Source of the DNA: Fibrobacterota bacterium
Lineage (GTDB): Bacteria; Fibrobacterota; Fibrobacteria; UBA11236
Assembly (NCBI GenBank): GCA_028287505.1
Contig: JAQBPN010000007.1
Location: 116,120-148,119 of the forward strand
Length of the DNA: 32,000 nt
Direction: 5' to 3'
The notes beneath the pieces are model-generated. The model was given only the letters and a program-made list of their open reading frames with translations. It was not told where the DNA came from and ran no database searches. Below, piece by piece: positions 1-32,000 of the stretch. A program made the translations under genes and the position numbers. The number at the start of each line of letters is the position of its first letter. Positions within the stretch are counted from its first letter, which is position 1.

Positions 1-1321
1 CGGCTTGGCTGGAGAGAAGCTGCATCAAGGCCATCTCGGTATTTTCCTTGGCCATCAGGCTCATGCGATAGGCGTCCAGCAAAGTCATGAATTCGCTTTT
101 GCCGCCCTGGTAGGCGGAGAGGGTGGATTCAAGCGCCTGCCTGGCCTGCGGCACCAGCACCGCCTTGGAAAGGTGCGCCAGCTCTTTGCTGCTTTGCGCC
201 TTCAGCAAGGCTTGCTGCGCCCGGGCCAGGACCATGTTCCGCATGTCGGCGTATTCCTCCTCGGCCTGGCCCAGATTCGCTTTGCTCTGGACCACGCCCG
301 CTTTGTATTTCGGCAGGGACCACAGGGCCACGGGCACGTTCATGCTCACCGCCACGGACCAGTAGTCCTGCAATTCGCCTCCGTGCGTGCCCGCGGGCAT
401 CGCAAGCATGTCCTTGTAGGATCCTCCCACTATGAAGTCCGGCCAGTATTCCTTTCTGGCCATGGCCCCCTCCGCCTCCCGCATCTGAATGGAGGCTTTC
501 ATGGCCTTGAGGTCGGGATGCCCGGATTCCAGGATCGGTCGGATTTGATCGAGCGACCAATCCACGTCCGCCGGAACCAGCGAATCGGTTACCGGGATTG
601 CTTGCGCGGTTTTCCGGTCCACCAGGGCATTCAGCATGCCTTCCATGGCCTTGCGGGATTGCACCAGGGTGATGCTGTCGGTTTTCAAATGGGTCAGCTC
701 GGTCTGGGCGCGCAGGATATCCGCCTGGCGGCCCATGCCAACCTCGTATTGCCGGCGGGCGATCTCCAGCAGGCGGTTCATGAGCGCCTGATTCTGGCCG
801 TTGATTTCCATGCGCCGGTCCAGCAGGTAAAGCTCGTAATAATCCGTCTTGACCTCGCGGACCACCCTCCGCTTCAGCGCTTCCAGGCCGGACTCGCTCA
901 TTTCCGCGTGCTTGTGCTCGGCCTCGATCCGTGAGGCGGTTTTGCCGGGGAAAGGGAAGGACTGCTGGACTGAGTAGTCGATCTCCATTTGATCTTTGAT
1001 GGGATTGGGAAAGGACTTCACGGGAGCCTGGTAGAATTCCACGCCCACCTGCGGGGGCTCCAGATACCACGTATGGCCGGGAGAGGAGTGGAGGGATTTC
1101 ACCTGGAATTCCGCGGCTTTGATGCGCCGGTTGTTTTTCAGGGCCTGCGCCACCAACCCGGGCAGGGAGTCTCCCGCAATCGCCGAAGTCGCCGCAATCG
1201 CTGGAATAGCGGCGGTATCCGCCGGTGTTCCTTGCGCCATTTCATGGGCATGGGTCAAAACGATACCCAGCAGGAACGGCAATGCCAGGCAGGCTGCGGG
1301 ATGGGGATGATTCGGAAACAT
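1..1321 (-). CDS. TolC/CusC-family outer-membrane efflux channel protein, partial (C-terminus lies beyond the left window edge)
   Basis: Absent from the supplied ORF track because the frame is open at nt 1. Hand translation of the minus strand from ATG (1321-1319) gives MFPNHPHPAACLALPFLLGIVLTHAHE...GDSLPGLVAQALKNNRRIKAAEFQVKSL...VKTDYYELYLLDRRMEINGQNQALMNRLLEIARRQYEVGMGRQADILRAQTELTHLKTD...LSAYQGGKSEFMTLLDAYRMSLMAKEN, with no stop down to nt 1. It has a signal-peptide-like N-terminus and the paired long-helix repeats typical of outer membrane factor proteins. ORF 5..934(+) is its antisense shadow. Confidence 0.8.
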   Translation of the reverse strand, partial: MFPNHPHPAACLALPFLLGIVLTHAHEMAQGTPADTAAIPAIAATSAIAGDSLPGLVAQALKNNRRIKAAEFQVKSLHSSPGHTWYLEPPQVGVEFYQAPVKSFPNPIKDQMEIDYSVQQSFPFPGKTASRIEAEHKHAEMSESGLEALKRRVVREVKTDYYELYLLDRRMEINGQNQALMNRLLEIARRQYEVGMGRQADILRAQTELTHLKTDSITLVQSRKAMEGMLNALVDRKTAQAIPVTDSLVPADVDWSLDQIRPILESGHPDLKAMKASIQMREAEGAMARKEYWPDFIVGGSYKDMLAMPAGTHGGELQDYWSVAVSMNVPVALWSLPKYKAGVVQSKANLGQAEEEYADMRNMVLARAQQALLKAQSSKELAHLSKAVLVPQARQALESTLSAYQGGKSEFMTLLDAYRMSLMAKENTEMALMQLLSSQA

Positions 1322-1455
1322 GTCCTACGTCCTTCGATTTGGAATCCACGAATGCTTGGGGAGGAATGATCGCGACGATTCCCGGGGCCTCCGAATCATC
1401 CGGGCCGCATGGAAAAATCCAGGCGCCGGATCGGAAGACCGGGAACGGGAATGCG

Positions 1456-1476
1456 CAAAACTCCCGGAACGGGAGT
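1456..1476 (-). terminator. Rho-independent terminator after the csoR-copA-small ORF unit
   Basis: On the minus strand: ACTCCCG-TTC-CGGGAGT (7-bp perfect stem, 3-nt loop) followed by TTTTG. It sits 14 nt downstream of the stop of ORF 1490..1999. Confidence 0.65.
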
Positions 1477-1489
1477 CCGCGCGGGGATT

Positions 1490-1999
1490 CTAAATGAGGA
1501 GGCGGAGCGTGGTCAGGTAGACTGGAGGACTGGCTCCGGTCTGGAGGCATTGCGGAACCGGGAAACCCGGCGCATCCAGGGAAACCATGGGAAGCAGCGC
1601 GACGACCAGGCCGGTCATGTCCGGCACCGGAACATGTTCGGAAACCATTTGCGGAAAGTTCTGGTTGGAATCCTGGATGCAGCATCCGCTCGGCATCGGG
1701 CCGGGCTTGCTTGCATCCTGATTGCCGGCGGAGGTTTTCGCCGGGGGGCAGCAGGAATGGGTCGCGGCCATCCCGGCATGCTTCGTCCAGGAAGATATGA
1801 TGAACTGCCCCAGGCGATGGTTCACCATGCAGCAGCTGAAAGCCTGGCTGGAGAAAAAGACGGCGATCAAAAGGGAGGCGAAAACACCCCGGTATTGATT
1901 CCTGCTAATCCACGACATAGCCATAATATACCATTGGTACCCGGAGGCCGGGCAAGGTTTCAAGATAACCGCGGTCTCCCAAAATGCCAAGGAAGCCAA
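1490..1999 (-). CDS. Hypothetical small membrane-anchored Cys/Met/His-rich protein (possible metal-handling accessory protein); start uncertain (TTG 1999 or ATG 1924)
   Basis: The only protein-like frame between copA and the TolC-like gene. It has a hydrophobic anchor (GVFASLLIAVFFSSQAF) and the Cys clusters SCCMVNH, HSCCPP and GCCIQD. GGGAG lies 5 nt upstream of TTG 1999. A terminator hairpin directly follows the stop. Overlapping ORFs 1409..2221(+) and 1242..1685(-) are Arg/Gly/Pro-rich and do not look real. Confidence 0.4.
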   Translation of the reverse strand: MASLAFWETAVILKPCPASGYQWYIMAMSWISRNQYRGVFASLLIAVFFSSQAFSCCMVNHRLGQFIISSWTKHAGMAATHSCCPPAKTSAGNQDASKPGPMPSGCCIQDSNQNFPQMVSEHVPVPDMTGLVVALLPMVSLDAPGFPVPQCLQTGASPPVYLTTLRLLI

Positions 2000-2036
2000 A
2001 ATGGCTCCCGTTTACGCTCCGGTTACCCCGTACCCC

Positions 2037-4343
2037 TCACCCCATATGGGGCGTTGGGCGGAATTTCTTCAGCCTCAGGCTGTTTCCCATCACGAACGCG
2101 CTGGACAAGCCCATGGCGGCTCCCGCCAGCACGGGATTCAGGTCCCACCCCAGCGGATGCAGGACGCCCGCGGCCACGGGTATCAGGACGATATTGTACG
2201 AGAAAGCCCAGAACAGATTGAGCCGGATGGTGCGCATCACGGCGCGCGCCAAGCCCAGGATGCGGGGCACGCCGCGCAGATCCCCCGACATCAGGACGAT
2301 GTCCCCGGCCGCGATGGCCACGTCGGAACCGCTCGCCAAGGCCAGCCCCGCGTCGGCCGAGGCGAGGGCGGGCGCATCGTTGATCCCGTCCCCGACGAAT
2401 GCGATCTTGCCGCCTTCCCCTTCTTTTCCGCCCGCCCGTAACGCGCCGATGACCTCCGCTTTCCCGCCGGGGGGCAGCCCCGCCCGGACATCCCCGATTC
2501 CCAGGGATCCGCCCACCGCACGGGCGGTCGCTTCCTGATCCCCGGTCAGGATCAGCAGTCGCATGCCCATCGCCCGCAAACTCTCCACGGCCTCGCGCGC
2601 TTCCGGCTTGATCGGATCTGCCACGGCCGCCAGGCCCACGCAGCGGCCGTCCACGGCGATATGGATCAGCCCCGCCCCTTCCGCCCCCAATCGCGCCGCG
2701 TCCGCGGCGAAACCGTCGTAAGCGGCGCCCCAGGCCTCCATCAGGCGCGGCGAGCCCACCGCCACCTTATGTCCGGCGATTTCCCCTTCCACGCCCAACC
2801 CCGGCAGGGAGCGGAACGAAGTCGGTACCGCGGGCGCCACGCCTTGCCGGCGGGCGTATTCCACCAGGGCCCGGGCCAGGGGATGGCCGCTGCGCGCCTC
2901 CAGGGCCGCTCCCAGGGCCAGCAGCTTTTCCTCCGGCCAGCCGGGCGCCGCCGAGAACCAGGTAACTTCCGGGTTTCCCTGGGTCAGGGTCCCGGTCTTG
3001 TCCAGCGCCAGGCAACGGGATTCCGCCAGGGCCTGCAGGGCGGCCCCGTCCCGGACCACGGCGCCCAGTTCCGCGGCCCGGCCGGTGCCGGCCAGGATGG
3101 CGGCGGGCGTAGCCAGGCCCATGGCGCAGGGGCAGGCGATCACCAATACCGCCACCATATGGATCAGGGCCGTGGAAAAAGCCGGCGCCGCCCCCAGCAG
3201 CAGCCAGCCCGCGAAGGTCAGCGCCGCCACGGCTAGCACCACGGGCGTGAAAATCCGCACCACCTTGTCGGCCGCGTCCTGGATGGGCGGACGCGCCGCC
3301 TGCGCCCCTTCCACCAGGCGGATGATGTTGGCCAGCACCGTGTCGGCTCCCACTTTTTCCGCGCGGAAGGTGAAATACCCGTCGCCGTTGAGGGTGCCCC
3401 CCGTAACGCGGTCCCCGGCCCGTTTGGATTTGGGAACCGCTTCCCCCGTGAGCATGCTTTCGTCCACGCGGCTTTCTCCGGAGAGGACCACGCCGTCCAC
3501 GGGCACGCCGTCCCCGGGCCTGACCGCCAGCTCATCGCCCGGGATCACGGCGGCGATCTCCACGTCCATCTCGGCGCCGCGCCGCAGCAGGCGGGCCCGG
3601 GAAGGCTTGAGTCCCAGCAGCCGTTCGATGGCCTGCGCGCCCCGGCCCTTGGCCTTGGCTTCCAGGAATTTCCCGGACAGCACCAGGGCGATGACCACGG
3701 CGGCCGCTTCGAAATAGACATCGCGCGCCCCGGGAGGGAACACGGCGGGAACCAGGGTGGCCGCGGCGCTGGACAGGTAGGCGGACCAGGTTCCGATCAT
3801 GACCAGGGAATTCATGTCCGGGCTCCGGTCCTTGAGCGCGCGCCAGCCCCGGCGCGCGAACCTCCGGCCGGGACCGAACATCACCGGGGTGGCCAGCGCC
3901 ATCTGCAACAGGTTCCAGAATCCCGGCGCGGGATTGATGCGCATGCGCCAATCCATCAAAACCGGAACCATCATGGGCAGCATGGACAGGAGCAGCACGG
4001 GGATGCCGAAGAGCAGGGCCAAGGTCAGATCCCGCTTCAATACTTCCAACTCGCCGGCGCCGACGGGACCGTCCTTGAGCGCCACCGGCCCGTATCCGGC
4101 TTCCCGCACTTGCCGGAACAGCTTCTCCTCGTCCACCAGGGCCGGATCGAAACTCACGTCCGCCCGGGAGGTGGCCAGGTTCACGCGCGCGTCGGACACG
4201 CCCGGCAGCTTGCGGAGGGCCCGCTCCACGCGCCCCACGCAATTGGCGCACGTCATCCCCTCCACGCCGAAACCGGCATGGCCTTCCGCGGCCCCGGCAG
4301 GCGCTCCCGACGGGCCGTTTTCTTCAGCGGTACTTGAGGACAT
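2037..4343 (-). CDS. copA: Copper(I)/silver-translocating P1B-type ATPase
   Basis: N-terminal HMA domain with GMTCANC. P-type motifs present: TGE (SMLTGEAVP), CPC ([11 protein letters not shown]), DKTGTLT and GDGINDAP. The TM7 YN (FSYNIV) and TM8 MxxSS (AMGLSS) fit the P1B-1 Cu+/Ag+ signature. ATG at 4343-4341. Confidence 0.95.
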
Positions 4344-4614
4344 CCATCAGTTCCTTTATCAATTCCTTTTCATCTCCGCGCGCTTGCGCCGTGGCCACGT
4401 GGTTCTGCAGATGGCCTTCCAGGACCACGTCGTTCGCCCTGTCCAGGCCGCCCACCACGGCCTTGATCTGCCGCATCACGTCCACGCAGTAGGTGTCCTC
4501 TTTTTCGAGCATGCGCAGCACGCCTTCCAGATGGCCTTTGGCGGTGAGCAGCCGCTTGGCCGCGGCCTCGCGGGTTTCCGCCGGCATGCAAAGGTGTTTG
4601 TCGTGTTTATGCAT
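4324..4614 (-). CDS. CsoR/RcnR/FrmR-family metal-sensing transcriptional repressor
   Basis: 96 aa, MHKHDKH...[50 protein letters not shown]. It shows the typical three-helix CsoR-family pattern with Cys43, His68 and His72. It overlaps the copA start by 20 nt. GAGGG lies 4 nt upstream of the ATG. Confidence 0.9.
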
Positions 4615-4629
4615 CGGGCCCTCGCTGAA

Positions 4630-4656
4630 ATACCCCTCCCCCCCTGGGGTGGGTAT
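4630..4656 (-). promoter_or_regulatory. Candidate CsoR-type operator (GC-tract inverted repeat)
   Basis: ATACCCCTCCCCCCCTGGGGTGGGTAT has outer arms ATACCC/GGGTAT and inner CCCC/GGGG arms. It lies 16-42 nt upstream of the repressor ATG. Known CsoR operators are pseudo-palindromes of the TACCC...GGGTA type with a central G/C tract. Confidence 0.55.
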
Positions 4657-4775
4657 GCATCAAGATATCCGAAAAGCCGGGAAAAAGCAACCCCGGCGGA
4701 ATTTGCCCGGAAATAGCCGAAAGGGAAGACTGAAACCCCGTTTCGGGGCCCGGGTGGGATTACTAATTTTCGGAG

Positions 4776-4970
4776 ATGTTCGACCGCATCATGGAAAATT
4801 CCATGGCTCTTTGGATGCTGGTCTCGGCGTTGTTCCCGGTATTCTGCCTCGGTACCCTCATCAAGGCCGTGCTGCATTTCCGGAGGACGCGGGAGTTGCT
4901 GGAATACGTTCCCGGGCCTCCCGTCTCCCAACCCAGATTCAAACCGGACGACTGGGTCCCCAGTCCCTGA
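4776..4970 (+). CDS. Hypothetical 64-aa single-pass membrane protein
   Basis: MFDRIMENSMALWMLVSALFPVFCLGTLIKAVLHFRRTRELLEYV.... It has one clear TM helix and mostly G/C at third codon positions, like its neighbours. Its TGA and the stop of the convergent gene form the arms of a hairpin (CCTGA...TCAGG, 4966-4984). GGAG abuts the ATG with poor spacing, so the start is uncertain. Confidence 0.4.
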   Translation: MFDRIMENSMALWMLVSALFPVFCLGTLIKAVLHFRRTRELLEYVPGPPVSQPRFKPDDWVPSP

Positions 4971-4979
4971 TCCCCCGGG

Positions 4980-6056
4980 TCAGGCCGCAGCGGACCTTCC
5001 GGCCCTTCGCCAAAACCGCTCCCGCCCCACCGTCCACGCATAGCAGATGACGATCAGGGCCCCAATGGCCGCATCGCCCTGCCAGGCCTTTCCCAAGGGA
5101 CGCATTCCGCCCTTCAGCACCAGCATGGCAAGCAGGGACAAATGCAGGATGTACACGTCCAGGCTGTGCCGGCCCATGGGCAGCAGCCAGCGCGCGGTTC
5201 TTTCCAGGGGACGGCGCAGCAAGGCCAGGATGGCGTAGGCCAGGACCACCAGGGAAGCGATCATGGGCACCAGGATGGGCCGGAGATTGTAATAGGGAAT
5301 GCTTTTCTCCACGCGGACATTGTCGTTCATGCGGGCCACGATGCGCGCGGTTTCGTAGCGGCCCAGGGGTTTGGAAAAGATGTCGGCGAAAGGGTGGCGG
5401 CCCAGGAGGATCGCCAGCGTCAGTAACGCCACGGTTACCAGGCCCGCGCGCGCGGGGCGGTTCCCGGATTCCAGCGCCAGGGCCCCCAGAGCGCCCAGGC
5501 AGGCGAACAGGAACAACGGCAGCAAGGGACTGTTTCCGCCGTTGAGCACGAATACCTTCAAGCCCCGCGCGTCCAGCCACGCTTCCAGGCCCAGCAGCGC
5601 CGCGCACACCGCCAGCAGGATGGGAATGGGCCGGGACGCGCTCACCAGCAGCATGCCGGCGAGGATGGTATAGGCGATGGTGGCGAGGATGCCGCTCATG
5701 GTCACGGCGTCCGGCAGATGGAAACCCTCCTCCAGGGAATAGAACACGCAGGAGAGGATCCAGAGCATAGCCGCACGGACCATCTGTTTGCGGTACCAGA
5801 GGGCGCGCCCGCCCGGCCGGTTCCGGAAGGATTGCCAAGAGTGGGCCAGGGACGTGCCGACCAGAATCAGGAACAGGGACGCGGTGAGCGGTTCGATGAG
5901 CAGGGAGAAACGGCTCCATCCCCGGCGCTCGTCCCAGGAGATGAGGCGGGTGGTATGGGAAGCCATCATCAGCAGCACCGCGATCATGCGCAGGGCGTCC
6001 AAGGCCACGTCGCGCCGGCGAGGGGTGGCGGAAGGTTGCGGTTCCGTTTCCGGCAT
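4980..6056 (-). CDS. Polytopic membrane protein, DUF1624 / heparan-alpha-glucosaminide N-acetyltransferase-like (acyltransferase-3-like)
   Basis: The N-terminal RRRDVALDALRMIAVLLMMASH motif is typical of DUF1624/acyltransferase-3 membrane proteins, and about 9-10 hydrophobic segments follow. The ORF track starts at TTG 6065; I prefer ATG 6056 (MPETEPQ...). Confidence 0.7.
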   Translation of the reverse strand: MPETEPQPSATPRRRDVALDALRMIAVLLMMASHTTRLISWDERRGWSRFSLLIEPLTASLFLILVGTSLAHSWQSFRNRPGGRALWYRKQMVRAAMLWILSCVFYSLEEGFHLPDAVTMSGILATIAYTILAGMLLVSASRPIPILLAVCAALLGLEAWLDARGLKVFVLNGGNSPLLPLFLFACLGALGALALESGNRPARAGLVTVALLTLAILLGRHPFADIFSKPLGRYETARIVARMNDNVRVEKSIPYYNLRPILVPMIASLVVLAYAILALLRRPLERTARWLLPMGRHSLDVYILHLSLLAMLVLKGGMRPLGKAWQGDAAIGALIVICYAWTVGRERFWRRAGRSAAA

Positions 6057-6090
6057 GGGTGGCAAGGTAGAATTTACGGAGACGCGGCGA

Positions 6091-8484
6091 TCAGAAGGCT
6101 TCGGGCTTGCCTGAGGCCAGGAAGCGGGAAATCCCGGACAGGTATTCCTTGGAAGTGCTGTAGCGGGTGAAACCCCACTTGCGGTTCCCGGTTTCGATCA
6201 CGGGCAGGTTCAGGGTATCGCCGGGATGGACTTCGTTCAGGGCCTTGCCGGGATTGTGCTTTTGCAGCAGCCAGAACGGGATTTCCCGCTCCAGCGCCCA
6301 GTTCCACAGGTTCATGCCTTTTTCCACCCGCAGGGGTTCGGTGACGGAGACATAGTAGTTGCTGTAGAAATCCTCTTCGATGGCGCGGTAATATTCCTCC
6401 CGCCGTTTCACGAATTCCCCGGCCTTGTCCTCCGCCAGGGGGATGCGGATTTTCCGCCCCATGCGGAAGTCCCGCGGGTTGCGGATTTTGTTCAGGTTGC
6501 GCAGCGTCTTCTCCGGCACCCAGGCCCATTCGGAATAGTGGGACAGGGTTTCCTCCGTGCCCGCCTGGATGGACAGGTTGCCGTCCGCGTAGGTGTACTC
6601 CAGATTATAGATGGCCGGATTGAAGCGATCCATGGGATGGGCCAGCTTGTCCATGTCCGAGGCCTGCAACGATAAGGTCGAATCCATCACGCGCTCTTCG
6701 GCGGGAACCGGTGAGGCGGAAATCGCGGGGGTTACCGGAGCGAGGACCGCAGGCGCGGGCGTTGGCGCAATGGCTTTCACGGCCGCGGCCTGGGGAACCG
6801 ATGCCGGCTTGGCGGGCGTCAGCGAAGCCACGGGCCCGATGGCTTGGGGAAGCGAGGGGCTGCCGCTCCCGGAAGCCTTCAGGGCCGCCGCCTTGTCCTT
6901 GGCCGAAGCCGCCGCCACCGGTTGGTTCACCGCGGGAGGAACGGATGGGGGCGCTGGGGCGGGAGCGCCGGCCGCGCTGATCGAGGCTTGGGGTTTCACG
7001 GTCACGGCGGCTTTCTTTTCCCCGATCCGGCGCTTGGGCTTTTCCGGCTTGACCGAAGCCAGAGCGTTCTCATCCGCATTGCCGACCTTGTCCTGGGTCA
7101 TGGAGAGAGGCAAGGTCGCATCGGGCAAAGAATCGGTCACGGCCGCCGCGGCCGCCGAAGTCCCCGCGCCTTCCGCCATCGCCACCGCCACCGGAGCCTC
7201 GACTGTCTTGCCGCCGGAAGCGGCCGCGATGGTCCCCGGTTTTGTCGCGCGGGAAGCGATTTCCACGCCGCCCAGCCTGGCCGCCAGCGAAGACGCATCC
7301 AGCGCCAGGGGCAACCGCAGGGAGAATCCCTTGGGCAACTGCCCGTTGCCGCGGAAGGTCGCGGGCCTCAGCGCCAGATTGTATTCCTCCAGATCCTCGG
7401 GTGACAGGCCGGTTACCGTGCACAGATAGCGCGTGCCCATGGGCTTGGACAGCACCAGGTAGCGGAACTGCAAGGGTTCCATCTTGCGCAGTTCCGGGAA
7501 CAGGGAGTCGGCCTTGAGAGCGATGCTGGACGCGGCCAGGAATTCCGCGTAGAAATTCTTGGAGGCGAAGCCGAAGGAGTTGGAGTAGTAGCTCTTGATG
7601 ATGGTGCCCAGGTCCCGGGTGCCGGCCTGTTTCACCGCATTCGCCACCCCTCCGGGCCCGTGATTGTAGGCCACGATGGCCAGCGGCCAGCTCTTGAGGG
7701 ATGCGAAGTTCCCGGACAGCATGCGGGCGGCCGCCAGCGTCGAAGCCTGGGGATCGCGCCGCTCGTCCACCTGGTACCCCACCTTCACCTTGTACCGGCG
7801 CGCCGAGGACTTCATGAATTGCCACATGCCCGCCGCGCCTACCTTGGAGTAGGCGAAAGGATAGAAGGAGGATTCCACGTGGGGCAGGAACTTCAAGCGC
7901 GAGGGAACGCCCTGCTCGGCGAAGATGGAATCGATGAGGGGAAGATAGCGGTAGGATCGTTCCAGGCCGGCGCGGTACTTTCCCTTGAGACCGCGCTGGA
8001 AGCGCAATCGCTGCGCGGAAAGCATGATGCCGGTGCTGTCCCAGAAAGACGGAAAGGTCGCCTTCAGCTCCCGTTCCTGGGTTGTCCAGGCGGCGCTGTC
8101 CTTGGAGAGCATCACGCGGATCTCTTCCTGCAAGGCGTGCACGTGGCCCTCCACCACCTTGGAAGTCGCGCGGCCCTGGCCGGGAGCCTGCACTTTGCGG
8201 AAGACCAGATCCGGGTAGAAGGGATCGTGGATCAGGCCTTCGTCGTCCCCCACCTCCACATAGATGGCGAACCAGAAGCGGGCCTGGTCCAGGATGAATT
8301 CGTCCGCCGGAAAGGTGGCATCGGTGACGATGGGATAATGCTTTCCTTCGAAATACCCGGATGCCAAGGCCCCGCATGGCGCGGAGGCGAGGATCATTCC
8401 CGTGAGCAAAAGACCCGGGAAAGGAAAGCGGGGCTTCGGAACCGGACCGGAGAACGGGCGTTTTCCTCGAAAGAAATCGGGCAT
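6091..8484 (-). CDS. MltD-like membrane-bound lytic murein transglycosylase with C-terminal LysM repeats and a long Ala/Pro-rich linker
   Basis: The SLT-domain core (HVESSFYPFAYSKVGAAGMWQFMKSSARRY...AAARMLSGNF...WPLAIVAYNHGPGGV) contains the catalytic-Glu context ES. At least three LysM-like segments are present (LVLSKPMGTRYLCTVTGLSPEDLEEYN; LSHYSEWAWVPEKTLRNLNKI...GRKIRIPL; LWNWALEREIPFWLLQKHNP...GDTLNLPV). The N-terminus looks like a signal peptide. Confidence 0.85.
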   Translation of the reverse strand: MPDFFRGKRPFSGPVPKPRFPFPGLLLTGMILASAPCGALASGYFEGKHYPIVTDATFPADEFILDQARFWFAIYVEVGDDEGLIHDPFYPDLVFRKVQAPGQGRATSKVVEGHVHALQEEIRVMLSKDSAAWTTQERELKATFPSFWDSTGIMLSAQRLRFQRGLKGKYRAGLERSYRYLPLIDSIFAEQGVPSRLKFLPHVESSFYPFAYSKVGAAGMWQFMKSSARRYKVKVGYQVDERRDPQASTLAAARMLSGNFASLKSWPLAIVAYNHGPGGVANAVKQAGTRDLGTIIKSYYSNSFGFASKNFYAEFLAASSIALKADSLFPELRKMEPLQFRYLVLSKPMGTRYLCTVTGLSPEDLEEYNLALRPATFRGNGQLPKGFSLRLPLALDASSLAARLGGVEIASRATKPGTIAAASGGKTVEAPVAVAMAEGAGTSAAAAAVTDSLPDATLPLSMTQDKVGNADENALASVKPEKPKRRIGEKKAAVTVKPQASISAAGAPAPAPPSVPPAVNQPVAAASAKDKAAALKASGSGSPSLPQAIGPVASLTPAKPASVPQAAAVKAIAPTPAPAVLAPVTPAISASPVPAEERVMDSTLSLQASDMDKLAHPMDRFNPAIYNLEYTYADGNLSIQAGTEETLSHYSEWAWVPEKTLRNLNKIRNPRDFRMGRKIRIPLAEDKAGEFVKRREEYYRAIEEDFYSNYYVSVTEPLRVEKGMNLWNWALEREIPFWLLQKHNPGKALNEVHPGDTLNLPVIETGNRKWGFTRYSTSKEYLSGISRFLASGKPEAF

Positions 8485-8699
8485 TGTGAGTCCAGGAAAA
8501 AAGGAGTCTTCAAACTAAAAAACCAGGGCGGTCGGCACGAGACTTAAGCCGGCGACTCAGGGTCCATTATATCCGTCTGCGGGACGGATCTGCAAGCCGG
8601 GCAAACCGCTTCAGTCGACGGCTCGTAAGATATGCCGCAATCGGTCCTGGAATCCCCGTTCATGGCCGCTTAGGCAACGGTGGAATCGGACCGGGTGGA

Positions 8700-8728
8700 A
8701 ATGAAAAGCCCCGCTGGGAGCGGGGCTT
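8700..8728 (-). terminator. Rho-independent terminator downstream of the histone-like gene
   Basis: Minus strand AAGCCCCGC-TCCCA-GCGGGGCTT (9-bp perfect stem) followed by TTTCATTT (T-rich, interrupted). It starts about 30 nt after the stop at 8759. Confidence 0.7.
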
Positions 8729-8758
8729 GGTTCAGTCATTCGACATCGGGGACGGAAC

Positions 8759-9973
8759 CTAGGGGACTTTGGCCCCAGGCGGCTCTTTTTCATCCTCTTC
8801 ATCGTCGTCATCCTCTTCTTCATCCACTTCCGGTTCGCCTTCGGCCGCGGGTTCACCCTCTTTTTTCATCAGGGTGGGATGGAAATCGATCTTGCGGGCT
8901 TCTTTGGTCTCGCCCAAATGGAGGATTTCCGCGCAATCATCGCAATAGCCGAGTTCCTTGTCGATGGTGAAACGCTCGGAGACGTGATTGATGCCGCATT
9001 TGGTGCAAAGCTGGGGACGCAGCATGTTGCGCTTGAAGATGTGCTGATGCTCCAGCTCGCGTTCGATGCGCTCGACCAGTTCCTCGGGGCTTTCCTCGCC
9101 CCCGCTGCCGCGGCGGCGATTCTGGATATCCGCCGGGATGGGGGAAGCGGTGGTCTTGTCGCCGCGTTTGATGATGCGCTCGGCGCCGGCGGCCACTTCA
9201 TGGAAAAAGGATTTGTTGATTTTCTTGACCACGACCTTCGCGTCGGCGGGAAGGTTCTTGAGCTGCTGCTTGGCAACGGCGTCCTTGACGGCGGAAAGGG
9301 CCTTGGTGGGCGGAACCTTGTCCTTGGCGGCGGCGCGCGCAGCGGTGGCGGCAAGGCTGCGCTGGGCTTTTTCCATCGGGCCTTTGGCCGGAGCCAGCTT
9401 GGGCACCTTGGGTACCTTCGGGATTTTCGGCGCGGCAGGGGGCTTGGGCGGCTTTACCGCCTTGGGTGCGGCCGGCAATTTGGCCGGAGCCGCGGCTTTG
9501 GCGGGAGGCGCAACCTTGGCGGGCTTTGCGATCACCGCGCCGGCCTTGGTCTCATCCTTTTTCCCCTTTACGGGAATGGCAGCCACGGCCTTCTTAGGGG
9601 CCTCGGCTTTTTTCGCCGCCTCGGGCTTTTTCTTGGTGGGAGCGGCAACGGCCTTGGTGGCATTGGCTCCCTTGGGAGCCGGCATGGGCTTGACCGCGGC
9701 CTTCTTGGCCGGAGCGACCGCCTTAGCGGGAACGGGTTTTTTGGCGACGGACTTTGCGGTTGCCGCGGCCGGTTTGGCGGAGGCGGTAACCTTGGAAGGC
9801 TTTTGCTTGGAGTTGTTTTTGGCGGATCCCTGCTTCACATCTTCCTTTTTGGCTGCTCTCGGCGCGCTACCCTTGGCATTGTTAGTAGACCATTTCTGGC
9901 TCACGGCCCCTAGGGCCGTTCGCGGCTTTAGCGCTGCTTTGCCTGATTTGGCATTTTTTTTCGCCGATGCCAT
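8759..9973 (-). CDS. Lys/Ala/Pro-rich histone-H1-like protein with C-terminal C4 zinc ribbon and poly-acidic tail
   Basis: The first ~230 aa are almost pure K/A/P low complexity (AKKPVPAKAVAPAKKAAVKP..., PKPPAAPKIPKVPKVPKLAP). A globular part follows, then CTKC-x17-CDDC and the tail EGEPEVDEEEDDDDEEDEKE. ATG at 9973; terminator downstream. Confidence 0.75.
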   Translation of the reverse strand: MASAKKNAKSGKAALKPRTALGAVSQKWSTNNAKGSAPRAAKKEDVKQGSAKNNSKQKPSKVTASAKPAAATAKSVAKKPVPAKAVAPAKKAAVKPMPAPKGANATKAVAAPTKKKPEAAKKAEAPKKAVAAIPVKGKKDETKAGAVIAKPAKVAPPAKAAAPAKLPAAPKAVKPPKPPAAPKIPKVPKVPKLAPAKGPMEKAQRSLAATAARAAAKDKVPPTKALSAVKDAVAKQQLKNLPADAKVVVKKINKSFFHEVAAGAERIIKRGDKTTASPIPADIQNRRRGSGGEESPEELVERIERELEHQHIFKRNMLRPQLCTKCGINHVSERFTIDKELGYCDDCAEILHLGETKEARKIDFHPTLMKKEGEPAAEGEPEVDEEEDDDDEEDEKEPPGAKVP

Positions 9974-10091
9974 AAGTTGGATCCACTCCCTTTAAAAGAG
10001 GCGCAAAAGTGCGAAGGCTCCTGAAAAGGTAGTATGCAAACACGCTATTTTGGGCGTTTGCGCAATCGACGGTCCCCGATGGGGGAAAAAC

Positions 10092-10634
10092 CTACTTCAC
10101 CTCGGTGATTTTCAATTCCAATATGGGATCGCCCCGTTCAAGTCGGGTCAGGACGTCAAAGCCGGAAATGAGCTTGCCGAAAATCGTGTGCCGCCCATCC
10201 AGGTGGGGCTGGGGCATGTGGCAGATGAAAAACTGGGATCCGGCCGTATTGGGGCCGGCATTGGCCATGGACAAGGATCCTGCCTCATGCTTCAAATCGT
10301 TGTGCTCATCGTCGATTTTCCACCCCGGACCGCCGGTTCCATCCCCATTGGGGTCCCCGCCCTGGGCCATGAAGCCCTCGATGATGCGATGGAAGGCCAG
10401 GCCATTGTAAAAACCGGAATCGACCAGATGCAGGAAATTGGACACGGTGTTGGGAGCCTGTTTGAAGTAAAGCTCCAGCTTCATCGTGCCCTCGTGGGTC
10501 TTGATTTCCGCGAAGATTTGCTTGGTTTTGCTGTAATCCCGGTTGTATTGACGCCCGGTCTGGGCGGAAACCAGGGAAAGGGAGAAAAGCATAACGGGCA
10601 AAAAGAAGCGCGTCGAGAAGTACTTTGCAATCAT
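10092..10634 (-). CDS. Secreted cyclophilin-type peptidyl-prolyl cis-trans isomerase
   Basis: Signal peptide MIAKYFSTRFFLPVMLFSLSLVSAQ. Cyclophilin motifs are present: FHRIIEGFMAQGGDP, GGPGW, LSMANAGPNTAGSQFFI and HTIFGK. Confidence 0.95.
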   Translation of the reverse strand: MIAKYFSTRFFLPVMLFSLSLVSAQTGRQYNRDYSKTKQIFAEIKTHEGTMKLELYFKQAPNTVSNFLHLVDSGFYNGLAFHRIIEGFMAQGGDPNGDGTGGPGWKIDDEHNDLKHEAGSLSMANAGPNTAGSQFFICHMPQPHLDGRHTIFGKLISGFDVLTRLERGDPILELKITEVK

Positions 10635-10791
10635 AGGTTTGACCCGAATTGAAAGGGAAGATTTCTAACCGAGCATGAATTTAGTAAATATTCCCGCGGA
10701 AAACCCGTCAAGTGGGGGTCAAACCGGGCTTCCGGAACTGACGCCCGTCCCCGATTTTGGTACCTTTGTCCCCTCTTTCTGACGGAAACCC

Positions 10792-12597
<1,806 letters not shown>

Positions 12598-12789
12598 TTA
12601 GGCTCGTCGCTCAGGAGTTGCAGCGAACAGCCCATCAGGGGCTGTGAGCCACCCGGTCGACATCTACAACTGCAAACTCCACGCTCCTCACTTTTATAGG
12701 CTTGCCGGCTCGTCGCTCCGGCTCGCCTGTTTTTGCTACCTATTCGGGTAGCAACCGCTTCCGCATTCTGTTAGCACATATCCGGCCAT

Positions 12790-14733
12790 ATGCCGGCCGC
12801 AAGGCCGGAGGGAGGATCCCTGAATCGCACCGCTTTGATCGGATTCGCACTGCTCTCATGGGCATGGGACGCCCATTCCCAAGGCGCGTGGATCCGGCAG
12901 GATCCGCGGCCTGCGAATATGCAACTCAACGCCGCCGATTTCGTCGACTCCCGCCACGGCTGGGCTGTGGGGACGGGCGGAACCGTTCTCAGGACCACGG
13001 ACGGCGGGGATACCTGGACCCCGCAATGGTCCGACACGTCCTTCAGCGCCGTTTCCGTGGACTTCCTCAATCCGGACACGGGATGGATTTGCGGATTCCC
13101 GGCAACGATCCTCAAAACCACGGACGGAGGCGGTACGTGGACCGTGAAAAAATTGGGCGGAACCGGACCTCTGTACGCCATCCATTTTCACGATGCCCGG
13201 CTTGGCTGGACGACCGGTGAGGGCGGCTATATTTTCCGGACCCGGGACGGCGGGTCCACCTGGGACACCTGTCCCCGGGCGACGGAATGGAGCCTGAAAT
13301 CCATTCAATTCATAAACGCATCCAAAGGCTGGGCCATGGGGGAATACAGCTCCATCGTCACGACGGAGGATGGAGGAACGAGTTGGAAATCCTTGGGAAA
13401 GGTGGGAGAGTTCATCGCTGCGTCCCAGTTTCTGGATGCGGATACGGGATTCGCGGCCGGAACCACGGGAAATGTTTTCAAAACCGCAGACGGCGGCGTA
13501 TCGTGGATGCAATTGAATCCCCTGACCATAAAAGACCTTTTCGCGATCCATTTCGCGGATTCCCGGACCGGATGGGTGGCCGGACGGGCGGGCTGGATCA
13601 GCAAGACCGTGGATGGGGGGGCTACGTGGACGGCGCAGGATTCCCGCGTGCCCGTCACCCTCTACGCCATCCCGTTCGTGGGCAAAGACACCGGCTGGTT
13701 TGCGGGAGATAACGGCACTCTCGGCAAGACCACGGATGGGGGCGCCACGTGGACCTTTCCGCCCAACGCCGTCAAGAGGTCCCTGCGATCCGTCCACTTT
13801 ATCGATGCCGAAACGGGATGGGCCGCGGGAGACGCCGGCACCATCCTCGGCACCACGGACGGCGGACTGCACTGGTTGGATCGCAATCCGCCCACCCGGG
13901 AGGACTTCGGGGCCATCCATTTTCCGGACGCCAAGCATGGGTGGGCAGTGACGTTTTCGGGGTCGGTTTTCAAATCGGAGGACGGCGGGATCGGATGGAC
14001 GCTGCAGAAGAAATTGGGGAACAATCCCTTGGCCAGCGTGTGGTTCATCGATGATCGCAACGGATGGCTCGGCCGTGAACACGACTTCGTACGCAAAACC
14101 GAGGACGGAGGGGAAACTTGGATACCCCAGGATAGCGCCACCTTCGGCGCCGCAAGGATACGCTTCGCCGATGCCCTTCGGGGTTGGGCCTCGGACGGCA
14201 GGCGGCTGCTCCGGACCCGGGACGGCGGCAAAAACTGGGACAGCATCAGGACCACCGAGGCCCTCCGGGGATTCGCCATGGCGTCCGCTGATTCCCTGGT
14301 CGGCATCGGAAGCGGCTTTTTGGTCCATCGCACCTTCGACGGCGGAACCCATTGGTCGGCGGCGGACGTCCGTACGGAAGCGATGGGCTCCAATGCAGTG
14401 GCTTTCGCGAAATCGGGAGAGGTCTGGGGCGTGGGCATAGGCGGGGAAATCACCGGGTCCAAGGACGGCGGAGCGACCTGGACACGGGTGGGCGGCAAAG
14501 CCGACAAGGCCGATCTGCATGATGTATTCCTGTTGGACGGCGGCGGCGGATGGGCGGTGGGAGACAGTGGGGTCATCCTTAAATACGATGCCAACGCTCC
14601 CGCTTCCATAGCGACCGGAAAAAGCCCCCATGTGGATTACCGTAAGCGAAATAGATCGGCGACGACCATGCCCGGCCGCAAAATACCCTGGCTCTCCGGT
14701 TGGTTCGATTTCCTGGGACGCCGCAACCTTTAG
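12790..14733 (+). CDS. Secreted BNR/Ycf48-like (sortilin/GH74-type) tandem beta-propeller protein
   Basis: Signal peptide, then 13 evenly spaced copies of the motif [ST]x-DGGx[TS]W (TTDGGDTWT, TTDGGGTWT, TRDGGSTWD ... SKDGGATWT) about 43 aa apart, consistent with two 7-bladed propellers. The C-terminal tail is basic (RKRNRSATTMPGRKIPWLSGWFDFLGRRNL). Confidence 0.85.
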   Translation: MPAARPEGGSLNRTALIGFALLSWAWDAHSQGAWIRQDPRPANMQLNAADFVDSRHGWAVGTGGTVLRTTDGGDTWTPQWSDTSFSAVSVDFLNPDTGWICGFPATILKTTDGGGTWTVKKLGGTGPLYAIHFHDARLGWTTGEGGYIFRTRDGGSTWDTCPRATEWSLKSIQFINASKGWAMGEYSSIVTTEDGGTSWKSLGKVGEFIAASQFLDADTGFAAGTTGNVFKTADGGVSWMQLNPLTIKDLFAIHFADSRTGWVAGRAGWISKTVDGGATWTAQDSRVPVTLYAIPFVGKDTGWFAGDNGTLGKTTDGGATWTFPPNAVKRSLRSVHFIDAETGWAAGDAGTILGTTDGGLHWLDRNPPTREDFGAIHFPDAKHGWAVTFSGSVFKSEDGGIGWTLQKKLGNNPLASVWFIDDRNGWLGREHDFVRKTEDGGETWIPQDSATFGAARIRFADALRGWASDGRRLLRTRDGGKNWDSIRTTEALRGFAMASADSLVGIGSGFLVHRTFDGGTHWSAADVRTEAMGSNAVAFAKSGEVWGVGIGGEITGSKDGGATWTRVGGKADKADLHDVFLLDGGGGWAVGDSGVILKYDANAPASIATGKSPHVDYRKRNRSATTMPGRKIPWLSGWFDFLGRRNL

Positions 14734-14750
14734 GCGAGGATGCTCACCGC

Positions 14751-15125
14751 ATGCGCGAAAAAACCATGCCGCCAAGACCGGTCCGCTCGCCATTTACAAA
14801 GCTGCTTTTAGCCCTCTTGAGAAAGATCCCCAAAGGCAAAGTGGCCTCCTATGGACAGATCGCGGCCCTGGCCGATCATCCGCGCGCCGCGCGCCAGGTG
14901 GTGCGCCTGTTGCATACTCTTTCCGAACGCGAGAACCTGCCCTGGCACCGGGTGGTCAACCGTAACGGGCATATTTCCCTTCCCATGGAAGGCGCAGGCG
15001 GCCTGCAACGTCGCCTATTGATCAAAGAAGGCGTAAAAGTGAACGCGCAAGGAGCGATGGATTTGGAACGGTTCGGATGGAAGCCGGAAATGAAGCCGCG
15101 CAAATCCGCGCTTCCTCGCGGGTAA
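14751..15125 (+). CDS. Alkyltransferase-like (ATL) protein: MGMT/Ogt DNA-binding domain with the active-site Cys replaced by Trp
   Basis: IPKGKVASYGQIAALADHPRAARQVV...LPWHRVVNRNGHISL. The canonical PCHRV is PWHRV here, as in the ATL family. The ORF track starts at TTG 14700, inside the upstream gene. ATG 14751 is preceded by GAGGA at 10-nt spacing. Confidence 0.8.
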   Translation: MREKTMPPRPVRSPFTKLLLALLRKIPKGKVASYGQIAALADHPRAARQVVRLLHTLSERENLPWHRVVNRNGHISLPMEGAGGLQRRLLIKEGVKVNAQGAMDLERFGWKPEMKPRKSALPRG

Positions 15126-15131
15126 AACCCA

Positions 15132-15806
15132 TTAATGGATTTTCAAAACGATGCGGCGGTTCTTGGCCTGATTGGATGAAATCGGCTTCCCGTCGCCGTC
15201 CACGTTGGGCACCTTGGGCTTGGTGTCCGCGTAGCCCGCCGCCTTGAGGCGCTCGGACGGAATGCCTTTTCCGATCAGGTACTTGACGATGTTGGTGGCG
15301 CGCGAAACCGAGAGTTCCCAGTTGGACGGGAACTGGAGGGTATTGATGGGAATGTTGTCCGTGTGGCCCTCGATGTCCACCGCGAACTTGTAATACTCGA
15401 TGCGTTGGATGGCATCGGCCACCTTGTCCATGTTCGCCCGCGCCGAGGGTCCGATATCCGCCTTGCCCGGATCGTAGATGGCCGAACTCGAGAATTCCAC
15501 GATGATGCCGTCGCGCCCCAGATCGATGTTCACTTCGCCGCGCTTCCGCTGATCCGCCAGGAGCGAATCCAGGTCGTGCTTGATTTCGCCCAGGGGCGTC
15601 TTCACGTCCTTGTCCTTGCCGATATCGCTGCGCAGGCCCTTCTTCATCTGTTCGAAGAGCACCGGATCCACATGGGAGACGGAAAGCATGGCCAGGAAAA
15701 AGGCCATCAGGAGCGTCACCATGTCGGCGTAGCTCATGAGCCAATCCTCTTCGACCCCTTCGTGTTCCGGGACGCGGTGGCGGTTGTGGTGTTTTCTGAT
15801 GCCCAT
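15132..15806 (-). CDS. motB: Flagellar-type stator protein MotB (OmpA-like peptidoglycan-binding C-terminus)
   Basis: WLMSYADMVTLLMAFFLAML carries the invariant channel Asp in the single TM helix. The C-terminus is OmpA-like (EGHTDNIP...SNWELSVSRATNIVKYL...AGYADTKP...NRRIVLKI). Confidence 0.9.
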   Translation of the reverse strand: MGIRKHHNRHRVPEHEGVEEDWLMSYADMVTLLMAFFLAMLSVSHVDPVLFEQMKKGLRSDIGKDKDVKTPLGEIKHDLDSLLADQRKRGEVNIDLGRDGIIVEFSSSAIYDPGKADIGPSARANMDKVADAIQRIEYYKFAVDIEGHTDNIPINTLQFPSNWELSVSRATNIVKYLIGKGIPSERLKAAGYADTKPKVPNVDGDGKPISSNQAKNRRIVLKIH

Positions 15807-15815
15807 GGAGAGCGC

Positions 15816-16625
15816 CTACTTGCCCTTCTTGGCGGCCCCGGGCTTGTCGCCGAACATCGAATACTGATCCTTGCGGTCCAGGTAGGAATTCATCTTGTCC
15901 TGGATGTACATGGCCGGCTTCTTTTCCATGATCAGGACCAGGGCCTCCAGGATCAGGTAATGGCGGAAGCGCTCGATGCTCAGGGTCTGCTTCACCTTGG
16001 TGGAGGAAGGCATGAATACGAAGCGGGCGAAGAGCAGGCCGTATAACGTGGCGGTCAGGGCCAGGGAAAGTCCCGGTCCCAGCTTGGACGGGTCTTCCAG
16101 CTTGCCCAGCATGACGATCAGTCCCAGCAGGGTGCCCACCAGGCCGAAAGCCGGAGTCATGGATCCCATGGAAGTCAGGATGGTGGATCCCTGCAGATGG
16201 CGGAAGTAATGTTCTTCGATGTTGGTGGTGCCGAACTCCCGGATGTCGTCCGGCTTGTAGCCCGTGCTGGCCAGGGTGAAGATGTACCTGGTGAATTCGT
16301 CCTTGCTGGACTTGGCGATGGAGTCGTAGCCATTCTGGCCCTCGGCCTGCACCTTCTTGGACCATTCGCCCGCGAGCCTCACATCCTGGATCAGGCTCTT
16401 GGAGGAGATATCCTGCTTGACGAATATCTTCAGGGTGGCCCTGAAGGCGTTCCACACGTATTGGAAGCGGAACCCGATGAAGGTAACCGTAACGGTACCC
16501 CCGAAGACGATGGCGAAGCTGCCCAGGCTCAGGAAAACCTGCCAGTCCTTGGTTTCATGGAGGATTCCCAGGGCTATGACCAGGAACCCGAAAACGACGC
16601 CGCATACCGTGGATAGGGAGATCAT
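15816..16625 (-). CDS. motA: Flagellar-type stator protein MotA/PomA (4-TM proton/sodium channel subunit)
   Basis: 269 aa with two N-terminal TM helices, a ~100-aa cytoplasmic loop, then MTPAFGLVGTLLGLIVML and LSLALTATLYGLLFARFVFMP (both conserved Pro present). Its ATG overlaps the upstream gene's TGA (ATGA at 16622-16625). Confidence 0.9.
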   Translation of the reverse strand: MISLSTVCGVVFGFLVIALGILHETKDWQVFLSLGSFAIVFGGTVTVTFIGFRFQYVWNAFRATLKIFVKQDISSKSLIQDVRLAGEWSKKVQAEGQNGYDSIAKSSKDEFTRYIFTLASTGYKPDDIREFGTTNIEEHYFRHLQGSTILTSMGSMTPAFGLVGTLLGLIVMLGKLEDPSKLGPGLSLALTATLYGLLFARFVFMPSSTKVKQTLSIERFRHYLILEALVLIMEKKPAMYIQDKMNSYLDRKDQYSMFGDKPGAAKKGK

Positions 16626-17914
16626 GGGGCCTTTTCCTCTTTGGCTGCCTTCGCATCCTTGGGCGCGCCGGACATCGCGTCTTTTGACGCGCCGGGGAGC
16701 GGGATCTTGGCCTTCTTCTCTTCCGGCTTGCTTTTGTCGGCGGCCTTGGCGGGAGAAGCGGGAGGGACGGGAGCAGCGGCCGGGGCGGGTGCCGGAACCG
16801 GCGTTGTGACCGGAGCCGGGGCGGGCGTCTCCGCGGCGTCCGCTTCGGGGGCCGCTTCGTTTTCGGCGGCGGGAGCGGCGGCGGGTTCAGGCTCCGGAGC
16901 CGGGGGCGCGGCGGGGCGCGCCTGGGTGGGCTTGGCCAGATGGGTCGCGCGCTGGACCGGAGCGGCGGCCTCCGGGATCGGTGCCGCGACCGGTGCGCCG
17001 GCGGAGGAGGCCGGAGCCGCGTTCAACTGTCCGTTGTATTCCTCCGGGAAGGGAACCTGGTCCGCCTCGGGCAATGCGGCCGCGGAAGGGCGCGGAGCGG
17101 GGCGGGGCATGATGGGGCGGGGATTGGGCGATCCCCGGCCGCCCGGAGTGCGGGTCTTCTCGAGCATGTTGACCACGGCGGGCATGTCGGGATTGAGGCG
17201 CAGGGCTTCCATCCATTCGCGCCGCGCCATGCCGCCCTGTCCCATCATGTAGTGGATGCTGCCCGCCAAGGCGTGGCCTTCCGCGGTGGAACGCGCATCC
17301 AGGGAGGATCGGACGGCCTGCATGGCCTCCGGGAAGCGCTTCTGGTAGAAAAGCTCCTGGGCCTTGCGGATGCCCGTCAGTACCTTGGAGGTTACGTCCT
17401 CGTAGTCTCCCTGTTCCTCTTCGGCGGGCGGCGTTTCGGGTTTGGCGCGGGCGCGCGGATCCTGCGGTTGCTGGTGTTGCGCCGGTGGCTGACGCAAGGC
17501 ATTCCGCTGCGGGTCCGGATCCGGTTGGGCCTGCCCGTCCTGATCCTCCTGGGAAGGCGGCCTGGGTTCCGGATTGGCCGCTTTCGCCCGCTGGGCGGCA
17601 TGATGCTCTTCCGGTTCGCGGGCGGCGTGCTTGGCTTCTTCCGAGGGAGGCGGATTCGGCTTTCCGGTCATTTCCAGGTACAGATCCGTGGACCCCAGAT
17701 CGATGGTCACGTTGGCATCGGTGCTTTTGTTCGCGTAATGGAAACTGATGCTGCCTTGGCCGTTTTCGCCCGGTTCGGTTTCCGGCCCGGCCTGGGACTG
17801 GGAGGGAGCGGAACTCCTGACGTCGGGATCGGGGGCGCTTCCACCGCAACCAAGCAGGAGCATTGCGGCCATGACGGCCGAAGCCGCCGCGCGCGCGGAT
17901 GCCTCGGCCGTCAT
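16622..17914 (-). CDS. Lipoprotein with a single TPR pair embedded in long Pro/Ala/Glu/Gln-rich disordered regions
   Basis: Preferred start is ATG 17914, giving MTAEASARAAASAVMAAMLLLGCGGS (lipobox LLGC). The ORF-track start at 17971 is TTG and would overlap the upstream gene. The TPR-like core is AQELFYQKRFPEAMQAVRSSLDARSTAEGHALAGSIHYMMGQGGMARREWMEALRLNPDMP. The C-terminal ~170 aa are PAPAPA/KAK low complexity. Confidence 0.75.
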   Translation of the reverse strand: MTAEASARAAASAVMAAMLLLGCGGSAPDPDVRSSAPSQSQAGPETEPGENGQGSISFHYANKSTDANVTIDLGSTDLYLEMTGKPNPPPSEEAKHAAREPEEHHAAQRAKAANPEPRPPSQEDQDGQAQPDPDPQRNALRQPPAQHQQPQDPRARAKPETPPAEEEQGDYEDVTSKVLTGIRKAQELFYQKRFPEAMQAVRSSLDARSTAEGHALAGSIHYMMGQGGMARREWMEALRLNPDMPAVVNMLEKTRTPGGRGSPNPRPIMPRPAPRPSAAALPEADQVPFPEEYNGQLNAAPASSAGAPVAAPIPEAAAPVQRATHLAKPTQARPAAPPAPEPEPAAAPAAENEAAPEADAAETPAPAPVTTPVPAPAPAAAPVPPASPAKAADKSKPEEKKAKIPLPGASKDAMSGAPKDAKAAKEEKAP

Positions 17915-17933
17915 GGCCGCCCGCGACCGCGGC

Positions 17934-19088
17934 TTAGAACGTGTAATGCAGATAGGTGAGTTCATAGGCAACGGGTTCCAGGGTCAGGAAACGATTTTCT
18001 TCATCGGCGCCGAGACCTTTCAGTTTGTTGTTGAGGGGCATGAAAAGAATGCCTCCGCCCAAGGTGAAATGGCGGCTGACGCGCGACTTGTAACCCACCG
18101 TGAGCGTGCTGAGATGCCCGCGATTGTTGAAAGGGACGAACTCCTTGTAACCCACGTATGTTCCGAGCCAGTAGCCCAGATCGGGATTGGATTTCCGGAA
18201 GAAAATCCCCAGCATCTCGATGCCGAAATTCACCATCTGGATGTTGAAGTTGACCGCCAGGCTGTCCGGCCCGCCCGTGCCGTTGGCGAAACCGTACCCG
18301 AGGGAAACGGAGAAGAGCAGGAACTTGTCCGGGGTGACCGCTTCGCTGACCGTGCCTTCGATTCCGTACATGGTGAGGGCCAGGTTGGAGAGGGTGTCCA
18401 GTTTGGGGCGGCCGAGCGAATCGGAGGCGACCGCGCTGGGGACGATGCCTTCCTGGATGGGGAAGCGGGTCACGTTGGCGGAGGCGCTCCAATCCAGGTT
18501 CCAGATGTCCGGCTTCTTCTCGTTGGGTCCGGCCACGAAGCTGTTCGACCAGACGATTTCGCCCGTGCGGTGGCGGAACACCTTCAGGTTCAGGATCACG
18601 TCGTTGTCCGCGCTTTTGGAACAGGAGCCTTCGATATAGCCGTCCACGCGGAGCTTGTCCCCCAGCTTCCAGAGATCTTCCATGGACGGCAGGGTGTTGG
18701 AGAACTTGAAGGTGCTGTCGGTGGCCACCACGCGGAAAGTCCGGAGTTCCGGGGACGTGACCACGGTCTTGCGGCCTTCCTTGCGGAACACCTCTTCGAT
18801 CTGGGCCTGGATGTAGCGCGAAATGCCGGGGCTGAATTCCTTGGGATCCACTTTGATCTGGGACAGGGCGATGCGATCGATGTTGGGAGGGATGTCGCCC
18901 ATGGTCTTGGACAGGCGCCCCATGATCTCCGCTATCTGGCGGAGGCCGGTGGAACTGGGCGCGAAGGGATCCGGCGAAGACGCGGCCGCGGAAGCGGACG
19001 GCGCGCACATGGCCAGGCATAAGGCCAGGCACATGCCCATGATCGGGGCCGGGAGGAAACCGGCCCTGTTCGCGGAGCCGGAAATCAT
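17934..19088 (-). CDS. Predicted outer-membrane protein: periplasmic N-domain plus C-terminal beta-barrel
   Basis: Signal peptide (MGMCLALCLAMCAPSASA). The C-terminal half has alternating amphipathic beta-strand patterning and ends in an aromatic residue (...YELTYLHYTF), as is typical of OMP barrels. The N-domain pattern (IALSQIKVD...ISRYIQAQIEEVF...GDKLRVDGYIEGSC...VILNLKVFRHRTGEIVWS) resembles the small periplasmic modules of CsgG/FlgO/LpoB-type proteins, by pattern only. Its ATG overlaps the TGA of the upstream gene (ATGA at 19085-19088). Confidence 0.7.
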   Translation of the reverse strand: MISGSANRAGFLPAPIMGMCLALCLAMCAPSASAAASSPDPFAPSSTGLRQIAEIMGRLSKTMGDIPPNIDRIALSQIKVDPKEFSPGISRYIQAQIEEVFRKEGRKTVVTSPELRTFRVVATDSTFKFSNTLPSMEDLWKLGDKLRVDGYIEGSCSKSADNDVILNLKVFRHRTGEIVWSNSFVAGPNEKKPDIWNLDWSASANVTRFPIQEGIVPSAVASDSLGRPKLDTLSNLALTMYGIEGTVSEAVTPDKFLLFSVSLGYGFANGTGGPDSLAVNFNIQMVNFGIEMLGIFFRKSNPDLGYWLGTYVGYKEFVPFNNRGHLSTLTVGYKSRVSRHFTLGGGILFMPLNNKLKGLGADEENRFLTLEPVAYELTYLHYTF

Positions 19089-20941
19089 ACCGGCCTCCCC
19101 GAATGCTTGATTTCGTCGCGGATCCTGTGGAGGAGGCGGCGTTGCGCGGCCTCGGACTCCTTGGGCGTGGCGTCCTTGGAGCCTTCCATGCCCCCGGACA
19201 CCATCATCTGCATGCGTTCCGGCAGCAGGGAAAGGACTTTGGCGCGGATGGGCGCTTCCACGTGGAGGAGGGCCAGGATGAGGGTCTCCTGATCCAGACC
19301 CTGGAGGACGGTGCCCAGGAACTTGTCGGGCAGTCCGACCACTTCCGGCAGGGTAACGTACCGGTTACGTAATTTCTCGCCCAGGCCCAGATCCATTTCG
19401 GAGATGGAGTGGATGTACTGGAACTGCATGTTGAGGGGCAGGCTGTCGATCAATTCCAGGATGCTGTCCACGCCGTCGGCGGCCACGTAGCGCATGTTGC
19501 CCACGTCCAGGGCCTTGAGGGACAGCCGGTCCGCGATTTCCTTGTACACGGTGACCGGGATATGATCGATGTTCCCCATGGCGATCAGGAGCTTGGCCCG
19601 GTTGTCGGGATCCGTTTTCTGCAGGATGCCGCCGGCGACTTCGCCCGGCAATTGCGCCAGCACCAGGCCCACTATCCCCAGGGATTCGTCGCGCAGGATG
19701 TGCATGATCTGCTGTTCGTTCATCTGCAGCAGGAACCCGAACATGTCCTTGTATTGGTCTTCGTCCATGTGGCCGTTGGCCAGGTTCTGGTACTCGCGCT
19801 TGAATTCCTTGTACACGGTGAGCATGTCTTCGGAGGTGGGCGTCTCCCCCGCGTTCATGTGCATTTCCAGCTTTTGCGCGATATCGCGCCCGAGTTCGGG
19901 GGCGATCACGCCCATCAGGCGCGCGTCCAGGCTGGCGATCATGGCGGCGGAGTCGCGCATGCCCTTGTCGGGGTCGCGCTGGATCCAGCTCTTGATGATC
20001 TGGCCGCAATGTTTGGGGCTGCCCACGAAGCAGTTCAGCAGAAAGGGGCGGAAGGCGCCGAGTTCGGAAGGCTGGCCCTTGCCCGCGTCCGCCTTGCGGG
20101 CCGCGGACTCCCTGGGAGGCTCGGGCGCGGGAACGGGGGCGGGCGGATACTTGTCGTTCCGTTCGCCGCGGGACGAACCCATGATGGCCCGCGAGACCAT
20201 CCACACGCAGGCGAGGATAAGCAGGCAGATGATGACCAGGGGAATCAGGGAGGGAAGATGGTCGGTATAGTTGCCGAAGGGATTGGCGGCGGCCTTGTCC
20301 CTGGCATCCTCTTTCTTGGAGGCCGTGTCGTTCTTGGCCGGGGCCTGGGCGGCCGGCATGGGAGGAGGATCCACCGGCTTGCGGTAGTTGGTCAGGGAAC
20401 GGTTGTCGCGCGGGAACACGCCTTCGTGGACGGAGACTCGGTCACCCCGCGGCTCGTCCAGGCGCGTGGCCATGGTCAGCAGATTGCGGATGAACTCCAC
20501 GTCCTTCTGGGAGTATCCGGTATCCACCAGGATGTCCAGGGTAACCGCCTGGATACCCCCGGGATTGCGCGCCGCATCGTCGGCGGAGGGAACCGGAGCG
20601 GAGGGCTGTACGGTTTCCGGCAGGAAAGGAAGTCCCGGCAATTGCTGGGGCATTTCGCCCGAAACGGCGGCGGGGTCGTCCCCGCCCAGTTCCATTTCCG
20701 GCGGCGGTTCCATTTCGACTTTGGCTTTGACGAGATAGGTCGATTCTTCGTAATAGCGCGCGAGCGTGCGCGAGGCGATGTTCTCGTAGTATTGGGCCAG
20801 CTTCGCGGCCTGGTCCAGGGGCGGCCTGGCGCCGGCCATGGAGGGCTGGGCGGTCGCGTGGGCCGCCATCCCCAGAACCAGGGACAGACTTGAGATTTTA
20901 CAGGCGATGGACATGGCAATGCTGATTATACAACCCGGCAT
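19085..20941 (-). CDS. Bitopic inner-membrane protein: FliF/YscJ-like periplasmic ring-building segment + TM + two cytoplasmic FliG-like (FliG_M/FliG_C, MgtE-N-like) repeats
   Basis: N-terminal signal/anchor (MSIACKISSLSLVLGMAAHATAQ). The periplasmic segment AVTLDILVDTGYSQKDVEFIRNLLTMATRLDEPRGDRVSVHEG resembles the FliF/YscJ block (xSVxLxL...xxxQVxxIxxLVxxAVxGLxxxxVTVVD). The TM helix is LPSLIPLVIICLLILACVWMV. The cytoplasmic FliG-type repeats are FGFLLQMNEQQIMHILRDESLGIVGLVLAQLPGEVAGGILQKTDPDNRAKLL and LPDKFLGTVLQGLDQETLILALLHVEAPIRAKVLSLLPERMQMMV...SEAAQRRLLHRIRDEI. The start may be ATG 20941 or ATG 20914. Confidence 0.75.
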   Translation of the reverse strand: MPGCIISIAMSIACKISSLSLVLGMAAHATAQPSMAGARPPLDQAAKLAQYYENIASRTLARYYEESTYLVKAKVEMEPPPEMELGGDDPAAVSGEMPQQLPGLPFLPETVQPSAPVPSADDAARNPGGIQAVTLDILVDTGYSQKDVEFIRNLLTMATRLDEPRGDRVSVHEGVFPRDNRSLTNYRKPVDPPPMPAAQAPAKNDTASKKEDARDKAAANPFGNYTDHLPSLIPLVIICLLILACVWMVSRAIMGSSRGERNDKYPPAPVPAPEPPRESAARKADAGKGQPSELGAFRPFLLNCFVGSPKHCGQIIKSWIQRDPDKGMRDSAAMIASLDARLMGVIAPELGRDIAQKLEMHMNAGETPTSEDMLTVYKEFKREYQNLANGHMDEDQYKDMFGFLLQMNEQQIMHILRDESLGIVGLVLAQLPGEVAGGILQKTDPDNRAKLLIAMGNIDHIPVTVYKEIADRLSLKALDVGNMRYVAADGVDSILELIDSLPLNMQFQYIHSISEMDLGLGEKLRNRYVTLPEVVGLPDKFLGTVLQGLDQETLILALLHVEAPIRAKVLSLLPERMQMMVSGGMEGSKDATPKESEAAQRRLLHRIRDEIKHSGRPV

Positions 20942-21085
20942 TTGGGGAGACTACGGATTTTCAGTTTGCCCCGGAAAGGACAAAGCTTGATAAAAGCTTA
21001 AAGTTCTACGGATGATTTACCGATAACTTCCGGATGAACCGGCGGCCATGCGAAGGCACGGCCGGGCCGGGAGAAGGGATTGGAC

Positions 21086-22789
21086 ATGTCGATAGGGTTT
21101 CGCCTCGCGATATTCGGCGCCCTCGCCTTGTGCGCATGCGATGACGGCACCGTCCATGTCGTCCGTTTCCCTTCCGGAAAAATCCGCGAAATGTGGACGG
21201 AGAAAGGCCCCAATCCCAAGGCCACCGTGCGCGAGGGTCTCTTCCAATCCTTTTTCCCGGACGGAAGCCGTTCCAGCGCCGTGGAATACCGCGGCGGCGG
21301 CAAGAACGGAAGCGCCAGCATGTGGGATGCCGGGGGCCGGCTCCGATTCAAGGGCGAATACAAAGACGACTTTCTGGTGCGGGAGATCCGTTACGACACG
21401 TCGGGAAAGGTGTCCGCGGATCGCCGTTTCTCCGTCAAAACCGATCGGGTCAAAGCCATCGGCTCTTCCGGGGACTCCCTGACGGTCCCGGAAACCTGCG
21501 CCTGGTCGGAGGCCGCCGGCCGGCCGCCCCTCAAGGACGGCCTTTGCACCATGAAGTATGCGGACGGGAAGGTCATGGCCACGCGCTATTACCAATCCGG
21601 AAGGCTGAACGGCCCCGTAAAGGCCTGGTACCGGGACGGCACGCCCTGGATGGACGGTTCCTACGCGAATGCCATCCCCGCGGGCAGATGGCGCACCTGG
21701 ACCCCCGGCGGAAACCCGCTCTGGTCGGCCGCGTACGACAAAGGAGAACGGGAAGGGGCCTGGGAGGAATGGTTCCCGGACGGCGGTCCGAAATCGAAAT
21801 CAGCCTACCGGAAAGGCAAAGCGGAAGGGGGGTATCAGGAATGGTACCCCAGCGGCAAACCCCGCCTGCGCGGGCAATTCCTGGCGGGGCGCCGGGAAGG
21901 CCAGGAAGCGGCATGGTATCCCGACGGCGCCCGCCTGTATTCCGCCCGTTACGCGGGCGGCCAACTGGAAGGGGATTTCTACCAATGGCACCCGGGCGGC
22001 AAACTGCGCCTGCATTGCCGGTTCGCCAAGGGAAAGAAAGAAGGGGGCAGCCGGGTATGGTATCCCACGGGCGTATTGCAGGAGCAGGCCTATTACAAGG
22101 CGGGGCGCCTGAACGGCTCCTATCGCACCTGGTCCGCGGAGGGCGCGCCCATGGCCATGAAGGAATTCCGCGACGGAGCCGTGGCATTCGACTCCAAGGC
22201 GAAGGAGCTCCTGGATCTCCTGGGGGCGGATCAACTGCGCGTGCCCGTGGGCATGATGGGATTCTACTGGGGCATGGGCGCCAAGGAATGCCGCGCCAAC
22301 CTGGGCCTGTACCAGGCCTCGGACGTGCATGCGAACGACGAGGGGATCACCGCGAAGATGATCGCCTTCCCGGATCGCCGCCCCACCCAGGCGCAAATCC
22401 GGCTCTCGTTCAACGGCCAAGGCGAACTATGGGGCATCAAATTGGATTTGCTCCAGCAATCGTCCGGGGACTTCTTCCCTTTGTGCGAGAACCTGGAAAT
22501 CGAAATCGGCGCGGAATTGGGAACGGCGGGACTGCGCAAGGCGGAAGGCGCATCGGATTACAGCATGACGCGGAAAAGGGATTGGGGGAAGTTCACGGTG
22601 ACCACGGGAACGGCCGGGGGCATCCAACAGGACCTGCCGGTCCTGAGCGCGGAAGGATTCAGCCCCGCCGCCAAGGGGTGGTTCCGCTTTTCCCTGGCCA
22701 ACCACCTCTATCGCGAATACGTGAATCCCGCCAACGCATCCATCACGCCTCCGCGTTGGCAGGAAGAGACCTTCCTCGCCGGACGCTGA
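21086..22789 (+). CDS. MORN-variant (YwqK/COG2849-like) repeat lipoprotein with an uncharacterised C-terminal domain
   Basis: MSIGFRLAIFGALALCACDDG is a lipoprotein-type signal. About 10 repeats of the Gx(E/N)GxxxxWxPxGxxxxxxxY type follow (GEREGAWEEWFPDGGPKSKSAYRKGKAEGGYQEWYPSGKPRLRGQF...). The last ~200 aa have no motif I recognise. GGGAGAAGGG lies upstream of ATG 21086; the ORF track starts at TTG 21080. Confidence 0.75.
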   Translation: MSIGFRLAIFGALALCACDDGTVHVVRFPSGKIREMWTEKGPNPKATVREGLFQSFFPDGSRSSAVEYRGGGKNGSASMWDAGGRLRFKGEYKDDFLVREIRYDTSGKVSADRRFSVKTDRVKAIGSSGDSLTVPETCAWSEAAGRPPLKDGLCTMKYADGKVMATRYYQSGRLNGPVKAWYRDGTPWMDGSYANAIPAGRWRTWTPGGNPLWSAAYDKGEREGAWEEWFPDGGPKSKSAYRKGKAEGGYQEWYPSGKPRLRGQFLAGRREGQEAAWYPDGARLYSARYAGGQLEGDFYQWHPGGKLRLHCRFAKGKKEGGSRVWYPTGVLQEQAYYKAGRLNGSYRTWSAEGAPMAMKEFRDGAVAFDSKAKELLDLLGADQLRVPVGMMGFYWGMGAKECRANLGLYQASDVHANDEGITAKMIAFPDRRPTQAQIRLSFNGQGELWGIKLDLLQQSSGDFFPLCENLEIEIGAELGTAGLRKAEGASDYSMTRKRDWGKFTVTTGTAGGIQQDLPVLSAEGFSPAAKGWFRFSLANHLYREYVNPANASITPPRWQEETFLAGR

Positions 22790-22807
22790 AGGGTTGCGCC
22801 GCCGCGC

Positions 22808-23125
22808 TCAGCGGCTGAGCTGCTTGAGCGTTTTCTGCAGAGCCGTAATCTGCTTCTTGAAGGACTTCAAAGCGACCATGGCGGCGTGCACGCTCTTCAG
22901 CTTGCGGCCGTCGAGGCCCTTGGCGGCGGCGCGTCCGGGCTTGCGGCCGCCGGTTTCGCCGTTCATCCAGCGACGCAACGCAATATAGGAAACGCCGAAT
23001 TTCTTTCCCGCCGCGGAGATGCCGCCGCGGCCCTGGCTGTTCACGAATTCGAGGATCTTCTTTTTCTGATCATCGGTATAGCGCTTGCCTGTATTGCCTT
23101 TTTTCCTCGTCTTAGCCAAAGCCAT
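22808..23125 (-). CDS. Small HTH DNA-binding protein resembling IS3-type transposase OrfA (HTH + C-terminal leucine-zipper-like helix), with no adjacent catalytic ORF
   Basis: MALAKTRKKGNTGKRYTDDQKKKILEFVNSQGRGGISAAGKKFGVSYIALRRWMNG, then LKSVHAAMVALKSFKKQITALQKTLKQL. GGGAGAGG lies immediately upstream of ATG 23125; the ORF track starts at TTG 23167. Confidence 0.65.
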   Translation of the reverse strand: MALAKTRKKGNTGKRYTDDQKKKILEFVNSQGRGGISAAGKKFGVSYIALRRWMNGETGGRKPGRAAAKGLDGRKLKSVHAAMVALKSFKKQITALQKTLKQLSR

Positions 23126-23241
23126 GTCCTCTCCCGGGGGTATTATGCCTCTCTGAAGAGAAGGCAAAAGTAATAATGATTTAATTTAAATAAAGAAACG
23201 GCTTTAGCAAAATTAATAGTGGGGAAAATTAACAGATTTCC

Positions 23242-24672
23242 CTATTCGGCGAATTCCCGCGGGGAAAATGCGTTCATCGTGTACCAGAAATCCGGCGTCC
23301 AGATTTCACCGCCTTGCCTGGATTTGATTCCGTCCAAGTGAACGTGCGCCACCTGCTGAGGACGCAGCCCTTCCATTTCCAGATAGTACCGCAACCCATC
23401 CTTGGAGGCATGGAGCGATTTCACGGGCACCGGGGAAATATCCTTCTGGGGCCCCCCGTACGCTTCCGTCGGTTCGTACCACCATTGTTTCGCCTGGTAA
23501 CGCGCCGGTTCCATGGCCTCGGCGCCGGGAGGCGCCGAAAAAACCACCTCGAATCCGCCCCGCACCGAATGCACGGAGAGGATTTCGAAAACCTTTTTCC
23601 CGTTCGGCTTCATCCGTTGCAGACCGAATTTCTTTTCCCGCCATCCCCAATTCTGGGTATCCCCGTTCCCGAGCCCGCCCAGGTAAAGGGATCCGTCCGG
23701 ACCCGCGAGCATGCGATGGACGCCCGCTTCGAAACCTCCGGAGAAACGCAGCGCGCATCCCTGCCACTCCCCGGCGACCTTTTCCACGAAGAGGCGGCGC
23801 ACCACTCCGAAAGCGATATCGCCGACGAAGAACTGTCCCGCGTAGGGACCCGTGGCGGCATAGACCGGCTGGGTGGGGGATTTCGAGACCACGCCGTACG
23901 GCAGCCACACCGCGGGCGGCGCCGGGTACCTTTCATCGAACGCCCCGGCGGGCTTGATGTGATGTCCATATGTGCGTCCCGGCACGATATGGATGAACTT
24001 GGAGGCCGGCAGCCAGCTCCCCTGGTTGTCGGTGGCGAACAACCCGCTGTCGGGTCCCAGGCACAGCCCGTCGGGAGCGCGCAGACCGGTCGCGACGATG
24101 TCCAGCTTGCCTTCCCGGGTCATGGAAACCAGCGACCCGCGGCGGGAATCCTTCTGCGGCACCAGGGTGTTCCCGGTCTGGGAGGCGGCCACGGAAAGGC
24201 CCGTGAAGAACCGGCCCTCCTTGTGGACCAGGCCGAACGACCATTCATGGAATGACCCCGTGAAGGGAAGCGCGCCCACCCGGGCCCTGGTTTCCGGCAG
24301 TCCGTCCCCGTCGCCGTCGGTTAGGGCATAGATTGCATCCTGATCGGCCGCGAACAGGGTATCCCCCACCGCGGTCAGGCCCATCAACTCCTTGAAGCCG
24401 CCGGCGGCTTTGCGCGCTTTCATCGCCTTGACGGGGCCATCGTAACCGCTGAGGACATATACTTCGTTGGGGCGCCAGGTGCTCACCGCCATGCGCCCGC
24501 CCGGCAGGAACTCCATCCCGGTCACGCCGGGCTCGAAGCCTTTGGGCCGGATGACGGTAAGGTCGAACCCGGGGTGCACCCGGTCCTCTTCCTGCTCCGC
24601 GGCCGCGAAAGCGGCGGAACAGAAAAAAAGGCCCAGACAAACGGACACCATCGGCAAATGCGGATTTTCCAT
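23242..24672 (-). CDS. Secreted beta-propeller protein, PQQ-type glucose/sorbosone dehydrogenase-like fold family
   Basis: Signal peptide MENPHLPMVSVCLGLFFCSAAFAAA. The propeller-like repeats match the family (GMEFLPGGRMAVS, LTDGDGDGLPE, GLRAPDGLCLGPDSGLFATDNQGSWLPASK, GPDGSLYLGGLG). GAGGAG lies upstream of ATG 24672; the ORF track starts at GTG 24696. Confidence 0.7.
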   Translation of the reverse strand: MENPHLPMVSVCLGLFFCSAAFAAAEQEEDRVHPGFDLTVIRPKGFEPGVTGMEFLPGGRMAVSTWRPNEVYVLSGYDGPVKAMKARKAAGGFKELMGLTAVGDTLFAADQDAIYALTDGDGDGLPETRARVGALPFTGSFHEWSFGLVHKEGRFFTGLSVAASQTGNTLVPQKDSRRGSLVSMTREGKLDIVATGLRAPDGLCLGPDSGLFATDNQGSWLPASKFIHIVPGRTYGHHIKPAGAFDERYPAPPAVWLPYGVVSKSPTQPVYAATGPYAGQFFVGDIAFGVVRRLFVEKVAGEWQGCALRFSGGFEAGVHRMLAGPDGSLYLGGLGNGDTQNWGWREKKFGLQRMKPNGKKVFEILSVHSVRGGFEVVFSAPPGAEAMEPARYQAKQWWYEPTEAYGGPQKDISPVPVKSLHASKDGLRYYLEMEGLRPQQVAHVHLDGIKSRQGGEIWTPDFWYTMNAFSPREFAE

Positions 24673-24821
24673 ACGCTCCTCATAAAGCTTTTCCACAACT
24701 TAACAAGCCGCGGCCGGCGCGGCGATGCCTCCCGCCCCGCCGTGCCCGCCGGAACGGCCGCCCGTTTTTCTGCCCGGATGATTCATGAAATAGTAAGTAC
24801 TATTAACTATATTTCAGGGGT

Positions 24822-25352
24822 ATGGATGCATTTTTCCGCACCGTCTTCGCCGCGGGTCCGCCCGGCCTGGGACTGCGACCGCGCCCCGGCAGCCTGGACG
24901 CGGCTTCCGTGCGCAAGGCCGTTTCCGCCCAGGTAAGGCCCAGCGCCAAAAGCCCGACGCCGGACAGGATCCGCCTGCTCGAAGGCATCTCACTCCTCTG
25001 GAACGATTGCTGGAAGGAAGCCCATGAAATCGCCCAGGCCAGGGAAGGCGAACGCGATTTCGACCTGCTGCACGCCATCCTCCATCGCCGCGAGGGCGAT
25101 TATCCCAATGCCGCCTATTGGTTCCGGGAGGTGGGGAAACATCCCTGTTACCTTATCCTGGAGAAGAGGATCGCCCCTTTCCTGGACGGGGAATCCGCCG
25201 CCGTCCTGATGCCGGACGGGCGCTGGTCGGCCCTCGCCTTCATCGATCGCGTCCGCGGCCATGCGCGGGAATCCGGCGAAACCGCCGGTTTTCCGGAACG
25301 CGTGCAAGCCGAGGAATTCCGCGCATTCGCGGAATGGCTGTTGGCATACTAA
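24822..25352 (+). CDS. Hypothetical protein (176 aa)
   Basis: Clean ATG and G/C-biased third codon positions. The helical core is LLWNDCWKEAHEIAQAREGERDFDLLHAILHRREGDYPNAAYWFREVGKHPCY. A T-run hairpin follows the stop. I recognise no function. Confidence 0.6.
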   Translation: MDAFFRTVFAAGPPGLGLRPRPGSLDAASVRKAVSAQVRPSAKSPTPDRIRLLEGISLLWNDCWKEAHEIAQAREGERDFDLLHAILHRREGDYPNAAYWFREVGKHPCYLILEKRIAPFLDGESAAVLMPDGRWSALAFIDRVRGHARESGETAGFPERVQAEEFRAFAEWLLAY

Positions 25353-25381
25353 TGGCTTGGCAAAGCGGCGGATACCGCCTG

Positions 25382-25421
25382 AACCGCCTGAATTCCGCGA
25401 TCCGGAAAAGGCGGTTTTTTT
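25382..25421 (+). terminator. Probable intrinsic terminator of the 24822..25352 gene
   Basis: AACCGCC...GGCGGTT stem enclosing an inner TTCCG/CGGAA stem, followed by a T run (the GGCGGTT arm runs into 7 consecutive T, 25415-25421). Confidence 0.5.
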
Positions 25422-25487
25422 CCATTGCCCCGGGTCGGTCAAAACATATCTTCATCTTAGACTTGCACTACGGAAAGGTGGTCTGAA

Positions 25488-25655
25488 ATGTTGAATGCCG
25501 CAATTCTTTTCCTGATTGTCGCCTTGGTAGCAGCCGTATTGGGTTTCGGCGGTATTGCCGGAACGGCGGCCGGCATCGCCAAAATCCTCTTTTTCGTCTT
25601 TTTGGTCCTGGCCGTGATTTCCTTTCTGACAGGTAGACGCGGAACGACGATTTAG
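25488..25655 (+). CDS. DUF1328/UPF0391-type small membrane protein (55 aa)
   Basis: Too short for the ORF track. Hand translation gives [55 protein letters not shown]. The LGFGGIAG core between two TM helices is characteristic of this family. GGAAAGGTGG lies upstream and a strong terminator lies downstream. Confidence 0.8.
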
Positions 25656-25694
25656 ACACCGCATTTTCCGCATCGGTCCGGCCTATTCGGCAAG

Positions 25695-25735
25695 GAGGCC
25701 GCGGTTTCAACCCTGAAGCCGCGGCCTCTTTCGTT
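25695..25735 (+). terminator. Rho-independent terminator
   Basis: GAGGCCGCGGTTTCA-ACCC-TGAAGCCGCGGCCTC (15-bp stem with one G-U pair) followed by TTTCGTT. Confidence 0.75.
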
Positions 25736-25846
25736 CCGGGACGCCGTTTCCCCGGCAAAACGGGATCAGCGGGATCATTGCCCGCGGCTCCGGGTTATAT
25801 TTTCCTCCGTCCGGACCAGGCCCGGAAAACGGATCCAGGAGGAAAA

Positions 25847-26644
25847 ATGCTCATCAAAGAAGACAGCGCGGATATCGCAACCCCCAACGGTTCCATGCGC
25901 GTGCATCGGTTCCAGCCGGCCGGGGGCGGACCCTTTCCCGGCCTGATCCTGTTTTCGGAAATATTCCAGGTCACGGGACCCATCCAGCGCACTGCGCGCC
26001 GGTTGGCGTCGCATGGCTATCTGGTGGCCGCGCCCGAAGTCTATCACGAGTTCGAACCCGCGGGCTGCGCCCTGGCCTATGACAAGGACGGCACCGACAA
26101 GGGGAACCGTTACAAGATCGAAAAGGAACTCGCCGCCTACGATGCCGATGCGCGGGCCGTGATCGCCCACCTGAAATCCCTGCCGCAATGCACGGGAAAG
26201 CTGGGATCCATAGGCATTTGCCTGGGCGGCCACCTGAGTTTCCGTTGCGCCATGAACCCGGAAATCCTGGCCGGGGTCTGCCTCTATGCCACCGACATCC
26301 ACAAGCGCAGCCTGGGCAAAGGGATGCAGGACGATTCCCTGGATCGGATTCCGGAACTCAAAGGGGAGATGCTCATGATCTACGGGAAGCAGGATCCGCA
26401 CGTGCCCCAGGAAGGCCGCGATCTCATCTATCGGACGATGACTTCGGCAGGGGTCGATTTCACCTGGCACGAATTCAACGCCCAGCACGCTTTCATCAGG
26501 GACGAAGGGCCGCGTTACGACGCCGCCCTGGCGGATATCTGCTATGCCTTGGCTCTGGAGCTGTTCGGCCGCAGACTGCAAACCGGTTTTTTGGAAGCCC
26601 CCGCGGGCGCGGCTCCGGCTCCGGGACCACTCAAACTGGGGTAA
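25847..26644 (+). CDS. Dienelactone hydrolase family protein (carboxymethylenebutenolidase-like)
   Basis: MLIKEDSADIATPNGSMRVHRFQP...PGLILFSEIFQVTG..., with the nucleophile motif GSIGICLGGHLSF (GxCxGG) and a C-terminal HAF. AGGAGG lies 5 nt upstream of ATG 25847; the ORF track starts further upstream at 25778. Confidence 0.9.
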   Translation: MLIKEDSADIATPNGSMRVHRFQPAGGGPFPGLILFSEIFQVTGPIQRTARRLASHGYLVAAPEVYHEFEPAGCALAYDKDGTDKGNRYKIEKELAAYDADARAVIAHLKSLPQCTGKLGSIGICLGGHLSFRCAMNPEILAGVCLYATDIHKRSLGKGMQDDSLDRIPELKGEMLMIYGKQDPHVPQEGRDLIYRTMTSAGVDFTWHEFNAQHAFIRDEGPRYDAALADICYALALELFGRRLQTGFLEAPAGAAPAPGPLKLG

Positions 26645-26674
26645 CCCAGCGGCTACCCTAAATCGAGATTGCTT

Positions 26675-26705
26675 CGGGGTGCATTAATCAAATCAATGCA
26701 CCCCG
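26675..26705. terminator. Hairpin between convergent genes (possible bidirectional terminator)
   Basis: CGGGGTGCATT-AATCAAATC-AATGCACCCCG is an 11-bp perfect stem. It lies between the stop of the hydrolase gene (26644) and the stop of the DGQHR gene (26712). There is no clean T run on either side. Confidence 0.55.
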
Positions 26706-26711
26706 GAATAT

Positions 26712-27812
26712 CTAGAGGTCCACGGCCTTGGCCAAGTCCTTATAGATGCGGCCCACGCGCTCCACTTGGCCTTTGGCCGGAAAGCGTTCGTAGAAACCTT
26801 CCGCTTTGAAGGCCTTTTTCAATTCGATCCAGGGTTGCAGCCGTTCGGCCCAGCGCTTGACCCGGCCCACGGAGGGTTCGCCGTCCTTTTCGGAAAGATC
26901 CGCGCAGACGCGGATGAGCGCTTTGAGGGTGACCGGCCGGGTGACCATGTATCCCGAGTTGCCCCAGATTTCGCCCCACACCTGGGCGGAAGCCTTCAGG
27001 AAGTCCCGGAGTTGCTCGTAATAGCGTTCCGCCTGATGGGTCGGGGAAAGATCTTCCTTCGGATCCCATTCGGATTTGACCCAGCGGTTGATTTCATTGA
27101 AAAGCTCGGCCTGGAGAATCCATTTCTCCTGCTTGCTTTTGCCGCCCAGGCGGTTGATACGGTATTGGAGCGGGCTATCGTCCCGTCCATACAGATGCTC
27201 CACCACGCGGGCTGCGCAACGCTTGTCGGGCGAGGCGAAGGACACCCGCTCGTACAAGTCCACCAAGTGGCTTTTGTTGATGCGGGTGGGGGTGGAGTTG
27301 ATGATGACGAACATTTCCGTGGCGAAATCCTCGCTGCGGCCGTCGAAAATGATGCAAGGCACGTTGATGGATGCGGCCTCGTCCGGACGCTCCCGGAAGA
27401 AGAAATGCAGGGCGGCCAGGCGGTGCTGTCCGTCGATAATCAGGTATTTCCCGTCCGGATCCGACAGATGGCCCACGCCTTCATTGTCCCCGATGCCCCG
27501 GAACCGCAGCTTCTCCGCGGTGAACAGCAATACCGTGCCCGGAATGGGGGGCTGGGTGCTGGCGGTCTCGTAGAAATTGCGGATGGAGCGGATTTTGTCC
27601 CGCGCCATGGTGCGCTGGAAGGCCTTGTCCGATTTCTCGATACGGCCGATGAATTTGGCGATTTCGTCCTCGGCCGGAGCGGGTTCCGCGGCGATGGGCG
27701 TACCCTCGTCGTAGAAACGGCTGCTGAAACGCACCTTCTCCAAGAGCGCTTTCGCCGGATAGGCGGCGAAGTAGAAGATTGCGTCTTTTTGTCGGACCTG
27801 AGTAGCCAGCAT
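26712..27812 (-). CDS. DGQHR-domain protein (DndB-like, ParB/sulfiredoxin-fold superfamily)
   Basis: The literal motif IIDGQHRLAAL is encoded at nt 27434-27420 (GAC GGA CAG CAC CGC on the minus strand). Upstream is the FYFAAYPAKALL start and downstream is FVIINSTPTRINKSHLVDL, matching the DndB/DGQHR family layout. 366 aa, ATG at 27812. Confidence 0.85.
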   Translation of the reverse strand: MLATQVRQKDAIFYFAAYPAKALLEKVRFSSRFYDEGTPIAAEPAPAEDEIAKFIGRIEKSDKAFQRTMARDKIRSIRNFYETASTQPPIPGTVLLFTAEKLRFRGIGDNEGVGHLSDPDGKYLIIDGQHRLAALHFFFRERPDEAASINVPCIIFDGRSEDFATEMFVIINSTPTRINKSHLVDLYERVSFASPDKRCAARVVEHLYGRDDSPLQYRINRLGGKSKQEKWILQAELFNEINRWVKSEWDPKEDLSPTHQAERYYEQLRDFLKASAQVWGEIWGNSGYMVTRPVTLKALIRVCADLSEKDGEPSVGRVKRWAERLQPWIELKKAFKAEGFYERFPAKGQVERVGRIYKDLAKAVDL

Positions 27813-28320
27813 AAAATCGACCTGCCTTTAAAGTAGGGATGGAATAATCCCTGGTGATGTTCCCTTGTGGAAACGTTCACGGCACCCTCAAAAGATACCT
27901 AGAAGGCCGGATTCTGTATATGGGAACCTGGAAACTTTCGCTGTTACCATAGGGTATCATGCAAGAAACCTCCCCCTGGGCCCGTTTTTTCCGGGCGGGG
28001 ACAGCGGTTACCGTGCCCGGTGGAATGGACTACTAATGCCGGCGGGATGGGACGGCCGGGTCCGATCCAAAGAGGGGGGAATCCGGAAGCTACCGGAACA
28101 CGCCGGTTCCGAGGGGATGTCGCTCGCGTCGGCAGGGAAAGGACGGTCCTGGACGCCGCTCCCGTAGCCTGCCCCGGAGAGAGTACCCGGCCGTCCGCGG
28201 GTCCGGGTCCATCATGTATGCAAGCGGGGTCTCAGCCACCCTCGCGCCGGTCCCGAACCCCTCGGAAGCGGGATCCCGGTCCCGGGGACGGAAACCGGCC
28301 CGGCTCCACCGTACCTGATC

Positions 28321-28339
28321 CCGTTTTTAACGGTTTTTT
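28321..28339 (+). terminator. Weak terminator-like hairpin inside the DGQHR-trpB spacer
   Basis: CCGTT-TTT-AACGG followed by TTTTTT, about 108 nt upstream of the trpB ATG. The stem is only 5 bp, so this is tentative. Confidence 0.3.
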
Positions 28340-28446
28340 CCAAGGATTTCCCGGCCTGGAACCGGTTTGCGATAAGCCAAAAAAAGCCGGAAAAGCTACC
28401 TTTCAGGCCTCAAGGGCGCACCTGTTTCCGCGTCCTCAGGAGCGCC

Positions 28447-29690
<1,244 letters not shown>

Positions 29691-29694
<4 letters not shown>

Positions 29695-30497
29695 ACCGCA
29701 TCGACGCCGCCTTCGCGCGCCTCAAGGAAAGCCGGAAGAAAGCCTTCGTCCCTTATATCGTCGCGGGCGTGCCCGGCAGCGATGAAACCGTGGAAATCGT
29801 GCTGGAGCTGGAACGGCTGGGCGCGGACGTGATCGAGCTCGGTTATCCTTTTTCCGATCCCATGGCCGACGGCGTGGTGAACCAGGCCGCCGCCAACCGG
29901 GCGCTGGAACTGGGCGTGGACGCGGACGCGTATTTCGCCATGGTGGCCAAGATCCGCGAACGCTCGCAAATCCCTATCCTCGTCTTCTCCTATCTGAATC
30001 CCATCTTCAAGCTGGGGTTCGACGCCTTCGCGCGCCGCGCCAAGGCCGCTGGCATGGACGGCATGCTGCTGGTGGACATGCCGGTGGAGGAGTCCCTCGA
30101 TCTGCAGGCCATCTGCAAGCGCGAGGACTTGTCTCTGATTTTCCTGGCTGCGCCGACCACGACGCCGGAGCGCCTGGAAAAAGTGCTGCAAGGCGGCACC
30201 GGATTCCTGTATTACATCTCCCGCACCGGCATCACCGGGGAACAGGCCTCCTTCCAGCAGGACTTCGCCGCCAAGGTGGCCGCCATCAAGAAGGCCAGCA
30301 AGTTGCCGGTGGTGGTCGGCTTCGGCATCTCCACGCCCGACCACGTGCGCACGGTCTGCGGGCTGGTGGACGGCGTGGTGGTGGGCAGCGCCCTGGTGCG
30401 CCGCACCTTGGAGAAGAAACCCTTCGCGGACATGCTCGCGGACATCAAGGCCCTCGTGGCGCCTTTGGCCGCTCCCACTAAGGAAACATGGAACTGA
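29691..30497 (+). CDS. trpA: Tryptophan synthase alpha chain
   Basis: The ATG at 29691 overlaps the trpB TGA (ATGA). [29 protein letters not shown]...[20 protein letters not shown]...[10 protein letters not shown]...VVVGFGIS...VVGSALV. In the ORF track it is buried in the longer frame 28848..30497. Confidence 0.95.
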
Positions 30498-30748
30498 GCG
30501 ACTGGCGGGGCCGCATCGACGCCCTCAATCTCCAACTGCTGGAGTTGCTGAACGAGCGGGCCAAATGCGCCCAGGCCATCGCCGAGCTCAAGAAAAAGAA
30601 GATGCTGCCCATCTACGATCCCCTGCGCGAGCAGCAGGTCTTCGACGCCGTGCTTTCCAGGAATGCAGGTCCGCTCAGCAACGAGGCCATCCGCCGCATC
30701 TTCGAATGCATCATCGCCGAACATCGGCGCCTGGAGGAATCCACCTGA
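30488..30748 (+). CDS. AroQ-class chorismate mutase (monofunctional, 86 aa)
   Basis: [51 protein letters not shown]...EAIRRIFECIIAEHRRLE shows the typical CM_2 helical pattern. It overlaps the trpA end by 10 nt. Confidence 0.85.
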   Translation: MELSDWRGRIDALNLQLLELLNERAKCAQAIAELKKKKMLPIYDPLREQQVFDAVLSRNAGPLSNEAIRRIFECIIAEHRRLEEST

Positions 30749-31917
30749 TGGCGCGGACCACGGGTCCCGCGGCCGGATCGGGCGCCTCCGACCAGGCCAA
30801 GACCTGGCGTCCGGGACGGATAGCCGTGGTGGGCATGGGCCTTTTGGGAGCCTCCCTGGCGGAAGCCGCCCGCAAGAGCTGGCCCGGGATCCGCATCACC
30901 GCAGTCTCCTCTCCCGCCACCTTGGAAAAAGCGCGCAAGGCCGGCCTCGCGGACGTAACCCGTGAGTATACGGAAATAGACCAGGCGGTTGCCGACGCGG
31001 ACCTGGTGGTGCTCTGCACCCCCATCAACCAGATCAAAGCCACCCTGGAAGCCTGGATCGTCAAGCCGCCCCTTTGCAAACCGGGATGCATCATCACGGA
31101 CGTCGGCAGCACCAAGGCGGAAATCTGCGCCTTGGGCCGCAAGGCCTTTCCCGCCCATCGGGCCCAGGGCGCCACGTTTATCGGATCGCATCCCATGGCG
31201 GGCAGCGAGAAGACGGGCCTGGAGGCCCGCGATCCCCTTCTGTTCCAGAATGCGTCCTGGGTGATTTGCGCGGACGATGCCCAATCCGAGGCCGCGGACC
31301 GGCTGGAGTCCTTCGCGCAGGGCCTGGGCGCGCGCACCACGCGCATGCTGGCGGAGTTGCACGATAAGGTGGCCGCCCATGTGTCCCATCTGCCTCAGTT
31401 GCTGAGCACGGCCCTGGCGAGTTACATCGGGGAGCGGAAAACCGTGGTGGAAAACTGCCTGCAGATAGCGGGGGGCGGATTCCGGGACATGACCCGGCTG
31501 GCCGCTTCGTCCTTTTCGGTGTGGGAACCCATCCTGCGGTCCAATCTGGCCGCCGTGCGGGAGGTAACCGCGGGGTTTCGGGAGCATCTGGCCGCCCTGG
31601 AAGCGGGCCTGGAATGGGACCTGGGCGCGGATTTCTTCCGCGAGGGAAACCGCCTGCGTGCGCAGCTGTCCACTTCCAAAAAAGGATTCGCGGTCCCCCT
31701 GACGGAAATCCTCCTGGACCTGGAAGACAAGCCCGGCGTGCTGGTGCGGGCCTTCGCCCCCCTGGCGGAGGCGGGACTCAACGTGCTCGACGTGGAGATC
31801 CTGAAAGTCCGAGAAGGCGAAGGCGGGGTTTTGATGCTGGGATTCCAGAAAAGCGAAGAAGCGACTTCAGCGATTGATTTTTTGACGGTGGCGGGTTTTA
31901 AGGTGAGGCTGAGGTAG
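30748..31917 (+). CDS. tyrA: Prephenate (or arogenate) dehydrogenase with C-terminal ACT domain
   Basis: The ATG at 30748 overlaps the chorismate mutase TGA. The Rossmann motif is IAVVGMGLLGASLA, with HPMAGSE and SHLPQLLS following. The C-terminal ACT-like segment is LLDLEDKPGVLVRAFAPLAEAGLNVLDVEI. The ORF track extends the frame upstream to 30565. Confidence 0.9.
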   Translation: MARTTGPAAGSGASDQAKTWRPGRIAVVGMGLLGASLAEAARKSWPGIRITAVSSPATLEKARKAGLADVTREYTEIDQAVADADLVVLCTPINQIKATLEAWIVKPPLCKPGCIITDVGSTKAEICALGRKAFPAHRAQGATFIGSHPMAGSEKTGLEARDPLLFQNASWVICADDAQSEAADRLESFAQGLGARTTRMLAELHDKVAAHVSHLPQLLSTALASYIGERKTVVENCLQIAGGGFRDMTRLAASSFSVWEPILRSNLAAVREVTAGFREHLAALEAGLEWDLGADFFREGNRLRAQLSTSKKGFAVPLTEILLDLEDKPGVLVRAFAPLAEAGLNVLDVEILKVREGEGGVLMLGFQKSEEATSAIDFLTVAGFKVRLR

Positions 31918-31919
31918 GT

Positions 31920-32000
31920 ATGACGGCGATGAAGAAGGTCGGGCGTCGGGCGTCGGGCGTCGGGCGTAAAGAAAAATCCAGCAGGAACGGAGCTACGCTC
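31920..32000 (+). CDS. 5' end of a further ORF (open to the right window edge), unknown product
   Basis: An ATG lies 2 nt after the tyrA stop and is preceded by GAGGCTGAGG. The translation MTAMKKVGRRASGVGRKEKSSRNGATL... has no stop before nt 32000. There is too little sequence to judge. Confidence 0.3.
   Translation, partial: MTAMKKVGRRASGVGRKEKSSRNGATL
31939..31966. repeat. Perfect tandem heptamer (TCGGGCG) x4
   Basis: Read directly: TCGGGCG TCGGGCG TCGGGCG TCGGGCG at 31939-31966, inside the 5' end of the putative ORF starting at 31920. Confidence 0.85.

Follow-up and report, generated by a model that had tools for sequence, protein, structure and literature searches.

A conserved five-gene locus joins a flagellar-type stator to a FliF/FliG-like fusion and outer-membrane partners, and may encode a stand-alone ion-driven machine

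What could a flagellar-type stator and a FliG-like protein do together at a locus that shows no other sign of a flagellum? This question is raised by five tightly packed genes at positions 15132-20941, minus strand, of a 32,000-nucleotide stretch (the window) of a Fibrobacterota metagenome-assembled genome (MAG). A first-pass annotation had placed five minus-strand ORFs here, with ATGA start/stop overlaps at 19085-19088 (A/B) and 16622-16625 (C/D). All five ORFs were found at those coordinates and both overlaps are real. That the overlaps couple translation, and thereby fix the stoichiometry of the products, remains inference only.

Gene A, 19085..20941, minus strand: FliF(RBM3)-like-TM-FliG fusion, 618 aa (ORF and Pfam).
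Gene B, 17934..19088, minus strand: signal peptide, periplasmic domain and predicted outer-membrane beta-barrel, 384 aa (ORF and AF2).
Gene C, 16622..17971, minus strand: TPR lipoprotein, 449 aa from a TTG start (ORF).
Gene D, 15816..16625, minus strand: flagellar-type MotA (PomA/MotP-like), 269 aa (ORF, Pfam, NCBIfam and PDB).
Gene E, 15132..15806, minus strand: MotB with transmembrane Asp, plug and OmpA-like peptidoglycan-binding domain, 224 aa (ORF, Pfam and NCBIfam).

Gene C likely starts instead at an ATG at 17914, 19 nt past the stop codon of gene B, which gives a protein of 430 aa.

The stator genes had been read as genuine flagellar-type units rather than TolQR/ExbBD, and the profile and structure comparisons agree. 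Protein D matches Pfam MotA_ExbB (3e-22), and its best NCBIfam models are MotP/PomA/MotA (1e-36 to 3e-40), with TolQ/ExbB at only about 1e-4. It aligns over its full length with the PDB stators 6ysf, 8ucs, 9lu9 and 8bri (1e-23 to 5e-26), and the two conserved MotA prolines expected in D both align to the solved stators. Protein E carries the expected channel Asp, within SYADMVTLL, and the expected OmpA-like domain (Pfam OmpA 2e-16), together with matches to Pfam MotB_plug (9e-17) and NCBIfam MotD (5e-49). A Zorya stator was considered and ruled out, as D gave no ZorA match and ZorC/D were also absent.

Protein A, by prediction, has an exported N-terminal half and a FliG-like C-terminal half.

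Residues 1-33, 20843..20941, minus strand: N-terminal signal peptide (sequence and family alignment; AF2 helix at 12-30).
Residues 42-173, 20423..20818, minus strand: periplasmic alpha-beta-[insert]-beta-alpha-beta domain, FliF RBM3-like ring-building motif (AF2 and Foldseek).
Residues 78-129, 20555..20710, minus strand: beta1/beta2 insertion with an invariant LPG(L)P motif (AF2 and alignments).
Residues 229-258, 20168..20257, minus strand: single transmembrane helix (AF2 helix; hydrophobic stretch LIPLVIICLLILACVWMV).
Residues 327-397, 19751..19963, minus strand: FliG_N-like region, sub-threshold (Pfam 9.5e-5).
Residues 410-482, 19496..19714, minus strand: FliG middle domain (Pfam FliG_M 7e-13 and alignments).
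Residues 512-610, 19112..19408, minus strand: FliG C-terminal domain with torque helix LLPERMQMMVSGGME (Pfam FliG_C 5e-14).

The FliG character proposed for this protein is supported by the FliG_M and FliG_C matches, by NCBIfam fliG (7.7e-21, under the equivalog cutoff) and by sequence matches to PDB FliG entries (down to 6e-12); the FliG_N match falls short of the cutoff (23.4 bits against 25). Alignment of the FliG_C domain to Aquifex FliG (3hjl) places R576 at the position of E. coli R281 in the torque helix, and this Arg is invariant in all lineages aligned. The FliM-binding EHPQR motif of the middle domain is degenerate, with only E...R left (DESLG). The FliF likeness proposed for the same protein holds through predicted fold. 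The core elements of residues 42-173 were modeled with pLDDT 84-96, and the best 17 PDB matches in Foldseek were all FliF MS-ring/S-ring chains (E 5.6e-5 to 5.6e-4). Target-normalised TM scores were mostly 0.47-0.58 against RBM3/S-ring-only chains and 0.16-0.34 against longer FliF chains. Pfam YscJ_FliF_C matched residues 125-173 below threshold (E 2e-3), and a homologue, L064, at 1.5e-4. We take the RBM3 likeness of the predicted fold as a modest match (TM 0.5-0.58, E about 1e-4). RBM1 and RBM2 of FliF are absent from A in the AF2 model and the alignment. The signal peptide has a hydrophobic core followed by an A-x-A/AQ-type site and is probably cleaved, cleavage being inferred. The 78-129 insertion has low pLDDT in the AF2 monomer model; L101, P102, G103 and P105 are invariant in the A1 alignment and LPG in a wide alignment. 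By analogy with the insertion in FliF RBM3, we infer that it is a candidate beta-collar equivalent. We collected 98 homologues of A, each about 600 aa, and the family comprises 238 clusters (50% identity, E<=1e-30).

The remaining two proteins point towards the outer membrane. Protein B has no match in Pfam or NCBIfam, none of its 58 homologues has a name, and its AF2 model (mean pLDDT 80) has two parts.

Residues 47-186, 18531..18950, minus strand: alpha/beta periplasmic domain, TolB-N / LpoB-C / GNA1162 / FlgT-like fold (Foldseek).
Residues 198-383, 17940..18497, minus strand: beta-barrel of about 8-10 strands (DSSP and Foldseek).

In Foldseek searches of the PDB, the periplasmic domain matched the LpoB C-domain (TMt 0.67-0.70), TolB (E 1e-5), an LPHT-ring chain (3.6e-4) and FlgT (1.1e-3). 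The barrel matched OmpA-TM, OprG and Pla/OmpT. The C-terminus is aromatic (...YELTYLHYTF), with Y375, Y382 and F384 invariant among the homologues. The annotation of this gene as an outer-membrane barrel is thus upheld by the predicted barrel, the periplasmic N-domain and the invariant C-terminal ...LHYTF signal. Protein C has a lipobox (LLLGC) and a single weak Pfam TPR_2 match (1e-3, residues 230-262). Its counterparts in Balneolaceae are proteins of 204-250 aa (hhalign 99.9%, Cys kept), and long Pro/Ala/Glu-rich low-complexity inserts occur in C of the window's clade.

The set is conserved well beyond this genome. Among 59 other species-level genomes (Fibrobacterota and Balneolaceae), all loci that are long enough show the order A-B-C-D-E, which places the five-gene set far beyond chance, and intergenic gaps within the module range from -4 to +39 nt across loci. 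An Elusimicrobia MAG has the same order (B homology at 99%). The first-pass annotation had proposed conservation of the cluster across taxa as a check, and the outcome is in its favor. The same components occur in shuffled order in a Gammaproteobacteria MAG (B N-domain matching at 92.6%) and in loci L070, L071 and L073. The distant family members L067 and L074 have the TPR protein, A and a small barrel; MotAB was not found within 8-9 kb. No flanking gene family common to the phyla was found. Envelope and EPS genes adjoin the module in one lineage.

Such conservation bears on the reading that a flagellar system was lost and that the locus is its decaying remnant, without present function. Loss of flagella has been inferred for some lineages of both host phyla, and the NCBIfam scores of the module proteins are all far under the equivalog cutoffs. 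However, the ORFs are intact, the gene set is kept in more than 60 loci across phyla, the two non-flagellar partner genes are conserved, the A family spans its 238 clusters, and dN/dS is 0.01-0.29 in all five genes, each of which is under purifying selection. The selection and conservation data effectively refute decay.

Elsewhere in the 32 kb we detected no flagellar family, as had been stated, though several ORFs have no Pfam match. The flanks are housekeeping or unrelated genes, again in line with the annotation (ATL-like DNA_binding_1, lepA, Ycf48-like BNR and MORN proteins). At more than 60 loci (Fibrobacterota, Balneolaceae, Elusimicrobia and Gamma-/Deltaproteobacteria MAGs), there were no flagellar genes within about 10 kb of the module. 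The module is also present in Gracilimonas tropica DSM 19535 (locus L036), which is non-motile according to its description, with 17 COG-N genes (PMC4642740), and in which flagellar-assembly genes are reported missing (PMC9909488). This, too, favors the first-pass annotation.

These findings weigh against a reading in which the module serves a genuine flagellum, encoded at another site of the genome, as an accessory or alternative motor, for example as a second rotor/stator set or as periplasmic scaffolding like the Vibrio H/T rings; we hold this reading to be very unlikely. It draws some support from the hosts: for Fibrobacteres, flagella have been inferred as the ancestral state and as common outside Fibrobacteraceae, and Balneola vulgaris is described as flagellated. 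It also draws support from the Vibrio accessories (FlgO, FlgP, FlgT; MotX, MotY), as the B domain has a TolB-N/FlgT-type predicted fold, the B homologue L064 has a weak, sub-threshold Pfam FlgO match, C belongs with MotX among TPR/Sel1-type repeat proteins, and B and C would sit between stator and outer membrane. However, there is no sequence-level membership in these families, B is fused to a beta-barrel, and the module has no L/P ring or rod to surround. RBM1 and RBM2 of FliF hold the export gate; without them and the FliM-binding motif, A could not replace FliF/FliG in a flagellum.

Comparison with the flagellar motor core (FliF, FliG, MotA5B2/PomA5B2) shows what is shared: the RBM3-type domain, the middle and C-terminal domains of FliG including the Arg equivalent to R281, and a stator of the flagellar clade in which MotB has the plug, the channel Asp and an OmpA-like domain as its anchor to peptidoglycan. 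In contrast to that core, the FliF-like and FliG parts form a single chain that has a signal peptide and one transmembrane helix, RBM1/RBM2 and EHPQR are missing, genes for an export apparatus, rod, hook, filament, FliM/N or chemotaxis are absent from the surroundings of the module, an outer-membrane barrel and a TPR protein always accompany it, and one of its hosts is a non-motile organism in which flagellar-assembly genes are reported missing. Salmonella FliF-FliG fusions assemble working motors. Like A, these deletion-fusion mutants and the Vibrio cryo-EM fusion (PDB 8z4d/8z4g) are one covalent chain; 8z4d is a sequence match to A, and both entries are fold matches. Those fusions are engineered or mutant, with full-length FliF inside a complete flagellum, whereas A is a natural fusion, truncated to a single RBM and stand-alone.

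We therefore favor, at a probability of roughly 0.55, a self-contained rotor-stator machine derived from the flagellar motor and not part of a flagellum. Protein A would be exported N-terminus first and anchored by its single transmembrane helix. Its RBM3-like domain would oligomerise into a periplasmic ring in or above the inner membrane, setting the FliG middle and C-terminal domains as a ring on the cytoplasmic face. D and E would form MotA5MotB2-type units, anchored to peptidoglycan by the OmpA-like domain. Ion flow through the channel Asp would turn MotA against the FliG torque helix and drive the A ring relative to the wall, and the periplasmic ring face (RBM3 plus LPGLP insertion) would hand motion or force on to the outer membrane. 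The receivers may be the TolB-N/FlgT-like domain of B and lipoprotein C, which may also scaffold stators like the Vibrio H/T rings. On our best reading, the machine links ion flow to the outer membrane. What the analysis shows is the domain composition, the topology and folds as predicted, gene-set conservation, purifying selection and the lack of flagellar neighbors; ring formation by A, rotation and A-B/C contact are inferred, with no multimer model or experiment for the A ring or for contacts of A with MotA, B or C.

The rotor-stator charge contacts give a mixed picture. An acidic residue at the D288/D289 position of A is retained in most lineages. Balneolaceae carry K/R at the site equivalent to MotA R88/R90 and E at that of FliG D289. 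Fibrobacterota have lost both the R88/R90 and the D289 equivalents, with the MotA E98 equivalent still D/E. In the window's clade, Gly-Gly stands at the D288/D289 positions and Gln at that of R90; of the two canonical charge pairs, this clade keeps just one. The co-variation comes from roughly two independent lineages only, and the MotA-loop alignment is ambiguous.

The missing pair counts in favor of a trans-envelope force transducer without continuous rotor rotation, which we regard as possible but doubtful. Here, the A ring or a smaller oligomer would be a fixed docking platform that recruits and activates MotAB, and energy would pass to the outer membrane as in Tol-Pal/TonB, for example for tethering or remodeling that membrane or for gating barrel B. 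The absence of an axle or filament gene, the lack of adjacent MotAB in L067 and L074, and the envelope and EPS genes nearby in one lineage support this. So does a partner set resembling Tol-Pal (TolQRA, TolB, Pal, CpoB), namely an envelope-spanning 5:2 ion-motor operon in which B has a TolB-N-like domain, MotB an OmpA/Pal-like one, and the TPR protein resembles CpoB. However, the module has no TolA or TolB beta-propeller, its stator, with plug and OmpA domain, scores with flagellar models rather than TolQ/TolR (1e-40 vs 1e-4), and on the cytoplasmic side it is paired with FliG, whose torque-helix Arg is invariant. To our knowledge, such a partner serves only to be pushed by MotA as it rotates. 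A rotor, moreover, requires a ring-building domain of the RBM3 type. In GldLM/T9SS, AglRQS-Glt, ExbBD-TonB and ZorAB a stator-unit-type ion motor also powers events at the outer membrane or outside it, but none of these has FliG or an RBM ring, and the module lacks TonB or a GldM-like periplasmic shaft.

The module has no recognisable axle, filament or other part that would serve as output, and we found no description of such a machine in the searchable literature; a module with this partner set looks undescribed. For the rotor-stator machine that we favor, the output could, by inference, lie in the dynamics of the outer membrane or surface layer, in export or in surface movement. As the set recurs in several phyla, including a cultured species that is non-motile, it looks like an undescribed ion-driven envelope machine.

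The locus consists of five minus-strand open reading frames (ORFs):

19085-20941, minus strand: gene A, 618 aa, FliF-like/FliG fusion
17934-19088, minus strand: gene B, 384 aa, periplasmic domain with a predicted outer-membrane barrel
16622-17971, minus strand: gene C, 449 aa counted from a TTG, TPR lipoprotein
15816-16625, minus strand: gene D, 269 aa, MotA
15132-15806, minus strand: gene E, 224 aa, MotB

Genes A and B overlap by an ATGA, as do C and D, and D and E are spaced by 9 nt. For gene C, the ATG at 17914, 19 nt past the stop codon of B, is a more likely start than the TTG. The operon is flanked by an ATL-like DNA_binding_1 gene, a Ycf48-like BNR protein, lepA and a MORN-repeat protein. 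Family searches found no flagellar families in the rest of the 32-kb window. Thus, the ORF calls and family searches confirmed the first-pass annotation in its description of five minus-strand genes with ATGA overlaps, non-flagellar flanks and nothing else flagellar in 32 kb. Promoter and terminator scans of the operon returned nothing above shuffled expectation.

Several features of the surrounding DNA were recorded alongside. The Ycf48/BNR-repeat protein (647 aa) is encoded at 12790-14733 on the plus strand, and the MORN-repeat protein (569 aa) adjoins the operon at 21080-22789, also on the plus strand. The MORN gene, on the opposite strand upstream of A, is kept in nine related Fibrobacterota loci and in none from other phyla, and so looks like mere local synteny. 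Many long ORFs overlap A-E in other frames or on the opposite strand between 15022 and 20893, such as 19409-20893 (plus strand, 494 aa) and 15022-16455 (minus strand, 477 aa). These were rejected as shadow ORFs typical of high-GC DNA (60-66% GC), having no gene support. A 366-aa ORF at 26712-27812 (minus strand), with matches to DndB (1e-11) and GmrSD_N (5e-5, sub-threshold), lies amid housekeeping genes and may have a role in DNA modification or defence. A TrpA domain covers only residues 289-522 of a 549-aa ORF at 28848-30497 (plus strand), and the N-terminal 288 residues have no match; this reflects either an unusual fusion or an ORF call extended too far in high-GC DNA.

The stator genes are of the flagellar type. 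Protein D aligns over its full length to solved flagellar MotA/PomA structures (1e-23 to 5e-26) and has the flagellar MotA features tested, namely four transmembrane (TM) helices, the TM3 and TM4 prolines and a large cytoplasmic loop. The NCBIfam MotP/PomA/MotA models match D at 1e-36 to 3e-40, compared to approximately 1e-4 for TolQ/ExbB. Protein E contains a MotB_plug, the TM aspartate and an OmpA-like domain by Pfam. A TolQR/ExbBD identity was rejected on these scores, as the first-pass annotation had supposed. Across D and E, the NCBIfam flagellar models score between 1e-36 and 5e-49, all well under the equivalog cutoffs; judged by sequence, the pair is thus a flagellar-type stator on a divergent branch.

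Protein A carries significant matches to Pfam FliG_M (7e-13) and FliG_C (5e-14), both over the gathering scores, together with sub-threshold matches to FliG_N and YscJ_FliF_C, and matches solved FliG structures in the PDB down to 6e-12. It falls below the fliG equivalog level (TIGR00207, 74.8 bits against a cutoff of 226.7, over residues 392-608 only). The FliM-binding EHPQR motif of FliG_M is not kept and is reduced to E...R, reading DESLG...R in the window. Family-wide, H-P-Q is gone and only E419 and R448 are near-invariant at this site. An AlphaFold2 model of residues 1-270, built with 36 homologues, predicts an N-terminal hydrophobic helix, an RBM3-like domain (42-173) and a long TM helix (229-258), in that order. 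Residues 42-173 are modeled with high confidence as alpha-beta-[52-residue insert]-beta-alpha-beta. When this periplasmic domain was compared to the PDB with Foldseek, the top 17 hits were without exception Salmonella and Vibrio FliF RBM3/S-ring chains, with E-values of 5.6e-5 to 5.6e-4 and target-normalised TM scores of approximately 0.5-0.58 against chains containing only RBM3/S-ring. As a predicted fold only, the periplasmic domain of A therefore meets the description of a FliF RBM3 with an inserted collar. RBM1 and RBM2 are absent, since the periplasmic part spans only approximately 190 aa with one ring-building motif, and no N-terminal Pfam YscJ_FliF match was found. The two TM helices that flank the periplasmic region of FliF are likewise not in A. 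Throughout the family, the N-terminus resembles a cleavable signal peptide; if it is cleaved, which is inferred, A would be single-pass compared to the two-TM FliF. Taken together, the FliG matches and the FliF-like fold indicate that A naturally joins three parts in one polypeptide: a FliF-like ring-building domain with one RBM, a membrane anchor and FliG. Both halves of the earlier FliF-like and FliG-like assignment are thereby upheld, the FliF-like half by a predicted fold.

Sequence searches were uninformative for protein B, whose family has no Pfam or NCBIfam match. Pfam applied to 33 members found nothing, nor did a profile search of the PDB. The structural model (mean pLDDT 80) predicts a periplasmic alpha/beta domain followed by a C-terminal beta-barrel. 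The predicted periplasmic fold resembles the TolB N-domain, the LpoB C-domain (TM 0.70), GNA1162 and FlgT, and the predicted barrel resembles OmpA-TM, OprG and Pla. An invariant C-terminal ...LHYTF fits an outer-membrane beta-signal, so that model and motif both accord with the outer-membrane barrel initially proposed. Protein C has a conserved lipobox cysteine and a TPR core, as expected of the TPR lipoprotein it had been taken for. In the window clade, C is approximately twice the usual length (449 aa compared to 204-250). The extra length consists of Pro/Ala/Glu-rich low-complexity stretches on either side of the TPR core, which are reminiscent of TonB/TolA-type periplasmic spacers and are not conserved in other clades.

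A Fibrobacterota MAG protein matches the window with 100% identity. To place the operon in a wider context, we scanned for related loci using one genome per species. The 59 loci returned came from Fibrobacterota MAGs, a Rhodothermia MAG and Balneolaceae, with two cultured carriers, Gracilimonas tropica DSM 19535 and Balneola sp. EhC07, among the Balneolaceae. The A-B-C-D-E order is kept in every sufficiently long locus, with gaps of -4 to +39 nt. Between Fibrobacterota and Balneolaceae, B and C are homologous with hhalign probabilities of 99.7% and 99.9%, respectively. A sixth conserved gene was sought in the flanks, and no family was common to different phyla; thus, the conserved unit is exactly A-E. 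A shared extra gene was also considered for the 238-aa genes that follow MotB in two different clades, and was rejected because the two are unrelated to each other. A profile search with A over 1.84 billion representative proteins returned 238 clusters (50% identity) at E<=1e-30, most of them 580-730 aa and matching the whole profile. Named members of the wider family come from one Elusimicrobia, one Gammaproteobacteria, one Pseudomonadota and one ‘Deltaproteobacteria’ MAG. A Fibrobacterales-type A profile, used to look for a homologue in cultured Fibrobacter, retrieved MAG proteins only. The distant loci have the following gene orders:

Gene order in distant loci of the family
L072, Elusimicrobia MAG: the window's gene order, B homology 99%
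L069, Gammaproteobacteria MAG: Sel1/SPOR, MotA, MotB, B-like, TPR, A
L070: TPR, A, MotA, MotB
L071: 398-aa protein, TPR, A, MotA, MotB
L073: 969-aa protein, A, TPR, MotA, MotB
L067 and L074, ‘Deltaproteobacteria’ and Pseudomonadota MAGs: TPR, A, a small protein of approximately 215 aa; MotAB absent within 8-9 kb

The five-gene order is thus conserved across taxa, in each sufficiently long one of the 59 species-level loci and in the Elusimicrobia MAG. The components also recur in other orders across phyla, which argues strongly for a functional module. L067 (7034-10597) and L074 (1-3812) represent a reduced variant of the family. Its approximately 215-aa protein matches OMP_b-brl only in L074 (E 1.6e-3, sub-threshold), and the L067 copy has no Pfam match; a PilZ gene lies upstream on the other strand in L067. 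In L070, MotB is followed by a Bat-like string of MoxR AAA, DUF58, DUF4381 and VWA genes (12496-15573), and no B-like barrel gene was called next to A. In L069 (JAOUHV010000005.1, 11614-17819), an exopolysaccharide export set directly follows the shuffled module in the same direction, comprising a BBP2_2 barrel, a Wza-like Poly_export/SLBB protein, a Wzz/GNVR tyrosine-kinase-like protein and Wzy_C. These neighbors are a possible hint at the output of the module, from one lineage only.

Is the module part of a flagellum? No export gate, rod, hook, filament or switch genes were found in the 32-kb window, nor in the DNA flanking more than 60 related loci. The module occurs in G. tropica (L036), a species described as non-motile and as having only 17 COG-N genes (PMC4642740); its genome and those of Balneola were reported to be without flagellar-assembly genes (PMC9909488, section 3.4), a statement beside which the FliG-like, MotA and MotB genes of L036 now sit. 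Judged from its sequence and model, A could not stand in for FliF and FliG, given the absence of RBM1/RBM2 and the reduction of EHPQR to E...R. The flanks and G. tropica thus support a non-flagellar module. They do not cover the window's own genome, and the inference that flagella were ancestral in Fibrobacteres outside Fibrobacteraceae (PMC4704652) counts against this conclusion. That history leaves room for an accessory role in a true flagellum encoded elsewhere in the genome, which we consider unlikely, and for a decaying relic of a lost flagellum. The relic is also unlikely, and was rejected because all five genes are under purifying selection (NG86 dN/dS 0.01-0.29).

We also inspected the residues expected at the rotor-stator interface. 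Arg576 of A (in LLPERMQ), equivalent to E. coli FliG R281, is invariant in every aligned lineage. The position of FliG D288/D289 is acidic (E/D) in Balneolaceae, Elusimicrobia and most distant members, compared to Gly-Gly (as in the window clade) or Ser-Ser in Fibrobacterota. On the stator side, the equivalent of MotA R88/R90 is K/R in Balneolaceae and Q/S/T in Fibrobacterota, where the E96/E98 equivalent stays D/E. At E. coli R90 and E98 the window has Gln and Asp, and G. tropica has Arg and Ser, although the loop alignment is method-dependent. Every clade apparently retains at least one of the two canonical MotA-FliG charge pairs on both partners. This pattern would agree with a working contact; it is suggestive rather than proof, resting on approximately two independent lineages and an ambiguous loop alignment.

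Comparison with known systems supported the first-pass view that the partner set is none of the recognized 5:2-motor systems. The flagellar motor has its core in common with the module, which does not meet several of the defining features of the flagellum. Tol-Pal, ExbBD-TonB and Zorya identities were all rejected. For Zorya, the only PADLOC match is ZorB for MotB (1.6e-16, generic MotB homology), with no ZorA match for D and none for A-C. The GldM- or Glt-type partners of the Gld/Glt machines are not in the module. For the Vibrio FlgO/FlgT proteins, B shows fold resemblance only and no sequence membership: Pfam FlgO matched none of 33 B homologues, and one distant homologue reached 18.2 bits against a cutoff of 22.6. 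The main rival to a rotary machine is a non-rotary, Tol-Pal-like force transducer, with which the TolB-like predicted fold of the B periplasmic domain may be compared. Against Tol-Pal itself, the TolQ model scores 22 bits where the cutoff is 221, TolB has a beta-propeller where B has a barrel, and no TolA-like gene is present. We know of no case in which FliG and flagellar-clade MotAB stators work outside flagella, and no description of a FliG-containing non-flagellar system was found in the searchable literature. In a recent survey of how MotAB evolved, the flagellar stator clade is taken to be flagellar (PMC12505986). As far as the searchable literature goes, the module looks like an undescribed ion-driven 5:2-motor envelope machine made from flagellar-motor parts.

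We propose that A would oligomerize via its RBM3-like domain into an inner-membrane ring bearing FliG, and that peptidoglycan-anchored MotAB units would push the FliG torque helix using ion flow. Motion or force would then be transmitted to B and C, at the outer membrane, through the ring's periplasmic side, of which the invariant LPGLP insertion between beta1 and beta2 of the RBM3-like domain is part; B and C may additionally scaffold the stators, like the Vibrio H and T rings. The composition, gene linkage and purifying selection of the module are observed here, whilst ring formation, rotation, A-B-C contacts and the biological output are inferred. We hold only tentatively, at a probability of about 0.4, that this is a free-standing rotary engine: a single-polypeptide FliF-FliG ring spun by MotAB, with a periplasmic collar driving an outer-membrane barrel/TPR complex for a non-swimming purpose. 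The module itself is patchily distributed across at least Fibrobacterota, Balneolaceae, Elusimicrobia and Proteobacteria MAGs.

Genes of the module are now labelled ‘flagellar motor switch protein FliG’ or ‘MotA/MotB’ in several sources. Such labels can make non-flagellated genomes appear to carry broken flagella, and could thereby confuse calls of ‘incomplete flagellar pathways’. The cultured carriers G. tropica DSM 19535 and Balneola sp. EhC07 make the module testable. If the rotary reading is true, a FliG-based machine would for the first time be known outside the flagellum. Such a minimal rotor would also be simple genetically, and its one-gene design would serve structural and single-molecule torque work. 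The module would add to the few ion-driven envelope machines known. It could be a reduced descendant of the flagellar motor, or a model of a stage of the motor before the export apparatus, and would bear on how the core of the flagellar motor can exist and evolve without depending on the type III export apparatus.

Follow-up and report, generated by a model that had tools for sequence, protein, structure and literature searches.

Full-frame fusions engineered in Salmonella and Vibrio (Francis 1992; Thomas 2001; PMC11481574) join the C-terminus of FliF to the N-terminus of FliG. The Salmonella fusions assemble MS-rings and support rotation, and the Vibrio fusion even promotes ring assembly (PMC11481574). 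Since such engineered fusions form MS-rings, a natural rotor fusion is plausible. The one published natural precedent comes from Chlamydiaceae (Bergeron 2016, PMC4768692). It is a protein of ~330 aa with two transmembrane (TM) helices, an RBM2-like region, one further RBM and only a FliG_M-like region. It lacks linkage to motAB, and the injectisome has been suggested as its interaction partner.

Here, we analyzed a stretch of 32,000 nucleotides (the window) from a Fibrobacterota bacterium, for which an initial annotation had proposed a natural FliF-FliG fusion. Both halves of the protein were assigned as proposed, but its FliF part is limited to RBM3, TM2 and the C-tail, with TM1, RBM1 and RBM2 missing. 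The two proteins are joined in the same order as in the engineered fusions; those, however, contain full-length FliF (~560-580 aa) and belong to a complete flagellum, whereas the natural fusion totals ~600 aa and retains only the distal third of FliF. With the chlamydial protein as described (PMC4768692) it shares a natural origin, a shortened FliF carrying FliG sequence and, at least in part, hosts without flagella. We put at about 60% the probability that it acts as rotor subunit in a compact rotor-stator machine that works without a flagellum; the rotation, ring formation and output of this machine are inferred.

Organization of the fusion protein

The fusion gene is the longest ORF at 19085..20941 (minus strand, like all features below) and encodes 618 aa with Pfam FliG_M and FliG_C domains. 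Because a 100% identical NCBI copy (P0001, 'FliG-like protein [Fibrobacteres bacterium]') has 609 aa and most homologs begin in the vicinity of Met10, the true start predicted from sequence is probably Met10 at 20914, giving a 609-aa product. The hydropathy profile contains only two hydrophobic stretches, aa 3-27 and aa 225-257. The first belongs to a putative Sec-type signal peptide (aa 1-31, 20849..20941) and ends in AHATA-QP, an AxA-type cleavage site with the cut before Q; homologs carry a conserved 'AQ' after the hydrophobic core. The hydrophobic N-terminus had been taken for a signal or anchor; it looks more like a cleavable signal peptide than an anchor, cleavage being inferred from these motifs. 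The second stretch holds the single TM helix (LPSLIPLVIICLLILACVWMV, aa 229-249, 20195..20257), equivalent to FliF TM2 according to hydropathy and to an alignment with FliF from residue 465 onward. The protein is thereby ordered as a signal peptide, a ~200-aa periplasmic domain (~197 residues), one TM helix and a ~370-aa cytoplasmic FliG (~369 residues), close to the 215 and 350 residues first estimated around one TM. The flagellar rotor core is made of two polypeptides, whereas the fusion is a single one in which the signal peptide replaces TM1 and RBM1 and RBM2 are lacking.

The cytoplasmic half corresponds to FliG

The two repeats previously described as following a FliG/MgtE-N pattern are the FliG middle domain (aa 410-482, 19496..19714; Pfam FliG_M, 7e-13) and the C-terminal domain (aa 512-610, 19112..19408; FliG_C, 5e-14; PDB 1lkv, 4fhr and 1qc7), both above the gathering score. 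A FliG_N-like domain (aa 327-397, 19751..19963) matched Pfam FliG_N with an E-value of 9.5e-5, although its 23.4 bits fall short of the gathering score (25), and the family profile matched FliG_N of 5tdy_B at E 0.006. Against FliG structures in the PDB, this profile covered the N, M and C domains with E-values from 3e-27 (1lkv, 3.2e-27) to 8.5e-21, the latter pairing Salmonella FliG residues 6-319 with aa 328-616 of the fusion. MgtE_N scored only 0.014, far weaker than FliG_M and FliG_C, and was rejected; an assignment to MgtE-N or another ARM-like family, which would have refuted the fusion, was thus not obtained with either Pfam or the PDB profile. Flagellar FliG carries an EHPQR site for FliM binding. 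In a MAFFT alignment only E419 remains of it in the fusion (E in 41 of 42 family members, with the H, P and Q positions replaced), and the FliM-binding motif is lost in the family as judged by this alignment.

The periplasmic half resembles the FliF RBM3

We observed that the AF2 model of the periplasmic domain (aa 42-173, 20423..20818), with a core pLDDT >90, adopts an α1-β1-[insert]-β2-α2-β3 arrangement. Its best 17 PDB matches in Foldseek are all FliF RBM3/β-collar structures (E 5e-5 to 4e-4), with TM-scores of ~0.4 that are lowered by the unstructured insert of the monomer model. OsmC/Ohr folds appear among the weaker Foldseek matches. The block AVTLDILVDTGYSQKDVEFIRNLLTMATRLDEPRGDRVSV, already suspected to be FliF/YscJ-like, forms in the AlphaFold model the β-α-β half of the αββαβ ring-building motif. 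It weakly matches Pfam YscJ_FliF_C (PF08345), with an E-value of 0.0021 for the whole protein and 3.5e-4 for the isolated domain; weak matches to this family were found in 34 of the 42 family members, the best at 2.7e-5. A FliF RBM3 fold is therefore supported, within the limits of a monomer model and sub-threshold sequence matches, and the lack of any ring-forming fold, which would have argued against the fusion, was not encountered.

As in flagellar FliF, an insertion separates strands 1 and 2 of the αββαβ fold, at the position of the β-collar (RBM3 topology and collar position from PMC11481574). This low-confidence loop (aa 78-129, 20555..20710) is ~52 aa long here and 32-57 aa in the family, compared to ~90 aa for the Vibrio collar. 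It contains a nearly invariant LPGLP motif (aa 101-105, 20627-20641), of which L101, G103 and P105 are invariant among homologs, flanked on either side by β-hairpin-like sequence in Balneolaceae.

The junction between FliF and FliG

A profile of aa 120-332 had Salmonella FliF as its best PDB match (E 0.0045), FliF residues 465-560 aligning to the TM helix, the linker and '..SPK..IIKSWI..D' of the fusion. The aligned FliF region ends with '...DPRVVALVIRQWMSNDHE', and its last ~20 residues pair with the conserved segment RPFLLNCFVGSPKHCGQIIKSWIQRDPDKG (aa 296-326, 19964..20056), which resembles the FliG-binding C-terminal helix of FliF and in which W319 is invariant among homologs. With a 41-aa profile alone, the match was not significant. 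The match to the extreme FliF C-terminus falls directly ahead of the FliG homology, so that the junction, from sequence alone, looks like a true fusion of the FliF C-terminus to the FliG N-terminus. PF01514 did not match the protein, whose periplasmic region has only ~200 aa. The fusion shares with the flagellar rotor core the TM2-like helix, the segment similar to the FliF C-terminal helix, the FliG N, M and C domains and the Arg281 equivalent, and it descends from FliF and FliG joined head to tail.

Flexible linkers of ~50 aa flank the TM helix on both sides. They are odd for torque transmission and would speak against a rotor, although the linker between TM2 and the C-tail of FliF is disordered as well.

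The fusion is encoded with a flagellar-type stator

The fusion gene heads a five-gene operon and is followed by genes for a TolB-N-like/outer membrane (OM) β-barrel protein, a TPR lipoprotein, MotA and MotB. The annotated proximity to motAB holds in that they share this tightly packed operon, although they lie two genes downstream and not immediately adjacent. MotA (269 aa, 15816..16625; PF01618, 3e-22) matched the NCBIfam MotP/PomA/MotA models at 1e-36 to 3e-40, below their equivalog cut-offs. MotB (224 aa, 15132..15806; MotB_plug 9e-17, OmpA 2e-16) keeps the plug, the channel Asp28 (Asp32 in E. coli) and the OmpA-like peptidoglycan-binding domain in an alignment with E. coli MotB. The stator is thus of the flagellar MotA/PomA type, with plug, channel Asp and OmpA-like anchor, and the fusion is co-transcribed and co-inherited with it. 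A weak terminator-like hairpin from a consensus scan directly after motB (15098..15111) is a possible operon end, five such sites being found against 7.4 expected by chance.

The fusion is also co-inherited with the two remaining proteins. The gene of the 384-aa secreted protein (17934..19088), syntenic in all loci, starts with a 4-nt overlap with the fusion stop. Its AF2 model (pLDDT 79) combines a periplasmic TolB-N/LpoB/FlgT-like α/β domain (aa ~49-186) with a small OmpA/OmpW-like OM β-barrel ending in ...HYTF. No sequence match was found in Pfam or the PDB, and Foldseek returned TolB (E 1.8e-6), LpoB (4q6z, TMt 0.69), OmpA (1bxw) and FlgT (3w1e, E 1.8e-3); one LPHT ring chain also matched (8z5n, E 5e-4). 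The likeness to the Vibrio H/T-ring scaffolds (FlgT, FlgO/FlgP, MotX/MotY) is limited to the TolB-N/FlgT-type fold, without detectable sequence homology, and the 384-aa protein differs from them in being itself an OM β-barrel. The syntenic TPR lipoprotein (16622..17971; lipobox LLLGC; TPR_2 E 0.001) likely starts at Met20 (17914). Its Cys is invariant and the TPR unit conserved in four homologs, and it bears long Pro/Ala-rich extensions in the window organism. By analogy, it recalls MotX, a Sel1/TPR-like protein contacting PomB. These two partners also set the locus apart from the flagellum.

The FCB group and its relatives possess other 5:2 ion-driven motors in the envelope, such as GldLM/PorLM (T9SS gliding), Tol-Pal and AglRQS-Glt. 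In them too, a MotAB-family energizer is encoded with TPR and OM β-barrel or lipoprotein partners, which carry energy across the periplasm. However, none of them is known to have a FliG/FliF-like rotor ring, and their stators fall into the non-flagellar TolQ/ExbB/GldL branches, whereas the stator described here scores best with flagellar models.

The torque helix and the stator interface

We aligned the torque-helix segment PERMQMMVSGGMEGSKDAT (aa 574-592, 19166..19222) by HMM to T. maritima FliG and by MAFFT to E. coli FliG and 42 family members. Both alignments reproduced the earlier by-eye reading: E. coli Arg281 corresponds to R576, invariant in 42/42, while Asp288/Asp289 are replaced by G583/G584 and Arg297 by T592. 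The MotA of the window organism has a Gly at the Arg90 position and an Ala at the Glu98 position, with an Asp three residues before the latter. With both canonical charges missing, the interface in this organism differs from that of every studied motor, in line with the different stator interface that had been hinted at. Balneolaceae retain the FliG Asp288/289-MotA Arg90 pair, and in Fibrobacterota both partners have lost it: the Asp289-equivalent acid and the Arg90-equivalent base are both present in 25 loci, both absent in 10 and mixed in none. This co-variation follows the split of the two clades and reflects about one evolutionary event.

The missing MotA charges would also suit a non-rotating, ion-powered envelope energizer of the Tol-Pal/TonB kind. 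The fusion would then recruit and activate MotAB as a scaffold that is static or moves only transiently, and pulling or conformational work would pass to the TolB-N-like OM protein and the TPR lipoprotein for OM tethering, division or uptake. TolB and LpoB are the best fold matches of the 384-aa protein, the TPR partner recalls, by analogy, CpoB/YbgF of Tol-Pal, and both the fusion linker and the TPR protein contain Pro-rich, TonB/TolA-like spacers, which suggests that they span the periplasm. We nevertheless consider this explanation unlikely, as the stator is not of the TolQR/ExbBD type, a full FliG with the invariant torque-helix Arg is retained, closed rings are the only known role of the ring-building motif, and Balneolaceae keep both canonical charge pairs.

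Conservation and flagellar context

The five genes are conserved as a set across Fibrobacterota, Balneolaceae and Bacteroidota-like contigs. Loci L001-L044 have these five genes in one and the same order wherever sequence suffices, L046 and L047 contain all five in permuted order, and in the divergent L045 and L048 the fusion gene lacks adjacent motAB. When clustered at 50% identity, at least ~150 groups share the full architecture. Purifying selection acts on each of the five genes, with dN/dS of 0.05-0.26.

No other flagellar genes were found in the 32-kb window or within the ±8-10 kb annotated around seven other loci; there, genes for the export gate, rod, hook, filament or FliM/FliN do not accompany the fusion gene. 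For the window organism the evidence on flagellar genes is restricted to this neighborhood. Gracilimonas tropica DSM 19535 possesses the cassette (L027) and is described as non-motile (PMC5167729) and without flagellar-assembly genes (PMC9909488), so at least part of the cassette-bearing bacteria lack flagella.

Could the fusion serve an ordinary flagellum, otherwise encoded elsewhere in the genome, as its alternative or accessory rotor subunit? Homologs are titled 'flagellar motor switch protein FliG' in databases, some Balneolaceae genera have flagellar genes (PMC9909488) and Balneola vulgaris is described as flagellated (PMC5167729). This seems very doubtful given that the fusion lacks the EHPQR motif as well as RBM1 and RBM2, the two FliF domains that enclose the export gate, is never beside other flagellar genes in the loci inspected, and occurs in G. 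tropica. A secretion role of the chlamydial kind has the only published natural fusion in its favor (PMC4768692), but is hardly tenable with no T3SS genes in the window and flanks, motAB as partner genes, and RBM3 with a full FliG where Chlamydia has an RBM2-like domain and FliG_M only. A functionless, decaying remnant is conceivable in view of a published comment that the ancestor of the Balneolaceae was perhaps flagellated and gradually lost the trait (PMC9909488). The signs of purifying selection all but rule this out, and the invariant motifs, the number of clusters, the intact ORFs in >40 loci of two phyla and the retention of the five genes together even where their order is permuted also speak against it.

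A proposed rotor-stator machine

In the rotor-stator reading that we favor, the RBM3 domains would assemble, as in FliF, into a periplasmic ring of some tens of subunits, holding an equal number of FliG domains as a ring beneath the membrane. Ion flow through the peptidoglycan-anchored MotA5B2 would turn MotA against the FliG_C torque helix, with the invariant Arg576 facing an acidic MotA residue, and the entire ring would turn in the inner membrane. Since the switch complex is missing, the ring would probably turn in one direction or be otherwise regulated. Its LPGLP-bearing collar or its Pro-rich tethers may engage the TPR lipoprotein and the OM-anchored 384-aa protein, both interactions being inferred. 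The outer membrane or cell surface would then receive the work, with surface movement, envelope maintenance and secretion as candidate outputs. In the literature consulted we found no description of such a flagellum-independent rotor-stator module, and the five-gene set, present at least in part in bacteria without flagella, points to a rotary engine of the cell envelope that stands alone and has so far not been described.

Topology of the fusion protein

The fusion, a 618-aa protein in which an RBM3-type domain of FliF, a TM helix and FliG appear to be joined, is encoded by an ORF on the minus strand of the window (19085-20941). A database copy of 609 aa that starts at Met10 (P0001, titled 'FliG-like protein [Fibrobacteres bacterium]') is identical to it and, since the majority of homologues in the alignment begin near Met10, the true start is probably at 20914; residue numbers below are those of the 618-aa ORF. 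Only two hydrophobic stretches were found by hydropathy analysis, aa 3-27 and aa 225-257. The first closes with AHATA/QP, of which AQ is conserved among homologues, and is read as a signal peptide whose cleavage is inferred from the sequence. The second corresponds to the TM helix that the initial annotation had recognized (aa 229-249). The FliF feature of two TM helices around a periplasmic region is not met, as the fusion has one internal TM helix and a signal-peptide-like N-terminus. With a cleavable signal peptide and a single TM helix, the mature protein is thus predicted to cross the membrane once, leaving ~197 residues on the outside and ~369 on the inside.

Across the window, many long shadow ORFs run over the true genes in other frames and strands, including one of 494 aa antisense to the fusion gene (19409-20893, plus strand) and another at 19365-20204 (minus strand). 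They are the expected by-product of a G+C content of ~62% and not genes.

The cytoplasmic half is homologous to FliG

In Pfam, the fusion matches FliG_C (PF01706, E 5e-14, 52.9 bits for a gathering score of 23.3) and FliG_M (PF14841, E 7e-13, 49.1 bits for a gathering score of 25), while FliG_N (PF14842, E 9.5e-5, 23.4 bits) stays under its gathering score of 25. A profile built from 36 family members and compared with the PDB recovered Thermotoga maritima FliG (1lkv, E 3.2e-27) and 1qc7 (E 1e-12), and aligned Salmonella FliG residues 6-319 with aa 328-616 (E 8.5e-21); the N-terminal FliF-binding domain of FliG was also matched (5tdy_B, E 0.006). Because this alignment runs from residue 6 to 319 of Salmonella FliG, the N, M and C domains are all predicted to be present despite the sub-threshold Pfam score of FliG_N. 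The NCBIfam model TIGR00207 was matched at E 7.7e-21, its 74.8 bits falling far below the equivalog cut-off of 226.7. Canonical FliG is a soluble protein of ~330 aa, whereas the fusion is membrane-anchored and ~600 aa long. The EHPQR motif, by which FliG_M binds FliM, is not kept: the Glu alone survives (41 of 42 members), His being replaced by S, Pro by D or L and Gln by E or G, and the Arg160 column holding K or A.

As an alternative for the cytoplasmic repeats, MgtE_N (PF03448) was rejected, since it reached only E 0.014 and 16.4 bits for a gathering score of 25.9, against 1e-13 for FliG, and its match overlaps the far stronger FliG_M match.

The periplasmic half is modelled as a single RBM3-type domain

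An AlphaFold (AF2) monomer model of aa 32-228, computed from a 42-sequence alignment, shows a helix, a strand, a low-confidence insert of ~50 residues, a strand, a helix and a strand, with pLDDT >90 in the core. The RBM3 of FliF has the topology α1/β1/collar/β6/α2/β7, in which the β-collar lies between the first two strands (PMC11481574). According to the model, the periplasmic half is therefore a FliF RBM3-type αββαβ ring-building domain with its insert at the position of the β-collar. The best 17 Foldseek matches in the PDB are RBM3/collar chains of FliF MS-rings (E 5e-5 to 4e-4), and PrgK figures among the lower-ranked ones. The unstructured insert of the monomer model keeps the TM-scores at only ~0.4. 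The suggestion of the initial annotation that a periplasmic block resembles the FliF/YscJ motif is supported by YscJ_FliF_C (PF08345), weakly matched by 34 of the 42 sequences of the family when each was scanned singly, with a best E of 2.7e-5 that remains below the gathering score. Since searching PDB sequences with an HMM profile limited to the periplasmic domain found nothing at E<=10, the RBM3 assignment rests on the fold and the Pfam evidence.

No Pfam match to RBM1/RBM2 (the SctJ-homology region, PF01514) was obtained in the fusion or in the family members scanned, and the ~197-aa periplasmic region accommodates a single RBM, RBM1 and RBM2 being absent. In the insert, LPGLP is nearly invariant, and in Balneolaceae the sequence to either side of it resembles a β-hairpin, so that the insert looks like a putative miniature collar. 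An RGD (Arg-Gly-Asp) at aa 165-167 (window 20423-20500, minus strand) is invariant, lies in the loop ahead of the last RBM3-like strand, and precedes a conserved FPR(D) motif; it may be located at the ring interface.

The FliF-FliG junction appears co-linear with the flagellar proteins

A profile of aa 120-332, covering the TM helix, the linker and a conserved '..SPK..IIKSWI..D' motif, had Salmonella FliF as its top PDB match (residues 465-560, E 0.0045). In this alignment Salmonella FliF ends with '...DPRVVALVIRQWMSNDHE', and FliG homology picks up at the next residue, aa 328 corresponding to FliG residue 6. The junction is thus predicted to join the C-terminus of FliF to the N-terminus of FliG, although the significance of the alignment is modest, and a 41-aa profile restricted to the putative FliG-binding C-terminal helix of FliF gave only chance-level PDB matches (YtnJ/MoxC, E 0.24), without FliF. 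Nevertheless, a full-frame fliF-fliG fusion would be expected to show such co-linearity.

The fusion gene heads an operon encoding a stator and envelope proteins

Downstream, the fusion gene is followed on its strand by four further genes, which overlap by 4 nt or are separated by short gaps, and we refer to the five as the cassette. The four encode a 384-aa protein (17934-19088, minus strand), a TPR lipoprotein with the lipobox LLLGC (16622-17971, minus strand), MotA (15816-16625, minus strand; PF01618, 3e-22) and MotB (15132-15806, minus strand; MotB_plug 9e-17, OmpA 2e-16). Pfam and hydrophobic segments indicate that MotA has the MotA_ExbB channel domain and meets the four-TM MotA architecture, and MotB has the plug, an invariant channel Asp28 (Asp32 in E. 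coli) and the OmpA-type peptidoglycan motif. The best NCBIfam models are MotP/PomA/MotA for MotA and MotD/MotB for MotB, all under their equivalog cut-offs. For the 384-aa protein, Pfam, NCBIfam and a 20-sequence profile against PDB sequences were all empty. Its model (pLDDT 79) shows a periplasmic α/β domain of the TolB-N/LpoB/GNA1162/PelC/FlgT type and a small OmpA/OmpW-like β-barrel with an aromatic last residue; all homologues carry signal peptides. A Tol-Pal-like energiser that does not rotate is the main rival reading, suggested by the TolB-like fold of the 384-aa protein and by the presence of a TPR partner. We disfavour it because the stator is of the flagellar type and because a full FliG and a ring-building motif are retained.

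The TPR lipoprotein of the window carries a Pro/Ala-rich C-terminal tail of ~170 aa (16622-17149, minus strand) and a Pro/Gln-rich internal insert (~17400-17600, minus strand), neither of which occurs in its ~205-280-aa homologues from other lineages. These extensions look like periplasm-spanning spacers in the style of TonB/TolA. A promoter scan for the operon gave nothing above chance. Just past the operon end, a 647-aa secreted protein with about eight BNR/Ycf48-like (PSII_BNR) repeats is encoded (12790-14733, plus strand); other loci showed no link between it and the cassette. Divergent from the upstream region of the operon lies a gene for a MORN_2-repeat protein (21080-22789, plus strand), adjoined by a small HTH_28/HTH_Tnp_1 transposase-like ORF (22808-23167, minus strand). 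Zorya (ZorAB) or another defence system was rejected, as PADLOC reported only a generic similarity of ZorB to MotB, with no match to ZorA, to the ZorC/D/E partners or to anything else in PADLOC.

The cassette is conserved and under selection, without flagellar genes nearby

The fusion has 98 direct homologues, all of ~600 aa. An exhaustive profile search returned 233 representatives at E<=1e-30; the best ~150 of them, which each represent one cluster at 50% identity, are nearly all full-length matches of 580-740 aa. In a scan of species-representative genomes, 40 loci were found in Fibrobacteria MAGs and Balneolaceae, among them the cultured carriers Gracilimonas tropica DSM 19535 and Balneola sp. 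EhC07. The order fusion/384-aa protein/TPR lipoprotein/MotA/MotB is kept in every locus with enough sequence. Two distant contigs hold the same five genes permuted, as 384-like/TPR/MotA/MotB/fusion (L046, 4484-9677; L047, 4564-9854), and since the same set recurs in a different order, this is strong evidence that the five genes work together. All five are under purifying constraint as judged by dN/dS values of 0.05-0.26 against three relatives. Neither the 32-kb window nor the annotated sequence flanking seven other loci was found to contain a flagellar gene. G. tropica has been described as non-motile (PMC5167729) and as without flagellar-assembly genes (PMC9909488). Several results contradict the reading as an accessory part of an ordinary flagellum, and the same holds for a decaying relic.

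Balneola genomes carry the cassette (L021, L028-L032, L036, L038-L041), and reports on their flagella conflict: one paper describes Balneola vulgaris as flagellated and motile (PMC5167729), and in another the genus is reported to be without flagellar-assembly genes (PMC9909488). In L047, a gene next to the cassette encodes a Por_Secre_tail domain of the T9SS, which points to a host in Bacteroidota. Two divergent loci, one of them labelled Deltaproteobacteria RIFOXYA12, contain the fusion and TPR genes without motAB in the fetched flanks (L045, 7034-10597; L048, 3930-7650); their stator may be encoded elsewhere, or they may represent a different sub-type. A PilZ gene lies just upstream in L045. 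In two Fibrobacterota loci (L001, 8774-9931; L002, 1074-2216) the cassette is directly preceded by a Metallophos (calcineurin-like phosphoesterase) gene, which in L047 lies <1 kb upstream (2407-3657), with one SecG gene between; it does not adjoin the cassette in the window, and may be a coincidence or a sixth associated gene.

The stator interface varies between two clades

Among the torque-helix charges of FliG (E. coli K264, R281, D288, D289 and R297), only R281 is kept in the window fusion, as R576; D288/D289 are replaced by G/G, R297 by T and K264 by L. R576 is invariant (42/42), as is P574. In the family alignment the Asp288 column is never acidic and the Arg297 column is not basic. The Asp289 column holds Glu in 25 Balneolaceae-type loci and Gly/Ser in 10 Fibrobacterota-type loci, and the Arg90 column of the cassette MotA holds Arg/Lys in exactly the same 25 and Gly in exactly the same 10. 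At the Glu98 column of MotA, Glu is found in most of the 25, and Ala/Ser/Gln in the 10, with an acid three residues earlier; the window MotA accordingly has Gly at Arg90, Ala at Glu98 and Asp at -3 from the latter. The different stator interface suspected from the window alone is therefore borne out for the Fibrobacterota-type clade, in which the Asp289 and Arg90 columns are both changed. The FliG289/MotA90 pairing is perfect, but because the pattern follows the clade split it counts as roughly one evolutionary event. Such co-variation fits the idea that MotA and FliG_C touch each other directly, as in the flagellar motor.

A flagellum-independent rotor-stator module is the best-supported reading

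In the best-supported reading, a flagellum-independent rotor-stator module, fusion subunits (FliF-RBM3::FliG) would, by analogy with FliF and its self-assembled ring of ~33-35 subunits, assemble into a ring turned by MotAB, forming an engine without secretion apparatus, rod, hook, filament or switch. The ring would be coupled to the outer membrane (OM) β-barrel/TolB-N-like protein and to the TPR lipoprotein, and its output would be mechanical work on the envelope or the cell surface. What is demonstrated is the homology, the genetic linkage, the selection and the loss of the switch site; that the subunits form a ring, that this ring rotates and that it is coupled to the OM partners is inferred. 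In its most far-reaching form, the reading is that of a self-contained rotary engine, the flagellar rotor-stator core alone, coupled to the OM in non-flagellated Fibrobacterota, Balneolota and Bacteroidota. It would have arisen from a flagellum by radical reduction or, with lower likelihood, be a surviving relative of a pre-flagellar 'motor first' stage. We place the probability of this far-reaching form at about 0.45, a little short of even odds.

The nearest known systems are the flagellar FliF/FliG core, the FliF-FliG fusions engineered in Salmonella and Vibrio, and a natural chlamydial fusion. The latter, in Chlamydiaceae, has ~330 aa, two TM helices, an RBM2-like region with one RBM, and a C-terminus of FliG_M only (PMC4768692), whereas the window protein has ~600 aa, one TM helix, RBM3 only and the N, M and C domains of FliG. 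Judged by published features, with no direct sequence comparison, the two share nothing of their architecture but the idea of a fusion, and a chlamydia-like role in a T3SS is contradicted by several results. A literature search for the fusion family or the operon returned only papers on the canonical motor, the engineered fusions and the Chlamydia case; in databases the family is named 'FliG', 'FliG-like' or hypothetical. What is new here is the reduced, stand-alone arrangement of flagellar rotor-stator parts, the parts themselves being known.

Current 'FliG' labels can mislead genome-based predictions of flagellar motility. The cassette would offer a minimal system of one rotor protein and MotAB for structural and single-molecule studies of torque. 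It also provides natural variants of the stator interface, one clade keeping both classical charge pairs and the other having lost one pair on both partners. Since cultured carriers exist, the idea is directly testable in G. tropica DSM 19535 and Balneola sp. EhC07. It bears on flagellar origins, namely on whether a rotor-stator can function before, or without, a type III export apparatus. To our knowledge, the FliF/FliG-MotAB rotor-stator is solely part of the flagellum in every case studied; if the proposed reading is true, a conserved and selected motor core with one rotor protein and OM partners would be usable for tasks besides turning a filament.
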